Assembly (NCBI GenBank): GCA_033764955.1
Contig: JANRIL010000024.1
Coordinates: 96,001 to 160,000 of the forward strand
Length of the DNA stretch: 64,000 bases
Origin: Cyanobacteriota bacterium
GTDB lineage: Bacteria; Cyanobacteriota; Cyanobacteriia; Thermostichales; Thermostichaceae
Direction of reading: 5' to 3'
The notes under the pieces: generated by a model
The model's database searches: none
Told to the model about the DNA's origin: nothing
The model's input: the letters and a program-made list of their open reading frames with translations, nothing else
Made by a program: the position numbers and the translations under genes
Shown: positions 1 through 64,000 of the stretch, piece by piece
How the letters are laid out: the number at the start of each line of letters is the position of its first letter
How positions within the stretch are numbered: the first letter of the stretch is position 1

Positions 1-989
1 TCAATCCCCAGCCACGCCTGCAAGCGCCAACCGGAAGCATGAGTGAGGGTGAGACGGTGTTGAGTGCCCAGGAAACGCAGACTGTCCACCCGCATCACCA
101 AGGCATTGACACAGCCGGGATGGGATCTCGATACCTGCACCCGTTCAGGGCGGATTGTTACCGTGACTCGCCCCTGCCGAGCATGAGCGCAGGTTAAGAG
201 GGATCCCTGCATCAGTTCCAGCCGATGCCCGTCAGCCTCAGCTTCAAAAAAATTCACTCCACCAAAAAAGCGGGCGGCGGCCTCGGAGGAGGGAGTTTGG
301 TAAAAGTCAGAGGCAGATCCCAGTTGATGCAAGGTTCCCCCAAACATGAGAGCAATCCGATCCGCCATCGCTACGGCCTCCGCCTGATCGTGGGTGACAA
401 TCAGGGTAGTAACCTGGGTTTCGGCCTGTAGTGTCAGGATCAAATCCTGCATTTCCTGTCGCAGACTGGCATCCAAGGCAGAAAGGGGTTCATCTAGCAG
501 CAAGACTTCTGGCTCGATCACCAAAGCACGTGCCAGGGCAACCCGTTGGGCTTGTCCCCCCGACAATTGCGTCGGCTGCCGATGGGCTAGGGATCCCAGT
601 TGCACCCGCTCCAGCATCGCCAGTGCCTTGGCTTCCCGCATCCCTCGACTTTCTCCCCGCATCCTCAGGCCAAAGGCGACATTTTCTAGCACAGTGAGAT
701 ACGGAAACAACAAGCCCTGTTGGAAAACCATCGCCATGCCCCGTTTTTCCGGTGGGATGCGATTGAGGCAGCGATCCCCTAACCAAACCTCCCCGCGATC
801 CGGCTCGATCAGTCCACCAATCATTTGTAGAGTGGTGGATTTGCCACAGCCAGACGGCCCTAGCAAAGCCAGAATCTCTCCACCAGCCAACTTGAGGGAA
901 AGATCCTGAACAACCGCCAAGTGGCGAAATGATTTGTTGAGGGCGACCAGCGAGAGGGAACTGCTCAAGGTGGGCTTTACCCCTAGCAC
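1..989 (-). CDS. ABC transporter ATP-binding protein (PotA/FbpC/CysA-like), truncated by window edge
   Basis: Translated by hand (absent from the ORF track because it has no stop in the window). GTG at 989, then [14 protein letters not shown] (Walker A), MVFQQGLLFPYLTVLENVAFGL, LSGGQAQRVALARAL, LLLDEP. Confidence 0.88.
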   Translation of the reverse strand, partial: MLGVKPTLSSSLSLVALNKSFRHLAVVQDLSLKLAGGEILALLGPSGCGKSTTLQMIGGLIEPDRGEVWLGDRCLNRIPPEKRGMAMVFQQGLLFPYLTVLENVAFGLRMRGESRGMREAKALAMLERVQLGSLAHRQPTQLSGGQAQRVALARALVIEPEVLLLDEPLSALDASLRQEMQDLILTLQAETQVTTLIVTHDQAEAVAMADRIALMFGGTLHQLGSASDFYQTPSSEAAARFFGGVNFFEAEADGHRLELMQGSLLTCAHARQGRVTVTIRPERVQVSRSHPGCVNALVMRVDSLRFLGTQHRLTLTHASGWRLQAWLGI

Positions 990-1015
990 AACGATTTCTC
1001 AAGATTATCGGATAT

Positions 1016-1031
1016 ATCTAGATATCTAGAT
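1016..1031. promoter_or_regulatory. perfect 16-bp palindrome ATCTAGATATCTAGAT, candidate operator
   Basis: Self-complementary; lies 27 bp upstream of the GTG start of the minus-strand ABC ATPase. Confidence 0.35.
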
Positions 1032-1239
1032 GAGTAAATCCTGAGAATTACCTGATGGGGTTGATTTCTGAGATGTTCGAGGCTATTTGCTGCCGCTGCC
1101 TTTTGCCGCTGGACTTTGGAACCCTCCAGTCGTCTGCTCGCAGGCTGGGGAATTTTTACAAAAATGCTTATACGTTACAAAATTTGCAGCAACATCGGAG
1201 ATAGTAAGGATCACACCCCCATCTGCTAGGGAGGCAGTC

Positions 1240-1293
1240 ATGCCTATAGGCGCTAAAAAACAAGGTAACTCGCCTGGCACCTGTAACTGCTGA
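1240..1293 (+). CDS. putative 17-aa small/leader peptide MPIGAKKQGNSPGTCNC
   Basis: Strong GGAGG Shine-Dalgarno directly upstream of ATG 1240; ends about 100 bp before the amino-acid ABC permease. Confidence 0.3.
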   Translation: MPIGAKKQGNSPGTCNC

Positions 1294-1395
1294 CCGGATC
1301 CCGAATGATTTTTCTCTTGAGAAAAACCTGGTGAGCAGGGATGAGGAGTAATCGATTGACTAACTATTGACTACAAACTTAGGAATGGGGAGGGC

Positions 1396-2154
1396 GTGGC
1401 TATCGTGTATCTTGATGGATCCAGTTGGACGGATTGGTTAGATTGGCTGCCTTCCTCCTCCGATATGTCCTCGTTGCTCTTGGCACAAACGGGGTTTCGT
1501 CTAGATTTTGGCAAGATTTGGGATAGAGTTCCTTTTATTTTGGGTGGCATCAACGTTACTCTTCAATTCACTCTCCTGTCAGTGGTGTTTGGCTTTACCT
1601 GGGGAATTATCCTGGCTCTTCTCAAAATCTCGAATATCCCCCCGGTTAAGTGGTTGGCTGCCGCCTATACCTCGATCTTTCGCGGCACTCCCTTGATCTT
1701 GCAACTCAGCCTGATTTATTTTGCTACCCCCCAACTCACGGGCTATAACATCTCCCCTCTGCAAGCGGGCGTCCTGACCTTCAGCCTCAACTCAGGAGCC
1801 TATACCTCCGAAACGATTCGGGGGGGTATCTTAGCGGTAGATAAAGGGCAGTGGGATGCCTCCGCCTCTCTAGGGATCCCTTATCGCTCGATGATGCTCG
1901 ACATTATCTTTCCACAAGCCCTGAAAAATATCCTGCCCGCTATGGTCAATGAGAGTATTGCCCTTCTTAAGGATTCGGCGTTGGTGTCGGTGATCGGTGT
2001 TGTGGATGTGATGCGGCGGGCACAAATTGTCGGCTCAGAAAAATACATTTATTTTGAGCCTTTGTTAATGGCAGGATTGATTTACTATGTGATGGTAATT
2101 GGCTTAACCTCGCTGGCTCAGACGTTTGAATTGAGGCTACGGAAAAGTGATTAA
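1396..2154 (+). CDS. polar amino acid ABC transporter permease (GlnP/ArtQ/HisM family)
   Basis: [28 protein letters not shown]-loop region [22 protein letters not shown]. Confidence 0.92.
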
Positions 2155-2869
2155 AGTTGAGAATCTCCACAAATCTTTTGGATCCCTGCAAGTTCTGAAA
2201 GGTATCACCACCGAAATTGAGAAGGGCACCGTTGTTGCTGTGATTGGGCCTTCCGGCTGTGGCAAATCCACTTTCTTGCGCTGTCTGAATCGCCTGGAGG
2301 TAGCCACCTCTGGACAGATTACGATTGATGGCGTAGAGGTGACCCATCCCAAAACGGATATCCTCAAGTTGCGGCAAAAAGTGGGAATGGTGTTTCAACA
2401 TTTCAACATTTTTCCCCACATGACGGTGTTAGAAAATTTGATGTATGCTCCCGTCAAGGTCAAGCGGGTGAGCAAAGCCCAAGCCGAGCAAAAGGGTAAA
2501 GACCTCTTGACACGGGTAGGTTTAGCCGACAAAGCAGATGTCTATCCCAACCGTCTCTCCGGTGGACAAAAGCAGCGGGTAGCGATTGCCCGTTCCCTCG
2601 CCATGGAACCAGAGGTGATGCTCTTTGATGAACCCACGTCGGCGTTGGATCCGGAAATGGTCAGGGAGGTCTTGGATGTGATGAAGGCTCTGGCGCGGGA
2701 ACACATGACGATGGCGATTGTCACCCATGAGATGGGCTTTGCCCGCGAAGTGGCGGATCGCGTCTGCTTTTTTGACAGTGGTTATTTGGTGGAAGATGCG
2801 CCTCCGGCTCAATTTTTTAGCCATCCCCAGGCCGAACGAGCCAAGCAGTTTTTAGAAAAAATGCTCTGA
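2147..2869 (+). CDS. polar amino acid ABC transporter ATP-binding protein (GlnQ family)
   Basis: [41 protein letters not shown]; overlaps the permease stop. Confidence 0.95.
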
Positions 2870-2885
2870 AATCATTCTCCGAACT

Positions 2886-3980
2886 TTAGGTTTGAATTTG
2901 CTCAACAACCGCTTTGGCTCGGTTAGCAACATCGATGGGCAAGGGCAAGTAACCGAGATCAGGAGAACGATTTTGTCCGTCTGTGAGTGCCCATAACAGA
3001 ACCTGCTTGAGGGCTTCTGCTTTATTGGGATCCTCATAACGACGATAGGCCAAAATCCACGTATAGGTGACAATCGGGAAGGCTGTGGATCCGGTTGGAT
3101 CATCCACAAAGGCTCGTAAGTTTTCAGGGAGCTTGACTTCATTCAGGGCGCTGAGAGCCGATTCTGGGGTCGGCAAAATATAGTTGCCCGCTTGATTTTC
3201 TAGAGCGGCCATCGAGAGATCCAATTCTTTGGCATAAACATATTCCACATACGCAATCACCCCCTCGGCCAGTTGAACTTGGGCACTTACCCCTTCATTG
3301 CCTTTGGCTCCCGCTCCCGTCGGCCAATTCACCACCACTCCGGATCCCACCTGCTCCTTCCATGCGGCGTTGATAGCACTCAAATGTTTGGTAAAGGTGG
3401 CGGTGGTTCCGCTGCCATCAGCTCGATAGACCACAACAATGGGTAGATCCGGTAGGCTTAGATCGGGGTTAAGTTCAGCAATTTTGGGATCCCGCCATTG
3501 GGTGATTTTCCCTAGAAATATCTCGGCTAGTAGAGAACGAGAAAGCTTCAGTCCACTGCTAATCCCAGGGAGGTTATAGCAGACCACCACACTGCCTGCT
3601 GTCATGGGAATTAACAATGCCCCCTGCTTGACTTGCGCCATTTCTGGATCGGTCATGGCGATATCACTGGCTCCAAAATCGGTAGTGTTATCGATAAACT
3701 GCCGGATCCCGGCGGCAGTACCTACCGCCTGATAATTGACTTGAATGGAAGGATTGATTTGATTAAAATCCACAAACCAGCGTTGATACAGTAAGGCCGG
3801 AAATGTTGCCCCTGCCCCCGTGATGGCAATGATGGGTTGCTCAGGTGACTTGCTTGACTGGGATCCCGTAGTGGAGGGGAAGGGAGAGGGCGCTCGTCGT
3901 TCACAAGATATCCAACCTAAACTCAACATTGAGGTTAAGCCTGTGAGAACCGTTCGCCGATGCAAAGATCGTTTTTCCAT
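2886..3980 (-). CDS. pstS: phosphate ABC transporter substrate-binding protein PstS
   Basis: GAGATFPA, DFGASD, RADGSGTT, GKGNEGV-like motif, YVEY, FPIVTYTW; N-terminal RR plus hydrophobic segment and Cys. Confidence 0.93.
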   Translation of the reverse strand: MEKRSLHRRTVLTGLTSMLSLGWISCERRAPSPFPSTTGSQSSKSPEQPIIAITGAGATFPALLYQRWFVDFNQINPSIQVNYQAVGTAAGIRQFIDNTTDFGASDIAMTDPEMAQVKQGALLIPMTAGSVVVCYNLPGISSGLKLSRSLLAEIFLGKITQWRDPKIAELNPDLSLPDLPIVVVYRADGSGTTATFTKHLSAINAAWKEQVGSGVVVNWPTGAGAKGNEGVSAQVQLAEGVIAYVEYVYAKELDLSMAALENQAGNYILPTPESALSALNEVKLPENLRAFVDDPTGSTAFPIVTYTWILAYRRYEDPNKAEALKQVLLWALTDGQNRSPDLGYLPLPIDVANRAKAVVEQIQT

Positions 3981-4064
3981 AAGATAATACTCCCAAATTT
4001 GAATTTTTTACTTGTCAGTTTAGCTATTTTTGATAGTTGTTTTTGAGTATTAAGCCTGACAAAA

Positions 4065-5249
4065 TCAAGCCTGACAACGATCTCCAATTCGGCTCTGACA
4101 CTGGGTAATTTCTTGAGGGGTTAAGTCTTGCCATTCGACATCACGGCGCAACACCAACCCGTTATGTCCGGTTAAGAAACGGGGGAGTTCTCCCTGATCA
4201 ATAACCACGAGTGTTTGCATGTTATAAGTTGTATAAATGGTATCAGATTTTTGAAAATCAACATCCACGAGAGTGAGGGTTTTGCGGGGGGGTAGAGGGC
4301 TGTTCACGAGTGGGCGAGGGCCACTTCCCAAAATACCGCTGTGCAACAGTTGCAGTTGACCTTTGTGACCGGGATAGTAGGAATGATGATGACCGCTAAT
4401 GTAGGTATGGACGCGATATCGTTCTAATAATTCCCGCTTTTGATCCGCTTCGCTTAAGACCTCTCCCGGCTCATCTCGCCCCACAGAAATGGCATAGAGA
4501 GGAAGATGTCCGATCACCATTCGTAATTTGGCCGATTGAGCCAGTTCGCTAGCCAAACTGGTTTCAGCCCAAGTGATTTGTTCGGGTGGGATCCGGTTGG
4601 AAGAAGCATCCCAAACCAGGTAAAAAATATCTCGATGGCGAAACGTATAGTAAAAGGGAAATCCGGCTCGATCCACAAATTCAACGCCCGGATCATGATC
4701 GGGATCATTCCAATATTCCGAGGCTAAATCCCGCTCCTGTTGAAAGAGAAACTTGTTGGTCACGGAGAGGGCACTTGAAGCATCGTGGTTGCCAACCGTG
4801 AAGCCATAGGGAAGCTTAGCTTGCCGAAGTGGAGCCGCCACATGCTGATCAAAGGCTTGCCACATGGCTCGAATTCGTTCCGGTTTGAGGCGTGGATCCT
4901 GGCCTGCCACCATATCGCCACCGCCCAAGACAATATCGGGATCCCAGTGGGGAAGGAGCGCCATCGCCCGATCAACCTCTGGGTCGTAATCTACCGATCC
5001 ATACATGCTGTTCATATCGCTGATCACCATCAACCGCACATCGCGGCGGGACGGGATCCACAGCCCTTGGGGAGCCTCCGCCACAGTTAAAACGGTGGGG
5101 GTACTGGCGGGAGTTGCTGGGGGAGGGGAAATGACGGGAGGGGAGGAAACGTTGGGAGTTTGTCGAACTGGACGCTGACTCAAGCCCAGACCTGCTCCTG
5201 CCATCAGACCCCCCGCTAGGCTGGTCCAGATCAATGCTCGGCGTCTCAC
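4065..5249 (-). CDS. exported calcineurin-like metallophosphoesterase
   Basis: SD-N, GGDM, GNHD, GH, SGHHH motifs; MRRR-led twin-arginine-type signal peptide. Confidence 0.88.
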   Translation of the reverse strand: MRRRALIWTSLAGGLMAGAGLGLSQRPVRQTPNVSSPPVISPPPATPASTPTVLTVAEAPQGLWIPSRRDVRLMVISDMNSMYGSVDYDPEVDRAMALLPHWDPDIVLGGGDMVAGQDPRLKPERIRAMWQAFDQHVAAPLRQAKLPYGFTVGNHDASSALSVTNKFLFQQERDLASEYWNDPDHDPGVEFVDRAGFPFYYTFRHRDIFYLVWDASSNRIPPEQITWAETSLASELAQSAKLRMVIGHLPLYAISVGRDEPGEVLSEADQKRELLERYRVHTYISGHHHSYYPGHKGQLQLLHSGILGSGPRPLVNSPLPPRKTLTLVDVDFQKSDTIYTTYNMQTLVVIDQGELPRFLTGHNGLVLRRDVEWQDLTPQEITQCQSRIGDRCQA

Positions 5250-5294
5250 CCTTTCACCTCATCCGCCTTACTTTAGGAGTCGCAGCAGGGATCC

Positions 5295-5696
5295 CTAAAA
5301 CCACTGCTGGGCATAAAGCCGTTGCACTATATAAAACACCGCTAGCGGCACATCAACTTTCCGCTCGTCAATCATAAACGATTCGACGGTGCTGACCTCT
5401 ACCCCGTCACTGCTGCAACTAAAAAACTTAGCTCCACTCAAAGATTGTTCGGCAAATAGGATCGTAAAGCTGCGTCGCCCCTGCCCGAAGCTACCCACAA
5501 GGGTTTGTCCATCGAGGGTGAGTTGCAGATCGGTTACCCCGCGCTTGGCAAAAGCAGCTTGGGCAACCGGAATCAAATCCTCCTGGATCATCTGGGAAAA
5601 AGGTTTTTCCGGTTTTTCTTCTTTGGGCTTTTTGGCTTTCGTCGAAGCTTTTGGGGTTAATTCGGCTTCGGGGGTTAGGTTGGCATCGCTGGGCAT
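5295..5696 (-). CDS. DUF2996 family protein (NdhV-like)
   Basis: KPF..I...LIP, STVESFMIDERK, YIVQRLYAQQW motifs. Confidence 0.75.
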   Translation of the reverse strand: MPSDANLTPEAELTPKASTKAKKPKEEKPEKPFSQMIQEDLIPVAQAAFAKRGVTDLQLTLDGQTLVGSFGQGRRSFTILFAEQSLSGAKFFSCSSDGVEVSTVESFMIDERKVDVPLAVFYIVQRLYAQQWF

Positions 5697-5810
5697 TCGA
5701 TTCTCCTCATGACTCAGGGCACAAAACGATTCCCCGCTGGGGGTGATGGGCTGGTGACTCGGTAGGGATCCCGAAGGTAGGCATCCGCAAACCGTCGGCG
5801 GGTCGCTGGC

Positions 5811-6176
5811 TTAACTGCTGGGTAGATATTGCCCGCTAATTTGTTCAGCAGGCACCTGGGGAAAGCCCATGCTGTAATTCAAAACGCGACTGTTCAGATT
5901 GTAGGCAAGTTTGCCCTGCCGTAGCAGGGAGCGGATCAAGTGTTCCACATCAGAGCCAATGCGCCGCAGGTTGTATTCGGTTAAATCCCGTCCGGCAAAA
6001 TCAGCCACCCGCTGGTCAAAGTAGTCGTAAACCGCCTGTAAAGCCTGATCGTTCCAAACCAATTCGTTGTCGGGATCCACATCCAACGTCAGTAAATTAT
6101 CTCTGGGCACCATCTCTAGGCTGTCGGTAATCTCAGCCGCAAAAATATGCACATGGCGAGTGATTGACTTTAACAT
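5811..6176 (-). CDS. ndhM: NAD(P)H-quinone oxidoreductase subunit M
   Basis: MLKS.TRHVHIFAAEI, LTLDVDPDNE, LTEYNLRRIGSD, NYSMG.P. Confidence 0.93.
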   Translation of the reverse strand: MLKSITRHVHIFAAEITDSLEMVPRDNLLTLDVDPDNELVWNDQALQAVYDYFDQRVADFAGRDLTEYNLRRIGSDVEHLIRSLLRQGKLAYNLNSRVLNYSMGFPQVPAEQISGQYLPSS

Positions 6177-6266
6177 CCGCGTTTCTCTTCCGGTTGAGTT
6201 AAGGAGGCTTCCTAGGGCGAAAGCACTCTCATCCTACCGTCAGTCTCAAATTTTGGGGGAGGGTTT

Positions 6267-6482
6267 TTAGCGGCGCTTGCGGGATCCCCAATACTGCAAG
6301 ATCCAGGCGGCGGCAGAGGGATCCCCCTCATCCCAGGCAAGCCGCTCAATCGTGGCAATCACCTTGGCGCGAATGGCATCCGCATGCATGTGGGACTGAA
6401 GCTGAGCAATCGCCAGTGTCGCTTGATCCAGATTGCGAGTCCGAATGGCACGAGTCAGCAGATCTGACATAAGCGGATCCAC
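6267..6482 (-). CDS. hypothetical small protein
   Basis: 71-aa ORF with amphipathic helical composition, same strand as ndhM; may start at the MSDLL Met. Confidence 0.55.
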   Translation of the reverse strand: MDPLMSDLLTRAIRTRNLDQATLAIAQLQSHMHADAIRAKVIATIERLAWDEGDPSAAAWILQYWGSRKRR

Positions 6483-6833
6483 AAGTTGATTGGATCCCTT
6501 TTGCCATAGAATTTAAGGCAATTAAGAATTCCTTTAGGGTTTCTTCCGCTTGCCATAAGTGAATGTAAACCAATCGTTGGCAGACGGATCGAAAGATTGC
6601 TTTTTATCGAAAAGATTACCAAGCAACGGGTGAGATTTACTCGACTTCATCGTCACGATCAAAAGTTTACGGTTGCTTTACAGCTAAAGCTTGCCACGAT
6701 TTCCCCCACCTAGCTGGGTGTCACTAGTTACGGTTTTTCTCCCTCCCCCGGCACGAGCAGTCAAGCCGTGTTGAAATCACTTCCCTGACAGTGCTAGATT
6801 TGCTGCACCACTATGTATCAAATCGTTGCGAAG

Positions 6834-7427
6834 ATGAACGATCCCTACCAAATCCTGGGTGTTTCTCATCAAGCTGATTGGGCTGAAATTAAGGCCGCTT
6901 TTCGCCGACTTGCCCAGAGATACCATCCCGATGTGGCCGGACAAGCCAGTGAGGAAACCTTCAAAACCATCAATGCCGCCTATCGTCTCTTGATCGATCC
7001 TCACCAACGCCAAATTTGGGATGAGGAGCATCTGGTCTCCTCTGGGATCCCTCGCTCCTCCTCTCGCACCAACACCTCAGTAGGGGTGCGCGTCACGGTG
7101 CAACCAAGGGTGGAGGAGCCGCAGCCCCCCCCTGCCCTAGAGCCGCAGATCCTCAAAAAAATTCAGATAGTTCGAGAGGCGATGCGCAACCAGAAATTGA
7201 TGTTTGCTGTGCATCAAGCCGAACTTCTCAAGCAGACTTATCCCGATCACCCGCGAGTCAATCATGTCTTGGCGCTCGCTTACTATCGCTTGGGACACGC
7301 CTTTGCCCAAAGACGGGAGAGAAAGTTGGCCGAGTCCTACTTAGAAAAAGCCCACCTGACGGATCCCGATGATCTGGGTTTGGCCTTTGATATTCAGCGG
7401 GCACGGGCATTGCTTGAGAGAAAGTAG
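6834..7427 (+). CDS. DnaJ-domain protein with C-terminal TPR
   Basis: DPYQILGV...YHPD...FKTINAAY J-domain; TPR-like helices at the C-terminus. The ORF track allows a start at 6813. Confidence 0.88.
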   Translation: MNDPYQILGVSHQADWAEIKAAFRRLAQRYHPDVAGQASEETFKTINAAYRLLIDPHQRQIWDEEHLVSSGIPRSSSRTNTSVGVRVTVQPRVEEPQPPPALEPQILKKIQIVREAMRNQKLMFAVHQAELLKQTYPDHPRVNHVLALAYYRLGHAFAQRRERKLAESYLEKAHLTDPDDLGLAFDIQRARALLERK

Positions 7428-7506
7428 CCTACCTCCAGGGTAATAGCAATCGCATCTAATCCGTGAGGAGATTCCTTGTCCAAATGTAAACTGTTCGCAG
7501 TAAGTT

Positions 7507-8274
7507 TTATTCAATCGCCCCGTAGCTCTGCAACAATTCAACAATACTGCGGTGCTGGCGGCGCAGGGCATAACTGAGGGGAGTCAGTCCCTCTTGGTTG
7601 CGAGGGTTGAGGGTGGCACCTTTATGAATCAATAACTCTACTACCGGTAGGTGTCCCTCCCAAACTGCCCAGTGGAGGGGAGTGGCTCCGTGGCGGTTGG
7701 GGGCATTGATGGCAGCTCCGTACATTAACAAAAAGCTAACAATTCCCTGATGGCCACGGGCGGCGGCCTCGTGCAGAGGGGTACGTCCATCCGCATCCGC
7801 TACATCCACCTGTGCTCCTTTCGACAAGAGGCGAGCCAGGATTCCTTTCCGTCCCGTGCTAGCCGCCCAGTGCATCAAGACTCCACTATCACCCCCCTTG
7901 TTCAAGAGCATCTCGATCACTTCCACCTGATCGGAGAGGGCTGCTCGGTGCAAAGGCGTATAGCCGTGGCGATCCGGCAGGTTGAGGTCGGCTCCCTGTT
8001 CAATTAAAAACAAGGCCAGATCCCGATGTCCCAAAAAAACCGCCACATGCAGAGGGGTAGCTCCGTTTAGGTCTTGGGCATCCACTACCGATCCCAGATT
8101 GATTAGATATTTTGCCAACCCCAGATGTCCCCAGGCGGCTACTTTGTGCAGAGGGGTATGGCCATAGGGATCCGCCAGTTGGGCATTTTCTCCCGTCTGA
8201 AGGCATCTTACCACCGCTTCTTCATCCTGTTTGTCAAGGGCTTGGTGCAGTGTGTCGCTGTTCATGTCACCCAT
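7507..8274 (-). CDS. ankyrin repeat protein
   Basis: Multiple G-TPLH-A repeats. Confidence 0.93.
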   Translation of the reverse strand: MGDMNSDTLHQALDKQDEEAVVRCLQTGENAQLADPYGHTPLHKVAAWGHLGLAKYLINLGSVVDAQDLNGATPLHVAVFLGHRDLALFLIEQGADLNLPDRHGYTPLHRAALSDQVEVIEMLLNKGGDSGVLMHWAASTGRKGILARLLSKGAQVDVADADGRTPLHEAAARGHQGIVSFLLMYGAAINAPNRHGATPLHWAVWEGHLPVVELLIHKGATLNPRNQEGLTPLSYALRRQHRSIVELLQSYGAIE

Positions 8275-8448
8275 CTAAAAAGCCTGCTTGGACACGGGGA
8301 TCCTGGGCAAAGTCTAACACTGAACTTCTTGGTTACCTCAAGGGAAAATCTGCTGGGAGGGGGGGGTAAGAAAGCAAAGGGGGAGGATCTGGATTTGGGA
8401 TCCCTTCCTCCGGTAGGATGCTGAATAGACCTAGCCTGGAGAACAATC

Positions 8449-8856
8449 GTGACCTTAGCCGTTCGTGTGATTACGCCCGACCGCACCGTCTGGGATACCC
8501 CCAGTGATGAGGTGATTTTGCCCGCCACATCTGGACAATTGGGGGTATTGACAGGACACGCCCCCCTTTTAACCGCTATTGGAACTGGCGTTATGCGGAT
8601 TAAGGTGGCGGGAGAATGGTCAGCGATTGCCGTCATGGGGGGATTTGCCGAAATCGAAGCCAACGAAGTCACAGTTTTGGTGAATCGAGCCGAACGGGGA
8701 GAGAATGTCAACCAAGCGGCGGCTGAGGCTGCCCGTACCACTGCCGAGCAGATTTTGCAGACCAGCACCGACAAACAGGAACGCCTGCAAGCCAAAACCG
8801 ATCAACAGCGGGCGGTCGCCCTGCTGCAAGCGGCTCAAATGGGCAGCAAAGGTTAG
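8449..8856 (+). CDS. atpC: F1 ATP synthase subunit epsilon
   Basis: [30 protein letters not shown]-terminal helical hairpin. Confidence 0.95.
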
Positions 8857-8883
8857 AAATGGGAGATCGTCAACGATAGGTTT

Positions 8884-10353
8884 TCAGGTAGAGGATTTTA
8901 GCCATGTCATTAGTTCGCTGGCCTGCCTCTCCGCTTGTTTGACGCAATCCCCCAGGGAAACTCCCTCCTGATAGTTGGCGCAAAGAAAAAAGCCAGGGAT
9001 CCCGGCCTGGATTTCTCGGATGCGCTGCTGTCGCTGTCGATGACCGAGGGTGTATTGAGGGATGGCCGGTTGCCAGAGGCGTTCCCCCAAAAACTGGGGA
9101 TCGGCGGGGCGAGTTAACAATATTTGGCTTAGCTCCTGGTGGATAATCTCCGTTCGCTGGGCGGTGGAAAGTGCCGTAATGGGTGGGATCCCACGGGATC
9201 GGGCGTAGGCGTGATCCGTAGCCCCACCAATAAAGTTAAGAAAACAATGGTAGCCCTGGGGGGCACGTCCTTCAAACAAGCAGGAAGCCCAAATGGTGCC
9301 AAGGGTACGTAGTCCTTGGGAGCGGGGAATGAGATGGCCAAAACCCCGCAGGGGTTGAGGGAGGGCATCGCTAGGATAGCCAAGAGCCACCACCGCCACC
9401 GGAGCATAGGGAATTTGCCCCAAGATGTCGGCCAGATCAGGTTGCCAAGCTTGCAGGAGAGGAGAAGCTACATAAGCAGGAACAGTCAGCACTAGCGAGC
9501 GGGTTTGCAGGAGAGCGGAGCCTGTGGGGGTTGTGCCCTGGAGGAGATACCCTGGGTGGGTGGGCTGGATCCCCGTGACCCGCCAGTTTAAGTGGAGGTG
9601 GGATCCGAGCCTTTGGGCGAGCGCCTCAGGAAGTTGTTGTAACCCCTGGCGAAAATTTCCCAGTTGTCCACGGCGAGGGCGGGGCTGTATATGGGGAGAG
9701 ATGGGTTCTGGGGGGATACGGGGAGCCTGCCAAAACCCCGCCAACAAACTGCCATAGTTGGCCTCTAGGTCGGCAATGCGGGCAAAGGCGGCGGCGGCAC
9801 TTAACTGAGCCGCATCTCCGGCATAAACCCCCGACACAAACGGGATCACCAACCGCTGCACCACTTCGGATCCCAGTTGCCGCCGAAAAAACTGCTCGAC
9901 GCTCTCCTCTCGCCCTGGTGGGGATCCAACAAACCCCAAGACCCCCAACAAAGCCCTCAATTTTCCGCCAATACTCAACAACCGCGAACCGAGCAGGGAT
10001 CCCGGACTCATGGGAATGGGTAGCAGTTCTCCCTCCCAATAGACAAAGCGGGGCAGTTTCCCATCCGCCAGCAGCAGTTGATCCGCTAGCCCCACCTCAG
10101 CAATTAGATTGAGGAGGGCAGGGGTCGGCATAAAGCTGTTGGGGCCTTCCTCCCAACGGTATCCCCCAGCCGAACGGGTAGAGATACACCCCCCAGGGCA
10201 ACTCTGGGCTTCCACAACCACCACACGGATCCCTTGCTGGTGCAGACGCAGAGCTAACGTTAATCCCGTAATGCCCGCTCCCACCACGACTACATCGGCC
10301 TGTTGGGGATCCCCACCAGGGGATGACGATGATAAAAATTCCGTTGAGGACAT
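8884..10353 (-). CDS. hemY: protoporphyrinogen oxidase, HemY type
   Basis: VVGAGITGL FAD motif, WEEGPNSF, PFVSGVYAGD, GFGHLIP, AIPQY..GH. Confidence 0.92.
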   Translation of the reverse strand: MSSTEFLSSSSPGGDPQQADVVVVGAGITGLTLALRLHQQGIRVVVVEAQSCPGGCISTRSAGGYRWEEGPNSFMPTPALLNLIAEVGLADQLLLADGKLPRFVYWEGELLPIPMSPGSLLGSRLLSIGGKLRALLGVLGFVGSPPGREESVEQFFRRQLGSEVVQRLVIPFVSGVYAGDAAQLSAAAAFARIADLEANYGSLLAGFWQAPRIPPEPISPHIQPRPRRGQLGNFRQGLQQLPEALAQRLGSHLHLNWRVTGIQPTHPGYLLQGTTPTGSALLQTRSLVLTVPAYVASPLLQAWQPDLADILGQIPYAPVAVVALGYPSDALPQPLRGFGHLIPRSQGLRTLGTIWASCLFEGRAPQGYHCFLNFIGGATDHAYARSRGIPPITALSTAQRTEIIHQELSQILLTRPADPQFLGERLWQPAIPQYTLGHRQRQQRIREIQAGIPGFFLCANYQEGVSLGDCVKQAERQASELMTWLKSST

Positions 10354-10389
10354 AAAAATTCCTTAGGGGATGGCGGGATCCCGCAGGGA

Positions 10390-11235
10390 CTAGCCCTCGT
10401 TTCGCTCTTCGGCTACCGGATCGGGAGTAGACACCTCAGCCCGAACTTCTGGGGCAACATATTCCTCTTGCCAGTCAGGGGCAGGTTCTGATACTGGCGG
10501 ACGTTGAGGCTTGGGTTGACGGCTCACCGGCTCCTCTTCGGCGTAGATGTCATCCTCTTCTTCGGTGTATTCGTCTTCATAGTCTTGTTCATAGTCATCC
10601 TCCTCTTCGGCGGCATTGTCAGCCACGGCGCTGGGCAAAGCAGGAACCTCATTAGACTCTTCCCAGGGAGGTTTACCGATACCAAATTGTTCTAAAAAGC
10701 TTTTGGTCAGTTGAGTCAAACGGGCTTCTGCACCATCCGCTACGATCAAACGATTGGATCCAACGGAAACAATTTCGTCGGCTGACATTTGATAAGTGCT
10801 GAGGATAAATCCTGGCAGGAAGGAAATACCCAGGCTGGAAAGGGTGAGGCTACTGATCACACCAGACGCGGCATTAAACTCAAAGTCTTTGACTTTCCCT
10901 AGGCGAGTGCCAGTTTCGCTCACCACGTCACTGCCCACCACCTTCGATAGCCCCTCTAGATCCAAATTGTCAAAAGCTGCTTCGCTGGGGATCAAAATAG
11001 CATCTCGACCCAGGGCTGCCACCTGGCGTAGTTCGATGGAGGCGGGCACACCCGACAACGCTTGTTCTCTCACCCGCAAAACCAAAACTTGTTTGGCTTC
11101 TAGATCGACCAAGACATCGCTGATCACCCCTAAGCGGGCTGCATTACCTTGGCTAATCACCTGGGTTCCCAGAATCTGGGATCGCCGACGCGCTTCAGAC
11201 CGCACCAGTGCAACAGATTCTTTACCCGTCGTCAT
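10390..11235 (-). CDS. PRC-barrel domain protein with acidic tail
   Basis: Two PRC-barrel-like repeats (ILGTQVI...RLG; VVGSDVVSETGTRLGKVKDF) and an E/D-rich C-terminus. Confidence 0.85.
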   Translation of the reverse strand: MTTGKESVALVRSEARRRSQILGTQVISQGNAARLGVISDVLVDLEAKQVLVLRVREQALSGVPASIELRQVAALGRDAILIPSEAAFDNLDLEGLSKVVGSDVVSETGTRLGKVKDFEFNAASGVISSLTLSSLGISFLPGFILSTYQMSADEIVSVGSNRLIVADGAEARLTQLTKSFLEQFGIGKPPWEESNEVPALPSAVADNAAEEEDDYEQDYEDEYTEEEDDIYAEEEPVSRQPKPQRPPVSEPAPDWQEEYVAPEVRAEVSTPDPVAEERNEG

Positions 11236-11412
11236 GGTATTGACCTCGTCCTGAGTTAAACCAAACTCATTAAATCAGAATTGGATGCTATTTTTGTAGG
11301 GCTTATTGCCGGACTCAAGGGAGGCAACGCTCCTGTCAATCCCTGAATAGCTTATCACGAAGCCCCTCGCTCCTAGACTTGAGGGATCCCTAAATCTGTC
11401 TGGGAGGGGAGC

Positions 11413-12507
11413 CTAGGTGTCATCGGTTCCACTCTGGAGAACCTCACGGATCCAGAGGCGAAATTGCTCTGCCATGACTTCTATGGAATAAAACTGCTCA
11501 GCGTGCTGGCGACAAACTCGGCGATCAATTTTAGGAATGTCTGACAACGCCCTCACCATCTCTTGCCAGTTGTCCGGCTCGACAATCCAGCCCGTTTTAC
11601 CTGGCTCGACAATCTCGGCGGGTCCCCCTCGTCCATAGGTCACCACCGGCACACCACAGGCCAGAGCCTCCACCACCACCATGCCAAAGGCTTCGATCCA
11701 TTTGGGAGTCATCAGGAGGGCGCGGGATTGACCCAGTAGGGTCTGCATTTGAGCTGTTGGCAAAAATCCTTGGTAATGGAGGGGGGCGGCAGGATAACGG
11801 CTTTGGATCTGCTGCCAATAGGCGGGATCCTGCATATGACCGAGCACCCAGACGGGCAGCCCCGTGGCTTGGGCAACGGCGGCACAGTCTTCTAACCCTT
11901 TTTCGGGGGCAATCCGCCCGATCCAGCACAAAGGACCTGCCTGGGTGGGGTTGAATTGATACTGACTCAGATCCAGTCCACAGGGCAAAACCACAAAGGG
12001 ATCCCTGTCCGTTCCTGAATAGGACCAGCCAAAGGTTGCTGCCTGCGCCCGTGAGTGCAGGGCAATCCGGCGGGGAAAGCGGCTCAAGGTTTCATTGAGG
12101 ATGCTATCCACACCATCAGAAAGGGATCCCATACTGACGATATGGACAACGGGTGTATTAAAAAAAGACGTGAGATAGAACGGTAACCAATCATAGCCCC
12201 AGTTAACGATGATATCGAACTCGGTTTGCCGTTGGTGGGCACGTTGCCAGAGGTTAGCCAGTAGAGAGGGCAAGCGAATTTCGGTGGGGGCAGTGCGGGC
12301 TTGATGTTGGGCATAAGGGGGGGGAAAGCCTTCTACAGGGGTGCAGTCTAAACCAGGGGTTTGGGATCCACTTGCCGCCAAGACTTGCACCTGATCTCCG
12401 GTGGCTTGCAGGTGCCGCCCCAGGTTGAGCAGGTTAAGTTCCACCCCACCCCCCGCCCCCGATCCGAGGGATCCCACCGCTGTCGCCACAAACAGATACC
12501 GTGTCAT
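11413..12507 (-). CDS. glycosyltransferase family 4 protein
   Basis: GRIAPEKG, EAFGMVVVEALACGVPV. Confidence 0.92.
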   Translation of the reverse strand: MTRYLFVATAVGSLGSGAGGGVELNLLNLGRHLQATGDQVQVLAASGSQTPGLDCTPVEGFPPPYAQHQARTAPTEIRLPSLLANLWQRAHQRQTEFDIIVNWGYDWLPFYLTSFFNTPVVHIVSMGSLSDGVDSILNETLSRFPRRIALHSRAQAATFGWSYSGTDRDPFVVLPCGLDLSQYQFNPTQAGPLCWIGRIAPEKGLEDCAAVAQATGLPVWVLGHMQDPAYWQQIQSRYPAAPLHYQGFLPTAQMQTLLGQSRALLMTPKWIEAFGMVVVEALACGVPVVTYGRGGPAEIVEPGKTGWIVEPDNWQEMVRALSDIPKIDRRVCRQHAEQFYSIEVMAEQFRLWIREVLQSGTDDT

Positions 12508-12571
12508 GGTTTGCCATCGCTCGCCAACGAAAAAGCCTAGTCTTATCCCACCCGTCTTATTTTCAGATGTA

Positions 12572-12895
12572 TCAGAGAAAGGGGAAAATCGAACGATAGG
12601 CTTTGCGTAGCTTCAGCAAAAAGATCAAGCGTTTCACTTCGGGAGCAACCTCCGGCTCGGCGCTGGGTCGCTCCCGCAAATCCTGCTGTAGCTGTTGATA
12701 TTGGCTCGGGGTAAGGGGTTGATTGTCAATGGGGGAACGAGCAGCAAGGCTGGGTTGAATGCGGAGGATCTCTTCCGGGATATCCTCCGGTTCCGGCAGG
12801 GCGTCAGCAGCCAGAGAAGCAACAATCCCGACTAAACCGATCCCCAGCACTATGAATAGCCGGATTGGTAGCAACATTATGGATTCTCTCCTCAA
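12572..12895 (-). CDS. conserved hypothetical secreted/membrane protein
   Basis: Signal-like N-terminus; LP..EDIPEEILR, ARSPID..PLT..Y, LIFLLKLRK. Confidence 0.7.
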   Translation of the reverse strand: MRRESIMLLPIRLFIVLGIGLVGIVASLAADALPEPEDIPEEILRIQPSLAARSPIDNQPLTPSQYQQLQQDLRERPSAEPEVAPEVKRLIFLLKLRKAYRSIFPFL

Positions 12896-13339
12896 GCGCT
12901 TTGGTCTGAATCGGGGCTTAGCTATCCTGACCTATGGTTAGCAAGGTGAGTGACAAATGGAAGGAAACATTTATCCTACCGAATGACCACAGGATGAAGC
13001 TCTTGTCAAATCCATCAGAATTCTTAATTTGGATACATTATGGATCCTCAGGTTGGACGCTAACGCTTCACATCGGCGGCGGCAGATTCCTCGACAACTC
13101 CACCAGCAGCTTTCAGCCGTCCGCTAGATTGGGGTTGCTAGAAAAGTGGATTGAACGGCTAGTTGCTCTCCTTCAGCAAAGATAGCTTCGATACAGGAGC
13201 TTTGAATTTGCACGAAGCCTTCTCTCTGTCTGAAAAGCTGATAGCGAGGTGCTCTGATTTCTGGGTGGGGGAGTCTGAATCCAAATCGTGTAAAGTATTG
13301 TGTAGAAGCTTAATATAGAAAATAAGGGATCCCTCCATC

Positions 13340-14518
13340 ATGCAGCGGATTATTTTGATGACAGGCAAAGGTGGTGTTGGCAAAACCTCAATGGCTGCTG
13401 CCACCGGATGGCGCTGTGCTGAACTGGGCTACAAGACCCTGGTGCTGAGTACGGATCCCGCCCATTCGCTGGCAGATAGCTTTGATCAACCTCTGGGGCA
13501 TGAACCCGTGCAGGTGAAACCCAATCTCTGGGGAGCGGAGTTGGATGCCCTGATTGAACTGGAACAAAACTGGGGATCCGTCAAAACCTACATCACACAG
13601 GTCTTGCAAGCACGGGGGTTGGATGGAGTACAAGCGCAAGAACTCGCTATTTTGCCGGGGATGGATGAAATCTTTGCCCTAGTTCGTGTCAACCGCCACT
13701 ACGACGAAGGGGAGTTTGATGTGTTGATTATTGATTCCGCTCCCACCGGAACGGCGCTCCGCCTCCTCAGTTTACCGGATGTGTCCGGCTGGTATATGCG
13801 GAAGTTTTACAAACCCTTGCAGGGGTTAGCGCAAATTTTAAGGCCAATTGCTGAACCAATTGTCAAAGGCTTGACAGGCATTCCTTTACCCGACAATAAA
13901 GTTATGGATGCGCCCTACGAATTTTATGAAAAGATTGAGCGCCTAGAAAAGATTTTGACTAATAATTCCATCACTTCTGTTCGGTTGGTGACCAACCCCG
14001 AAAAGATGGTAATCAAGGAATCATTGCGTGCCCATGCTTATCTCAGTCTTTATAATGTAGCAACCGATTTGGTGATTGCCAACCGGATTTTACCTGATCA
14101 TGTGGTAGATCCTTATTTCGCTCAATGGAAGGCTTCCCAGCAGTATTATCGCCAACAAATTCACGAAAACTTCTCACCACTGCCTGTTTTTGAAATCCCA
14201 CTTTATGCGGAAGAGATGGTAGGTTGGGAAGCTTTACATCGCCTCAAACAGGATCTCTGGCATGACCGAAATCCAGCAGATGTCTTTCATCAAGAAACTA
14301 CCATGTCTGTGGTCACAGATAATGGCCAGTATCGCCTCGATCTCTATCTGCCTGGGATCCCTAAAGAGCAGATTGAGCTAACCAAGACGGGAGATGAATT
14401 GAATATTCGTATTGGCAATCATCGGCGGAATTTAGTGTTGCCACAAACCTTAGCCGCCATGCAGCCTGCCCGTGCCAAAATGGAGCAGGATTATCTGCAA
14501 ATTCATTTTGCGGCTTAA
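13340..14518 (+). CDS. ArsA/GET3/TRC40 family ATPase with C-terminal HSP20-like domain
   Basis: [28 protein letters not shown]-terminus LYLPGIPK...[18 protein letters not shown]. Confidence 0.92.
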
Positions 14519-14706
14519 CAAAGATGAGGTCAATGTTAGCTTGCTTAGGCTGACGGCTAGGACAAAGCAGTTAATTGATCTTCAAGTTCGGGTAGCGGCA
14601 ACGGTTCTATGAATAGCCATACACAACGTCTAACTTAGAACCATTTTGAGTTTGCAGTTAGCATAGTGATTGGTTGATAGCCTGATAGCTGGAGAAGTCA
14701 ACTTAA

Positions 14707-15270
14707 ATGGTACAAACTTCATCTAAAAGACTCACCCTAGCGGATTTTTTGAAATTACCAGAAACCAAACCTGCCAGCGAATACGTTGATGGTCAAATTA
14801 TTCAGAAGCCCATGCCTCAAGGGAAACACAGTGCTATTCAAGGAGAACTAGTAGCCGCTGTCAATGGTGTCCTTAAGTCTCAGCGTATTGCTCGTGCATT
14901 CCCTGAGCTACGTTGTACCTTTGGAGGTCGTTCAACTGTTCCTGACATTGCCGTTTTTCTTTGGAATCGCATTCCCCGTGATGAGAATGGAGAGGTTGCC
15001 AATACATTTCCGATTGCTCCCGATTGGACAATTGAAATCCTGTCTCCTGATCAAAGCCAAACAAAAGTAACAAAAAATATCCTTCACTGTCTGCGGCATG
15101 GAACGCAAATGGGTTGGTTAATTGATCCCGATGAACAAACTGTGTTTGTCTATCGTCCCAAACAAGAACCTGAAGTGTTGGACGAGCCAGATGAAGTTGT
15201 CTCTTCCCCACCATTTGTCAGCAATCTACAGCTTACGATCCACACTTTGTTTGCTTGGTTATTGGAGTAA
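14707..15270 (+). CDS. Uma2 family (DUF820) PD-(D/E)xK endonuclease
   Basis: LPETKPASEY, MPQGKHS, VPDIAV, APDWTIEILSP, GWLIDP. Confidence 0.93.
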   Translation: MVQTSSKRLTLADFLKLPETKPASEYVDGQIIQKPMPQGKHSAIQGELVAAVNGVLKSQRIARAFPELRCTFGGRSTVPDIAVFLWNRIPRDENGEVANTFPIAPDWTIEILSPDQSQTKVTKNILHCLRHGTQMGWLIDPDEQTVFVYRPKQEPEVLDEPDEVVSSPPFVSNLQLTIHTLFAWLLE

Positions 15271-15350
15271 GCCTTGATTAGCACGTTCCAGCGCACCCCA
15301 ATCGGATCGGAACTAGGCCAAAATAGCTTCGTTGGGTTGAGAGATCGGCC

Positions 15351-15719
15351 ATGAGCTTGATTGGAAATATCATCTGGCTAGTGTTTGGAGGCTTTTTTGC
15401 AGGTCTCGGCTATATCTTGGGGGGGATCACCCTCTGCCTGACCATCATCGGCATCCCCTTTGGCATTCAGTCCATCAAATTAGGCATCGCTACCTTCACC
15501 CCGTTCGGGCGAAAGATTGTGGAATCGGATAATGCCAATGGTATTTTAGCCACGATTTTTAACATCATCTGGCTGATCTTGTTTGGCTGGCCTCTTGCTC
15601 TCAATCACCTGTTTTGGGCGGCTGTGCTGGGCATTTCCATCATCGGGATCCCTTTTGCCATTCAACACCTCAAGTTGATCGTGCTGGCGATTTTCCCGTT
15701 TGGTCGTAATTTGCGCTGA
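15351..15719 (+). CDS. YccF domain inner membrane protein
   Basis: Duplicated N(I)IW...TIIGIPF...PFG motifs. Confidence 0.9.
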   Translation: MSLIGNIIWLVFGGFFAGLGYILGGITLCLTIIGIPFGIQSIKLGIATFTPFGRKIVESDNANGILATIFNIIWLILFGWPLALNHLFWAAVLGISIIGIPFAIQHLKLIVLAIFPFGRNLR

Positions 15720-15725
15720 CGACTC

Positions 15726-17171
15726 CTAGCCTAGCGAGCGGAGGAAGGAAAACAGGTTTTGCAAGAGATTCTGCTGCCAAAGATTTTTGGCATATTTTTG
15801 TTTGGCCAGTTGAAGGGCGGCTTTGGCGTTGACCTCTGAGAGGGTAGGGTAAATGTGCATTCCCGTCAGGGCGGAAACCGGCAACTGATAATTCATGGCC
15901 AGCACAATTTCGCTCAAGAGTTCTCCCGCTGAGGCTCCCACCAAATGCGCCCCCAAGATTTCTCCCTTGCGGCGACAGATCAATTTGGCAAAGCCAACCG
16001 TAGCCGCCTCTGCTTGGGCACGATCCACCTCGGCAAAATCGTGCTTTAGCACCACCACATCGGTGTATTGCTGACGAGCTTCTGCTTCGGTTAGTCCTAC
16101 CCGCGCTAACTCTGGATCGGTAAAGGTAGCCCAGGGAATCACCCGATACTTAGCTTTGACCAAGGGCAACAGCAGGGCGTTCGTGGCCGCCACAAACCCT
16201 TCATAGCCCGCCACATGCGTAAATTGATAGCCGCCGATCACATCCCCACAGGCATAAACTTTGGGATTGGATGTACGCAGATGCTTATCCACTTTGATGC
16301 CGGATGGGTCGTAGCCCACTCCAGCGGCTTCCAGGTTGAGTTCCTCCACATTCGGTACTCGCCCCGCCGCCACGACGATTTCATCCACTGTCAACACCTG
16401 CCCACTCACTCGGAGCTGTTTTTTGCCCTGCTGCTGGCTGGCGGACTCGGCTCTGGCCTTGCTGATAATCTCGATCCCTTCCCGTTGCAGTTGTTGCTGT
16501 ACAACACGGGCAGCTTCTGGGTCTTCTTTGGGAAGAATGGTCTCCCGGCTGGCAATCAAGATAACACGGGATCCCAACCGGCTGAGAGCCTGCCCCAGCT
16601 CACAACCAATCGGACCAGCCCCAATCACAGCCACACTGGCGGGGCGGTTGGTCAGATCAAAAATCTTTTCGTTGGTGAGATAGCCCACTTCCTCTAGCCC
16701 AGGCACAGGCGGCACCTGCGGACGGGATCCCGTAGCGATGATAAAGGCGCGCCCTTTCAGTTGGCGTCCATTCACCTCAAAGGTTTGTTTGTCGAGAAAA
16801 CGGCCACTGCCAAAGATCAGATCTACCCCCAACTTGCGAAATCGGTCCGGAGAATCGGCGTGATTGGCAATAAAATTCTGCGCGGCTTTGATGTGCTGAT
16901 AAACCTTGAGATAGTCAACATCAGGGCCGGAACCATTGATCCCACTGTTCAAAATCAACCCCGTTTGGGCGGCTTGCCGCGTCTCATGCGCCAGACGAGA
17001 CACATGAATTAAGGATTTGCTGGGAACACAGCCATACCACAAACAATCTCCGCCAATCCGCTCTTCTCGCTCCACCAAGGCAACCTTGGCCTTCAACTGA
17101 GCGGCAAAGCTGGCGGCCACCAACCCGCCGGAACCTCCCCCAATCACCACAATATCGTAGGGTACTGCCAC
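15726..17171 (-). CDS. FAD-dependent pyridine nucleotide-disulfide oxidoreductase (dihydrolipoamide dehydrogenase/MerA-like family)
   Basis: IGGGSGG, GGDCLWYGCVPSK, GAGPIG, FTDPE, HIYPTLSE; no C-terminal Cys pair of true MerA. Confidence 0.9.
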   Translation of the reverse strand: MAVPYDIVVIGGGSGGLVAASFAAQLKAKVALVEREERIGGDCLWYGCVPSKSLIHVSRLAHETRQAAQTGLILNSGINGSGPDVDYLKVYQHIKAAQNFIANHADSPDRFRKLGVDLIFGSGRFLDKQTFEVNGRQLKGRAFIIATGSRPQVPPVPGLEEVGYLTNEKIFDLTNRPASVAVIGAGPIGCELGQALSRLGSRVILIASRETILPKEDPEAARVVQQQLQREGIEIISKARAESASQQQGKKQLRVSGQVLTVDEIVVAAGRVPNVEELNLEAAGVGYDPSGIKVDKHLRTSNPKVYACGDVIGGYQFTHVAGYEGFVAATNALLLPLVKAKYRVIPWATFTDPELARVGLTEAEARQQYTDVVVLKHDFAEVDRAQAEAATVGFAKLICRRKGEILGAHLVGASAGELLSEIVLAMNYQLPVSALTGMHIYPTLSEVNAKAALQLAKQKYAKNLWQQNLLQNLFSFLRSLG

Positions 17172-17371
17172 GGTCTGACCTCAGAGAACGATGGGGCTGA
17201 CTTCAAGAGCTGACCTCAAGACCATCCAGCTCCCACCAGGATGATAAGGGCATCCCTAGGGGGAAAAAGTGAGATTCTCCTAAATTCATGCTAAGGATCT
17301 GGCAAAACCTCCCCTCACCCGCAGCAGCACCGATGGGTTAAGGGATCCCTAACTATTCGGTCACCCGTTGT

Positions 17372-17869
17372 TTAGAGCTTTGTTTTGAAGACCTGAATGG
17401 CTTCCGCCAGATCTTGATATTCCTCACAGGTGGTGTTGCCACAAATTTGTTGCAACCTTTGCAGTTGAGCTTCCGCCTGGGGCAAATTATTGGCTTGCAG
17501 ATAAGCCTCCCCTAGATATTCTAGGGCTTGTTTGTGGTCGGGATCCCATTTGAGGGCTTGGGCATATCCCGCAAAGGCTTTGTCGAGGTTGCCCTGTTGG
17601 CGATAGCTGTAGGCGAGGTAGTTCCAGGCATCGGCATTTTGGGGATCCTCGGCCACGGCTTTTTCCAGATGGGTAATAGCGCTTGACCAGTTTTTGGCCT
17701 TGACCGCTTTGGCTCCCTGTTCATAGTTAGTGGTGGTTTCAGACTCAGAAGGAGCCGATTCTTCCCACCCACTGGGAGCCGCCCAAGCAATAGGAAGGCT
17801 TATTCCACCAGCCAGCCCCAGCAGAAGAACGAGATACGCTAGACGAGAAGTGGCAGACATAAGCAGCAA
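17372..17869 (-). CDS. secreted TPR protein
   Basis: Signal peptide; DPQNADAWNYLAY, DPDHKQALEYLGEAY. Confidence 0.85.
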   Translation of the reverse strand: MLLMSATSRLAYLVLLLGLAGGISLPIAWAAPSGWEESAPSESETTTNYEQGAKAVKAKNWSSAITHLEKAVAEDPQNADAWNYLAYSYRQQGNLDKAFAGYAQALKWDPDHKQALEYLGEAYLQANNLPQAEAQLQRLQQICGNTTCEEYQDLAEAIQVFKTKL

Positions 17870-17985
17870 ACCCCTGGAAAATTTACCTCCTTTCTATCCT
17901 GCAAGGCCAGCAACGACAATCCGCACGATCAAGAGAGGATGCCACAATAGAGAGCAACTTTGGTCTGTTTCTCGGCGCAAGATCC

Positions 17986-20358
17986 ATGTCCCCATCCCTA
18001 CCCCCTTTGCTCAACACTCTTAATCCTTCCCAACAACAAGCGGTACAGCATTTCTGTGGCCCTTTGCTGGTGGTAGCGGGAGCGGGATCCGGCAAAACTC
18101 GCGCCCTCACCTGGCGGATTGCCCACCTGGTGTTGCAGCATCGGGTGGATCCGGGGGAAATTTTGGCGGTGACATTCACCAACAAAGCCGCCCGCGAAAT
18201 GAAAGAGCGCATCGAAAAGCTGTTTGCTCAGCAGGAAGCCCTACAAAACCACGGGATCCCCTTAGAAAAGCTGGAGCCATCTCAACAAACCCGCCTCCAA
18301 TCCAGCGTGTATAAACGGTATCTCAAGCCGTTATGGATTGGCACGTTTCACAGCTTGTTTTCTCAGATCCTACGGATGGATATCGAAAAGTTTCAAGACT
18401 CACAAGGGCGAAAATGGAACCGTAATTTTTCTATTTTTGATGAGTCTGACACCCAAAGTCTGGTCAAAGATATTGTTACCAATCAACTCAAGTTGGATGA
18501 CCGTAAATTTGAACCGAAGTCCGTTCGCTATGCCATCAGTAATGCTAAAAACCAGGGCTGGACACCTGCTGACCTAGAAGTTGAGCAGCCTACTTTTCGG
18601 GGCCGCACGATTGCTCAGGTTTATCAAATTTATCAAAATCAACTGGCGGCCAACAACAGTCTCGATTTTGATGATCTGATTTGGATCCCTGTCCAATTAT
18701 TCCGGCAAAATGAACAAGTATTAGCCTATTGGCATGAACGATTTCGCCACATCTTGGTAGATGAATATCAGGACACTAATCGCACCCAGTATGAACTGAT
18801 TCGCCTGTTAGCCACCAATGGTGAAACCAGTAAAAACAAGCTGAATTGGCAACATCGCTCCATTTTTGTTGTGGGAGATGCCGATCAAAGCATTTACCGT
18901 TTCCGGGGGGCAGATTTCACCATTTTGATGGAGTTTCAACAAGCCTTTGGGGATGGATTGCCCGATGCAGACACCCGCACGATGGTCAAATTAGAAGAAA
19001 ACTATCGTTCCACCTCGACTATTTTGGAGGCGGCCAATCACCTCATTCAAAACAATACTGAACGCATCGATAAAACCCTGCGTGCCACACGCGGCGAAGG
19101 AGAATTGGTATTTTGTCATCAAGCCGATCATGAATTGGCGGAAGCGGAATTTGTCGTTAATGCCATTCGCCGCTTAGAACAGCGGGATCCCCAGTGGGAC
19201 TATGGCAGCTTTGCCATTCTCTATCGCACCAACGCCCAATCCCGTCCGTTTGAAGAAATGCTCCTGCGTTGGGGGATCCCTTATACAGTCGTGGGAGGAT
19301 TACGGTTTTATGACCGCAAAGAAATCAAAGATATCTTGTCCTATTTGCGAGCGATTCATAACCCTGCTGATTCCCTAAGTCTATTGCGAGTGATCAATAC
19401 CCCTCGCCGTGGCATTGGCAAGTCTACCCTCGATAAATTAGCCAGCGCCGCCGCCAGTTTGAATGTTCCGTTGTGGGAAATTTTGAGTGATGAAACCTCT
19501 GTGGCGACAATTGCGGGGCGTTCTGCCAAACCGGTTCAACAATTTGCCCAGATGATCAGCCATTGGCATGAACGCCTGAACCAGGACTCCGCCTCCGTCA
19601 TTTTAGAAGGGATCCTGCGCGATACCGGATATGTCGAGGATCTGAAAGCTCAGGGCACCGACGAAGCCAACGAACGCACCCAAAACGTCATGGAACTTTA
19701 TAACGCTGCCCGCCAGTTTGAGGAGGATCAAGAGGATCCCAGTTTGGCGGCTTTTTTAGCCAATGTATCGCTGGCTTCCGATCTGGACAATCTGCCGGAG
19801 CAAACCCAGAAAGTGTCCCTAATGACCCTCCATTCCTCCAAAGGATTAGAATTTCCGGTGGTCTTTTTGGTGGGGGTCGAACAGGGGCTTTTCCCCAATT
19901 TCCGCTCCCTCGAAGATCCCGTTGCTCTAGAAGAAGAACGCCGTCTTTGCTATGTGGGCATTACCCGCGCCCAAGAACAACTGTTTCTCACCCATGCCCG
20001 TGAGCGCCGTCTTTACGGACAACGGGAAGCGGCTATCCCCTCCCTCTTTTTGGCGGAGTTACCCAAAAACCTCTTAGCCACCGACAAAGCAGGGACGATT
20101 CCACGTCAACTCGCCCGCACTAGCCCTGCCGCCAAGCCCACCCCCTCCACCCCTGTCTCCCTTCAATCTCGTCCATCCGCTGCCCTGACCTGGGCTGTCG
20201 GCGATCAACTAGAACATCGGCAATTTGGACAAGGCCAGATCACCCATGTCTTTGGGAGTGGGGATAAAGTAACGCTAGCGGTGAAATTTGCTGGGCATCC
20301 TTCCCCAAAAATTTTAGATCCACGGGTTGCCCCCATCCAAAAACCATCGGGATCCTGA
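17986..20358 (+). CDS. pcrA: ATP-dependent DNA helicase PcrA/UvrD
   Basis: AGAGSGKT, TFTNKAA, DEYQD, GDADQSIY, LEENYRS, YRTNAQSR, TLHSSKGLEF, EERRLCYVGITRA; C-terminal Tudor-like domain. Confidence 0.96.
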   Translation: MSPSLPPLLNTLNPSQQQAVQHFCGPLLVVAGAGSGKTRALTWRIAHLVLQHRVDPGEILAVTFTNKAAREMKERIEKLFAQQEALQNHGIPLEKLEPSQQTRLQSSVYKRYLKPLWIGTFHSLFSQILRMDIEKFQDSQGRKWNRNFSIFDESDTQSLVKDIVTNQLKLDDRKFEPKSVRYAISNAKNQGWTPADLEVEQPTFRGRTIAQVYQIYQNQLAANNSLDFDDLIWIPVQLFRQNEQVLAYWHERFRHILVDEYQDTNRTQYELIRLLATNGETSKNKLNWQHRSIFVVGDADQSIYRFRGADFTILMEFQQAFGDGLPDADTRTMVKLEENYRSTSTILEAANHLIQNNTERIDKTLRATRGEGELVFCHQADHELAEAEFVVNAIRRLEQRDPQWDYGSFAILYRTNAQSRPFEEMLLRWGIPYTVVGGLRFYDRKEIKDILSYLRAIHNPADSLSLLRVINTPRRGIGKSTLDKLASAAASLNVPLWEILSDETSVATIAGRSAKPVQQFAQMISHWHERLNQDSASVILEGILRDTGYVEDLKAQGTDEANERTQNVMELYNAARQFEEDQEDPSLAAFLANVSLASDLDNLPEQTQKVSLMTLHSSKGLEFPVVFLVGVEQGLFPNFRSLEDPVALEEERRLCYVGITRAQEQLFLTHARERRLYGQREAAIPSLFLAELPKNLLATDKAGTIPRQLARTSPAAKPTPSTPVSLQSRPSAALTWAVGDQLEHRQFGQGQITHVFGSGDKVTLAVKFAGHPSPKILDPRVAPIQKPSGS

Positions 20359-20423
20359 GTGCCTCTGTCCGGCAACAGCCCCCAACCATCTTCAAAGAAT
20401 CTTTCAAAAACTTAAACCCTTCT

Positions 20424-20885
20424 ATGGTCGATACCCTCTTTGCTTTTGAAGCCGACTTTGCGGGAACCCTGCACTGCATCCCGATGGTGGTGCGGTTTAA
20501 GTTGGATCGTTGTGGGGTCAAGCTGAAATTAAGCCAATGGCAAGCCTTCTCTGCAGAACAAAAGGGATCCCTGATCCGCTTACCGTGCCAATCGGACTCC
20601 GAAATCGCCGCCTACCGCACCACTCTCTCCACCTGGATTAGCGAAAACCAGAGCCAGGTTAGCCTGTTTGAGCCAGAGACCCATCCCCTGTGGGCGGATG
20701 CTAGCTCGATTCCGGCGGAAGTGGCGGGGCGGATCGAGGAATTGGGGGGATCCCTGGCTATGGCAGACTGGCAAGCCCTGAGCGAATTGCAGCGCTTTGC
20801 CCTAATTAAACTGGCTCGTTCCCAGCACGAACACCGCAACTTTCTCCCCGCTTTGCTGGAATTTAATTTGCCAATTGAGGGGTAG
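20424..20885 (+). CDS. narM: nitrate reductase-associated protein NarM
   Basis: F.FEADF..TL.CIPM.VR.KLD.CGVKLKL..W; LQRFALIKL.R..HE..NFLPAL.EF. Confidence 0.88.
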   Translation: MVDTLFAFEADFAGTLHCIPMVVRFKLDRCGVKLKLSQWQAFSAEQKGSLIRLPCQSDSEIAAYRTTLSTWISENQSQVSLFEPETHPLWADASSIPAEVAGRIEELGGSLAMADWQALSELQRFALIKLARSQHEHRNFLPALLEFNLPIEG

Positions 20886-20972
20886 GCGGGATCCCTTATG
20901 GCAAGATTTGTTCAGAGGTAGGTTTTGTCCAGCCTTCTCCATCACACTGTCTGGCTTGAAGGGGATCCCGTC

Positions 20973-22082
20973 ATGGATGTGAAAGCTGCTGTTGCCCACG
21001 CTGCCGGAAAACCCCTGTCGATTGAGACGGTGCAACTGCAAGAGCCGCAAGAAGGGGAGGTCTTGTTAGAGATCAAAGCCACCGGAGTCTGTCATACCGA
21101 TGCGTTTACCCTCTCCGGAGCGGATCCTGAAGGGTTATTCCCAGCGATTTTGGGGCACGAAGGGGCAGGCGTGGTGGTGGAAGTGGGGCCAGGGGTAAAA
21201 TCCCTCAAACCAGGGGATCATGGGATCCCGCTCTACACGCCGGAATGCCGGAATTGTGATTATTGCCTGAGTGGCAAAACCAATCTTTGTCAAGCTATTC
21301 GGGTCACCCAGGGCAAGGGATTGATGCCCAATGGCACGAGCCGCTTTTCTCAAGATGGACAAATGCTCCATCACTATATGGGAACCTCTACATTTGCCCA
21401 GTATACTGTTTTGCCAGAAATTGCTGTGGCTAAAATTCGAGAAGATGCCCCTTTTGAAAAAGTTTGCTATATCGGTTGTGGGGTGACTACGGGGATTGGA
21501 GCTGTCATCCATACTGCCAAAGTGGAACCAGGATCCAACGTGATTGTCTTTGGTTTAGGGGGCATTGGCCTGAATGTCATCCAAGGGTGTCGGATGGTGG
21601 GAGCCAATCAAATTATTGGTGTGGATCTCAATCCCAAAAAACGGGTATTGGCAGAGAAATTAGGTATGACTCACTTTGTTAACCCACAAGAGGTTGAGGG
21701 GGATCTCGTTCCTTATTTGATAGATCTAACCAAGGGTGGGGCTGACTATACTTTTGAATGTATTGGCAATGTCAAGGTGATGCGACAGGCGTTAGAGTGT
21801 TGCCACAAAGGATGGGGGGTCAGTGTGATTATTGGAGTGGCTGGAGCCGGACAAGAAATTAGTACCCGCCCCTTTCAATTGGTGACCGGACGAGTCTGGA
21901 AAGGCTCAGCATTTGGAGGGGCAAAAGGCCGTACGGATGTTCCTAAAATTGTTGATTGGTATATGAACGGCAAGATCAACATTGATGATCTGATCACCCA
22001 TGTTATGCCACTAGAAAAGATCAATGATGCCTTTGATCTGATGCACCAAGGGGAGTCCATTCGCACCGTTATCACCTTCTAA
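20973..22082 (+). CDS. frmA: S-(hydroxymethyl)glutathione dehydrogenase / class III alcohol dehydrogenase
   Basis: [51 protein letters not shown] 20973 preferred over 20925. Confidence 0.96.
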
Positions 22083-22088
22083 TAGTTC

Positions 22089-23396
22089 ATGAGTCTTGCT
22101 AACAATCAGCACAACCCAACATCCGCTGTGCTCGTCGTGGGAGCCGGAGCGGCAGGGGTAGCGGCGGCTCATCGCTTGCAGGCAGCGGGAGAGACGGTGG
22201 TGGTCTTGGAGGCTCGCCATCGACTGGGGGGTAGGGTTTGGACGGATGAACAGTTTGCCAACTTCCCGGTGGAATTGGGGGCGGAGTTTATTCATGGGGA
22301 GCAGGCTCCCACCCACCTCCTGCTGAAAGAATCGGGTTTGCAGGGGATCCCGGTATCGTTGAAACCCAATTTGTGGTGGTCGGAAGCAGGGCAAGCGGCT
22401 CGACCCATTCCCGATCTTTCTCCAGCTTGCCAGTCCATCTGGCAGGGATTGCAGGCTGATTATCAGCACTTGTTGAACAGTCACCTCAACGAAGACGATT
22501 CTCTGGGGAACTATTTACGGACGCGAGGTTGGCAGGGGGAAGCCTTGGGGATGGCAGATGTGTTGTTGGCACAAACCTGCTGCGCCCCATTAGACTCCCT
22601 CAGTTGTCAAGACTTGATCCGCGAAGCCCAGGTGGATCAGGCTGGCGCTGGTGAAGCCAGGATTGCAGAGGGCTATCACCGTTTATTGACCTACCTGGCC
22701 CGTGATCTCTCCATTGACTATGGCCAAGTGGTGCAAGGGATCCACTGTTCATCCTCCCGCGTTCAGATCCACACCGCCCAGCAAGACTATCAAGGGAAAG
22801 CTTGTATCGTCACGGTTCCGGTCAGTTTGTTGCAAGGGTCAACTATCCGATTTGATCCTCCCCTCTCACCAGAAAAGCGACGAGCTATTCAGTCCTTTCG
22901 CATAGAGCCTTCCAGCAAGTTGATCTACCGCTTTCGTCAACACCTGTGGCCCGACTCCCTCACCCTGATGGCACATCAAGGCTTAGTAGCGCGTTGGTGG
23001 ACTCCCGCCTATGCTCGTTCGGGAGCCGATGCGGTGATCGCCAGCCACATTACTGCCCAGCGTGCCCATCACATTGACCGTCTCCCCCTAGCCACCGCCC
23101 TGGCCCTGGGATTGCGGGATCTCAGCCTTCTCCTGGGCATCTCTATGGCTCACCTGCAAGCCGAGTGTCTGGATGCCCGCCGCCTCAGTTGGGGAGCGGA
23201 TCCCTACACGCTGGGGGGATATGCCCATATTCCGCCCGGTCAAGCTGAGGCAAGAGTAGTGTTGGCGCAACCGGAGGGATCCCGTTTATTTTTTGCCGGA
23301 GAAGCAACGGCCTACGACAGCAATCCCCAAACAGTGCATGGGGCGATGGTGAGTGGTTGGCGAGCCGCCCAATCCTGCTTGGAGGCGGTGGGGTGA
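22089..23396 (+). CDS. flavin-containing amine oxidase family protein
   Basis: VVGAGAAG, LEARHRLGGRVWT, ELGAEFIHG, W..DPY..GGY, LFFAGEAT, TVHGA..SG.RAA. Confidence 0.9.
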   Translation: MSLANNQHNPTSAVLVVGAGAAGVAAAHRLQAAGETVVVLEARHRLGGRVWTDEQFANFPVELGAEFIHGEQAPTHLLLKESGLQGIPVSLKPNLWWSEAGQAARPIPDLSPACQSIWQGLQADYQHLLNSHLNEDDSLGNYLRTRGWQGEALGMADVLLAQTCCAPLDSLSCQDLIREAQVDQAGAGEARIAEGYHRLLTYLARDLSIDYGQVVQGIHCSSSRVQIHTAQQDYQGKACIVTVPVSLLQGSTIRFDPPLSPEKRRAIQSFRIEPSSKLIYRFRQHLWPDSLTLMAHQGLVARWWTPAYARSGADAVIASHITAQRAHHIDRLPLATALALGLRDLSLLLGISMAHLQAECLDARRLSWGADPYTLGGYAHIPPGQAEARVVLAQPEGSRLFFAGEATAYDSNPQTVHGAMVSGWRAAQSCLEAVG

Positions 23397-23460
23397 AGGC
23401 TTGCTCTGGATCCCAGATGTGGTCTAATGGGCAACTAAGGATGACAAGGATTCAGAAACT

Positions 23461-24678
23461 ATGACGGCAGAGTGGCAGGTCATTTCCGGCGGCATCACGG
23501 CTCCCCGCGGATTTCGAGCAACGGGCATAGCGGCAGGACTGAAGCCGTCGGGTGCTCCCGATCTCACCCTGATTGTCTCGGATGTGGCGGCGGTAGCGGC
23601 AGGGGTGTTTACCACCAATCAGGTCAAAGCTGCCTGTGTTACCTATGGGCAAGCGGTGATCGCTCAACAACAGCCTGTGCGGGCGATTGTCTGTAATGCG
23701 GGTCAGGCCAATGCCTGTACGGGCAGTCAAGGGGATGTCGATAATCAAGAATTGGCACGCCTGGTGGCGGAGCAACTGGGGATCCCTGCTGAGCAGGTGT
23801 TGACGGCCTCTACGGGGGTGATTGGGCGACGACTGGCCATGGATAAATTGCAGCAGGCCATGCCTCATCTGGTGGAAAGCCTATCGGTGGAGGGGGCAGC
23901 TCAAGCGGCGCGGGCCATTTTGACCACGGATCTGGTGGAAAAAACCATTACATTGCAGGCAGAAATTGCCGGGATCCCAGTGCGCTTGGCGGGCATTGCC
24001 AAGGGTTCTGGCATGATTCATCCCAATCTGGCCACCATGCTGGCCTTTATCACCTGTGATGCCAGTGTCTCCCCCGCCCTTTGGCAAAACATGTTGGCGA
24101 CAGCCGCCGATCTGAGTTTTAACCAGATCACCGTAGACGGCGATACCAGCACCAACGATATGCTCTTGGCGCTGGCCAACGGACAGTCGGGATCCCCCTT
24201 GATTCAGGCCGATACTGCTGAGGCAGAGCAGTTACAGACCATGCTCAATGCCGCCTGCATCCATCTGGCTAAGGCGATTGCGCGGGATGGGGAAGGAGCC
24301 AATAAATTGCTAGAAATTCGGGTAAGAGGAGCGGCTAGCGCCGCCGCCGCCCGCCAAATTGCCCGTGTGATTGCCAGTTCTCCCCTCGTCAAGTCGGCGG
24401 CCTTTGGCTGTGATCCCAACTGGGGGCGGGTGGTTGCCGCGGCGGGGCGGGCGGGGGTAACTTTTGATGCACGGTTGATTGATCTTTGGTTAGGGGATTT
24501 TCAGATGATGCAAGCGGGGATGCCGCTGCCTTTTGATCGGCAGGCTGCCTCCGACTATTTGAAAGGGGATCCCGTTACCTTCCTCGTGGATTTGCATCAG
24601 GGATCCGGGGAAGGAATCGCCTGGGGCTGCGACCTCAGCTACGACTATGTCAAGATCAACGCCGAATACACTACTTAA
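23461..24678 (+). CDS. argJ: bifunctional ornithine acetyltransferase/N-acetylglutamate synthase
   Basis: NAGQANA, STGVIG, AKGSGMIHPN, DGDTSTND, ARDGEGA, DPNWGR, INAEY. Confidence 0.96.
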   Translation: MTAEWQVISGGITAPRGFRATGIAAGLKPSGAPDLTLIVSDVAAVAAGVFTTNQVKAACVTYGQAVIAQQQPVRAIVCNAGQANACTGSQGDVDNQELARLVAEQLGIPAEQVLTASTGVIGRRLAMDKLQQAMPHLVESLSVEGAAQAARAILTTDLVEKTITLQAEIAGIPVRLAGIAKGSGMIHPNLATMLAFITCDASVSPALWQNMLATAADLSFNQITVDGDTSTNDMLLALANGQSGSPLIQADTAEAEQLQTMLNAACIHLAKAIARDGEGANKLLEIRVRGAASAAAARQIARVIASSPLVKSAAFGCDPNWGRVVAAAGRAGVTFDARLIDLWLGDFQMMQAGMPLPFDRQAASDYLKGDPVTFLVDLHQGSGEGIAWGCDLSYDYVKINAEYTT

Positions 24679-24769
24679 ACCTCCCCATTCAAATCTCGAC
24701 GATTCTAAGTGGCAATCTCTGGGAACGTCCTTGAATGACTCCGAACTATTCCATCTACCGTGAGCTGTT

Positions 24770-25717
24770 ATGACCCCTGCTCCCCCGATTTTACAGACCA
24801 CCAGCCGGATCCCACTGGGTTCCAGTGAGGTCTGGGTCAGTCCGCTAGGAATTGGCACCTGGGCGTGGGGGGATCGTCTCTTTTGGGGCTATGGCGGTCA
24901 GTATCGAGACGAGGATTTACAGGCCGCTTTTGCCACCTGCCTAGAGGCGGGGATCAATTTTTTCGATACGGCGGAAGTGTATGGACTGGGGCGTTCGGAG
25001 CAGTTGTTGGGTCAGTTTGCCAGCGGACAATCGCTAGTGATGGCCAGTAAATTTATGCCCTATCCCTGGCGGTTCGCCCCCCAAAGCTTGCGGGATGCCC
25101 TCCGCCATAGTTTGCAGCGGCTGGGGTTAGATTGCCTAGATCTCTATCAAATTCATTGGCCTATTCCACTCTTGGCGATTGAGGTCTGGGTGGAGGCTCT
25201 GGCGGATGTGGTGGAGGCGGGGCTGGCGCGGGCGGTGGGGGTTTCTAACTATAGTGCGGATCAAATGCGTCGCGCCCACGCGGTGTTGCAGGCACGCGGG
25301 ATCCCGTTAGCCTCCAATCAGGTGCAGTACAGTTTGCTGCATCGACAACCGGAGCGGGATGGGGTAAGGCAAGCCTGTCAAGAACTGGGGGTGACGCTGA
25401 TTGCCTATAGTCCTTTGGGAATGGGCTTGCTCACAGGCAAATATAACCCAGAGCGGCTACCGGCGGGGCCACGCCGTTGGACAGCCGCCACCAAACTGGC
25501 TCAGGTCAAACCCCTCCTCGATGCCATGCAGCCGATAGCCACCCACCACGGCAAAAGTCTGGCTCAGGTTGCCCTCAACTGGACAATAGCCAAGGGATCC
25601 CTGCCGATTCCGGGAGCCAAAAATGCCCGCCAAGCCGCCGAAAATGCCGGAGCTTTGGGCTGGTCACTCACCGCCGAGGAAGTTGGCGCTCTTGATCAAG
25701 CCAGTCAAGACTTTTAG
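24770..25717 (+). CDS. aldo/keto reductase
   Basis: LGIGTW, FDTAEVYG, DLYQIHWP, VGVSN, AYSPL, PIPG. Confidence 0.93.
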   Translation: MTPAPPILQTTSRIPLGSSEVWVSPLGIGTWAWGDRLFWGYGGQYRDEDLQAAFATCLEAGINFFDTAEVYGLGRSEQLLGQFASGQSLVMASKFMPYPWRFAPQSLRDALRHSLQRLGLDCLDLYQIHWPIPLLAIEVWVEALADVVEAGLARAVGVSNYSADQMRRAHAVLQARGIPLASNQVQYSLLHRQPERDGVRQACQELGVTLIAYSPLGMGLLTGKYNPERLPAGPRRWTAATKLAQVKPLLDAMQPIATHHGKSLAQVALNWTIAKGSLPIPGAKNARQAAENAGALGWSLTAEEVGALDQASQDF

Positions 25718-25723
25718 AGGTTT

Positions 25724-27016
25724 TTATCCGAAAACGGGGACTTTTTGCTGGGGAGGATAGATCAGATAAACTGTACCCCCAGAAGCCCCTAGCCACAGCT
25801 TCTCCAGTTGGGCGCGGGGATAAGTCCGCCGCACCTCACTATCACGGGCAGCAGCAGGATCATGGACGATGGGATCCCCTTGGGTGTTAAAGCCCACCAG
25901 CACCGCCAAATGCCCATCACTTTTCGGAATAGCGGCTCCGGCTAGCTCCCCCTCTTGCCACGCAAAGCTAAACACCACCGGAACCTGGGCGGCAATCCAG
26001 GGTTCGGCGGCGGCTAAGCTGTTGAGGCGAGCCACATAGCCCAGTAACCCCTGACTGGTGGCATGAGCCACATTAAACGCCCAGTTGCCATGCCCGTCGT
26101 AGAGCCAATCATAAACCCCTGCGACAGTTGCTCTCACCTGCGGTTCACAGGCTGCCTGACTGGATTGCCAGTAGGCTTTGACCATCGCCACCGAGGTAGG
26201 ACTGCACCATACCTCCCCCCCGTCGGCATAGACCATCTGAGAGCATTCGGGTAACGATAAAGAGCGGTTCCAGAGGGCAGGATTACCTGAGATCCCCGAT
26301 TCCGCCTGGATAGGGATAGTAGAGGTAGCCACCGCCGCCTGCCGCAGCACAGGTATCGCCGTCTCCTGCTCGCTAAATAAGCGCACTTTCACTTGCAGGG
26401 CGGAGGATCCCTGTATCTCATCTTTTAAGACCAAGAGATCGGTGTAGAGATTGCCATGCTCGTCCGCCTGCTCATCGATGGAGTGGGGTTGCACAGTCGC
26501 GGAAGGGTGAGAAGTCCAGACGCCATAGCTATACCATTTTGTCCAGCCATCTTTAATTTGGGCACGCAATTGCACTTCCACCCAAGATCCGGCGGGAGTA
26601 GTGGTGTTCCAGGAGGCGAGTGCCCCCACAAACCCAAAGGTCGTCGGGGTGATCGGGCTGATGGCTTCTCCCAGCCAAAACTCCCCGCCATTGTAAAAAT
26701 TACCCTCCCGATAGCCTCCTGCCGGATAGGGATCCCGTTGCCACTCTGCGGTTGGGGGATCCAATTGCAGCGTCCCCTCAGGGGTGATCTCAATCCCCGC
26801 CAACTGCCAGTCGGCAAACCCCTGCTCAGCAGCTTGCCAAACCACCAATCCCGTTTGATAGGAAGACTGTTGCGCCATCACCGATTGCCCCGTTGTTGGG
26901 GATCCCATCATTCCCCCTAATCCTAAAACGAGGAGGCCGATCAGCCACGGAATCGAGTAGCGACCGATCCAGCGATAGAGGCTGTGCAGCATAGTTTGGG
27001 GATCCCGACACTCCAT
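25724..27016 (-). CDS. secreted peptidase C39-like family protein
   Basis: Signal-like segment; SQM, WCSPTSVAM (catalytic Cys), GNWAFN, GHLAVLVGF, HDPAA; the start may be 26992. Confidence 0.82.
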   Translation of the reverse strand: MECRDPQTMLHSLYRWIGRYSIPWLIGLLVLGLGGMMGSPTTGQSVMAQQSSYQTGLVVWQAAEQGFADWQLAGIEITPEGTLQLDPPTAEWQRDPYPAGGYREGNFYNGGEFWLGEAISPITPTTFGFVGALASWNTTTPAGSWVEVQLRAQIKDGWTKWYSYGVWTSHPSATVQPHSIDEQADEHGNLYTDLLVLKDEIQGSSALQVKVRLFSEQETAIPVLRQAAVATSTIPIQAESGISGNPALWNRSLSLPECSQMVYADGGEVWCSPTSVAMVKAYWQSSQAACEPQVRATVAGVYDWLYDGHGNWAFNVAHATSQGLLGYVARLNSLAAAEPWIAAQVPVVFSFAWQEGELAGAAIPKSDGHLAVLVGFNTQGDPIVHDPAAARDSEVRRTYPRAQLEKLWLGASGGTVYLIYPPQQKVPVFG

Positions 27017-27049
27017 TTGCCCTTCACTCTACAGCAACTCCCTAACGTG

Positions 27050-27210
27050 AAAAACAGAGGCATTCTTGACATCCTCTTCCGCCAAACGCTAGGCGATGTG
27101 GCGGGAGATTCCCAAGCCTCACGACTTGGTTTTCTGTTTCCTTCCCTTGCGGGTTTTACGCAACTGCCCTCCAGACTCATGCCTAGCTTCGCACGACGTT
27201 CCGTCTACAG
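27050..27210 (-). ncRNA. predicted TnpB omega/reRNA (right-end scaffold plus flanking guide); 5' boundary approximate
   Basis: TnpB reRNAs are known to overlap the tnpB 3' end and the right-end hairpin and to take their guide from the flank. Here the flank after TCAA is GAATGCCTCTGTTTTT. Confidence 0.5.
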
Positions 27211-28455
27211 GTCTTACGTTCGCTCCGCAGACTGTCACTGCTTGTCCAGCAGCCAAGATGTTGCAGGCAGCATTGATATCCCGGTCATGGACTGTCTGAC
27301 AGTGGGGACATTCCCACTCCCGGATGTCCAATGGCAAAGACTCAACAATATGCCCACAATGTCCACATCGCTTGGAACTGGGAAACCAGCGGTCAATTTT
27401 GACCAAGGTTCGCCCGTACCAAGCGCATTTGTAGTCCAGCATCCGCACCAGCTCCCCCCATCCCGCATCGGAGATGGAGTTGGCCAGCTTGTGATTCTTG
27501 ACCATGTTCCGCACAGCCAGGTCTTCCACGACGATGGTTTGGTTTTCACGCACCAATCGCGTACTGAGCTTGTGCAAGAAATCTTTGCGACTATCGGCAA
27601 TTTTGGCGTGTTGCCGTGCCACTTTGCGTCGCGCTTTGTCTCGGTTCTTGGATCCTTTCTGCTTGCGGCTCAGGGATTTCTGAACCTGACGCAATTTGTG
27701 GCGATATTTGCGAAAGTGGCGGGGATTGGAGATTTTCTCTCCACTGCTGAGAGTAACCAGACTGGTCAATCCTGCATCCACCCCGACAGATCCTTCAGTC
27801 TTGGGCAATGCCTCAACAGTGGGATCATCCACCAACAGCGACACGAACCAACGTCCACAGGGATCCAGCTTCACCGTCACCGTGGAGGGACTCACCCCAT
27901 CGGGCAAGGCACGGCTCCAGACAATCGGCAAGGGCTGTTCGCACTTAGCCAGAAAGAGTTGACCATTGCGGTATTTGAACGCCGATTTGGTGAACTCTGC
28001 ACTGCCCCCATTACGTTTCTTCTTGAAACGGGGGTAGCGGGCGCGCCCGTCAAAGAAGTTGGCAAACCCCTTTTGCAAGTGGCGCAAACCCTGCTGCAAG
28101 GGAACACAGCTCACCTCATTGAGAAACTGCAAGTCTTCTTGCCGTTTCCACTCAGTCAGAGCCGCCGATGTCTGAACATAGTCCACCCGCTCTTGGCGTT
28201 CATACCAAGCCTCGGTTCGCAAGGCCAATGCTTTGTTGAATACCAGCCGCACACAGCCCAGCGTCCGACCCAGCAAGGCTTCTTGCTCCGGTGTTGGATA
28301 GAAGCGGTAACGGTAGGCTCGTTCAGTCATTCCTCACACTATAGTGCAGCCAATGTGAGGACTATTGTATTGCTGGGCGATGGGGGATTGACCCCCATCG
28401 CCCAGCCTCCTATCCCTCTCCCGCCACAGCCCAGCTTGGCGGAAGTCTCTCGGAG
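27066..28455 (-). mobile_element. IS200/IS605-family TnpB-only element (IS1341-like, no tnpA)
   Basis: On the minus strand, TTGAA is followed by the left end CTCCGAGAGAC with hairpin TTCCGCCA-N10-TGGCGGGA. The right end has the related hairpin TCCCGCCA-N14-TGGCGGAA followed by GAGGATG-TCAA ending at 27066. Encloses tnpB. Confidence 0.82.
27119..28330 (-). CDS. tnpB: RNA-guided endonuclease TnpB
   Basis: HTH_OrfB start AYRYRFYPT; RuvC-I VGVDAG, RuvC-II VVEDL, Zn finger CGHC/CPHC, RuvC-III DRDINAA all intact. Confidence 0.96.
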   Translation of the reverse strand: MTERAYRYRFYPTPEQEALLGRTLGCVRLVFNKALALRTEAWYERQERVDYVQTSAALTEWKRQEDLQFLNEVSCVPLQQGLRHLQKGFANFFDGRARYPRFKKKRNGGSAEFTKSAFKYRNGQLFLAKCEQPLPIVWSRALPDGVSPSTVTVKLDPCGRWFVSLLVDDPTVEALPKTEGSVGVDAGLTSLVTLSSGEKISNPRHFRKYRHKLRQVQKSLSRKQKGSKNRDKARRKVARQHAKIADSRKDFLHKLSTRLVRENQTIVVEDLAVRNMVKNHKLANSISDAGWGELVRMLDYKCAWYGRTLVKIDRWFPSSKRCGHCGHIVESLPLDIREWECPHCQTVHDRDINAACNILAAGQAVTVCGANVRPVDGTSCEARHESGGQLRKTRKGRKQKTKS

Positions 28456-28526
28456 TTCAAGATGATGGGGATCCCTAGCCCACGGCAGACCCCCGCTAAG
28501 ATTAAGAGGTTGTATTCAAAACGGCT

Positions 28527-29792
28527 ATGTCTAGCGAACAGCCAACTCAGGCTGAAATTCTCTGCATTGGCACGGAGCTGTTGCTGGGGGAAATCACCAA
28601 TACCAATGCCCAATATCTGGCTCAAGAGCTAGCCAAATTAGGGATCCCCCACCACTTCCAAACCGTTGTGGGAGATAACATCCCGCGCATTCACCAAGCG
28701 CTCGCCATAGCCGCTCGCCGCAGCCGCTTGATCCTGATCACGGGTGGATTAGGCCCTACCCCTGACGATCTCACCCACGAGGCTATGGCCTCCTACTTTC
28801 AAGTTCCCCTCGTCGAACATCCGCAACTGTGGGAAGAAATCCAGCGTAAATATGGGCAACGGGGCATTGTCCCCTCCCCCAGCAACCGCAAACAAACCCT
28901 TTTGCCGGAGGGGGCGCAAGTTTTACCCAATCCAGTGGGGAGTGCCTGCGGCGTGATGTGGGATCCCTCTCCCCACCTCAGTCTGTTTACCTTTCCAGGG
29001 GTGCCCCAGGAAATGCAGCCGATGTGGCAGCAAACGGTTGTGCCCTATTTGCGTGCCCAGGGCTGGGGGCAAGAGGTTTTTCACAGTCAGGTGTTGCGCC
29101 ATTGGGGAATTGCCGAGTCGGTTTTGGCAGAACGCGTGGGATCCCTGTTGGATAGCACGAACCCGACGGTGGCTCCCTATGCCGGACGGGGGGAGGTGCG
29201 CCTGCGGGTAACGGGGCGAGCCGCCACTCCCGAAGCCGCCCAAGCCCTCATGGATCCGCTGATCCAGAAGCTCAAAGCGGTAGCGGGCGAGGATTATTTT
29301 GGCAGCGATGACGATACCCTGGCCTCGGTGGTGGGATCCCTGCTGCTAAAACGGCAACAAACCCTGGCGGTGGCGGAATCCTGCACAGGCGGCCTCTTGG
29401 GGGAACAGATTACTGGCATCCCCGGCAGTTCGGCCTACTTTATGGGTGGGGTGATTAGCTACGACAATCGAGTCAAACAACAGCTTTTGCAGGTGGAGTC
29501 CGAGACCCTAGCCAATTACGGAGCCGTCAGCGAGCCAGTTGCCGCTCAAATGGCTTTGGGGGTGCAAACATTGCTGCAAACCGACTGGGCACTCAGCATC
29601 ACGGGGATTGCTGGCCCCGGCGGCGGCAGCCCCACCAAGCCTGTGGGATTGGTGTTTATTGGCTTGGCGGATCCCCACCAGCAGGTACAGGTCAGTCGCC
29701 ATTCGTTGGGATCCCTGCGGGGACGGGAAGGCATCCGCTGGTCAAGTGCCCAAACGGCTCTCGATCTGCTGCGGCGGCGGCTACAGCGCTAG
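28527..29792 (+). CDS. cinA: competence/damage-inducible protein CinA (MoCF-like domain plus NMN deamidase)
   Basis: IGTELLLG, VGDN, GGLGPTPDD, PGVP.EM, AESCTGG, SITGIAGPGGG..KPVG. Confidence 0.94.
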   Translation: MSSEQPTQAEILCIGTELLLGEITNTNAQYLAQELAKLGIPHHFQTVVGDNIPRIHQALAIAARRSRLILITGGLGPTPDDLTHEAMASYFQVPLVEHPQLWEEIQRKYGQRGIVPSPSNRKQTLLPEGAQVLPNPVGSACGVMWDPSPHLSLFTFPGVPQEMQPMWQQTVVPYLRAQGWGQEVFHSQVLRHWGIAESVLAERVGSLLDSTNPTVAPYAGRGEVRLRVTGRAATPEAAQALMDPLIQKLKAVAGEDYFGSDDDTLASVVGSLLLKRQQTLAVAESCTGGLLGEQITGIPGSSAYFMGGVISYDNRVKQQLLQVESETLANYGAVSEPVAAQMALGVQTLLQTDWALSITGIAGPGGGSPTKPVGLVFIGLADPHQQVQVSRHSLGSLRGREGIRWSSAQTALDLLRRRLQR

Positions 29793-29921
29793 ACCTCTGC
29801 TTGAGCATTGCCCTTCTTGTCGTTGATTTTTCTAGACAGTCTAGCGATCAGCGATCCCCCCACTCCCAAACGGGTAGGCGCTACAGTGAGCAAGGTGAGC
29901 GGTGGGAGGAGCAACACACCC

Positions 29922-31304
29922 ATGAGCGCGACGACAGCCCGATATGGAACCACCGCCGCCAAAACGGAGCGGCTGCTCACTCTAGACAACGTGGGCAAAT
30001 CCTATATCCAGCCCAGCGGCCAAAAGATCTCGATCATGGAAAAGATCTCCCTCGAACTTTACACCGGAGAAATTGTTGCCCTGCTGGGGCCATCGGGATC
30101 CGGGAAATCCACCTTAATGCGGATGATTGCCGGATTGGTTCCGCCTTCCTCAGGACAAGTCCTCTACCGCCAGCAGCCGATGCTGGGTCTCAATCCGGGC
30201 GTAGCGATTGTCTTTCAAAGTTTTGCCCTCTACCCCTGGCTGACCGTTCTGGAAAATGTGGAACTGGGTCTGAAGGCTCTAGGAGAACGCGCTGACTCGC
30301 GCCGCCGTAAAGCCCACCAGATGATCGATGTGATTGGGCTGGATGGCTTTGAGAATGCCTATCCCAAAGAACTCTCTGGGGGGATGCGACAACGGGTGGG
30401 GTTTGCTCGTGCCTTGGCGGTGGAACCCGAACTGCTCTGCATGGACGAACCTTTTTCGGCGCTGGATGTGCTGACGGCGGAAAACCTGCGCTTTGAACTA
30501 TTGGATCTCTGGCTAGAAAAACGGATCCCGACCCAAGCCATCTTGATTGTTACCCACGGCATTGAAGAGGCGGTTTTGTTGGCTGACCGCATTATTGTTT
30601 TGGGGCGCAATCCCGGACGGATTCGAGCCGACTTGCCCGTGACGTTACCCCATTATCGGGATCGCAAAAGCCCAGGCTTTCAGGCATTGGTAGATCAGGT
30701 CTACAAAATTTTGACTCACCCTGAGCAGGATGTGGAGGCAGCGGCTCCCGCCGTGACCTTTGCCCAACCCGCCAAACCCGAAAAATATCAATCCCTTCCC
30801 TCTGTGCGGATTGGTTCCATCGCGGGTTTGCTGGAGTTGCTCGAAGATCGGCAAGGGGATCTCTATCGCCTCGGTCAGGAACTGCAACTGGAGGTGGATG
30901 ATATCTTGCCGATTGTGGAAGCCGCGAAATATATGGAGTTGATTGCCCTGCAAGAGGGAGATGTCACTCTCACCCCCTTGGGTGCCCAGTTTATTGAAGG
31001 CAACACCGATCAGCGCAAACAGATTGTGCAACGCCAACTACTGGCTCATATCCGCTTGGTACAACAAATCTTTCACCTGCTGCAAGCCAAACGCAATCGG
31101 CGCATCCCTGAGGAGTTGATCCTCGATATTTTGGCTGCCCATTTCAGTCCCCAAGAAGCGGAGCGACAACTGGCAACCGCCATTGACTGGGGTCGTTATG
31201 CTGAGCTTTATAGCTATGATGAACCTGCGGGAGAAATTTTCCTGGACAAGGAGGATTATCCCCCCACCGATACCGGGATCCCCCATGCTGCCCGCCCCCT
31301 CTGA
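29922..31304 (+). CDS. NitT/TauT family ABC transporter ATP-binding protein with C-terminal AAA-associated domain
   Basis: GPSGSGKST, LSGGMRQRV, MDEPFSALD, WGRYAEL. ATG 29922 has a GGAGGAG SD (the ORF track starts at 29808). Confidence 0.9.
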   Translation: MSATTARYGTTAAKTERLLTLDNVGKSYIQPSGQKISIMEKISLELYTGEIVALLGPSGSGKSTLMRMIAGLVPPSSGQVLYRQQPMLGLNPGVAIVFQSFALYPWLTVLENVELGLKALGERADSRRRKAHQMIDVIGLDGFENAYPKELSGGMRQRVGFARALAVEPELLCMDEPFSALDVLTAENLRFELLDLWLEKRIPTQAILIVTHGIEEAVLLADRIIVLGRNPGRIRADLPVTLPHYRDRKSPGFQALVDQVYKILTHPEQDVEAAAPAVTFAQPAKPEKYQSLPSVRIGSIAGLLELLEDRQGDLYRLGQELQLEVDDILPIVEAAKYMELIALQEGDVTLTPLGAQFIEGNTDQRKQIVQRQLLAHIRLVQQIFHLLQAKRNRRIPEELILDILAAHFSPQEAERQLATAIDWGRYAELYSYDEPAGEIFLDKEDYPPTDTGIPHAARPL

Positions 31305-31369
31305 AGGAACTTCAGGGATCCCACGCTGACCGCGGGCTAACTGACCACAAGGGCTAAACCATCCGAAAT

Positions 31370-32077
31370 ATGACAACAGGACATCGGATCTTGCTGGTGG
31401 ATGATGAACCGGGCTTACGGGAAGCGGTGCAAGCCTACCTAGAGGAGCACGGGTTTTTGGTGACTCCAGCGGCCAATCCTCAGCAAGCCTTTCAACTCCT
31501 CAGCACCGTTCAGCCGGAAGTGGTGATCTCTGACATCATGATGCCGGGTATGGATGGCTTTCAATTTTTGCACCAACTCCGCCAACTGGAACTCTACAGC
31601 CATCTACCTGTGATTTTTTTGACGGCCAAAGGCATGACTGCTGACCGCATTCAGGGCTACCGCGCTGGGGTCGATGCCTACCTGCCCAAACCCTTTGATC
31701 CCGATGAGTTAGTGGCGATTGTCCAGAACCAAATCGACCGTGCCCAGACCCTAGCTCCGCCCGCCGTGATTGCCCGTGAGTTAGCCTCAATTCGAGCCAT
31801 GCTGACCGAGAAAGGGGATCCCGAAATGGTGACCAGCGGTCAGCCCTCCCCTCCCCCCCCCCCAACTCCCCCCATTCAGGTGGATCTCACCCCCCGTGAA
31901 CAGGAGGTCTTAGAAAAAGTGGCGGAAGGACTCATGAATAAAGAGATTGCCAAACAACTGCAAACTAGCATCCGCAATGTCGAGAAGTATGTAACCCGCC
32001 TCCTCAACAAGACCGGCACCAGCAGCCGCACCGAGCTAGTTCGCTATGCCATCACCTACGGGTTGATCCACCTTTGA
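31370..32077 (+). CDS. NarL/LuxR-family response regulator (Ycf29-like)
   Basis: LLVDDEP, SDIMMP, LTAK, KPF; HTH LTPREQEVL...GLMNKEIA. Confidence 0.92.
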   Translation: MTTGHRILLVDDEPGLREAVQAYLEEHGFLVTPAANPQQAFQLLSTVQPEVVISDIMMPGMDGFQFLHQLRQLELYSHLPVIFLTAKGMTADRIQGYRAGVDAYLPKPFDPDELVAIVQNQIDRAQTLAPPAVIARELASIRAMLTEKGDPEMVTSGQPSPPPPPTPPIQVDLTPREQEVLEKVAEGLMNKEIAKQLQTSIRNVEKYVTRLLNKTGTSSRTELVRYAITYGLIHL

Positions 32078-32884
32078 GGGATCCATCGCCCATGGCTGAC
32101 CGGCATCCCCAGTGGGCGGCTGAACCGCGATGACCAGAACGGTGGCACCAATCGTGGCAATCGGCAATACCAACAGATTGAGCAACGGCACCGCCAGCCA
32201 GCCAAAGGTGATCAGACTAAATCCGGCCATCAAGCAGCGATGCTTTTGCACAAAGGCTAGCTTCTGATGGAAGCGCAACCCCCTTCCACTCAAGGGAGGA
32301 TCCACCATATCCAACCCCGCCAAAAAAATCAGGATGAGGATCATCGTAAGCTGACCCAGCACCGGGATCCCCCAACCCATGCCTGCCGCCAGCAAGAGCA
32401 AAAATACCTGCATCCCGATCTGGCGAACCGTATCCGCCAGTGCCGCCCCCCAGGGGATCCCTACCCCCTCGGACACCTGCCCCCGCAATAGCCCCTCGGT
32501 TTGTTTCGCTAACGCCTCTCGAAAGGGAATAGAGATCAGGCTCATCAGCGGAAAAAACAAAAACAGAACCAATCCCAACAGCACTACCACTCCACTCAAG
32601 GCTCCTATCCCATGCATCACCCAACTGGGCAAAGTGGCAGGCAGATAGCCCAGCAACACCCCAGTCAACTGAGAACTCACCCAAGACAAGCCCAGCAGCA
32701 CCCCCATCGTCAGCAATACGGGCAAAATACTGGTAATCTGCAACCGCGGTGAGGCTCGCAACAGTCGCCAGCCCTCCCCCCAAAAGCGGATCCCCATCCA
32801 AAATTGGTAGAGGGATCCCCGTTGTGGCTGATAAGCAGACAACATGGGCGAATCCAGCAGCAATAGCTGTGACATAGCAGCCAA
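32036..32884 (-). CDS. EI24/CysZ-like membrane protein
   Basis: Several TM segments; SIPFREALA, VPLLNLLVLPIATIGAT. Confidence 0.8.
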   Translation of the reverse strand: MAAMSQLLLLDSPMLSAYQPQRGSLYQFWMGIRFWGEGWRLLRASPRLQITSILPVLLTMGVLLGLSWVSSQLTGVLLGYLPATLPSWVMHGIGALSGVVVLLGLVLFLFFPLMSLISIPFREALAKQTEGLLRGQVSEGVGIPWGAALADTVRQIGMQVFLLLLAAGMGWGIPVLGQLTMILILIFLAGLDMVDPPLSGRGLRFHQKLAFVQKHRCLMAGFSLITFGWLAVPLLNLLVLPIATIGATVLVIAVQPPTGDAGQPWAMDPSKVDQPVGDGIAN

Positions 32885-33067
32885 AGGGAGAAGTCGACAA
32901 ACCGCCTCAACACCCTAAAGACCACGCAGGGAAGGGAAGCTGGCTTGGTAAAATGAGGAAGTGGTTGAGGCAGGTACAGCCCAAGGACTGTCTCTCAATT
33001 GTCTCACTTACCTAGGATTTCGATTGTATGGGTTTGTGGTTGATTTTTGCCTGTGGAGGGGATTGCT

Positions 33068-33472
33068 GTGTTTAAGAAAATCTTGTTTCCTATCGATAAT
33101 TCCCGTGAAACGAGCCATGCCATCACTCTGGTGGCTGATATCGCCCAACGCTACTCCAGCGCGATTTATCTCTTGTCGGTGCTTGATCAAACCAACCTAG
33201 CCCCTGACCAAGCCGCCCATGCTCGTTCCACCACTCAGTCCTTACTGCAACAGACCGAGGCTGCCTTCCAGCAAGTCGGACTGCCCACCATCAAAAGTGA
33301 ATATCGGGAAGGCAAAGTGCCCTTTGTCATCTGCGATGTGGCGGATGAACGGGAGATTGACTTGATTGTGATGGGCTGTCGCGGCATTGGCTTGACCAGC
33401 GAAGGCAATGAAGACAGCGTTAGCAACCGCGTCATCAATCTCGCCCCCTGTCCAGTATTGGTCGTACCTTAG
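33068..33472 (+). CDS. universal stress protein
   Basis: FKKILFPID.S, DLIVMGCRG, SVSNRVINLAPCPVLVVP; GTG start with GGAGG SD. Confidence 0.92.
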   Translation: MFKKILFPIDNSRETSHAITLVADIAQRYSSAIYLLSVLDQTNLAPDQAAHARSTTQSLLQQTEAAFQQVGLPTIKSEYREGKVPFVICDVADEREIDLIVMGCRGIGLTSEGNEDSVSNRVINLAPCPVLVVP

Positions 33473-33675
33473 GCATTAAGGATTGTAAAATTTCTGATCC
33501 ATAGCTCTCAGGCTGGACGCTATTCTGAGACAGTTAAATTTCGGGAGAAGAGAGCGTTGAGACCGCTTAGGCTCCCTAAGTTGGCGCGACGGCTGGGGAT
33601 TTTCCTTGATTTGGCGCTCAGCAAAGGCTGCTGTAAAACGAAGATCAGTTCTTTACATCTTGGTTAAAGGTCTTT

Positions 33676-34020
33676 ATGGAAACTCGCGGCTATAAAAAGG
33701 CTACGCAAAAGTCGTTCGAGGTGATGAAACACTTTGCGGAAACCTATGCCAAGCGAAGTGATACCTACTTTTGCTCTGACTCTTCCATTACCACGGCGGT
33801 GATCGAGGGGCTGGCGATGCATAAAGAAGAGTTGGGATCCCCACTTTGTCCTTGCCGCTTCTATGAAGACAAAGAGGCTGAGGTCAAATCCGGTTATTGG
33901 AATTGCCCCTGTGTGCCGATGCGGGAGCGCAAAGAGTGCCATTGTCTATTGTTTCTGACGCCAGATAACGCCTTTGCGGGAACAGCTCAGGTGTTAGAGG
34001 AAGTGGAATTAGAGTATTGA
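33676..34020 (+). CDS. ftrC: ferredoxin-thioredoxin reductase catalytic subunit
   Basis: LCPCR, WNCPCVPMRERKECHCLLF. Confidence 0.95.
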   Translation: METRGYKKATQKSFEVMKHFAETYAKRSDTYFCSDSSITTAVIEGLAMHKEELGSPLCPCRFYEDKEAEVKSGYWNCPCVPMRERKECHCLLFLTPDNAFAGTAQVLEEVELEY

Positions 34021-34089
34021 AAGAAGCTTAAGGGACTTTTGGGAGTCCAATTTGAGGGTTAGCGAGTATCGATGATTGGTTGGGACAGG

Positions 34090-34554
34090 TTATCTGACTG
34101 GGCAGGGCAGGCGCATAATGCTTAAACCTGATCTGGTTTGCTCAGAGAGTTCTGCCCCCAGTCGGCGATAAAAATTAGGGATATCGGTACCCAGATAAAC
34201 CTCGCTAAACCCCAGTTGGTGGCTGACTTGTTGGAGGTGAATCACCAAGGTGCTGCCAATTCCCCGCCGGCGGTGGCTGGGCACAACATAGAGAGCGGCT
34301 AACCACGGAAAGAGATGGGGGCGGTTGGGATCATCGTTAGCAATTAGGTTGATCGTGCCCACCGGAATGCCCTCGATCAGGGCTAACAAGCTGAGGGGGA
34401 GGTGATGGGGATCCACAGCTTCCGCCAACCGCTGTTCAAAAAAAACCGGATCATAGGCGGGCTGATCCGCCCAAAAAGCTTGGTAGATCCAGTCGGCCAC
34501 TTGCGGGATAGCCTGGGGATGCTGAAAGAGATGAGCAATCTGTAGGGGCACCAT
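34090..34554 (-). CDS. GNAT family N-acetyltransferase
   Basis: WLAALYV.PSHRRRGIGS, FYRRLG. Confidence 0.88.
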   Translation of the reverse strand: MVPLQIAHLFQHPQAIPQVADWIYQAFWADQPAYDPVFFEQRLAEAVDPHHLPLSLLALIEGIPVGTINLIANDDPNRPHLFPWLAALYVVPSHRRRGIGSTLVIHLQQVSHQLGFSEVYLGTDIPNFYRRLGAELSEQTRSGLSIMRLPCPVR

Positions 34555-34666
34555 CGCTCTGGCTCAAAAGGGGAATAAACGGGCAAGATCGTCCGCTTGG
34601 TCTGGCAAGAAGAGGGCATCCCCTTGGTATGATCGAAATGTTGGTCTTTATTTTAAGATTCCCACC

Positions 34667-34783
34667 ATGACTCCATCTTTAGCCAATTTTCTCTATAGCC
34701 TAGTTGCTGGGGCCGTAGTTTTGGGTTCCCTGTTTGTTGCTCTATTGATTGTCAGCCAACGGGACAAGGTTCGCCGCAGTTGA
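34667..34783 (+). CDS. psbX: photosystem II protein X
   Basis: Translated by hand (below the ORF-track cutoff): MTPSLANFLYSLVAGAVVLGSLFVALLIVSQRDKVRRS. Confidence 0.93.
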   Translation: MTPSLANFLYSLVAGAVVLGSLFVALLIVSQRDKVRRS

Positions 34784-34878
34784 GCCAAATCGGTTAAGCA
34801 CCATCCGGTTTAAGCGTCCCCACCATAGCCTGAACTGTTGGTGACTGCTATCGATCCCGTCTTGGGCATCTGCCACTG

Positions 34879-35970
34879 TTGCATGGATTGAGCCACCCCA
34901 TTTTGACTCTCCTCATCAACCTATCCTGCTTGATCCCACAGCCCAGTGGGATCTCTGTTTATGCCCTTAATGTGCTACCCCACCTCCATCCTTTGGATCC
35001 GGTTGTGCTCAGTAACGAAGCGGTGGCGGGTTTTTACAGTATCGGGATCCCTTTCCTGCCTTCTGGGGAAGAGGGGCGATTTCGCCATGTCAGGCGCTTA
35101 GCCTGGATTCAATTTGGCTTGCCCCGTTGCTATCGGCAGCAGGCAGCCTCCCTTTTATTCTCCCCTCTGCCGGAAGCTCCCCTCCATTCTGGCTGTCGAT
35201 CGGTGGTGATGGCTCATGATGTCATCCCCTTACGCTTTCCCGTGGCTGGCAGTCCTCTCTTGCCCTATTTTCGCCACTATGTGCCTCAGGTGTTGCGGCA
35301 AGCCCAGCACATCATTTGCAATTCTCAAGCAACCGCCGATGATTTGATCCAGTTTTATGGCCTTCCAGCTCGGCAGATTACCCCGATTCCATTAGCCTAT
35401 GACCCGACCCATTTTCGCTGGCTGAACCTGCCCACCCAACCCTATTTCCTATATGTCGGGCGTTTGGATCCCCACAAAAACCTGGCTCGCTTGATTACCG
35501 CTTTTGCCCATTTGCCAAGGGAGCTATCGGTAGAACTGTGGCTAGCCGGATCCTCAGATAGCCGTTATCGCCCTCCCCTAGAGGCTCAGGTTGAGGAGCT
35601 AGGGATCCACCCACGGGTGAAATGGCTGGACTACGTGCCCTTGGCGGAGCTGCCTATCTTGCTCAATCAGGCGTTGGCTTTGGTGTTTCCTAGTTTGTGG
35701 GAGGGGTTTGGCTTGCCGATAGTAGAGGCGATGGCCTGTGGAACTCCGGTGATTACTTCCAATCGAGCCTCTCTAGCAGAGATAGGGGCTGATGCGGCTC
35801 TCTTGGTGGATCCTGAAAATATTGATGCCCTGCAAGCCGCCATGCAGCAGGTTGCCACGGATCCCCAATTATTTCAGCAGCTACGACAAAAAGGATTAGA
35901 GCGTTCCCGACGGTTTAGCTGGCAAAACACCGGAGCCGCCACGCTAGGAATTCTGCGGCAACATCTTTGA
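34879..35970 (+). CDS. glycosyltransferase family 4 (mannosyltransferase-like)
   Basis: HDVIP, YVGR...HKN, FPSLWEGFGLPIVEAMACGTPV. Confidence 0.92.
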   Translation: MHGLSHPILTLLINLSCLIPQPSGISVYALNVLPHLHPLDPVVLSNEAVAGFYSIGIPFLPSGEEGRFRHVRRLAWIQFGLPRCYRQQAASLLFSPLPEAPLHSGCRSVVMAHDVIPLRFPVAGSPLLPYFRHYVPQVLRQAQHIICNSQATADDLIQFYGLPARQITPIPLAYDPTHFRWLNLPTQPYFLYVGRLDPHKNLARLITAFAHLPRELSVELWLAGSSDSRYRPPLEAQVEELGIHPRVKWLDYVPLAELPILLNQALALVFPSLWEGFGLPIVEAMACGTPVITSNRASLAEIGADAALLVDPENIDALQAAMQQVATDPQLFQQLRQKGLERSRRFSWQNTGAATLGILRQHL

Positions 35971-35983
35971 CGGGAGAGGGAAA

Positions 35984-36838
35984 CTAGAGCGGGTTGGCGG
36001 AACGGAGTTGATTAGCAGTGTTTTGGGATTCGAGGGTTGTGACTTTATTCATGCCGTGGCTAGCCGGATCAAACCCCTGGTCAAAATGGGTGTAATCATC
36101 GTACATGGCTCCGCTTAAGATAGCTCCCCGCAAATCAGCCCCCACCAAGTTTGCCCCTGCCAAGTTCGCCCCCGTCAGATTGGCTTCCCACAATTTTGCT
36201 CCCGCCAGATTGGCTTGGCTGAGGTTGGCACGAGTCAGATCCGCCTGCCATAGGTCGGATCCGCCACTCAAGTTGGCTTTGGTCAGATCAGCTCCCTGCA
36301 ATTTGGCATCCCATAATTCGGTTTTGAGCAGTTCAGCTCCCCGCAGTTGCGTATCCTTGAGACGGGCTTCCCAGAGGCTAGCCCCACTCAAATTGGCTCC
36401 ACTTAGATCGGCTCCACTCAGATCGGCTTCGTTCAATCGGGCTTTGGCAAGACGAGCCTCCCGTAGATCACAGCCCACTAGGTTAGCGGCAGTCAGGTTG
36501 GTTTCACTAAAATTTCCCACGGCGAGGGTAGCTCGCTCTAAGTTGGCTTGGCTGAGGTTAGCTTTGCTGCAATCTGCCTGCAACAAATTGGACTGGCTGA
36601 GGTTGGCGCGATACAAATCCGCTCCACTCAGGTTGGAACCACTTAGATTGGCTCCTTGCAGTTGCGCCCCTTGCAGTTGGATCCCTTGCAGTTTGGATCC
36701 CCAGAGGGCGATTCCAACTAGGTTGGCTCGATTTAAGTTAGAACCCGCCAGGTTCACATGATCAAATTCTCGCTCACCAGAGCTATAGCGTTGGGTGAGA
36801 TCGATGGCGTTGTAGACAGGTCGAGGCTGGCTATTCAT
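35984..36838 (-). CDS. pentapeptide repeat protein
   Basis: Long tandem A(N/D)LXX repeats. Confidence 0.93.
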   Translation of the reverse strand: MNSQPRPVYNAIDLTQRYSSGEREFDHVNLAGSNLNRANLVGIALWGSKLQGIQLQGAQLQGANLSGSNLSGADLYRANLSQSNLLQADCSKANLSQANLERATLAVGNFSETNLTAANLVGCDLREARLAKARLNEADLSGADLSGANLSGASLWEARLKDTQLRGAELLKTELWDAKLQGADLTKANLSGGSDLWQADLTRANLSQANLAGAKLWEANLTGANLAGANLVGADLRGAILSGAMYDDYTHFDQGFDPASHGMNKVTTLESQNTANQLRSANPL

Positions 36839-37009
36839 GACAACAGGGATCCTTAAACGAGGGGGAGAAAGCGGTCACAAGGGTTTTAGCTGTGTTTCAT
36901 CTTTCCGTATTTTTCGGGAGGGCATAGGTATCTGGATCACCAAGCCAGTCGTCCCCAGATCACAAAGGAGGGATCCCGTTATCTTATTCATTTCTTAACC
37001 TGACGGTTC

Positions 37010-37945
37010 TCAAAAATCACTGAACCGCCACAATCGCACCCCCCAAAAAGCCAGCAGGAAAAGGAGCATCAAGCCATCCCATCCGTTTAGGCGAAAGCGA
37101 TGCCAGCGCACCTGATGTTGGGATCCCATAAAGCCGCGTACCTGCATGGCGTTAGCGGTTTGTTCGGCTCGCAACAGCAGATTTTCCAGGAGGCGTTCCA
37201 CCAGCGAAAGGAGGGTGTGAATGGCTGTTCGTAAGGAAAGGGTCTGCCAGCGAATGTCGCGGGTGCGAACGGCGCGCACCAGGTTTTGCACTTCTTCTAG
37301 CACAAGGGGCAAAAACCGCAGGGCAAGGGTGAGGGTCAGGATAATTTCTGAGACCGGGATTCGCCATCGCTTGAGGGGATGGCCCAGCCGCTCCAGGCTT
37401 TCCGCCACTTCTTCGGGGGAGGTGGTGAGCAAAAAAAGGTTGGTGGCGTAGAGGAGGGTAAAGATGAGGGTGGAGAGGCGGTTGGCAATCGACAGGGAGC
37501 GCTGGGTGACGATCAACGGCCCGAACCCCAAAACCTTGTCGGCGAAAAGACGATAGCGGTACGGGCTGGGCGGGATGGAAGGGGGGGGGAGAGAGGGGGA
37601 TGGAGGGGAGACTAGCCCATACTGACTAACCTGGGCATCCTGTCGTTGCACCTGGGGGGTTACGCCCAAACCGTCGGGGGCAGTGAAGGTGAGCAAAAAA
37701 GTCAGGCCACTCAACAGCATCACTAACCCCAGTTGGCGGCTCCAGACTCGCCGTGGCAGCCCAATCAGAAAGGTAAGCACGAGCAAAGCCCCAACGATCA
37801 AAATTCGCCATAGGTCGGTGGCTAGGATGGGGCTAAGCAGCACGCTCAGCAACCAGACAAATTTCACCCGTGGATCGCGTTGGTGCAGCCAAGTTCGGGG
37901 GGACTCTAGGTAAAGACCCAGAGGAACATTACGCAGAATATCCAT
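37010..37945 (-). CDS. ECF transporter transmembrane component T (CbiQ/Ycf92-like)
   Basis: PLGLYLE.P.TWLH..DPRVK, LALRFLPLVLEE, AMQVRGF. Confidence 0.9.
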   Translation of the reverse strand: MDILRNVPLGLYLESPRTWLHQRDPRVKFVWLLSVLLSPILATDLWRILIVGALLVLTFLIGLPRRVWSRQLGLVMLLSGLTFLLTFTAPDGLGVTPQVQRQDAQVSQYGLVSPPSPSLPPPSIPPSPYRYRLFADKVLGFGPLIVTQRSLSIANRLSTLIFTLLYATNLFLLTTSPEEVAESLERLGHPLKRWRIPVSEIILTLTLALRFLPLVLEEVQNLVRAVRTRDIRWQTLSLRTAIHTLLSLVERLLENLLLRAEQTANAMQVRGFMGSQHQVRWHRFRLNGWDGLMLLFLLAFWGVRLWRFSDF

Positions 37946-37948
37946 CCG

Positions 37949-40021
37949 TCAGGGGAGTTTTTCTACGAGGGGGGTATTACCCAGTTGCGCCGCCACCCAG
38001 CCGCCAGGGGATCCCTCTGGCTCAACCTGTAACCAAAGCGGGACTTGTCCATCCGTGCCCAGTTGCGCCTTAACCACCCGTAGGGAGGACTGGGCAGGAG
38101 CGGCTCCCACGACTCCGGCTTCTAGGCTGGGCTGTTGACGGATGCGGATGCCATCGCTAGAGACCACCCGTACCTGTTGCACCCCTTGCCAGTCGGGGGG
38201 GATGGTGGGGGCGGGGGGGGGGGTAGGGGCAGCCTCTGGGATCTCGACGGGAGCCTGATCCAACTGAACTTGCGGTTGCTCGGTCGGACCAGGGGGGGTA
38301 GGAGTTAACAACCCCCGCACAATCTGCACAATCACCACCAAGCACACCACTACCACACCAACCCCCCCCGCCAAGCGTAAAAGGGGAGCTGGGGAAGGGG
38401 AGCGAGGCGAACGTTTGCGGCTTGGGCGATGGCGATGGGAAAGGGTGGGATCCCCCACCTCCCCTGACCAACGTTCCCCCTCCTGGCTGGGAGGACGCAA
38501 GCCCATCTCAGCGACATTGGCATAGGCGGGTAAATCGGCCATGCGGGGGGGCAGCACTTCCGTGGAAGCTGCGCCGCGCTGAGGAGCTGAGGCCGCCATC
38601 ATACCCTCCGAAAAAGCAGAGTTGGTGGAGGGATCCCCCCGCCCTTGACGACCAACAGCCATGCCTTCGACTTCAGTGTCACTGCGGGGCTGTGGGGGCT
38701 GAGGAGAAAGCATTTCGGGGTGGGGTGCAGCTCCCCATCCTTCCCCTAGACCATAGTTCCAAGTCGATCCGGCGGCGGCAGCAACACCCGCCCGTTCAAA
38801 ATTAGGAATATGGATCCGGGAAGGCAGCGGGGCGCTATCCTCTTTCCCAGAGGTGAGCATCTCATCCAGATAGGCCTGCACCTGTGGGTTATCAAAGTAG
38901 GTTCGCAAATCTACGGATCCCACCTCTAGGCCGCGAAATTCGGGAAAAATTTCCTGTTCAAACCAGCGTTCCGTAAACTGGCACAGCCCCGGCAACCAGT
39001 CAGGGGATCCGGCGGACTGCTCTTGAATAAACCGCAGAGGTTCCGGTTCGCGGGCTTGCTGCAAATGGTGGAGGGCTTTCTCCGTTTGTCCCAGCAATAG
39101 ACTACAAATGGCCTGCTCTAGGTGGACATCCTGCCGTTGGGCTAGCCGGGCTAAATAGCCACGACCCCGCCGTACCAGGGCTGGCCGATTTTCGACATAG
39201 CCTCGCGCCAACAAAACCTGCACCGCCAGATAAGTAGCTACCATTGAGGGGCGATCGGCCTCTCGCTCAAATAACTCCTGTTGCTCCGCTAGGGTCATTT
39301 GCCGCCGCAAGCGTTGCACAAACCGCAGAAAGTCTTCGGTGCTAAAGGTAGAGCCATCCTGTCCCAGTCCTTCAATCCCCCGCCGCTCCTGCAACATCCC
39401 CTGCAAGAGGCTGAGTCCTTCCGCTCGCTGCGAATCCGATTCGTCCAAGCCCAATAGATGCAAAATCCGATAGGGGCGCAGATGGCCTAAGCTTTCCTTC
39501 AGCTCTGCCTGCAAATCAGGAAAAGCTTTCTGGTGTTCCAACTGGTGCAAAGCGAACTCTAGGGATTGAGCGGCCTGCTCAAAGGATCCCTGCTGCCAAG
39601 CCTCCCGCCCTAGTTCTAGTCGGGCAATCCCCATGGTGAGTAGAGCGTCGGCATGGAAAAGCGAGGGGTGAGCTAAGAGCGCCTCGGACACCTGCAAAGC
39701 AGCCTGAAAATCCCCCGTTTCACACAAGATCAGTAGGGCGGCGGGCAACAGGGGATCCGGAATATCCAAGCTGGGATTAGCCGCCATCATGTGGGCGTCA
39801 TAGTTCTGGCGTTGCTGGGGATCCAAAAGCACGCTGGCGGCTTCCTGCAAGAGCTGTTCCCGTCCCTGTAAGGCTTGTGGCGAAAACCCTGGCCAAAGAC
39901 TGCGATCCGGGGCGGTTTCCTGCGGGGGACGGATCCGTTCTCGATAGGCCTGCTCGATCTGCCGATCATCAGCCTGGATGGGCAACATGAGAATGCGATA
40001 GTAATCGAGAGCTACCTGCAC
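37949..40021 (-). CDS. ftn2: cell division protein Ftn2/ZipN (ARC6 homologue) with SH3b-like C-terminus
   Basis: LDYYRIL J-like N-terminus, LRPYRIL.LL, EQQELFE, EQAICSLLLGQ, LPGLC.F.ERW...EIFP.FR, single TM segment; GTG 40021 has a GAGGAG SD (the ORF track starts at 40294). Confidence 0.88.
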   Translation of the reverse strand: MQVALDYYRILMLPIQADDRQIEQAYRERIRPPQETAPDRSLWPGFSPQALQGREQLLQEAASVLLDPQQRQNYDAHMMAANPSLDIPDPLLPAALLILCETGDFQAALQVSEALLAHPSLFHADALLTMGIARLELGREAWQQGSFEQAAQSLEFALHQLEHQKAFPDLQAELKESLGHLRPYRILHLLGLDESDSQRAEGLSLLQGMLQERRGIEGLGQDGSTFSTEDFLRFVQRLRRQMTLAEQQELFEREADRPSMVATYLAVQVLLARGYVENRPALVRRGRGYLARLAQRQDVHLEQAICSLLLGQTEKALHHLQQAREPEPLRFIQEQSAGSPDWLPGLCQFTERWFEQEIFPEFRGLEVGSVDLRTYFDNPQVQAYLDEMLTSGKEDSAPLPSRIHIPNFERAGVAAAAGSTWNYGLGEGWGAAPHPEMLSPQPPQPRSDTEVEGMAVGRQGRGDPSTNSAFSEGMMAASAPQRGAASTEVLPPRMADLPAYANVAEMGLRPPSQEGERWSGEVGDPTLSHRHRPSRKRSPRSPSPAPLLRLAGGVGVVVVCLVVIVQIVRGLLTPTPPGPTEQPQVQLDQAPVEIPEAAPTPPPAPTIPPDWQGVQQVRVVSSDGIRIRQQPSLEAGVVGAAPAQSSLRVVKAQLGTDGQVPLWLQVEPEGSPGGWVAAQLGNTPLVEKLP

Positions 40022-40255
40022 AGTCGTCTCCTCACCACGTCCTGAATCCTTGACCCTGAGCAATTGCAAGCTATCCCTAGCGTTGAGCGGGCGTCCCTTA
40101 GTTCTGTCCTCTTGCTTTATGAGGATAGTTCTGTGGGAGGCATCCGCAAAAATAATAACCTTAATACCATAGCAAGGTTGGCAACCGTAGACTTTCGCTT
40201 GGACGGCAAGGTCAGAACCCGTTAGGCTGGAGGCTAAGGTTTCATCGATGAACTC

Positions 40256-41506
40256 GTGGTCTTTCCCTCTTGGCTTCCGCAATTTGGGATGCAAGTTTGG
40301 CTAATGTCGTTGGGGCGCTTGCTCTCTCAGGTAGGAACGGGATTTACTCTGTTTTTCGCCTCCATTTATTTTGTCAACCAGGTGGGGCTGAGTGCCACTC
40401 AGGTGGGGCTGGGACTAGGGCTGATGGCGCTAACCGGCATCCTGGGGCGACTAGCGGGGGGATCCCTATCGGATGGAGCCTGGGGACGTAAGCCCACCCT
40501 TCTGGCCGCCTTGCTAGTGTCGGCGACGGGTGCTTTAGCTTTGGCCTTTGCCCAGAATTTTGTCTGGTTTTTGGTGGCGAATGGAATCGCTGGATTGGGG
40601 CAGGGGTTATATTGGCCACCCGCCGAGGCGATCGTTGCAGACTTGATTACCCGTGAGCAGCGCAACGAAGCTTTTGCCCTCAGCCGATTGGGGGACAACC
40701 TGGGCAACAGCATCGGGGTGGCTTTAGCGGGCTTGCTGGTGGCAGCTACCGGAGCCTTTCGTGCCCTCTTTATCATTGATGCCCTGACTTTTCTGGTTTT
40801 TGCTGGATTGGTGGTGTTTTATATTCGAGAAACTCGGTCAGCGGAATGGCGAAATCAGGGGCTTTTGGCTGGATGGAAAGTAGCGTTTTCCGACCGCTAT
40901 CTGCTGATTTTTGCTGCCGCTAATATTGTCTTCACTACCTATATTTCGCAACTCAGCAGTAGCCTGCCCCTTTATCTCAACAATCAAGTGGGGCTAAGCC
41001 AATGGATCAGTCTTTTGTTTACCCTCCATGGGTTGCTGATTGCCTTGCTGCAACTGCCGGTTGCCCGTTGGCTGAATGGCCTGACTCGCATTGGAGGACT
41101 ACAAATCTCCTTACTGGGCTGGGGCTTAGGATTTGCCGTGATTGGGGGGGCTGGGGTGCAGTCCTATCTGGGGCTGGGGCTAGCGGGGCTGGGTCTGGTG
41201 ATCTTGTCGCTGGCTCTGGTGTTTTACAATCCTTCCGCTTCTTCGCTGGTGGTGGATCTGGCTCCAGAGCATCTGCGGGGGGTTTATCTATCGGTCAACT
41301 CCCTTTGCTGGGCAGTGGGTTATGGCATTGGGCCTGTGATTGGGGGGATGGTTCTGGATTTACCGGATCCCTGGCAGCACAGCTTGTGGCTGATCTGGAT
41401 GGTCAGTACGCTGGGGGTGGCGGCGATCTTGCAGGGGCTAGCTCGCATTTTGCCCAACGGCCTGAGGCTAGGGTTGCCCCCCCTCTCGGAGGGATCTCTT
41501 CCCTAA
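40256..41506 (+). CDS. MFS transporter
   Basis: About 12 TM segments; GSLSD..WGRK motif A; DLAPEHLRG. Confidence 0.9.
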   Translation: MVFPSWLPQFGMQVWLMSLGRLLSQVGTGFTLFFASIYFVNQVGLSATQVGLGLGLMALTGILGRLAGGSLSDGAWGRKPTLLAALLVSATGALALAFAQNFVWFLVANGIAGLGQGLYWPPAEAIVADLITREQRNEAFALSRLGDNLGNSIGVALAGLLVAATGAFRALFIIDALTFLVFAGLVVFYIRETRSAEWRNQGLLAGWKVAFSDRYLLIFAAANIVFTTYISQLSSSLPLYLNNQVGLSQWISLLFTLHGLLIALLQLPVARWLNGLTRIGGLQISLLGWGLGFAVIGGAGVQSYLGLGLAGLGLVILSLALVFYNPSASSLVVDLAPEHLRGVYLSVNSLCWAVGYGIGPVIGGMVLDLPDPWQHSLWLIWMVSTLGVAAILQGLARILPNGLRLGLPPLSEGSLP

Positions 41507-41557
41507 ATGGGACGCCCTGCGATTTGCTATGGTAGGAGCAGCTTTACGAAACTTGAC

Positions 41558-42784
41558 ATGACCCGCATTGGCATTTTGGGAGGGGGGTTTGGCGGACTGT
41601 ATACCGCCCTAGAGCTGGGTCGCTACCTCTGGCCGACACCACCTGAGATTACCTTGGTGGATCGGCAGGAGCGATTTGTTTTTCTGCCCCTGCTCTACGA
41701 AGTAGTGACTGGGGAAATGGAGGATTGGGAAGTGGCTCCCCGTTTTACGGAACTGCTGGCGGCTTCTGCCCAGCCCAATACTCCTATCCGCTTTCGCCAA
41801 GCAGAGGTGGCTCACCTGGATTTAGCTGGGCGGCGAGTCATCTTCCAGGATGGCAACCCTCTTGACTACGATATTTTGGTTGTGGCGCTGGGGGGGGATC
41901 CCCCACTGACACGGGTGGCGGGGGCAGAGCAGTTTGCTTTTCCCTTTCGCCAGCTTGCCGATGCCCAGCGGTTGCGAGCTGCCTTGCCGCAATGGCAGCA
42001 AGGGGATCCCCAAACCCCGATTCGATTGGCGATCACGGGGGCGGGAGCAAGCGGGGTCGAACTGGCCTGCAAACTGGCAGACCGACTGGGGGAACGGGCA
42101 GCGATTCGCCTGATCGAGATGGGATCCCAGATTTTGCCGGGATTTGGCGAAGCCAGTCGGCAAGCCGCCAGCCAAGCCTTACAACAACGGCAGATCCACC
42201 TAGAATTGCAGACGCAAGTACTCTCCATCCAGTCCAACTCGATTCAAACCCAGACTCAATCAGAGACTGGCTATCCGCAGATCCGGCAAGAGGCGGTGGA
42301 TGGCGTGATCTGGACAGCCGGATGGCAGGTGGTGCCCATGATCCGCGATCTGCCTGTTGCCAAAAATGAACGCCAACGGTTGGTGGTGGATGCTACCCTG
42401 CGTCTGCCAGATTATCCAGAGGTGTTTGCGATTGGCGATAGCGCCGCCGTTCAAGATGCCGATGGGAAAATCGTTCCGGCCTCCGCCCAGGCTGCTTTTC
42501 AGCAGGCGGACTACTGCGCCTGGAATGTTTGGGCTACGGCTACCCAATCTCGCCCCCTGTTGCCCTTTCGCTATTATCCGTTGGGAGAAATGTTGAGCCT
42601 GGGTACGGATACAGCCGTCCTGTCGGGGTTGGGACTGACCCTGACCGGATCCCTGGGCTATCTGGCACGGCGAGCCACCTATTTGGCACGAATGCCAACC
42701 TTCGACCATCAACTCAAGGTAGGCTGGCATTGGATGGCTAAACCCCTGCTAACGGAGTGGCAGCGCTGGGTTAGATCCTCCTAA
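41558..42784 (+). CDS. type II NAD(P)H:quinone oxidoreductase family (NdbB/NdbC-like)
   Basis: ILGGGFGGL, FLPLLYE, GAGASGVELA, FAIGD, AQAAFQQA, LGEMLSLG. Confidence 0.9.
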   Translation: MTRIGILGGGFGGLYTALELGRYLWPTPPEITLVDRQERFVFLPLLYEVVTGEMEDWEVAPRFTELLAASAQPNTPIRFRQAEVAHLDLAGRRVIFQDGNPLDYDILVVALGGDPPLTRVAGAEQFAFPFRQLADAQRLRAALPQWQQGDPQTPIRLAITGAGASGVELACKLADRLGERAAIRLIEMGSQILPGFGEASRQAASQALQQRQIHLELQTQVLSIQSNSIQTQTQSETGYPQIRQEAVDGVIWTAGWQVVPMIRDLPVAKNERQRLVVDATLRLPDYPEVFAIGDSAAVQDADGKIVPASAQAAFQQADYCAWNVWATATQSRPLLPFRYYPLGEMLSLGTDTAVLSGLGLTLTGSLGYLARRATYLARMPTFDHQLKVGWHWMAKPLLTEWQRWVRSS

Positions 42785-42930
42785 ATCCTGTATTTTTCCC
42801 TCCTTAAGAAGGGGATCCCTCCCCCTTACCCAATGGTTCAGACGATAGCTCCCCCCAAATCCACCGTTCGTGCCTGCCGAGAAGAGGGCATACTGAGACT
42901 CACATCCCACCGATGGAGAGGTGATAGGCA

Positions 42931-43659
42931 ATGGCTGGCCTTTATCTTTATGGCATTCTTCAGGCTCCTGGCCCCCGCCACTTGAATGTGCAGGGGATTG
43001 ATCGACAGCCTGTACAGGTTCAGGTCTTTGATCCTTTGGTTCTTTTGTATTCCGAGGCTCAACAGGAGCGATATCTGGCCAGCCGTGCCAATCTGCTTGC
43101 CCATGAGTCAGTCTTAGAAAAAGTGATGGCGGAAGGACACCGCGCCCTCCTACCCTTGCAGTTTGGTCTGGTGGCTAGTGATTGGGAGTTGGTGCGCCGC
43201 GATCTGATCGAGCCAAAGCAGGCGGATTTAGTGCGACTCCTTCACCATCTAGAAGGGAAGCGGGAGGTGGGGGTGAAAGTGTTTTGGGATCCCGATCAGG
43301 AGCTGCAACTGGCTCTCAACGAAAACCCTGATCTGAAACGGCAACGGGATGCCATGGCGGGCGCACCCCTAGGTTTGGATGCCGTTGTCAAGATTGGGCG
43401 AGAGCTGGAGCAACTGCTGGAAAATCGCCGCCACCAAATTACGGAAACTTTTGTGGCAATCCTTTCTCCCCTAGCCAGCGACCGCGTGGAGGGGGAACTG
43501 CTTACAGAAAATATGGCCTATAACGGCTCTTTTTTGATCCATTGGGAGGATGAACCGTTATTTGCCCAAAAAGTCGAGGATTTGGATCATCTGTTTCAGG
43601 GGCGGTTACGCATCCGCTACAACAATTTTACGGCTCCCTACAATTTCACCAAATTGTAA
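42931..43659 (+). CDS. GvpL/GvpF family gas vesicle protein
   Basis: LYLYGI, RYLASR.NLL.HE.VLE, LPLQFG, REVGVK, IRYNNFTAPYNF. Confidence 0.9.
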   Translation: MAGLYLYGILQAPGPRHLNVQGIDRQPVQVQVFDPLVLLYSEAQQERYLASRANLLAHESVLEKVMAEGHRALLPLQFGLVASDWELVRRDLIEPKQADLVRLLHHLEGKREVGVKVFWDPDQELQLALNENPDLKRQRDAMAGAPLGLDAVVKIGRELEQLLENRRHQITETFVAILSPLASDRVEGELLTENMAYNGSFLIHWEDEPLFAQKVEDLDHLFQGRLRIRYNNFTAPYNFTKL

Positions 43660-43662
43660 GGG

Positions 43663-44217
43663 ATGGCTGGGTTAAAGATCCTGGCAGTAGGTCTGGCTTT
43701 CCTGATCTTGGCTGGTCTAGGCATTTTGCTTTTGCCTTGGCGGGTAATGCTGCGCTGGCGCAAACCCTGGGGGGGGAATCCGGTGCTATGGTGGCAACTG
43801 ATTTTGCCCGTTTACCTGGGCGTGGTGAGCGGGCAGAGTCGCTGCTGGCGCTATCGATGGGGATCCCATTCCTACCAGGGGATCCTTCCCTCCCCTCAAC
43901 TAGCTCCTCTGATTCGTTTAGTGGGAGGGGATCCCTTAGCGGTTTGGCAGCTCCTTAGGGGCTGGCAGCCCCACCTGCGTCACTGGCAGGGAGAGGGATT
44001 CCTGGAGGCTGGCTTAGGGGATCCCGTGCTGGTGGGGCAGTGGATTGGCCTGATTGCCAGTCTTCCCTTACCCTGGGCAAGACGAATTCATCTCACCTTC
44101 AGCCAAACGGGATGGCGGTCGCGGGGAACCGTGCAGATGGAGGTGCGCCCCCTGCTGTTGTTTCCCGCTGGAATCCTCTTTCTTGGCAAACGCTGGCGAA
44201 AAAACCAACAAGCTTAG
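43663..44217 (+). CDS. hypothetical membrane protein
   Basis: N-terminal TM segment; GLGDPVLVG motif reminiscent of DUF2953; starts 3 bp after the gvp stop. Confidence 0.65.
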   Translation: MAGLKILAVGLAFLILAGLGILLLPWRVMLRWRKPWGGNPVLWWQLILPVYLGVVSGQSRCWRYRWGSHSYQGILPSPQLAPLIRLVGGDPLAVWQLLRGWQPHLRHWQGEGFLEAGLGDPVLVGQWIGLIASLPLPWARRIHLTFSQTGWRSRGTVQMEVRPLLLFPAGILFLGKRWRKNQQA

Positions 44218-44275
44218 GGTTTGGGATCCAGATTCGCAGGTTAAGATATTCCTAACAGACATCGAGGTCAGGATC

Positions 44276-44485
44276 ATGTCTAGCCAAACCCACGCTTCCG
44301 CTCAACCCCTCACTTTTACCGCCGAACAGGTGGCTGAGATTGCAGAACGTCTCGAAAAAGATACCTATGCTTCTTTGTTTGGTTGTCTAGAAGATTGGCA
44401 TGCTCTTAAGTCAGCCGCTTTTCATGCCCCTAATCTGGTTGCTCCCTACATCCATCTTCTAGAATTAGAGATAGACGAGGATTAG
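44276..44485 (+). CDS. DUF2555 family protein
   Basis: VAEIAERLEKD.Y..LF..LEDWH.L...AF..P.LV.PYIHLL; ATG 44276 with GAGG upstream. Confidence 0.8.
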   Translation: MSSQTHASAQPLTFTAEQVAEIAERLEKDTYASLFGCLEDWHALKSAAFHAPNLVAPYIHLLELEIDED

Positions 44486-44545
44486 CATCTATCTGACGGT
44501 AACCCCTCACCTAGCTATACCCATATCAATAAATTCAGGAGAGTC

Positions 44546-44767
44546 ATGCGCCTTAAGTCTCATGAATCCCCTCGCCACCAAGGCAGAAATCGCCGTGGCA
44601 AGGGTGGCACTGCTCGCAAGCGGCAACTGGATAAACGACAACGCGCCCTAGTGCAGCGGTTGAAACCAAACAAGAGTTCTGAGCCAGAATCGGCTTCCCC
44701 CTCTTCATCTCTCCTCAGGCAAGGACACGGATCCCTGCCTTTTTTATGGCTATTGCTGGCGGCGTGA
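44546..44767 (+). CDS. small basic protein; candidate ArfA/BrfA-like alternative ribosome-rescue factor
   Basis: AGGAG SD; 15 K/R in the first 40 aa with RRGKGG; intrinsic terminator inside the ORF; C-terminus LWLLLAA. The CDS is well supported but the function is inferred. Confidence 0.7.
   Translation: MRLKSHESPRHQGRNRRGKGGTARKRQLDKRQRALVQRLKPNKSSEPESASPSSSLLRQGHGSLPFLWLLLAA
44717..44745 (+). terminator. intrinsic terminator inside the coding region of 44546-44767
   Basis: AGGCAAGGA-CACGGA-TCCCTGCCT (8 of 9 pairs) followed by a T-run to 44745; the stop codon is at 44765. Confidence 0.6.
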
Positions 44768-44875
44768 CATTCTGTCGATGCTGATACTTCCCATACAGCG
44801 CAGGACTCATAGCTCCTCGCACCTCTCAAATCTTAAAACCGACTAGGCCGCCCCCCACTACCTCTAGCACTGCTG

Positions 44876-45556
44876 ATGTCTTCTCCTATTTTTTCTATTG
44901 CTTGTGGGTGTGGATTGTTGGTCTTAGGGGGGGTCTTGGTGGGCTTGCCGACTCCCCAGCCGTTGTCTTCTTCCCCTAGTCAGGAAAGTTGGGTCACTTC
45001 GTCATTACCCAGCTCTTCCTCCCGTTGGTCAGAACCTGCCCACCGTGGCATACCTTCTCTTCCCCACCTGGCAAGAAAGGCTCTCTCCCACTACTTCACC
45101 ACCGGCGAGGTCTTGGCGCTACCTCAGCCTGTAGAGGTGGAATGGCAACGGGCAGCGGGGGTATTTGTTACCCTGAGCCACCAGGGCAAAACTCGCGGTT
45201 GCTGGGGATCCCTAACGCCGATTGCCCCCGACTTGGGAACGGCCACAATCCGAGCCGCGATAGCTGCGGCCACCCGCGATGGGCGTTATCCCCCTCTGCA
45301 AGCCAGCGAATTACCTGAGATCTCCATCCAAGTGGCGATTGTGCAAGAGATTCTGCCGATTGCCTCCGTCCACGAGATGGATCCGACGCGGTTTGGCTTG
45401 TGGGTGCGTTCGGGATCCCAGGCGGCGGTGGTGCTGGCGGGAGAAGCCCTCACCCCAGAATGGCAACTGGCTACGGCTCGTCGCTGGGCTGGCATCTCGG
45501 AGTCGGCGGGGGTGGAATTGTTTCGCGTTAAAACCCAGATGCTTTACGAGTTTTAG
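44876..45556 (+). CDS. AMMECR1 domain protein with N-terminal membrane anchor/signal
   Basis: GVFVTL...G.TRGCWG, AAATRDGRYPPL...EL. Confidence 0.85.
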   Translation: MSSPIFSIACGCGLLVLGGVLVGLPTPQPLSSSPSQESWVTSSLPSSSSRWSEPAHRGIPSLPHLARKALSHYFTTGEVLALPQPVEVEWQRAAGVFVTLSHQGKTRGCWGSLTPIAPDLGTATIRAAIAAATRDGRYPPLQASELPEISIQVAIVQEILPIASVHEMDPTRFGLWVRSGSQAAVVLAGEALTPEWQLATARRWAGISESAGVELFRVKTQMLYEF

Positions 45557-45913
45557 GTTGCTTTTATCTTTAGCATTTCTTGCTTACTTTCGTGGTGTTT
45601 TTGGACATCTGTTAGGGGTTCCTTTCTGCTATCCGTGGAGTCACTTACTAAGTCTTGCCGTCGTTAAAGTCCTATTTACTTAACCATCGCTTCTTCCGCT
45701 ACTCAGTCCACGAGGAATCCCCAACCTCCTCGAAGTGTGTTCAAGAATACCTCGACTTCTGTTCTTTATTAAGAATTGCCACGGTCTTTTTTTAAGGGGC
45801 ACTTGAGTCTTATGCTTTGTGAGCAGTTCACAAAAACCCCTAATTTCTTGAGATCATTTTCTAAAGATGGGATCCCTTTTCTGCATAATTAATTACTCAC
45901 TATTTGTTGTTGC

Positions 45914-46080
45914 GATCCCTTATGTGGGTTTTATCGGTTCATCTGTCACCCCTCCCTACCCACTTTTGTTGAGGCGGGGGGCGCTCCTTTCAACGGTGGT
46001 TAGAGGAACTGCCCGCTCATCCCCTCCACCCAACGGATCCGGAAGCTACGATGCTCTGGAACTGCAACTATCCTGAGGAT
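45914..46080 (+). pseudogene. C-terminal fragment of molybdenum cofactor guanylyltransferase MobA, frameshifted
   Basis: DPLCGFYR..CHPSL.TFVEAG, then a frameshift in the G-run near 45976-45981, then GRSFQRWLEEL...MLWNCNYPED. Resembles the cyanobacterial MobA C-terminus (WEPLCGFY, GGRSFQ.WL, NCNTP.D); no N-terminus. Confidence 0.65.
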
Positions 46081-46087
46081 TCTGAAT

Positions 46088-46324
46088 CTCGCCGAACATT
46101 TAGGTCAGGTTGAAGGAGGGATCCCTCATCGGCTTCTAGAACTCATTGTTGCTGATGCTTACCGTTATGGAAAGCTCAACACCGCTGAAGTGGGTCAGCT
46201 CCTTCAATGACTAACTCGTCTTGCAACTCATATATTTTTGAAATGGGTGGGTACTTATCTAAACTATGATGAAACTGAATTCGACCCAGATCTTCAGACT
46301 CTCAAGGAGTTCAGAGCGCAATGA
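46088..46324 (+). pseudogene. UPF0175 family antitoxin-like gene remnant
   Basis: LAEHLGQVEGGIPHRLLELIVADAYRYGKLNTAEVGQLLQ*LTRLATHIFLKWVGTYLNYDETEFDPDLQTLKEFRAQ*; in-frame TGA at 46208 and no start codon. Its stop overlaps (ATGA) a MIIVSDTS start typical of DUF3368 PIN partners. Confidence 0.7.
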
Positions 46325-46347
46325 TTATTGTCTCTGACACCTCCCTC

Positions 46348-47165
46348 TGGATGTCTCGTTCTGGCTCTCCTTGGGGCTATAAAGGGTATGGCAAATGATA
46401 CACGATTTACCAGAGATTCCATAGATGGAGTCGTTTCGGGATTTGGGAAAGGATGTTCAATCACCTCATCAAAGATCTCGATTTAGAACATCTGATCATT
46501 GACTCGACAACGGTTTGCACTCACCCCTGTGCAGCAGGAAAAAAAGGGGAACAAGCTCTAAGAAGAAGCCGAGGTGGATATAGTACAAAGTACCAAGTTC
46601 ATGTAAGTGTGGATGGGATAGAACCCGCTAGTTTTTAGAATCACTGGAGGGGAAAGTTATGATAGTACTCAAGCAGAGGAATTGATAGATGGTTGGCAAG
46701 AGAAAAACACAAAAGTGATAGGAGACAAAGGGTATGATTCCAATAGATTAATTGATCAGGTAGAGGAAATATAGACAGTTATTCCATCTAAAAAGAATAG
46801 GAAGGTAGAGCAAGATTATGACAGATGCCTGATATTAAGGAGAGGCATTTAATCACAAGTGTTGAGTCTTAAGATTTTGAGGATCGCTGGCAAGTTATGC
46901 GTCGGGTCTAAGGATACAGAATTCATCTTGCTATTGACGCTATTCTCAATAAATCGACTTGGATTCCCAGCTCTGCTCCAGGAAATGTAAAGTTTTACCA
47001 TCACGATTCAACACTTCTGGCATTTATATAGAATGCTTTTTTCACAATCTGAAGCCGTATCGACATCTGTTTTCTCACTTTGACAAGTTGGCAAGGAACT
47101 TCTTGAGTTTTCTCTATTTTGTTGGCACTCTCTTATGAATTAAGTAACAGATCAACAAAACCTAG
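46348..47165 (+). mobile_element. degenerate IS5-family (IS427-like) transposase remnant, 5'-truncated
   Basis: RSGSPW...YGK*YTIYQRFHRW...IIDSTTV..HPCAAGKKG...SRGGYSTK; GDKGYDS; VIPSKKNR; ERHLI/ECFF..LKPYRH; stops and frameshifts; ends TCAACAAAACCTAG. Confidence 0.85.
46854..47019. mobile_element. 166-bp MITE / internally deleted IS nested in the IS5 remnant
   Basis: TIRs CACAAGTGTTGAGTC / GATTCAACACTTCTG (13 of 15 match); flanks GCATTTAAT and GCATTTAtAT (about 9-bp TSD); interrupts the ERHLI-ECFF motif. Confidence 0.75.
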
Positions 47166-47191
47166 TCTATCTTAGGGATCCTGATTTATTC

Positions 47192-47545
47192 ATGAAGCAG
47201 CTCCCAAACCACGAACAAGCCGTTATCCCATGTGCCAAGATCACCAAGTACCTTCTTTGCCTTGAGCACCCTGAAGGGGGCAGTAAGGCTCAGTTCTTTT
47301 TGTCATTCGGCTTTACCCTAGAATCCTGGCAAATACTTGATAGAGCCTTACGACAACATGCCCTCGATCATGAAGTGAGTAGAATCGAGCTATCTCAGTA
47401 CGGTATCAAGTATGTCATTGAAGGGAACCTTGACACTCCCGATGGTCGCTCCCCCTTTGTCCGATCCGTTTGGATCATTGACAATGGTGAGGAGAATCCT
47501 CGATTAACCACCGCTTATCCCCTAGACCCACCGGACAACGCATGA
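47192..47545 (+). CDS. DUF6883-like protein (putative toxin-type domain)
   Basis: LPN.EQA.I..AKI..YLL..EHP.G.SKA.FF...GF, YG.KY.IEG.L.TP.GR...VRSVWI......PRL.TAYP. Confidence 0.8.
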   Translation: MKQLPNHEQAVIPCAKITKYLLCLEHPEGGSKAQFFLSFGFTLESWQILDRALRQHALDHEVSRIELSQYGIKYVIEGNLDTPDGRSPFVRSVWIIDNGEENPRLTTAYPLDPPDNA

Positions 47546-48216
47546 TTAAGGAGCTTGATCTCATCGCCCTCTCCACCGATCTTCCCGCCTATGGCCTCAA
47601 ACAGGAAGATCGGGGAACAGTAGTTCATGTCTACAAAGATGGAGCAGCCTACGAAGTAGAGTTTATCAAAGAAGGTAAGACAGTTGCTGTGACTACCCTA
47701 AAGCCAGCTCAAGTCCGACCTTATCATCCAAACCCTAAAGTCCCCACTCCTTCCCACAGAGCCAGCTCACCCAAAACAACGCCCCCATCCACTCCCCCAA
47801 AAAAGCTAACACCCGGACTTAAATTAGTACTCCAGGAACTGATCCGCCGCCAACGCCCCTACTACCTACCCGAAGGATCCCCGATCCGTGGCTTAGATAA
47901 TCAACACTGGATCCTCTTCAACAAGCATCGAGATGCCGATAGTCTGTTCAAGAGGCTTGCTAACTTTCTAAGATTCGGAGATAAACAATCTCAATACAAA
48001 TTTCTACGGATCGATTTCCAAACTGCCACCATTACGGAATATATCCCCCGCCCAAATTATGACCTGCCTTCTCGCACCCTGATCCGCACGGCCAAACTCA
48101 GTACTATTGAGGAGTTTCTCCAGAAAGTCAGCACCACCAAAGAATCTGCACTCCAAGCCAATAGCTTTCTAGGGATCACTGGCAAACGCCGCCCCTCAAC
48201 TTCAGGATCCCGGTAG
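47542..48216 (+). CDS. DUF4926-domain protein with long C-terminal extension
   Basis: MIKELD.I.L..DLP.YGL...DRGTVVHVY.DG.AYEVEF; ATGA-coupled to the upstream gene; Pro/Ser/Thr linker then about 130 aa of unknown domain. Confidence 0.78.
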   Translation: MIKELDLIALSTDLPAYGLKQEDRGTVVHVYKDGAAYEVEFIKEGKTVAVTTLKPAQVRPYHPNPKVPTPSHRASSPKTTPPSTPPKKLTPGLKLVLQELIRRQRPYYLPEGSPIRGLDNQHWILFNKHRDADSLFKRLANFLRFGDKQSQYKFLRIDFQTATITEYIPRPNYDLPSRTLIRTAKLSTIEEFLQKVSTTKESALQANSFLGITGKRRPSTSGSR

Positions 48217-48439
48217 TGCCCTAGAGGTCATGCTAATAAACTCAGCAGGATATTACCCTGATCTTCTGAATGGTTTGACATTGGCCACTAGCACATAGAC
48301 AGGCTGTGTATACTGTCTCTGCCGAGGACTTGCAGCACAACTTCATCGTTAAGGGGTGGGATCCCATCAGCGATTAGCTAATGCATCGGCTAGGCTAGAA
48401 AGCGTTGAGCCGTGATGACAGCGATGAAGGAGGATCCCG

Positions 48440-49606
48440 ATGGCGACTGCTTGGCAGCGTTGGCTTTCGGTAGGAATGGTGAGTGTGTGGGTGGCTGGAT
48501 CCCCCCTCTTGGGCAGAGGTGAGGAAGCCTCTTCGGTGATGGCAGCAACTCAGCCTACGCAGGGAGAAGCCCTCCTAAAAAAATATGACAGTGCCCTCCA
48601 ATCTCTACCCTCTCTTCCCAACCTGCAATACCGCCAACAGGTGAGGGTGGCTGGCACGCAAGAATTTACGGCTACCCTCGATGTGTTGGTGCGGCAAGAC
48701 CATAGTTGGCAAGCCTGGTTAGCGGAAGGGGATCGCATCCGCCTGCTCGACTCGCAGGATTTGACGGTGGTTGATCAATCAGACTTACTACAGCTTTATT
48801 CGGTCTATGTCTCGGATCCCGAAGCGTTGATCCCAGAGGTTGGCTTGCGGCTGGCTCCCAACCAGGGGCAGTATCGGGTGACGCAAGTGCAGGAAACGCT
48901 TTTAGATGGCAAGCCCGTTCAGCATTTGATCCTAGAGGGGGAAGGTCAACTGCGGGAGTTGTGGCTGGATCCCAAATCCGCTCTTCCTCATCAAGCCTTG
49001 CTCTTTCTCTCTGGAGTGTGGGGACAAGCCTATGCCCTGCTCTCCTTTGCTGCCGTTGAAAACTATTGGCTACCCCAGGCTACCCAGATCAACTTAGGTT
49101 ACGGCTTTTGGACGTTAGAGGGGCTGTCACGGCGGGTCTTTCGGGGATCCCTGACGATTCGACATGACTATCAGAATTATCAACTCTTGCCCTCTGGCAC
49201 CTCCCTGCGATTTTTGCCCTCCCAACCCCCAGTGGATCGTCCCCCCCAAGTGGCCGGGATCCCCACGGGATCGACGGTTCAAGCGGGGGATGTACAATCC
49301 CTGGGCACTGATAGTCAGGGGAATGAACAATTTACGATTGGACTCACCCAAAAAACAGGAGAGGCTATTTTGGCGGATCGGATCAACGCCTTTAACCTGA
49401 CCCGTCCTGCCCCCCGCAATGCCCTCACCCAGATTGATACCCTGGCCTCCCTCCCGCTGGGGGAAAATCGGCTTCCCATCTATCTCTTTCAATTTGATAC
49501 CGAGCGTCCCATCTCCCCAATTCAGTCCGGCAACCCCAACCGACAAGCGGATCCCAAAGAGGTTTTTGCACCGACTCCCCCCAGTATCCGCATCATTGGT
49601 AACTGA
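48440..49606 (+). CDS. hypothetical secreted protein
   Basis: 388-aa ORF with AGGAGG SD and signal-like N-terminus; beta-rich, with LWLDPKSALP reminiscent of LolA-like folds. Confidence 0.7.
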   Translation: MATAWQRWLSVGMVSVWVAGSPLLGRGEEASSVMAATQPTQGEALLKKYDSALQSLPSLPNLQYRQQVRVAGTQEFTATLDVLVRQDHSWQAWLAEGDRIRLLDSQDLTVVDQSDLLQLYSVYVSDPEALIPEVGLRLAPNQGQYRVTQVQETLLDGKPVQHLILEGEGQLRELWLDPKSALPHQALLFLSGVWGQAYALLSFAAVENYWLPQATQINLGYGFWTLEGLSRRVFRGSLTIRHDYQNYQLLPSGTSLRFLPSQPPVDRPPQVAGIPTGSTVQAGDVQSLGTDSQGNEQFTIGLTQKTGEAILADRINAFNLTRPAPRNALTQIDTLASLPLGENRLPIYLFQFDTERPISPIQSGNPNRQADPKEVFAPTPPSIRIIGN

Positions 49607-49651
49607 GTCATTGGTGATTCCGCAAGGATTTTGCTAAGATATAAGATCTTC

Positions 49652-49723
49652 GCGGGCGTAGTTCAGTGGTAGAACGTCAGCTTCCCAAGCTGAATGTCGA
49701 GAGTTCAAGTCTCTTCGCCCGCT
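49652..49723 (+). tRNA. tRNA-Gly (CCC)
   Basis: Acceptor stem GCGGGCG/CGCCCGC, D-arm GTTC-AGTGGTA-GAAC, anticodon arm TCAGC-TTCCCAA-GCTGA, T-loop TTCAAGT; CCA not encoded. Confidence 0.96.
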
Positions 49724-49843
49724 CTTTGTTAAGTGTTCAAGATGCAAAATTATTAGGCTAATCGATAGCCTAGTATTTTTCTTGCCAATCTGGTTAGCAA
49801 TCCTCCTACCATTATAGAACTACTCCCCTTAGTCAAAACCGCC

Positions 49844-50482
49844 ATGACGATAAGCTCGCTCTTTCCTCCCTCAACCATGCCTTTACCGGCAGCGGAGCGG
49901 ATTGCCAACGTCCACCGCCAAACGGGGGAAACCGATGTGCGGATCACCATCAACCTTGATGGAACCGGACAGCATCAGATCCACACCGGCATCCCTTTTT
50001 TGGATCACATGCTGGTGCAGTTAAGTTCCCACGGCTTATTTGATTTGCAGATTCAAGCTCAAGGAGATCTAGAGATTGATGATCACCATACCAACGAAGA
50101 TGTCGGTATCACGCTGGGTCAGGCAATCCATCAAGCATTAGCCGACCGACGCGGCATTCAAAGATTCGGTCATTTCTGGGCACCTCTTGATGAGGCGCTG
50201 GTGCAGGTTGTCCTGGATTTTTCGGGTCGCCCCTATCTCCACTACGAACTCCAAATTCCTACCCAACGCATTGGCACCTATGACACCCAACTGGTCAGGG
50301 AATTTTTTCAGGCGGTGGTCAACCAAGCCCAGATGACCTTACACATTCGCCAAGCCGCTGGCATCAACTCCCACCATATTGTGGAAGCTAGCTTCAAAGC
50401 CTTTGCCCGATCCCTGCGCTCAGCGGTGGAGTGGGATCCCCGTCGGCTATCCGGGATCCCTAGCTCTAAGGGAGTGCTTTAA
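49844..50482 (+). CDS. hisB: imidazoleglycerol-phosphate dehydratase
   Basis: [45 protein letters not shown]. Confidence 0.96.
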
Positions 50483-50648
50483 TCAGCTCGGGCTATGGGT
50501 GGGTGGCTCTATTTCCCACAACTTTTCCCGCTAGCGATGCTTTACCCGGCTCCTCGCTCCTTGCTTTCTTGGGATTAACCGAGAGGAGAAGTAGGGATCC
50601 CAGGAGGTTGAGTGCGAGAATGGGAAGAGTCTTCCGCCACGTTGCTGT

Positions 50649-51458
50649 ATGTTACCTGGAATCCAGCCATCTACCTTGACAGGCTTGCCCACTGCTTCAG
50701 AAGAGTCTCTGTCTGGAGGGATACCCAACCAACCCCTATCTGCCCCCAATGGGTTGGGATCCCCTGAACTGGAGCAGCCCACCTGTTCCCCAACGATCGG
50801 ATTTTGGCAGATGCTGCGGGAAGATGTTGACTGCGTTTTTGAGCGGGATCCGGCAGCCCGTAACCATTGGGAGGTGATCTCCACCTATCCAGGAGTTCAT
50901 GCCTTGTTTGCCCATCGGATTGCCCATCGCTGGTGGCAATGGCGTTGGTATCTGCCGGCTCGTCTGTTGAGCGCCTTGGCTCGCCATTTCACCTTGATTG
51001 AAATTCATCCGGGGGCTTGTATTGGGCGGCGCTTTTTTATTGATCATGGCTGTGGGGTGGTGATTGGTGAAACCGCTGAAATCGGCGATGATGTCACCCT
51101 CTACCACGGGGTAACGCTGGGGGGAACGTCCTGGAATCGCGGCAAACGCCACCCCACCCTAGAGAATGGCGTGATTGTCGGTACGGGAGCCAAGATTTTG
51201 GGGCCGGTTCGCATCGGTCAAGGGGCGCGGATCGGTGCTAATTCTGTTGTGATTCAAGATGTGGCGGCGGATATGACCGTTGTGGGCATTCCCGGACGGG
51301 CGGTGCTTCCCCCCGATCAACGGCGGATCCCAGCCCACGGCATTGATCTGGATCATCATCTGATGCCAGATCCAGTGGGCAAAGCCATCGAAAGTCTTCT
51401 CAATAAAATTCAAGAATTAGAAAAAGAGGTTGCTCAGCTAAAGCGTCAACAGCGTTGA
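50649..51458 (+). CDS. cysE: serine O-acetyltransferase
   Basis: RDPAAR, YPG.HA, EIHPGA.IG, FIDHG.GVVIGET, KRHPTL. Confidence 0.95.
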
Positions 51459-53267
51459 GGGATCCCCTAGCCAACCCTGCCGCAACTGAGCCTGCTCGGG
51501 GCTAATCTCTGGTAAGTCTTCAATTTCGTAGAGATCGGCACGGGGCAAGCCGAGAGGCAGCCAAACGGTTTTCAGTTCTTGTTGCTGAAAAATACTGAGG
51601 GAAACCGCCTGCTGGGGAGCACAATCTTTCAATCGCTCCAGCCAATGGGAAGGATTCACCTTAAAGCCATTCAGAGCCAGCAACTCATCGCCCGCCCAGA
51701 TGCCGGCTTGCTGAGCGGGGGATCCCATGTCCACATGGCTAATTTTGTTGGAGCCATCGCTAGCTAAGTGTAGCCCCAGATAGGGAAGGGGGGGATTTTG
51801 ACTATATTTTCCCACCAGCCGCAATCCAAACGGATCAAGATAGTGGTCATAATCAAGTTCTCGGGTGCCGTAAATATAGTCTGCAAAAAAATCTTGCAAA
51901 CTAGACTGCGCCACCTGCTCGAAGATCTGTTGTAATTGCTGATCCGTATATCCCTTTTCAATCCGCCCAAATTGTTGCCATAGCAGTTGAAATACCTGAT
52001 CAAAAGAACGAGATCCTTGGGAGAGATAGCGAATATGTAGATCCAAAAGGGCACAAACAATGGATCCCTTTAGATAATAAGAGACTTGGCTATTTGGGGT
52101 ATTTTCATGAGGACGATACAGCTTAATCCAAGTATCAAAGCTGGATTCAGAGAGAGACTGAATATGACGACCTGGAAGTTTTTGTAAACGAGTAATGGCT
52201 TCCGAAAATAGGCTGAGGAACTTGCTGAAAGTAATTAAGCCAGATCTCAACAGGATAAGGTTTTCATAGTAACTGGTGGCTCCTTCACAAAACCATAAGC
52301 TCTGTACATAGTTTTCCTGCTCATAGTCAAAGGTCTCAAGAGCAACAGGCCGCAACCTCTTCACATTCCAAGCATGAAAAAATTCGTGGGCAACCAGGGC
52401 AAGAAATCGTTGATAGCGATCTTGATCATGAAAATTGAGGCGAGAAAAATTTAGGGTAGTAGCATTTTTATGCTCCAACCCACCAAAGCCATCTGCTGAT
52501 AAATGGATTAAAAATAGATAATGGGAATAGGGTAAGCCATCAAATAAAGCGGCTGTGGTAGTGATGATTTTTTCTGTGTCGGCCACCGCCTGTTGAGAGT
52601 CGAGATTACCGGATCCCCACACCACCCACTGATGGGGTTTGCCCAATACCTGAAAATCAATGCGTTGATGCTGTCCTACTTCCACAGGGCTATCCACCAA
52701 TTCGTCATAGTTGGCGGCCCAAAAGGTTTCCGTTTCGTCAGAATTGGATAATTTCAACAAGCTGGTGGCAATTTGCCAGTCGGGATAGGGCGGCTGGATG
52801 GTCAGGGTATAGGGGTGATTCAAGCCGGCGGGAGTATACAAAAAGAGGGCAGCTCCATTGAAGTAGCCGTGGGTTCCCTCCAGATGATTTGTCCGCACAC
52901 TCAGTTCATACGCATAAACACGGTAACTAACCCGTAGCCACCCGCCTATTTTTTTCAACGGATCCCCAGATTCAAGAGCATCCGTCTCAATTTGCCAGGT
53001 ATGCTTGTTGATTTTTCGCCAAGGTAAGGGGCACTCTTGTCGGGGATCCCAGGCTTGAAAGTCTTGCAGATGGCGGGCATATTCCCGCACCAAATAGGAT
53101 CCCGGCGTCCAAACTGGCATCTTGAGCAGGAGGGGGGATCCCACGGCTACCTCGGTCATATCGAGGGTGACTTCAAACAGATGGTTGGTGGGTTCCGGCA
53201 TGGCTACCCGAAACTGTTGGTGAACCTTTGTCCCTTGCGATATCGCCGAGTCACGCCAAGTCAACAT
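51438..53267 (-). CDS. M61 family metallopeptidase with PDZ domain
   Basis: [54 protein letters not shown]. Confidence 0.93.
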
Positions 53268-53337
53268 AGCTACAGCCTACAATACTCGCCCTATCCTAGC
53301 TGCATCCTTAAATTCCTCAGCACAAGCCAGAAAAATA

Positions 53338-53379
53338 GTAACCTGTGCTACAAAAATCTAGGGGTCTACCCTCTAGTCT
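53338..53379 (+). promoter_or_regulatory. NtcA-activated promoter of ntcA (autoregulation)
   Basis: GTA-ACCTGTGC-TAC (53338-53351), 22-nt spacer, TAGTCT -10 (53374-53379); matches GTAN8TAC-N22-TAN3T. Confidence 0.8.
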
Positions 53380-53642
53380 AGGGTCACTTAATCTCTACTT
53401 AGTCAACCTTTTGCTTTGGCTCACTACCAATTTCATGATTTAGCATCCACACTAAATACGTTGAGAGCAAAAGACTGGCTGACCCGCTGGGTCTAACGTT
53501 TACTGGGTACGTTCCTCCCTCTTCGTTTGATCTGCCATGGTTCCATTCAGCAGTCAGGGGGATCAAAGCAGGGATCCCGTTCTGAACACTTGTTTATTCT
53601 CTAGACCAACCAATCTGGGCTAAAAATCAAGGAGTAAGGGTT

Positions 53643-54311
53643 GTGGCTGTGGCTGACAAATCTTTGATCGCGGTTTTCAAACAATTGGGCGGCAATCAAT
53701 TCCCTCCGGTGATCGAAACCTTTGATCGGGGTAAAACCATCTTTTTCCCAGGGGATCCGGCGGAGCGCGTCTATTTTTTGGCCAAGGGGGCGGTCAAACT
53801 GTCACGAGTCTATGAGATGGGAGAGGAGATCACCGTTGCCCTGCTACGGGAAAACAGTATTTTTGGGGTTTTATCCTTTATTACCGGACAAAAATCAGAC
53901 CGATTTTATCATTCCGTAGCCTTCACGCCTGTTGAACTGCTCTCCCTGCCAATTGAGCAGGTGGAAAAAACCCTCAAGGAAAATGCTGAGTTATCCATGT
54001 TGCTCTTAAAAAGCCTCTCTTCAAGAATTCTACAAACCGAGATGATGATTGAAACCCTTGCCCATCGCGATATGGGATCCCGCCTCGCCAGTTTTTTGTT
54101 AATCCTCTGTCGGGATTTTGGGGTGCCCACCACCGATGGTGTGACGATTGATTTGCGCCTCTCCCACCAGGCGATTGCGGAGGCAATTGGATCCACTCGT
54201 GTCACCATCACCCGACTGCTGGGGGATCTGCGGAAAAACAAGTACATTTCCATCCACAAGAAAAAAATTACCGTCCATGACCCGATTCATCTTGGTCATC
54301 GCTTTGCCTAA
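53643..54311 (+). CDS. ntcA: global nitrogen regulator NtcA
   Basis: [49 protein letters not shown]. Confidence 0.97.
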
Positions 54312-54467
54312 CGAGGTCTGAGTCAAGGGAGAACTGGCGCTCTGGGTTGGGCAGTGGTCATTTGGCATTGTTGCCGTTACCCCCTACACTCAGAGCTAGT
54401 CTGTATCCTCAAAATGAGGATGTCGCTAGAGTTAGGTAGTGAATTGTGAATTACCTGTGAAATAACC

Positions 54468-55265
54468 GTGAAAGTTGTTGGTCTTTACGTCTACCCCATT
54501 AAGTCCTGTCGCGGGATCCCCCTCCAGAAAGCCACCCTGGATGGGCGGGGCATTGTTTCGGATCGCAGTCTGATGGTCGTGGACAGTAGCGGACATTTTC
54601 TGACGCAACGGCAGCACCCCCGCATGGCTCTGATTGAGGTAGAACCTCATGAGGAGTTTTTGATTTTGAAGGCTCCCGACTGTTTGAGCCTGATCGTCGA
54701 ACTGCAATTTAATGGAGATCCGCAGACAGTAGTGATCTGGCGGGATTGTTGCCAAGCCATTGATCAAGGGGATGAGGCCGCCGTTTGGCTGAGTGATTTT
54801 TTGGGGATCCCCTGTCGGTTGGTGCAGATGGCTCCTGACTTTGTGCGTGGGCTGGATCCCGTCTACACAGCGCATGGGCAGGTGGGTTTTGCCGATGGCT
54901 ATCCCTTTCTGCTGACAAACGAAGCCTCCTGGCAGGATCTAAATGAGCGGATGGCAGCGCCATTGCCTATGGATCGGTTTCGTCCAAATATAGTGGTGGC
55001 GGGGGCTGAAGCTTATGCTGAGGATAGCTGGCAACAGATTCGGGTTGGTGAAGTGATCTTTGAGGTGGTCAAACCCTCTATCCGTTGTCGCATACCCACC
55101 ACTGACCAACTAACGGGAGAACAGGGATCCGAACCCCTGCAAACCCTGGCTACCTACCGTCTTGTGCAGGGGGAGATCCACTTCGGACAAAACTTAGTTC
55201 ACCACAGCGCAGGAGAAATCCTTTTAGGGGATGATGTGGAGGTACTAGCCTACCGCCAGTCTTAA
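54468..55265 (+). CDS. MOSC domain protein (YcbX/mARC-like)
   Basis: YPIKSC.G, DR..MVVD, FADGYP, RFRPNIVV, AEDSW, RC..PT.D. Confidence 0.92.
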   Translation: MKVVGLYVYPIKSCRGIPLQKATLDGRGIVSDRSLMVVDSSGHFLTQRQHPRMALIEVEPHEEFLILKAPDCLSLIVELQFNGDPQTVVIWRDCCQAIDQGDEAAVWLSDFLGIPCRLVQMAPDFVRGLDPVYTAHGQVGFADGYPFLLTNEASWQDLNERMAAPLPMDRFRPNIVVAGAEAYAEDSWQQIRVGEVIFEVVKPSIRCRIPTTDQLTGEQGSEPLQTLATYRLVQGEIHFGQNLVHHSAGEILLGDDVEVLAYRQS

Positions 55266-55297
55266 GTAACCATTCCTTAGACAGGGGCTAGGAAATT

Positions 55298-55567
55298 TTA
55301 ATGGTTAATCATCCAAGGTCTGCCCGTGCTGGCACTTTGAACACGGGTGCTCACAGGAGCGGGTTCCGCTTGCTTTTGCACCAAACGTGGTTCGCTATCC
55401 CCTTTGGGTTTCGGAAAACGTCCCGCATTTAAAAGCATAGGAGCCGAAAAAACGCGGCGAGCGGGAGCCTGACACTCAGGGCAATCCTGTGGCAGAGTGG
55501 CCTCTGCCATCGCTCGCCAAACATCAAAAGGACCACAGGTATTACACTTAAACTCGTAGAGGGGCAT
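55298..55567 (-). CDS. fmdB: FmdB family zinc-ribbon protein
   Basis: MPLYEFKC..CG.F, CPEC...ARRVFS.P, RPWMI.H; adjacent to fmdA. Confidence 0.9.
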   Translation of the reverse strand: MPLYEFKCNTCGPFDVWRAMAEATLPQDCPECQAPARRVFSAPMLLNAGRFPKPKGDSEPRLVQKQAEPAPVSTRVQSASTGRPWMINH

Positions 55568-55867
55568 AATCGGCGACTCAGGTGTTAAGGGTTATTGATA
55601 GACTCAATTGGGCAATTTTATAATCATCAATTTGGCAACGTTGATTTGCCCATTCAAAGGGAAGGGAAAGGAATGGGGAACGAGTTAATGGTGTTCAGGC
55701 AGGGATTGTTGAAAAAGACTCCGCTTAAGTAAAGCATTAACTAATGCCCAACAAAAAACTCGGAATTCAGTCGAGCCTCTGCCTTCATCTATTCATTCCC
55801 CACAGTTTGACAAGACTATCAAACAATGCAGATAGCTTGAGAACCCAATGTTCTCAGCCAATTTGCC

Positions 55868-57064
55868 CTAAACAGGCAAAATGCTCTTATCAAAGATTTC
55901 TGTAGGCAAAGCCAGTGTACAGCAGGCGTTAGGAATATCCACAATGCCACTGAGACGTCCCTCCACAGGTGCACAACTGAGTAACAGATAAGCTTGCTCA
56001 CCCGTGAAGCCAAACTTCTTCAGATACTCAATTGCATTCAAGCAAGCCCGCCGATAAGCTACGTGGGGATCCAAATAGTATTGCTGACCCGTAAACTCAT
56101 CGACTGAAATCCCCTCAAATACGAGGTATTCAGAATAGCGAGGCTCCACAGGACCTGGCTTAAAGATAGGGTTGATCATGCCATATTTCTCCACCCCACC
56201 CTTGATGATATCCACATGCAGATCGATATAACCAGACATCTCAATGGCTCCACAAAAGGAAATTTCTCCATCCCCTTGTGAAAAGTGAATATCTCCCATC
56301 GATAGTTTGGCTCCCTCAACATAAACAGGGAAATAAATTCGGGATCCCTTGGATAGGTTTTTAATATCACAGTTACCACCATGCTCACGAGGAGGAACGG
56401 TGCGGGCTGCTTCCTGAGCCACCCGTTCAAAGTCTGCCCCAGTCAAGCTACCCAAGACAGCATTCTGCGGGTTGGGCAAGGCTGCTAAGGGAGGGATCTG
56501 CGGTTTCCAAGGCAAAGCAGCGGCATTTCCAGCATCAACTAGCGCCTTTTCCCGTTTGTTCCAAGTGGCCAACAATTCGTGAGAGGGAGCACAACCAATT
56601 AAACCAGGATGAGTAATGCCTGCGAATCGCACACCAGGGATGTGGCGAGTGGTGGTGTAAATCCCTTGAAAATCCCAGATGGCTTTGGCTGGGTTGGGAT
56701 AGTGGTCAGTTAGGAAGCCTCCCCCGTTGTCACGAGCAAAAATGCCTGTGAAACCCCACTCATCCCCTTGTAAAGCCCCGATATCCAAGAGATCAACCAC
56801 CAAAATATCACCCGGTTCTGCCCCATTCACCCAAATAGGGCCGCTCAAGACATGCACCACCGTTAGATCCACATCTCGAATATCATCGGGACTATCGTTA
56901 TCTTTGATTTGCCCATCTGTCCAATCTTTGCACTCAATCCGAAAAACTTCTCCAGGATTGACAGAAACAACCGCAGGAATATCAGGATGCCAGCGATTAT
57001 GACCGGGCATTTCCTGTTCTGACATCGGCTTAGTCAGATCCACCTTAAAAAGCACTTTCGGCAT
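55868..57064 (-). CDS. fmdA: formamidase (FmdA/AmdA family)
   Basis: HNRWHPDIP, DWT.GQI, RTVPPREHGGNCDIKNL, GD.HFSQGDGEI.FCGAIEM, VDIPNAC. Confidence 0.95.
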   Translation of the reverse strand: MPKVLFKVDLTKPMSEQEMPGHNRWHPDIPAVVSVNPGEVFRIECKDWTDGQIKDNDSPDDIRDVDLTVVHVLSGPIWVNGAEPGDILVVDLLDIGALQGDEWGFTGIFARDNGGGFLTDHYPNPAKAIWDFQGIYTTTRHIPGVRFAGITHPGLIGCAPSHELLATWNKREKALVDAGNAAALPWKPQIPPLAALPNPQNAVLGSLTGADFERVAQEAARTVPPREHGGNCDIKNLSKGSRIYFPVYVEGAKLSMGDIHFSQGDGEISFCGAIEMSGYIDLHVDIIKGGVEKYGMINPIFKPGPVEPRYSEYLVFEGISVDEFTGQQYYLDPHVAYRRACLNAIEYLKKFGFTGEQAYLLLSCAPVEGRLSGIVDIPNACCTLALPTEIFDKSILPV

Positions 57065-57329
57065 AGCTTACAGCTCCGTTGAATTTAGGAATACAAACCT
57101 ACTGGCTAGATTTGTTTTGGAATGTGAGATTGCGGGTGATGATTTGCTCTAAATCTAATGCTTGATTAGGAGGACAAATTCACACCAAACTCAACCTAAA
57201 ATAGCTCAGAAAAAATCAATCTAGGCCATGAAATGCCAGATCTTTCGGTGAGATTTTTTAGATTTATAAAAACTAGCCAGCTTTCTTACGCTATTTTTTG
57301 TTTGCCAAAATTGACCTAGCACGCGACTG

Positions 57330-57372
57330 ACTATATAGTGATGAAAAACCTGTAATTTGTATTATCAGATAC
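57330..57372 (-). promoter_or_regulatory. NtcA site and -10 box oriented toward fmdA
   Basis: GTA-TTATCAGA-TAC (57359-57372) inside the extended palindrome AATTTGTAT..ATACAAATT; minus-strand TATAGT at 57335-57330, 23 nt away. Confidence 0.72.
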
Positions 57373-57500
57373 AAATTAACCAAATCATGGAGGGTCGTTA
57401 GGTTATGCAGTTTTTTAGTGAGAATGATAACGATTATCGTTACCGAACACAAGATTGGCATGGGGTAAGCAGCGCAACGCTGGCAAAATACTCCCAAAGT

Positions 57501-57542
57501 GTAGTTTTAGACACATATTTCCCCGGACATCTGCCCTAATGT
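57501..57542 (+). promoter_or_regulatory. NtcA site and -10 box oriented toward urtA
   Basis: GTA-GTTTTAGA-CAC (57501-57514; one mismatch, flanked by T and A), exactly 22 nt, then TAATGT (57537-57542). Confidence 0.65.
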
Positions 57543-57851
57543 CACTCTATTCGCAATCAAAAATAGCCCTCGACTGACTTTGTTGGGTGTCTTTGTTCAT
57601 GAGCCTACTGTGTTTTACGTTAGTGGCGGCATCGCATCATCTAACATTAGTTTTTTGCTTCACTCTGCTAGTTTTTATCATGGATGCAAAGTCAGACCAG
57701 GAGAACCCTTTGAGAATGTGAATATGTGAACTTCCAAGCCCCATTGTTCGGAATCTGAACAAGGATAAACCAGCCTTAGGTATGGTTGCCCGTCGGAATT
57801 TTGGTTCACTTCAGCACTTGAGTCATGCAATTTTTGAGATAGGAGATTTCG

Positions 57852-59165
57852 ATGCTCGGTAAACTTAATCGTCGCCAAGTCCTGAAAGCTGGTGCGGCCA
57901 TGACCGCAGGAGCTGTGGCCGGTACACTCGGTCCCCAGATCATCATCAAGCGGGCTTTACCTGCTTATGCTCAGGGAGAAACAGTCAAAATCGGGATTTT
58001 GCACTCCCTCAGCGGCACGATGGCGATCAGTGAGGTGTCTATTAAAGATGTCTGCGTCATGGCTGCCGAAGAAATCAATGCTGCTGGCGGGGTCTTGGGT
58101 AAGCAAATTGAATATGTGATCGAAGATGGAGCTTCTGACTGGCCTACTTTTGCTGAGAAAGCTCAGAAATTGATCGAGGTCGATAAGGTTGCCAGTATTT
58201 TTGGATGTTGGACCTCCGCTAGCCGCAAAGCGGTGTTGCCCGTGTTTGAGCGGTTGGATCACATGCTTTGGTATCCTGTGCAGTACGAAGGTAATGAGTG
58301 CTCCAAAAACATCCTCTACACGCCTGCCGTGCCCAACCAGCAAACTAAACCCGCTCTCGACTACATGGTGAAAAAGTTGGGGGTGACCAAAATCTATCTG
58401 GAAGCCTCTGATTACGTTTATCCTAGAACCGCCAACCAAATTGCCAAAGCCCAAATCGAAGAGCTGAAAAAGGCGGGTGTGGATATTGAATTGGTGGGTG
58501 AAAACTATCAGCCTTTGGGTGCCCAAGACTATGCCACTGCGGTTGCCAAAATCGTGGCTTCAGGTGCTAATGGTGTGCTGAACACCATCAACGGTGACAG
58601 TAACGTTGGCTTCTTCAAGCAATACAAGGCGCAAGGTCTGACTCCTGATATTTGCCCGGTGATGTCTTCTAGTTTGTCGGAAGATGACGTGCGGGGTATT
58701 GGGGCAGAAAACGTGGTAGGTCACTACGCCGTCTGGAACTACTTCCAATCTCAAGATCGCCCTCAAAACAAGAAATTTGTGGAAGCTTTCAAGGCCAAAT
58801 ATGGAGCGGATCGGGTGACTGGGGATCCCATTGAAAAGGGCTATATTGGCGTCAATATGTGGAAACTCGCCTGCGAAAAAGCCGGAACTTTTGATATTCC
58901 CAAAGTACGGGAAGCCGTGATTGGGATCGAATTTGATGCTCCCGGTGGAAAGCATGTCATGCGGGGCAACCACCACACCCTCAAGCCAGTTTTGGTGGGC
59001 AAACACTTAGCGGATGGGCAGTTTGAGATCATCGATGATCTGGGCGTCGTGGAACCCCAAACCTGGGATCCCTTGATTGCTGGTAACAAGGTGTGTGACT
59101 GGTCGAAATATCCTGAAGGAACCATCGAAGCGACGGAAGCGGTTGCTCCCGATGCTTTCCGCTAA
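57852..59165 (+). CDS. urtA: urea/short-chain amide ABC transporter substrate-binding protein
   Basis: Tat signal LNRRQVLK; GILHSLSGTMAISE, EDGASDWPTFAEKA, GCWTSASRKAV, YPVQYEG, SDYVYPRTAN, NGDSNV.FF. Confidence 0.92.
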   Translation: MLGKLNRRQVLKAGAAMTAGAVAGTLGPQIIIKRALPAYAQGETVKIGILHSLSGTMAISEVSIKDVCVMAAEEINAAGGVLGKQIEYVIEDGASDWPTFAEKAQKLIEVDKVASIFGCWTSASRKAVLPVFERLDHMLWYPVQYEGNECSKNILYTPAVPNQQTKPALDYMVKKLGVTKIYLEASDYVYPRTANQIAKAQIEELKKAGVDIELVGENYQPLGAQDYATAVAKIVASGANGVLNTINGDSNVGFFKQYKAQGLTPDICPVMSSSLSEDDVRGIGAENVVGHYAVWNYFQSQDRPQNKKFVEAFKAKYGADRVTGDPIEKGYIGVNMWKLACEKAGTFDIPKVREAVIGIEFDAPGGKHVMRGNHHTLKPVLVGKHLADGQFEIIDDLGVVEPQTWDPLIAGNKVCDWSKYPEGTIEATEAVAPDAFR

Positions 59166-59232
59166 GGAGAAAAGACCTGAACCCTCTCAATTTCTGGTGA
59201 ATCGAGAAGATTAGCTAGCTAGGCATGGGTGG

Positions 59233-59262
59233 TAGGGGTTCTCTCACTAAGAGGGATCCCTA
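59233..59262 (+). other. imperfect stem-loop between urtA and urtB
   Basis: TAGGGGTTCTCT-CACTA-AGAGGGATCCCTA with G-U pairs and a bulge; typical position for an mRNA-stabilising hairpin after a binding-protein gene. Confidence 0.35.
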
Positions 59263-59333
59263 TCCCCTCCTAAAGCACCATATTCTCCTCATATCCTAAA
59301 GTGAATTCCCTAGTAGTGTAGGATGACTGACTT

Positions 59334-60416
59334 ATGATTGGCATGTTGGATATATTCACCCACTCCACTCCACTTTTTGCTAAAGCAGAGCTTTTTATTG
59401 TAGAAAATGGTATTCAAGTTTTATTTGCCCGCAAAGGCTTTTTTCTGCTGACCCAGTTGTTTAACGCTGTCAGCACTAGCTCTATTTTTCTGCTAATTGG
59501 CTTGGGTCTAGCGATTACCTTTGGCCTGATGGGGGTAATCAATATGGCTCACGGGGAATTCATTATGTTGGGTTGCTACACTACCTATGTGATGCAGCAA
59601 TATGTTTTTGGCCGATTGTTTTGCGGGGGAGGATGTGGGGGCAAGGAGGCATCTCAAATTACCGATTTCAGTCGAGCCTATTTTGAGGCTTATCCTCTTG
59701 CCTACAATCTCACCTATATCATCACGATAGTCGGGGCTTTTGTGGTAGCGGGCTGCCTGGGGATCCTTCTAGAAAGAGTGATTGTTAAACGATTGTATGG
59801 TCGATCGTTGGATACCTTAATGGCCACCTGGGGGTTTAGTTTGATCCTGCAACAGGCGGTCAGGATGATGTTTGGTGCTCAAAACGTGGATGTCAACAAA
59901 CCCTCCTTCTTAGGAAATCAGTTTCGCATCCCTGGGACACTCGTGACCCTTCCATTTACCCGTATCTTTATTTTGGTGGTGGCCATTCTGGTGCTGCTGG
60001 GATTGTTTCTCTTCCTGAGTCGCTCTCGATTTGGCCTAAGAATTCGGGCAGTCACCCAAAACCGCGCTATGGCAGCTTGTATGGGGATCCCGACTCAGCA
60101 GGTAGATGCTCTATCCTTTGGCATTGGCTCTGGGTTGGCAGGCATTTGTGGAGCCTTGATTACCCTAATTGGTTCTGTAGGGCCATCCACAGGGCAAAAC
60201 TTGATTGTTGATTCCTTCATGGTGGTGGTGATTGGCGGTGTAGGCAAGTTGATTGGCACCCTAGCTGGAGCCACTATTTTAGGGTTTTTGACTACCTTTA
60301 ATGAGTCTTTATTGAACGGCAGTCTAGGAAAAGCATTAACGTTTGCCATCGTTATTCTGGTGCTTCAGTTTAAGCCAGCAGGTTTATTTCCCCAAAAGGG
60401 GCGAGATGTTGAATAG
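59334..60416 (+). CDS. urtB: urea/amide ABC transporter permease
   Basis: GLAITFGLMGVINMAHGEF, LYGR.LDTL.ATWG.SLILQQ, VDSFMVVV.GGVG. Confidence 0.92.
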   Translation: MIGMLDIFTHSTPLFAKAELFIVENGIQVLFARKGFFLLTQLFNAVSTSSIFLLIGLGLAITFGLMGVINMAHGEFIMLGCYTTYVMQQYVFGRLFCGGGCGGKEASQITDFSRAYFEAYPLAYNLTYIITIVGAFVVAGCLGILLERVIVKRLYGRSLDTLMATWGFSLILQQAVRMMFGAQNVDVNKPSFLGNQFRIPGTLVTLPFTRIFILVVAILVLLGLFLFLSRSRFGLRIRAVTQNRAMAACMGIPTQQVDALSFGIGSGLAGICGALITLIGSVGPSTGQNLIVDSFMVVVIGGVGKLIGTLAGATILGFLTTFNESLLNGSLGKALTFAIVILVLQFKPAGLFPQKGRDVE

Positions 60417-60553
60417 ATACCTCAAATCAGATAATGAGTGAACAGGAAAGTTTGTTCAGCCATAACTTTTCCTCTGGAGAATATTAAGACATAATGATCC
60501 CGTTGATGTTGAGTGGCGTAAGTTCAATTGTTTTGTAGGATGGGTAATCAGCA

Positions 60554-61681
60554 ATGACTAGCACTTTGCAAGAAAATGAGTCTCAATTGGCTCGTCAACG
60601 ATCAAAACTGCAAGTAATAGAGATTGTTACTGTTGTATTTATTGCTGTCATCGCCATCTTTTTGCTCCCAGAAATTCTCAGCAACTTTCGCCTAAATCTT
60701 TTAGGGCGATGGATTGCACTAGCCATTGTGGCCGTTGGCATCGATTTGATATGGGGCTTTACAGGATTATTGAGTCTGGGGCATGGTGTTTACTTCGCCC
60801 TCGGAGGATATTGCCTGGGAATGCACCTGAAATTAATGGCTCCTAACCTGACAGGAGCCAGCAACCCCTCTGGTGAAACGATCCCTGACTTCATGGCCTA
60901 CGGTGGTTTGGAAGGGTTGCCGTGGTGGTGGGAACCATTTTATAACCCCTGGTTCGCTATGGCAGCCGTCATGTTTGTACCAGCAGTTCTTGCTTTCATT
61001 TTGGGTTATTTAATCTTCCGAAATCGTATCAAGGGGGTCTATTTTGCTATCATCTCTCAGGCTACCTCGCTAGTTCTAAGTGTTCTGCTAGTAGGATATC
61101 TAGAATACACGGCAGGAACCAACGGATTAACTGACTTTCAAACCTTTTTTGGAGCTGATATTAACACTCCAGAGACCCGTAGGGTTCTCTACATTGCTAG
61201 TTTCTTATTTCTGCTAGCAACCTATATTTTTGGCCGTTGGCTAACTTCTGGTAAATTTGGACGGTTGATGGTTGCAATCCGTGACGATGAGTTTCGCGCT
61301 CGTTATGCTGGCTACCATGTGGATTTTTATAAGTTAGTCGTCTATGTTGTATCGGCAATTATTGCAGGAATTGGAGGTGCCTTATTTGTTCCACAAGTGT
61401 TGATCATCAACCCTAGTCAAGCAGGAATTGTTCAGTCGATCGATTTTGTTATTTGGGTCGCGGTAGGCGGAAGGGCTAGCTTAGTGGGAGCAATTGTGGG
61501 GGCATTGTTGGTCAATGGCCTGAAAACCGGATTGAGTGAACGCTTCCCAGAATTTTGGATTTTGGTACAAGGATTGATGCTGCTTCTAGTGGTTGTATTT
61601 TTGCCCAAAGGAGTGATGGGAATCATTCGAGATGGATTTAGAAAGTTAGTTTTGCCAAAACAACCAGAAGCTTCTGCTTGA
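60554..61681 (+). CDS. urtC: urea/amide ABC transporter permease
   Basis: GIDLIWG.TGLLSLGHG, FRNRIKGVYF.I.SQA, AIRDDE.R, IWVAVGGR. Confidence 0.92.
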   Translation: MTSTLQENESQLARQRSKLQVIEIVTVVFIAVIAIFLLPEILSNFRLNLLGRWIALAIVAVGIDLIWGFTGLLSLGHGVYFALGGYCLGMHLKLMAPNLTGASNPSGETIPDFMAYGGLEGLPWWWEPFYNPWFAMAAVMFVPAVLAFILGYLIFRNRIKGVYFAIISQATSLVLSVLLVGYLEYTAGTNGLTDFQTFFGADINTPETRRVLYIASFLFLLATYIFGRWLTSGKFGRLMVAIRDDEFRARYAGYHVDFYKLVVYVVSAIIAGIGGALFVPQVLIINPSQAGIVQSIDFVIWVAVGGRASLVGAIVGALLVNGLKTGLSERFPEFWILVQGLMLLLVVVFLPKGVMGIIRDGFRKLVLPKQPEASA

Positions 61682-61726
61682 GATTCAGCTAAAGATTCAC
61701 GATGTCGCAACGTTTAACGGGGATTG

Positions 61727-62491
61727 ATGGTTATGTCACAGGATATTATTCGTTTAGAACAGATTACGGTTAGTTTTGACGGATTCAAAGCTATCAATGA
61801 TCTAAATTTCTCGATGCAAGAGGGTGAGCTTCGGGTTGTAATTGGGCCAAACGGAGCTGGAAAAACGACATTGTGTGATGTTATTACTGGAAAGGTCAAA
61901 CCCTCCCATGGCAAGGTATTTTTTCATGATAAAGAGATTACCAATATTCCCGAGTACAAGATAGCTAGGATGGGTATTGGCCGAAAGTTTCAAACTCCTC
62001 GTATCTTTCTTAATCTAACGGTCTTTGAAAATATTGAGTTGGCTTACAATCCTAATAAGGGTGTTCTCAGCACCCTATTTTCTAAGCGAACCAAAGCCGA
62101 TCAAGAAAAGATTTTGAGTGTGATCGAAACCTGTGGTCTGACTCGCGTTGTTCACTGGCCTGCCGGTATTCTTTCCCACGGTCAAAAACAATGGTTAGAA
62201 ATTGGCATGATGGTGGCTCAGGATCCTGATCTCTTGCTATTGGACGAATGTGTAGCCGGAATGACGGATAAAGAAACGGAGGCAACCGCCGAATTGATCC
62301 AAGTTTTATCGAAGGAACATGCCATTTTGGTGATTGAGCATGATATGGTCTTTGTCCGACAAATTGCTCGCCAAGTAACGGTTCTTCACCAGGGTATGAT
62401 GTTGTGTGAAGGTAGCTTTGATGAAGTACAAAATGATAGTCGAGTCATCGAAGTGTATCTAGGTACTCACAAGGAAAAAGCTGTTGCCTAA
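61727..62491 (+). CDS. urtD: urea/amide ABC transporter ATP-binding protein
   Basis: VSFDGFKA, GPNGAGKTT, GIGRKFQTP, LSHGQKQWLEIGM, VIEHDM. Confidence 0.93.
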   Translation: MVMSQDIIRLEQITVSFDGFKAINDLNFSMQEGELRVVIGPNGAGKTTLCDVITGKVKPSHGKVFFHDKEITNIPEYKIARMGIGRKFQTPRIFLNLTVFENIELAYNPNKGVLSTLFSKRTKADQEKILSVIETCGLTRVVHWPAGILSHGQKQWLEIGMMVAQDPDLLLLDECVAGMTDKETEATAELIQVLSKEHAILVIEHDMVFVRQIARQVTVLHQGMMLCEGSFDEVQNDSRVIEVYLGTHKEKAVA

Positions 62492-62651
62492 CCTCTCTGG
62501 CAACTCATTTTTTGCAAGTAAATTGATGAACCTGTGAACAGAACAATATCGGTGGAAGTCTGGCGGAAATAGATTGGTTCGATTTGGTCAGGCTGCTTTT
62601 TATGGGTGAATGGAAGGTATTGGATTGACGTTGTGATTGAGGTTTTACACT

Positions 62652-63380
62652 ATGGTAGCGGCTCCTTCGATTGCCACAAAACCCCTCCTAGAGGTTCAGG
62701 ATCTCAACATTTATTATGGGGGTAGCCATATTGTCAAAGACCTTTCCTTTAAGATTATGCCCGGTCAAGCCGTTTGCTTGTTAGGGCGGAATGGCATGGG
62801 CAAAACCACGACACTGAAAACTATTATGGGATTGCTCAAACAGCGCAGTGGATCCCTAGTTTTGGACGGGGATCCCATTTCTGACTTTTTCCCCAATCAG
62901 AGAGCCTGTGCTGGTATTGGCTATGTTCCACAGGGGCGTGAAATTTTTCCTAAGTTAACGGTTGAGGAAAACCTGCTCGTCGGACTGGAAGCCGCGGCTG
63001 GTAATGTCAAAAAAATTCCTGATTTTGTCTATGAGCTTTTTCCTATCCTTAAGTCATTCCTCAAACGATTTGGTGGTGATTTGAGTGGAGGTCAGCAGCA
63101 ACAACTGGCGATTGCCCGTGCCCTTGTAGCTAACCCCAAAGTATTGATTTTAGATGAACCGACAGAAGGGATCCAGCCCTCCATTATCATTGAGATTGAG
63201 GATGCTATTACCAAGATCAAGCAAGAGAAGGGGATAGCGGTTCTGCTGGTTGAACAGTATTTTCAGTTTGCCCAAAGCTTAGCAGATTACTTTTATCTAA
63301 TTGAGAATGGCTCTCTTGTGATGGAAGGACTGACTTCTGAGATGGATGTGGTTAAGGTTCAATCTTATTTATCCGTCTAG
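62652..63380 (+). CDS. urtE: urea/amide ABC transporter ATP-binding protein
   Basis: GRNGMGKTT, YVPQGREIF, LSGGQQQQLAIARAL, LDEPTEGIQPSII. Confidence 0.93.
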   Translation: MVAAPSIATKPLLEVQDLNIYYGGSHIVKDLSFKIMPGQAVCLLGRNGMGKTTTLKTIMGLLKQRSGSLVLDGDPISDFFPNQRACAGIGYVPQGREIFPKLTVEENLLVGLEAAAGNVKKIPDFVYELFPILKSFLKRFGGDLSGGQQQQLAIARALVANPKVLILDEPTEGIQPSIIIEIEDAITKIKQEKGIAVLLVEQYFQFAQSLADYFYLIENGSLVMEGLTSEMDVVKVQSYLSV

Positions 63381-63407
63381 ATTCACCTGTCTGAATAGTC
63401 TGTCTTT

Positions 63408-63638
63408 GTGGCAAAATCAGTGAGGGTTTTTAGGAACAAAAAACTGATGAAAGTAGAGTTTAAGCCAATTGCGGCACGGGTTCTTCCCTATGCCTTTGTT
63501 TGTTTTAGTTGCTGGCTCTTGATCAGTGGGCAAATTAGTGATGATGCCTTCCTTTGGATATTTTTAGGCTTTGCCTTAGTCAGCTATTTTTCTAGACGCA
63601 AAGCCGAAAACTCTAGCGAAAAATCTTCTAAGGAGTAG
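63408..63638 (+). CDS. hypothetical small membrane protein
   Basis: Two hydrophobic segments and a charged tail; 27 bp after urtE; start uncertain. Confidence 0.45.
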   Translation: MAKSVRVFRNKKLMKVEFKPIAARVLPYAFVCFSCWLLISGQISDDAFLWIFLGFALVSYFSRRKAENSSEKSSKE

Positions 63639-63684
63639 GTTGAGTTGTTCAGGAGATGGTGTTGGCGGAATTAGAACAACCACC

Positions 63685-63975
63685 TTAAAACCCTTGACTA
63701 CGCTCTCTTCTAATTTTTAGGTAATGTTGGGTTGTCAAAATTGAAGTGAGCACGAAAAATAGAGTAAGACCCTCAAAAATTAACCATGATTCCAGAGTGT
63801 TACTCTGATGGCTAAGTTCTTCACAGTTAGTGATCAAACAACTAATAGCTACTACATTCGAGGCAAGCAGAGGCAGGCTGAATAGACCTGCTAGGATGCC
63901 AGTACACAATAAATAGGACTCTGGCAGAATCAGAAAGGAAAAGAGTTTGGACTGTTTATTGATGACCTCATTCAA
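63685..63975 (-). CDS. hypothetical membrane protein (frame stays open to the window edge; may be partial)
   Basis: Two hydrophobic segments; no upstream in-frame stop before 64000. Confidence 0.4.
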   Translation of the reverse strand: MNEVINKQSKLFSFLILPESYLLCTGILAGLFSLPLLASNVVAISCLITNCEELSHQSNTLESWLIFEGLTLFFVLTSILTTQHYLKIRRERSQGF

Positions 63976-64000
63976 GCGATTGTTAGCATTTTCGGGCGAG

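Follow-up and report, generated by a model that had tools for sequence, protein, structure and literature searches.

The window, that is, the whole stretch of 64,000 nt that was analysed, holds a small open reading frame (ORF) on the forward strand that we describe here together with its homologues. It comprises 73 codons followed by a TGA and codes for the protein MRLKSHESPRHQGRNRRGKGGTARKRQLDKRQRALVQRLKPNKSSEPESASPSSSLLRQGHGSLPFLWLLLAA. The elements named in the original prediction are all present on re-reading, namely the 73-aa ORF, the AGGAG upstream of it, 15 Lys/Arg among residues 1–40 (together with 2 Asp/Glu), the RRGKGGTARKR motif and the Ser/Pro linker. A GC hairpin and T-run at 44717–44745 had been placed about 20 nt ahead of the stop codon, and 19 nt were indeed measured between the end of the T-run and the TGA at 44765–44767. 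The parts of the gene are collected in Table 1. In the window, a DUF2555/IsiD-like gene lies upstream of it and an AMMECR1 gene downstream.

Table 1. Features of the small ORF and its surroundings, in window coordinates.
Feature	Position	Strand	Basis
Shine-Dalgarno-like AGGAG	44537..44541	+	direct reading; ATG 4 nt further on
Full ORF, unnamed cyanobacterial family	44546..44767	+	sequence and homologue comparison
Conserved basic domain, aa 1–40	44546..44665	+	two alignments; third-position and synonymous excess
RRGKGGTARKR motif, aa 16–26	44591..44623	+	alignments; consensus N-x-K-G-K/R-G-G-S/T-A-R
Predicted basic alpha-helix, aa 21–39, block pLDDT ~90	44606..44662	+	AlphaFold2 model
Ser/Pro-rich linker, aa 41–57	44666..44716	+	variable in family; predicted disordered
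In-ORF terminator-like hairpin, 5 + 3 bp with inner mismatch, −9.6 kcal/mol	44717..44740	+	folding
T6 run	44740..44745	+	sequence; position conserved in family
Tail codons and TGA, protein end ...LLLAA	44746..44767	+	sequence; only on read-through transcripts

Searches of Pfam and NCBIfam gave no family for the window ORF, and Rfam gave nothing at the site. In the AlphaFold2 model, calculated with a 119-row alignment, residues 1–20 are extended and residues 21–39 form a basic helix that is predicted with confidence, while beyond this helix a disordered linker is predicted and, within the tail, a second helix that is short and hydrophobic. With this model of the window protein, which has a mean pLDDT of 71, Foldseek found 0 matches in the PDB, and the matches in the ESM Atlas are unnamed cyanobacterial clusters only.

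Extent and conservation of the protein family

A word-indexed search gave 26 close homologues in Thermostichus, Synechococcaceae MAGs and Gloeobacter, which are annotated as 'hypothetical' wherever they are named. With an exhaustive phmmer search (E up to 0.001) the family grows to 284 clusters at 50% identity. It is present in 114 of 401 sampled genomes of the phylum, and these are confined to the Cyanophyceae, with 114/178 genomes of this class compared to 0/223 of the others. By taxonomic family the occurrence is quite uneven: the family is found in 24/25 genomes of f3 and 40/45 of f7, and in 0/29 of f18.

The conservation was read from two alignments, with 25 and 119 members. It had been predicted that only the first ~40 residues would be conserved, and in both alignments the conservation is confined to the first ~42. 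The consensus of this domain is (M)xRLK(R/S)(W/H)ESPRxxGRNxKG(K/R)GG(S/T)ARxRQLKKxxxxLxxKLK. Residues K4, E7, P9, R10, R14, N15, G18, G21, Q27, K30 and L39 are invariant in 119/119 members, and the wider set that is invariant or nearly so consists of L3, K4, E7, S8, P9, R10, G13, R14, N15, K17 and G18 in the first half and of G20, G21, A23, R24, R26, Q27, K30, L35 and L39 in the second. At the nucleotide level, the comparison of all pairs among 83 of the 86 copies studied below gives 35525, 21880 and 71070 differences at codon positions 1, 2 and 3 of the domain, respectively, and the differing codons are synonymous in 50694 cases vs non-synonymous in 32625. As judged by these codon statistics, the comparison shows that the domain is translated and that purifying selection on it is strong, from the Gloeobacterales through to the Nostocales.

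The terminator-like element and its recurrence

We now consider the hairpin and T-run across the family. A total of 87 loci was assembled, consisting of the copy in the window and another one from the same genome, 15 named genome records, the 30 best-scoring genome matches, and 40 further loci that were picked to spread over families and chosen before their 3′ ends were viewed. One locus, L071, was left out because the motif pattern missed the gene, leaving 86 copies. The detector covered the span from 90 nt past the ATG to 200 nt beyond the stop, and called a T-run when a hairpin with at least 5 pairs and an energy of at most −7 kcal/mol was located no more than 3 nt upstream of it.

In 78 of the 86 copies, a hairpin with T-run lies inside the ORF ahead of the first in-frame stop. 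In 2 copies it is found only after the stop, and 6 were uncalled, among them L044, in which a hairpin of −20.7 kcal/mol inside the ORF is followed by an interrupted T tract, and L057, in which a hairpin of −25.3 kcal/mol has no T-run. The T-run starts 142–244 nt after the ATG (median 182) and 5–168 nt ahead of the stop (median 57), and the computed length of the non-stop peptide is ~50–84 aa, with a median of 63. As a control, 135.6 kb of flanking sequence contain 0.85 such sites per kb in the sense and 0.91 in the antisense direction, corresponding to ~0.12 expected per gene. We have also scanned the last 150 nt of neighbouring ORFs, where a site is found in 11/76. The predicted recurrence of the in-frame terminator is thus borne out, with 78/86 copies vs 11/76 neighbouring ORFs; since relatives are not independent, no P value is given for it.

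The 78 sites are made of 73 distinct hairpin sequences with 57 different 3′ arms, and their median energy is −13.6 kcal/mol. Thermostichus-like genomes, for example, have the arms GGCAGGG/CCCTGCC, a Gloeobacterales MAG has ACCGC/GCGGT, a Prochlorotrichaceae MAG has CCCCTAGG/CCTAGGGG, and large filament-type genomes have GGGGAAGA/TCTTCCCC. When the 8 nt before the T-run are paired with the upstream region of the same locus, 7.03 of 8 can pair on average, compared to a mean of 6.04 and a maximum of 6.32 in 1000 permutations in which the arms were exchanged between loci. The arms of the hairpin hence co-vary. When 49 of the 78 hairpin regions were aligned with MAFFT, RNAalifold returned 0 pairs, since the hairpins do not line up with each other.

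Each of the three codon phases is represented among the T-run starts (31, 25 and 22 copies), and the element is therefore a nucleotide feature and not a peptide motif. A hydrophobic tail had been expected to recur in the homologues, and it does so in the comparison; the recurrent protein patch, 'P-AFF / LPFF / SLFF', is the T-run read in frame. By definition of the class, the frame is open through linker and hairpin in 78/78 copies. The tails behind the T-run have 0–54 aa. In 109 pairs with domains at least 95% identical, the linkers are 50% identical and the tails 19%, while the tail identity of distant pairs is 14–15%. As far as can be read from these identities, the comparison shows that there is no selection on what lies behind the terminator-like element. 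At the DNA level, the family as sequenced has the architecture of brfA and arfA, with a terminator-like element before the stop.

It is also conceivable that the gene codes for an ordinary small basic protein. The terminator would then simply overlap the end of a fast-drifting frame, any gating by tmRNA would be incidental, and the working protein would come from sufficient read-through or from release by other routes. This would agree with the weakness of the hairpin in the window (see below), with those copies in which the stop comes only 5–10 nt past the T-run start, and with the existence of cellular and phage copies that end in an ordinary stop. Drift would not, however, be expected to keep the frame open through the hairpin in 78/86 copies with 73 different hairpins and a variable linker, all the more as the other frames of the same stretch do have stops, +1 in 16/78 copies and +2 in 54/78. 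Furthermore, even nearly identical genes have tails that are no more alike than background, which means that the full-length product is not under selection. We consider this explanation improbable.

For the window copy, the hairpin is AGGCAAGGACACGGATCCCTGCCT, and its T-run is TTTTTT. The consensus terminator scan did not call this hairpin, the stem of which has an inner mismatch; the 91-nt stretch is not more stably folded than shuffled versions of it (z = 0.81); and its strength ranks 72 of 78 among the hairpins of the family. By itself, the window hairpin is not above chance, and what goes beyond chance is the recurrence in the homologues. Owing to the weak hairpin, read-through may be substantial for this copy. 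A transcript ending in the T6 run would be a message without stop codon, giving a peptide of ~66–67 aa.

The read-through product of the window copy ends in LLLAA, and the tmRNA tag of its own genome ends in VLAA. Such -LAA ends act as protease signals, and the original prediction had accordingly seen in the C-terminus a degron carried by the read-through form. As a trait of the family this did not hold, as only 7/171 family proteins end in AA and 5/171 in LAA, all of them from close Thermostichus-like relatives. The LAA ending is therefore at most a local feature.

A number of copies have the domain followed directly by an ordinary stop. In cells, there are five of these, L002, L054, L060 and L070 with 43–51 aa and L076 with 62 aa. 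One of these five is the second copy in the genome of the window (G000:C25:16698-16832; 44 aa, 67% identical). It is located among unnamed small ORFs, a few kb from an ORF for a GH108/PG_binding_3 lysozyme, and this neighbourhood suggests that it lies within a prophage. In viruses, a search gave 23 IMG/VR loci, and a phage collection gave 6 records from 5 phages (S-CREM1, S-SSM4, S-SSM6b, DSL-LC02 and, in part, Acaryochloris phage A-HIS1), in three of which the gene is unannotated. We have read 24 viral copies, leaving out L145, a weak match within a long frame. Most of them (19/24) have 41–53 aa and an ordinary stop, and 5/24 have the internal terminator. In several phage copies, KSPKRS or RSKLAS stands in place of KGKGG.

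The stop-type copies of cells and viruses point to the ~42-residue domain as the working unit. The in-frame terminator is a regulatory addition, mostly kept by cells and mostly absent from phages, and whatever the protein does can evidently also be useful without the gate.

Short ORFs that overlap a terminator are also the classical layout of an attenuator, in which case translation of a leader peptide through the hairpin would control the read-through to a downstream gene. We have therefore looked at the neighbours at 45 loci, for which 63 of 88 picked neighbouring ORFs were scanned against Pfam. In some loci a gene on the same strand does come next, and in 5 of 9 Nostocales-type loci checked the ORF is followed by tRNA-Gln. 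The downstream genes nevertheless vary between lineages, and in many loci they are convergent. Elsewhere in the family the neighbours include RNase_H_2, Na/Pi cotransporter, FMN dehydrogenase, M48 peptidase, histidine kinase, glycosyltransferase and endonuclease V genes. No conserved downstream gene was found in this sample, which argues against an attenuator, and the comparison shows that the family genes stand alone. Attenuation is also spoken against by the strong selection on the 42-residue domain, which extends from Gloeobacterales to Nostocales, and by the stop-type copies, which retain the domain without the terminator. We regard it as a very improbable explanation.

Proposed mechanism and the rescue machinery of cyanobacteria

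On the basis of the gene architecture, we consider it likely, with good confidence, that the family is gated by tmRNA through a non-stop message. In the mechanism that we propose, the main transcript would end at the intrinsic terminator within the reading frame and thus contain no stop codon, and the ribosome would stall at its 3′ end. As long as trans-translation is working, tmRNA-SmpB would add the tag (ANNVVPFARKAAVLAA) to the ~66-aa product, which would then be degraded. When trans-translation is saturated or lost, on the other hand, the untagged product would accumulate. The position of the 3′ end, the tagging and the untagged accumulation are inferred here from intrinsic termination and from what is known of arfA and brfA.

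The conserved 42-residue domain, with its extended N-terminal segment, the KGKGG(S/T) motif and the basic helix, would next bind to ribosomes with an empty mRNA channel. Peptide release would then be promoted, most likely by recruitment of a class-I release factor (RF1 or RF2); ArfA and BrfA recruit RF2. These last steps, entry into the channel and release via RF1/RF2, are suggested only by the motif and by the predicted basic helix. We have also attempted a complex prediction with the RF2 of the same genome (alignment of 37) and residues 1–66 of the window protein (alignment of 119), but it gave no answer, with a score of 0.00, and is no evidence either way. For the assignment of the family as a release-factor-dependent ribosome-rescue factor, made from sequence features, our confidence is evenly balanced.

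Another option to be considered is that the non-stop, tmRNA-gated design is real while the protein does something other than recruiting a release factor. It could, for instance, bind to ribosomes or RNA and silence, protect or split ribosomes, or it could be a regulator that turns on a stress response upon failure of trans-translation. All the evidence from the architecture would fit equally well, the searches revealed no homology to known rescue factors, and the ungated copies of cyanophages could serve a take-over function. In addition, ArfB is also present in 56 of 111 family-positive genomes, and RqcH in relatives. As far as is known, however, only rescue factors (arfA and brfA) have been shown to use this design, and the KGKGG(S/T) motif with the basic helix is reminiscent of those parts of ArfA and ArfT that bind the channel. 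We regard a different function as rather unlikely. If it should apply, the family would be the first non-rescue gene known with tmRNA gating.

Regarding the rescue machinery, the genome of the window, which is 89% complete, contains tmRNA with the tag given above, SmpB, RF1 and RF2. ArfA (PF03889) was not found in this 89% complete assembly. Nor was a third protein with an RF-1 domain, meaning that there is no ArfB in it, and a match to NFACT_N (RqcH) was likewise not obtained. The gap for RqcH is probably due to the incompleteness of the assembly, since RqcH is present in 5/5 relatives checked. Over 175 Cyanophyceae genomes, excluding 3 with partial ArfB matches, 56 have both the family and ArfB, 55 the family only, 38 ArfB only and 26 neither, so that there is no complementarity between the two in this set.

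For the phylum as a whole, the part consulted of a 2024 survey of 15,259 genomes (PMC11633108, Table 1) gives arfA in 0 of 162 Cyanobacteriota/Melainabacteria genomes, and for the same 162 genomes smpB in 161, ssrA in 155, arfB in 90, rqcH in 161 and mutS2 in 150. With RqcH present almost throughout the phylum, there is no obvious need for yet another back-up. According to the excerpt consulted, Synechocystis without trans-translation has been studied for its antibiotic sensitivity (PMC2584231), which implies that it is viable. The original prediction knew of no characterised cyanobacterial factor of the present type. This agrees with the absence of arfA from the surveyed genomes and with our literature search, in which no paper turned up that deals with such a factor or its sequence motifs. 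A 2026 preprint that re-annotates Synechocystis does not use the words non-stop, tmRNA, ArfA or ribosome rescue in its main text.

The family is a concrete candidate for what supports survival without trans-translation, and the ungated copies raise the question of why some cyanophages carry the gene. The search for a terminator ahead of the stop in a conserved small ORF can also lead to genes of the rescue type that are missed by homology searches.

Comparison with known rescue factors

A number of known proteins were considered as possible relatives. ArfA and BrfA complexes are among the entries of the PDB, and a profile of the 119 members, run against all PDB chain sequences, gave only a chance match (E = 7.3). 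With the Pfam model of ArfA, 0/119 members were matched at E up to 10. The hhalign comparison with 17 enterobacterial ArfA sequences, an alignment of low diversity, resulted in a probability of 1.1% over 13 columns, in which the sole paired stretch is qGRNdKGkGGSAR with vEKnkKGKGSy~R.

Both SmpB and ArfB have a basic tail at the C-terminus that probes the empty mRNA channel. On visual inspection, members of the Thermostichus type share DKRQ with the SmpB tail of the own genome, ...RGKKLYDKRQSLKEKQ. A likeness to the SmpB tail was rejected, as hhalign against 28 cyanobacterial SmpB sequences gave a probability of 0.07%. ArfB was rejected as well, since the window protein has no match to its Pfam family (RF-1, PF00472) and contains no GGQ. 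The small protein AtpTheta (Norf1, atpT) is set apart by the published features, as far as given in the excerpt consulted (10.1101/2021.07.30.454416); the present family is highly conserved, shows another pattern, and occurs in 0/29 genomes of f18. In terms of sequence, there is no detectable homology of the family to ArfA, BrfA or SmpB beyond the KGKGG(S/T) motif.

The same layout, a small protein encoded by a non-stop message, is found in BrfA (YqkK) of Bacillus subtilis. In the consulted excerpt of the report on it, the 71 codons of brfA include a typical rho-independent terminator, a design that was demonstrated experimentally; trans-translation keeps the protein at a low level, and the active form has 62 aa, the residues behind the terminator being dispensable (PMC6881298). 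The same excerpt describes two N-terminal helices and, in the active form, a positively charged region at the C-terminus. In the family described here, unlike in BrfA, it is the N-terminal part that is basic and conserved, with a variable linker of ~20 aa behind it, and the phylum is a different one.

ArfA of E. coli and other proteobacteria (PF03889) is likewise made from a non-stop mRNA via a hairpin in the ORF, a layout like that of the present family. According to the part consulted of a paper on these systems, the non-stop mRNA of arfA is generated by a terminator together with an RNase III site, both located ahead of the stop, the hydrophobic C-terminal tail of ArfA is dispensable, and the protein binds to the empty mRNA channel with its KGKGS motif and with basic residues (PMC6299226). 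The truncation in E. coli is thus achieved by RNase III as well as by termination. In our family, K17, G18, G20 and G21 appear as KGKGG(S/T)AR, which is like the KGKGS of ArfA but not identical to it, and which is replaced in several phage copies. The motif is preceded by ~27 residues in ArfA and by ~16 here.

The third system, ArfT of Francisella tularensis, is described in the same excerpt as a protein of 40 aa with the motif KKGGSTNKK and an ordinary stop, which is not regulated by a non-stop message and has been described only from Francisella (PMC6299226). Its motif, compared as quoted there, resembles the KGKGGS of the present family, and its ordinary stop is like that of the stop-type copies of 41–53 aa, ArfT being without non-stop regulation. 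Judged by its residues, the motif of the family is intermediate between those of ArfA and ArfT.

The family as a whole, from Gloeobacterales to Nostocales, bears the regulatory signature of back-up rescue factors. It is a new and apparently unrelated family with a known regulatory design, in a phylum from which no factor of such type has been described. To our knowledge, the signature of an in-frame terminator has so far marked only back-up rescue factors, and back-up rescue that depends on a release factor has been described only with ArfA in proteobacteria, BrfA in the Bacillus subtilis group and ArfT in Francisella. Tentatively, with a confidence somewhat short of even, we propose that the family constitutes a fourth, independently evolved class of release-factor-dependent rescue, which would be present in about two thirds of the Cyanophyceae and held in check by tmRNA, and which would be ungated in some cyanophages, where it might free ribosomes during infection.

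Family copies in the own genome and in phages

The genome that carries the window also holds a second copy of the family, which encodes 44 residues and ends at an ordinary TAA stop; a hairpin that lacks a T-run comes next on the 3' side. This second copy is located at a contig end, near an ORF for a GH108 and PG_binding_3 lysozyme and unnamed small ORFs, and the region is possibly a prophage.

Homologues of the conserved domain are found in cyanophages as well, namely in Synechococcus phage S-SSM4, in S-CREM1 (L147) and in IMG/VR contigs (loci L123-L144); they are mostly 41-53 aa long and end at an ordinary stop. The family gene is without annotation in S-SSM4, S-SSM6b and DSL-LC02. The marine Synechococcus hosts of these cyanophages probably belong to f18, a group in which the cellular gene was found in none of the 29 sampled genomes.

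A further IMG/VR contig (L145) shows, from position 801, a weak match to family residues 2-28 (RLKSHESPRKQG...). A long open frame begins with this match and runs on into P-loop ATPase-like sequence; the match may be due to chance or to a fusion.

A strong hairpin without a T-run

In genome G089, the family copy (L057) has a 107-aa frame with a very strong in-ORF hairpin (−25.3 kcal/mol) at nt 217-256 after the ATG, again without a T-run. The message of this copy may be shortened by a different route.

Neighboring genes and the tmRNA

Same-strand tRNA-Gln(UUG) genes lie 3' of the family gene in five of the nine Nostocales-type loci checked, and in phage S-SSM4 this position is taken by a tRNA-Val gene. 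Among the ORFs scanned near the GvpF/GvpL-like gene of the window, no further gas-vesicle genes were noted. The short broken ORFs at window 46300-47140 look like putative transposase remnants, although this is an impression only.

Coordinates of family copies and other features
Feature	Location	Remarks
Second family copy	G000:C25:16698-16832 (= L002 1501-1635; also L148)	own genome
Family gene, S-SSM4	L146 1382-1507	
tRNA-Val, S-SSM4	L146 1514-1585	starts 7 nt 3' of family-gene stop
tRNA-Gln(UUG)	L020, L031, L039, L041, L043	~30-110 nt 3' of family gene
GvpF/GvpL-like gene	window 42931-43659	Pfam E 1.9e-64; under NCBIfam cut-off for cyanobacterial GvpF
Unnamed 184-aa ORF	within window 42931-44485	3' of GvpF/GvpL-like gene
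DUF2555/IsiD-like gene	window 44276-44485	69 aa; after 184-aa ORF
DUF6883/DUF4926 gene pair	window 47192-48216	
tRNA gene	window 49652-49723	
tmRNA	G000:C2:89834-90229	one-piece; tag ANNVVPFARKAAVLAA

The end residues of the tag encoded by the tmRNA of the own genome resemble LLLAA, the C-terminus that read-through would give the window's ORF.
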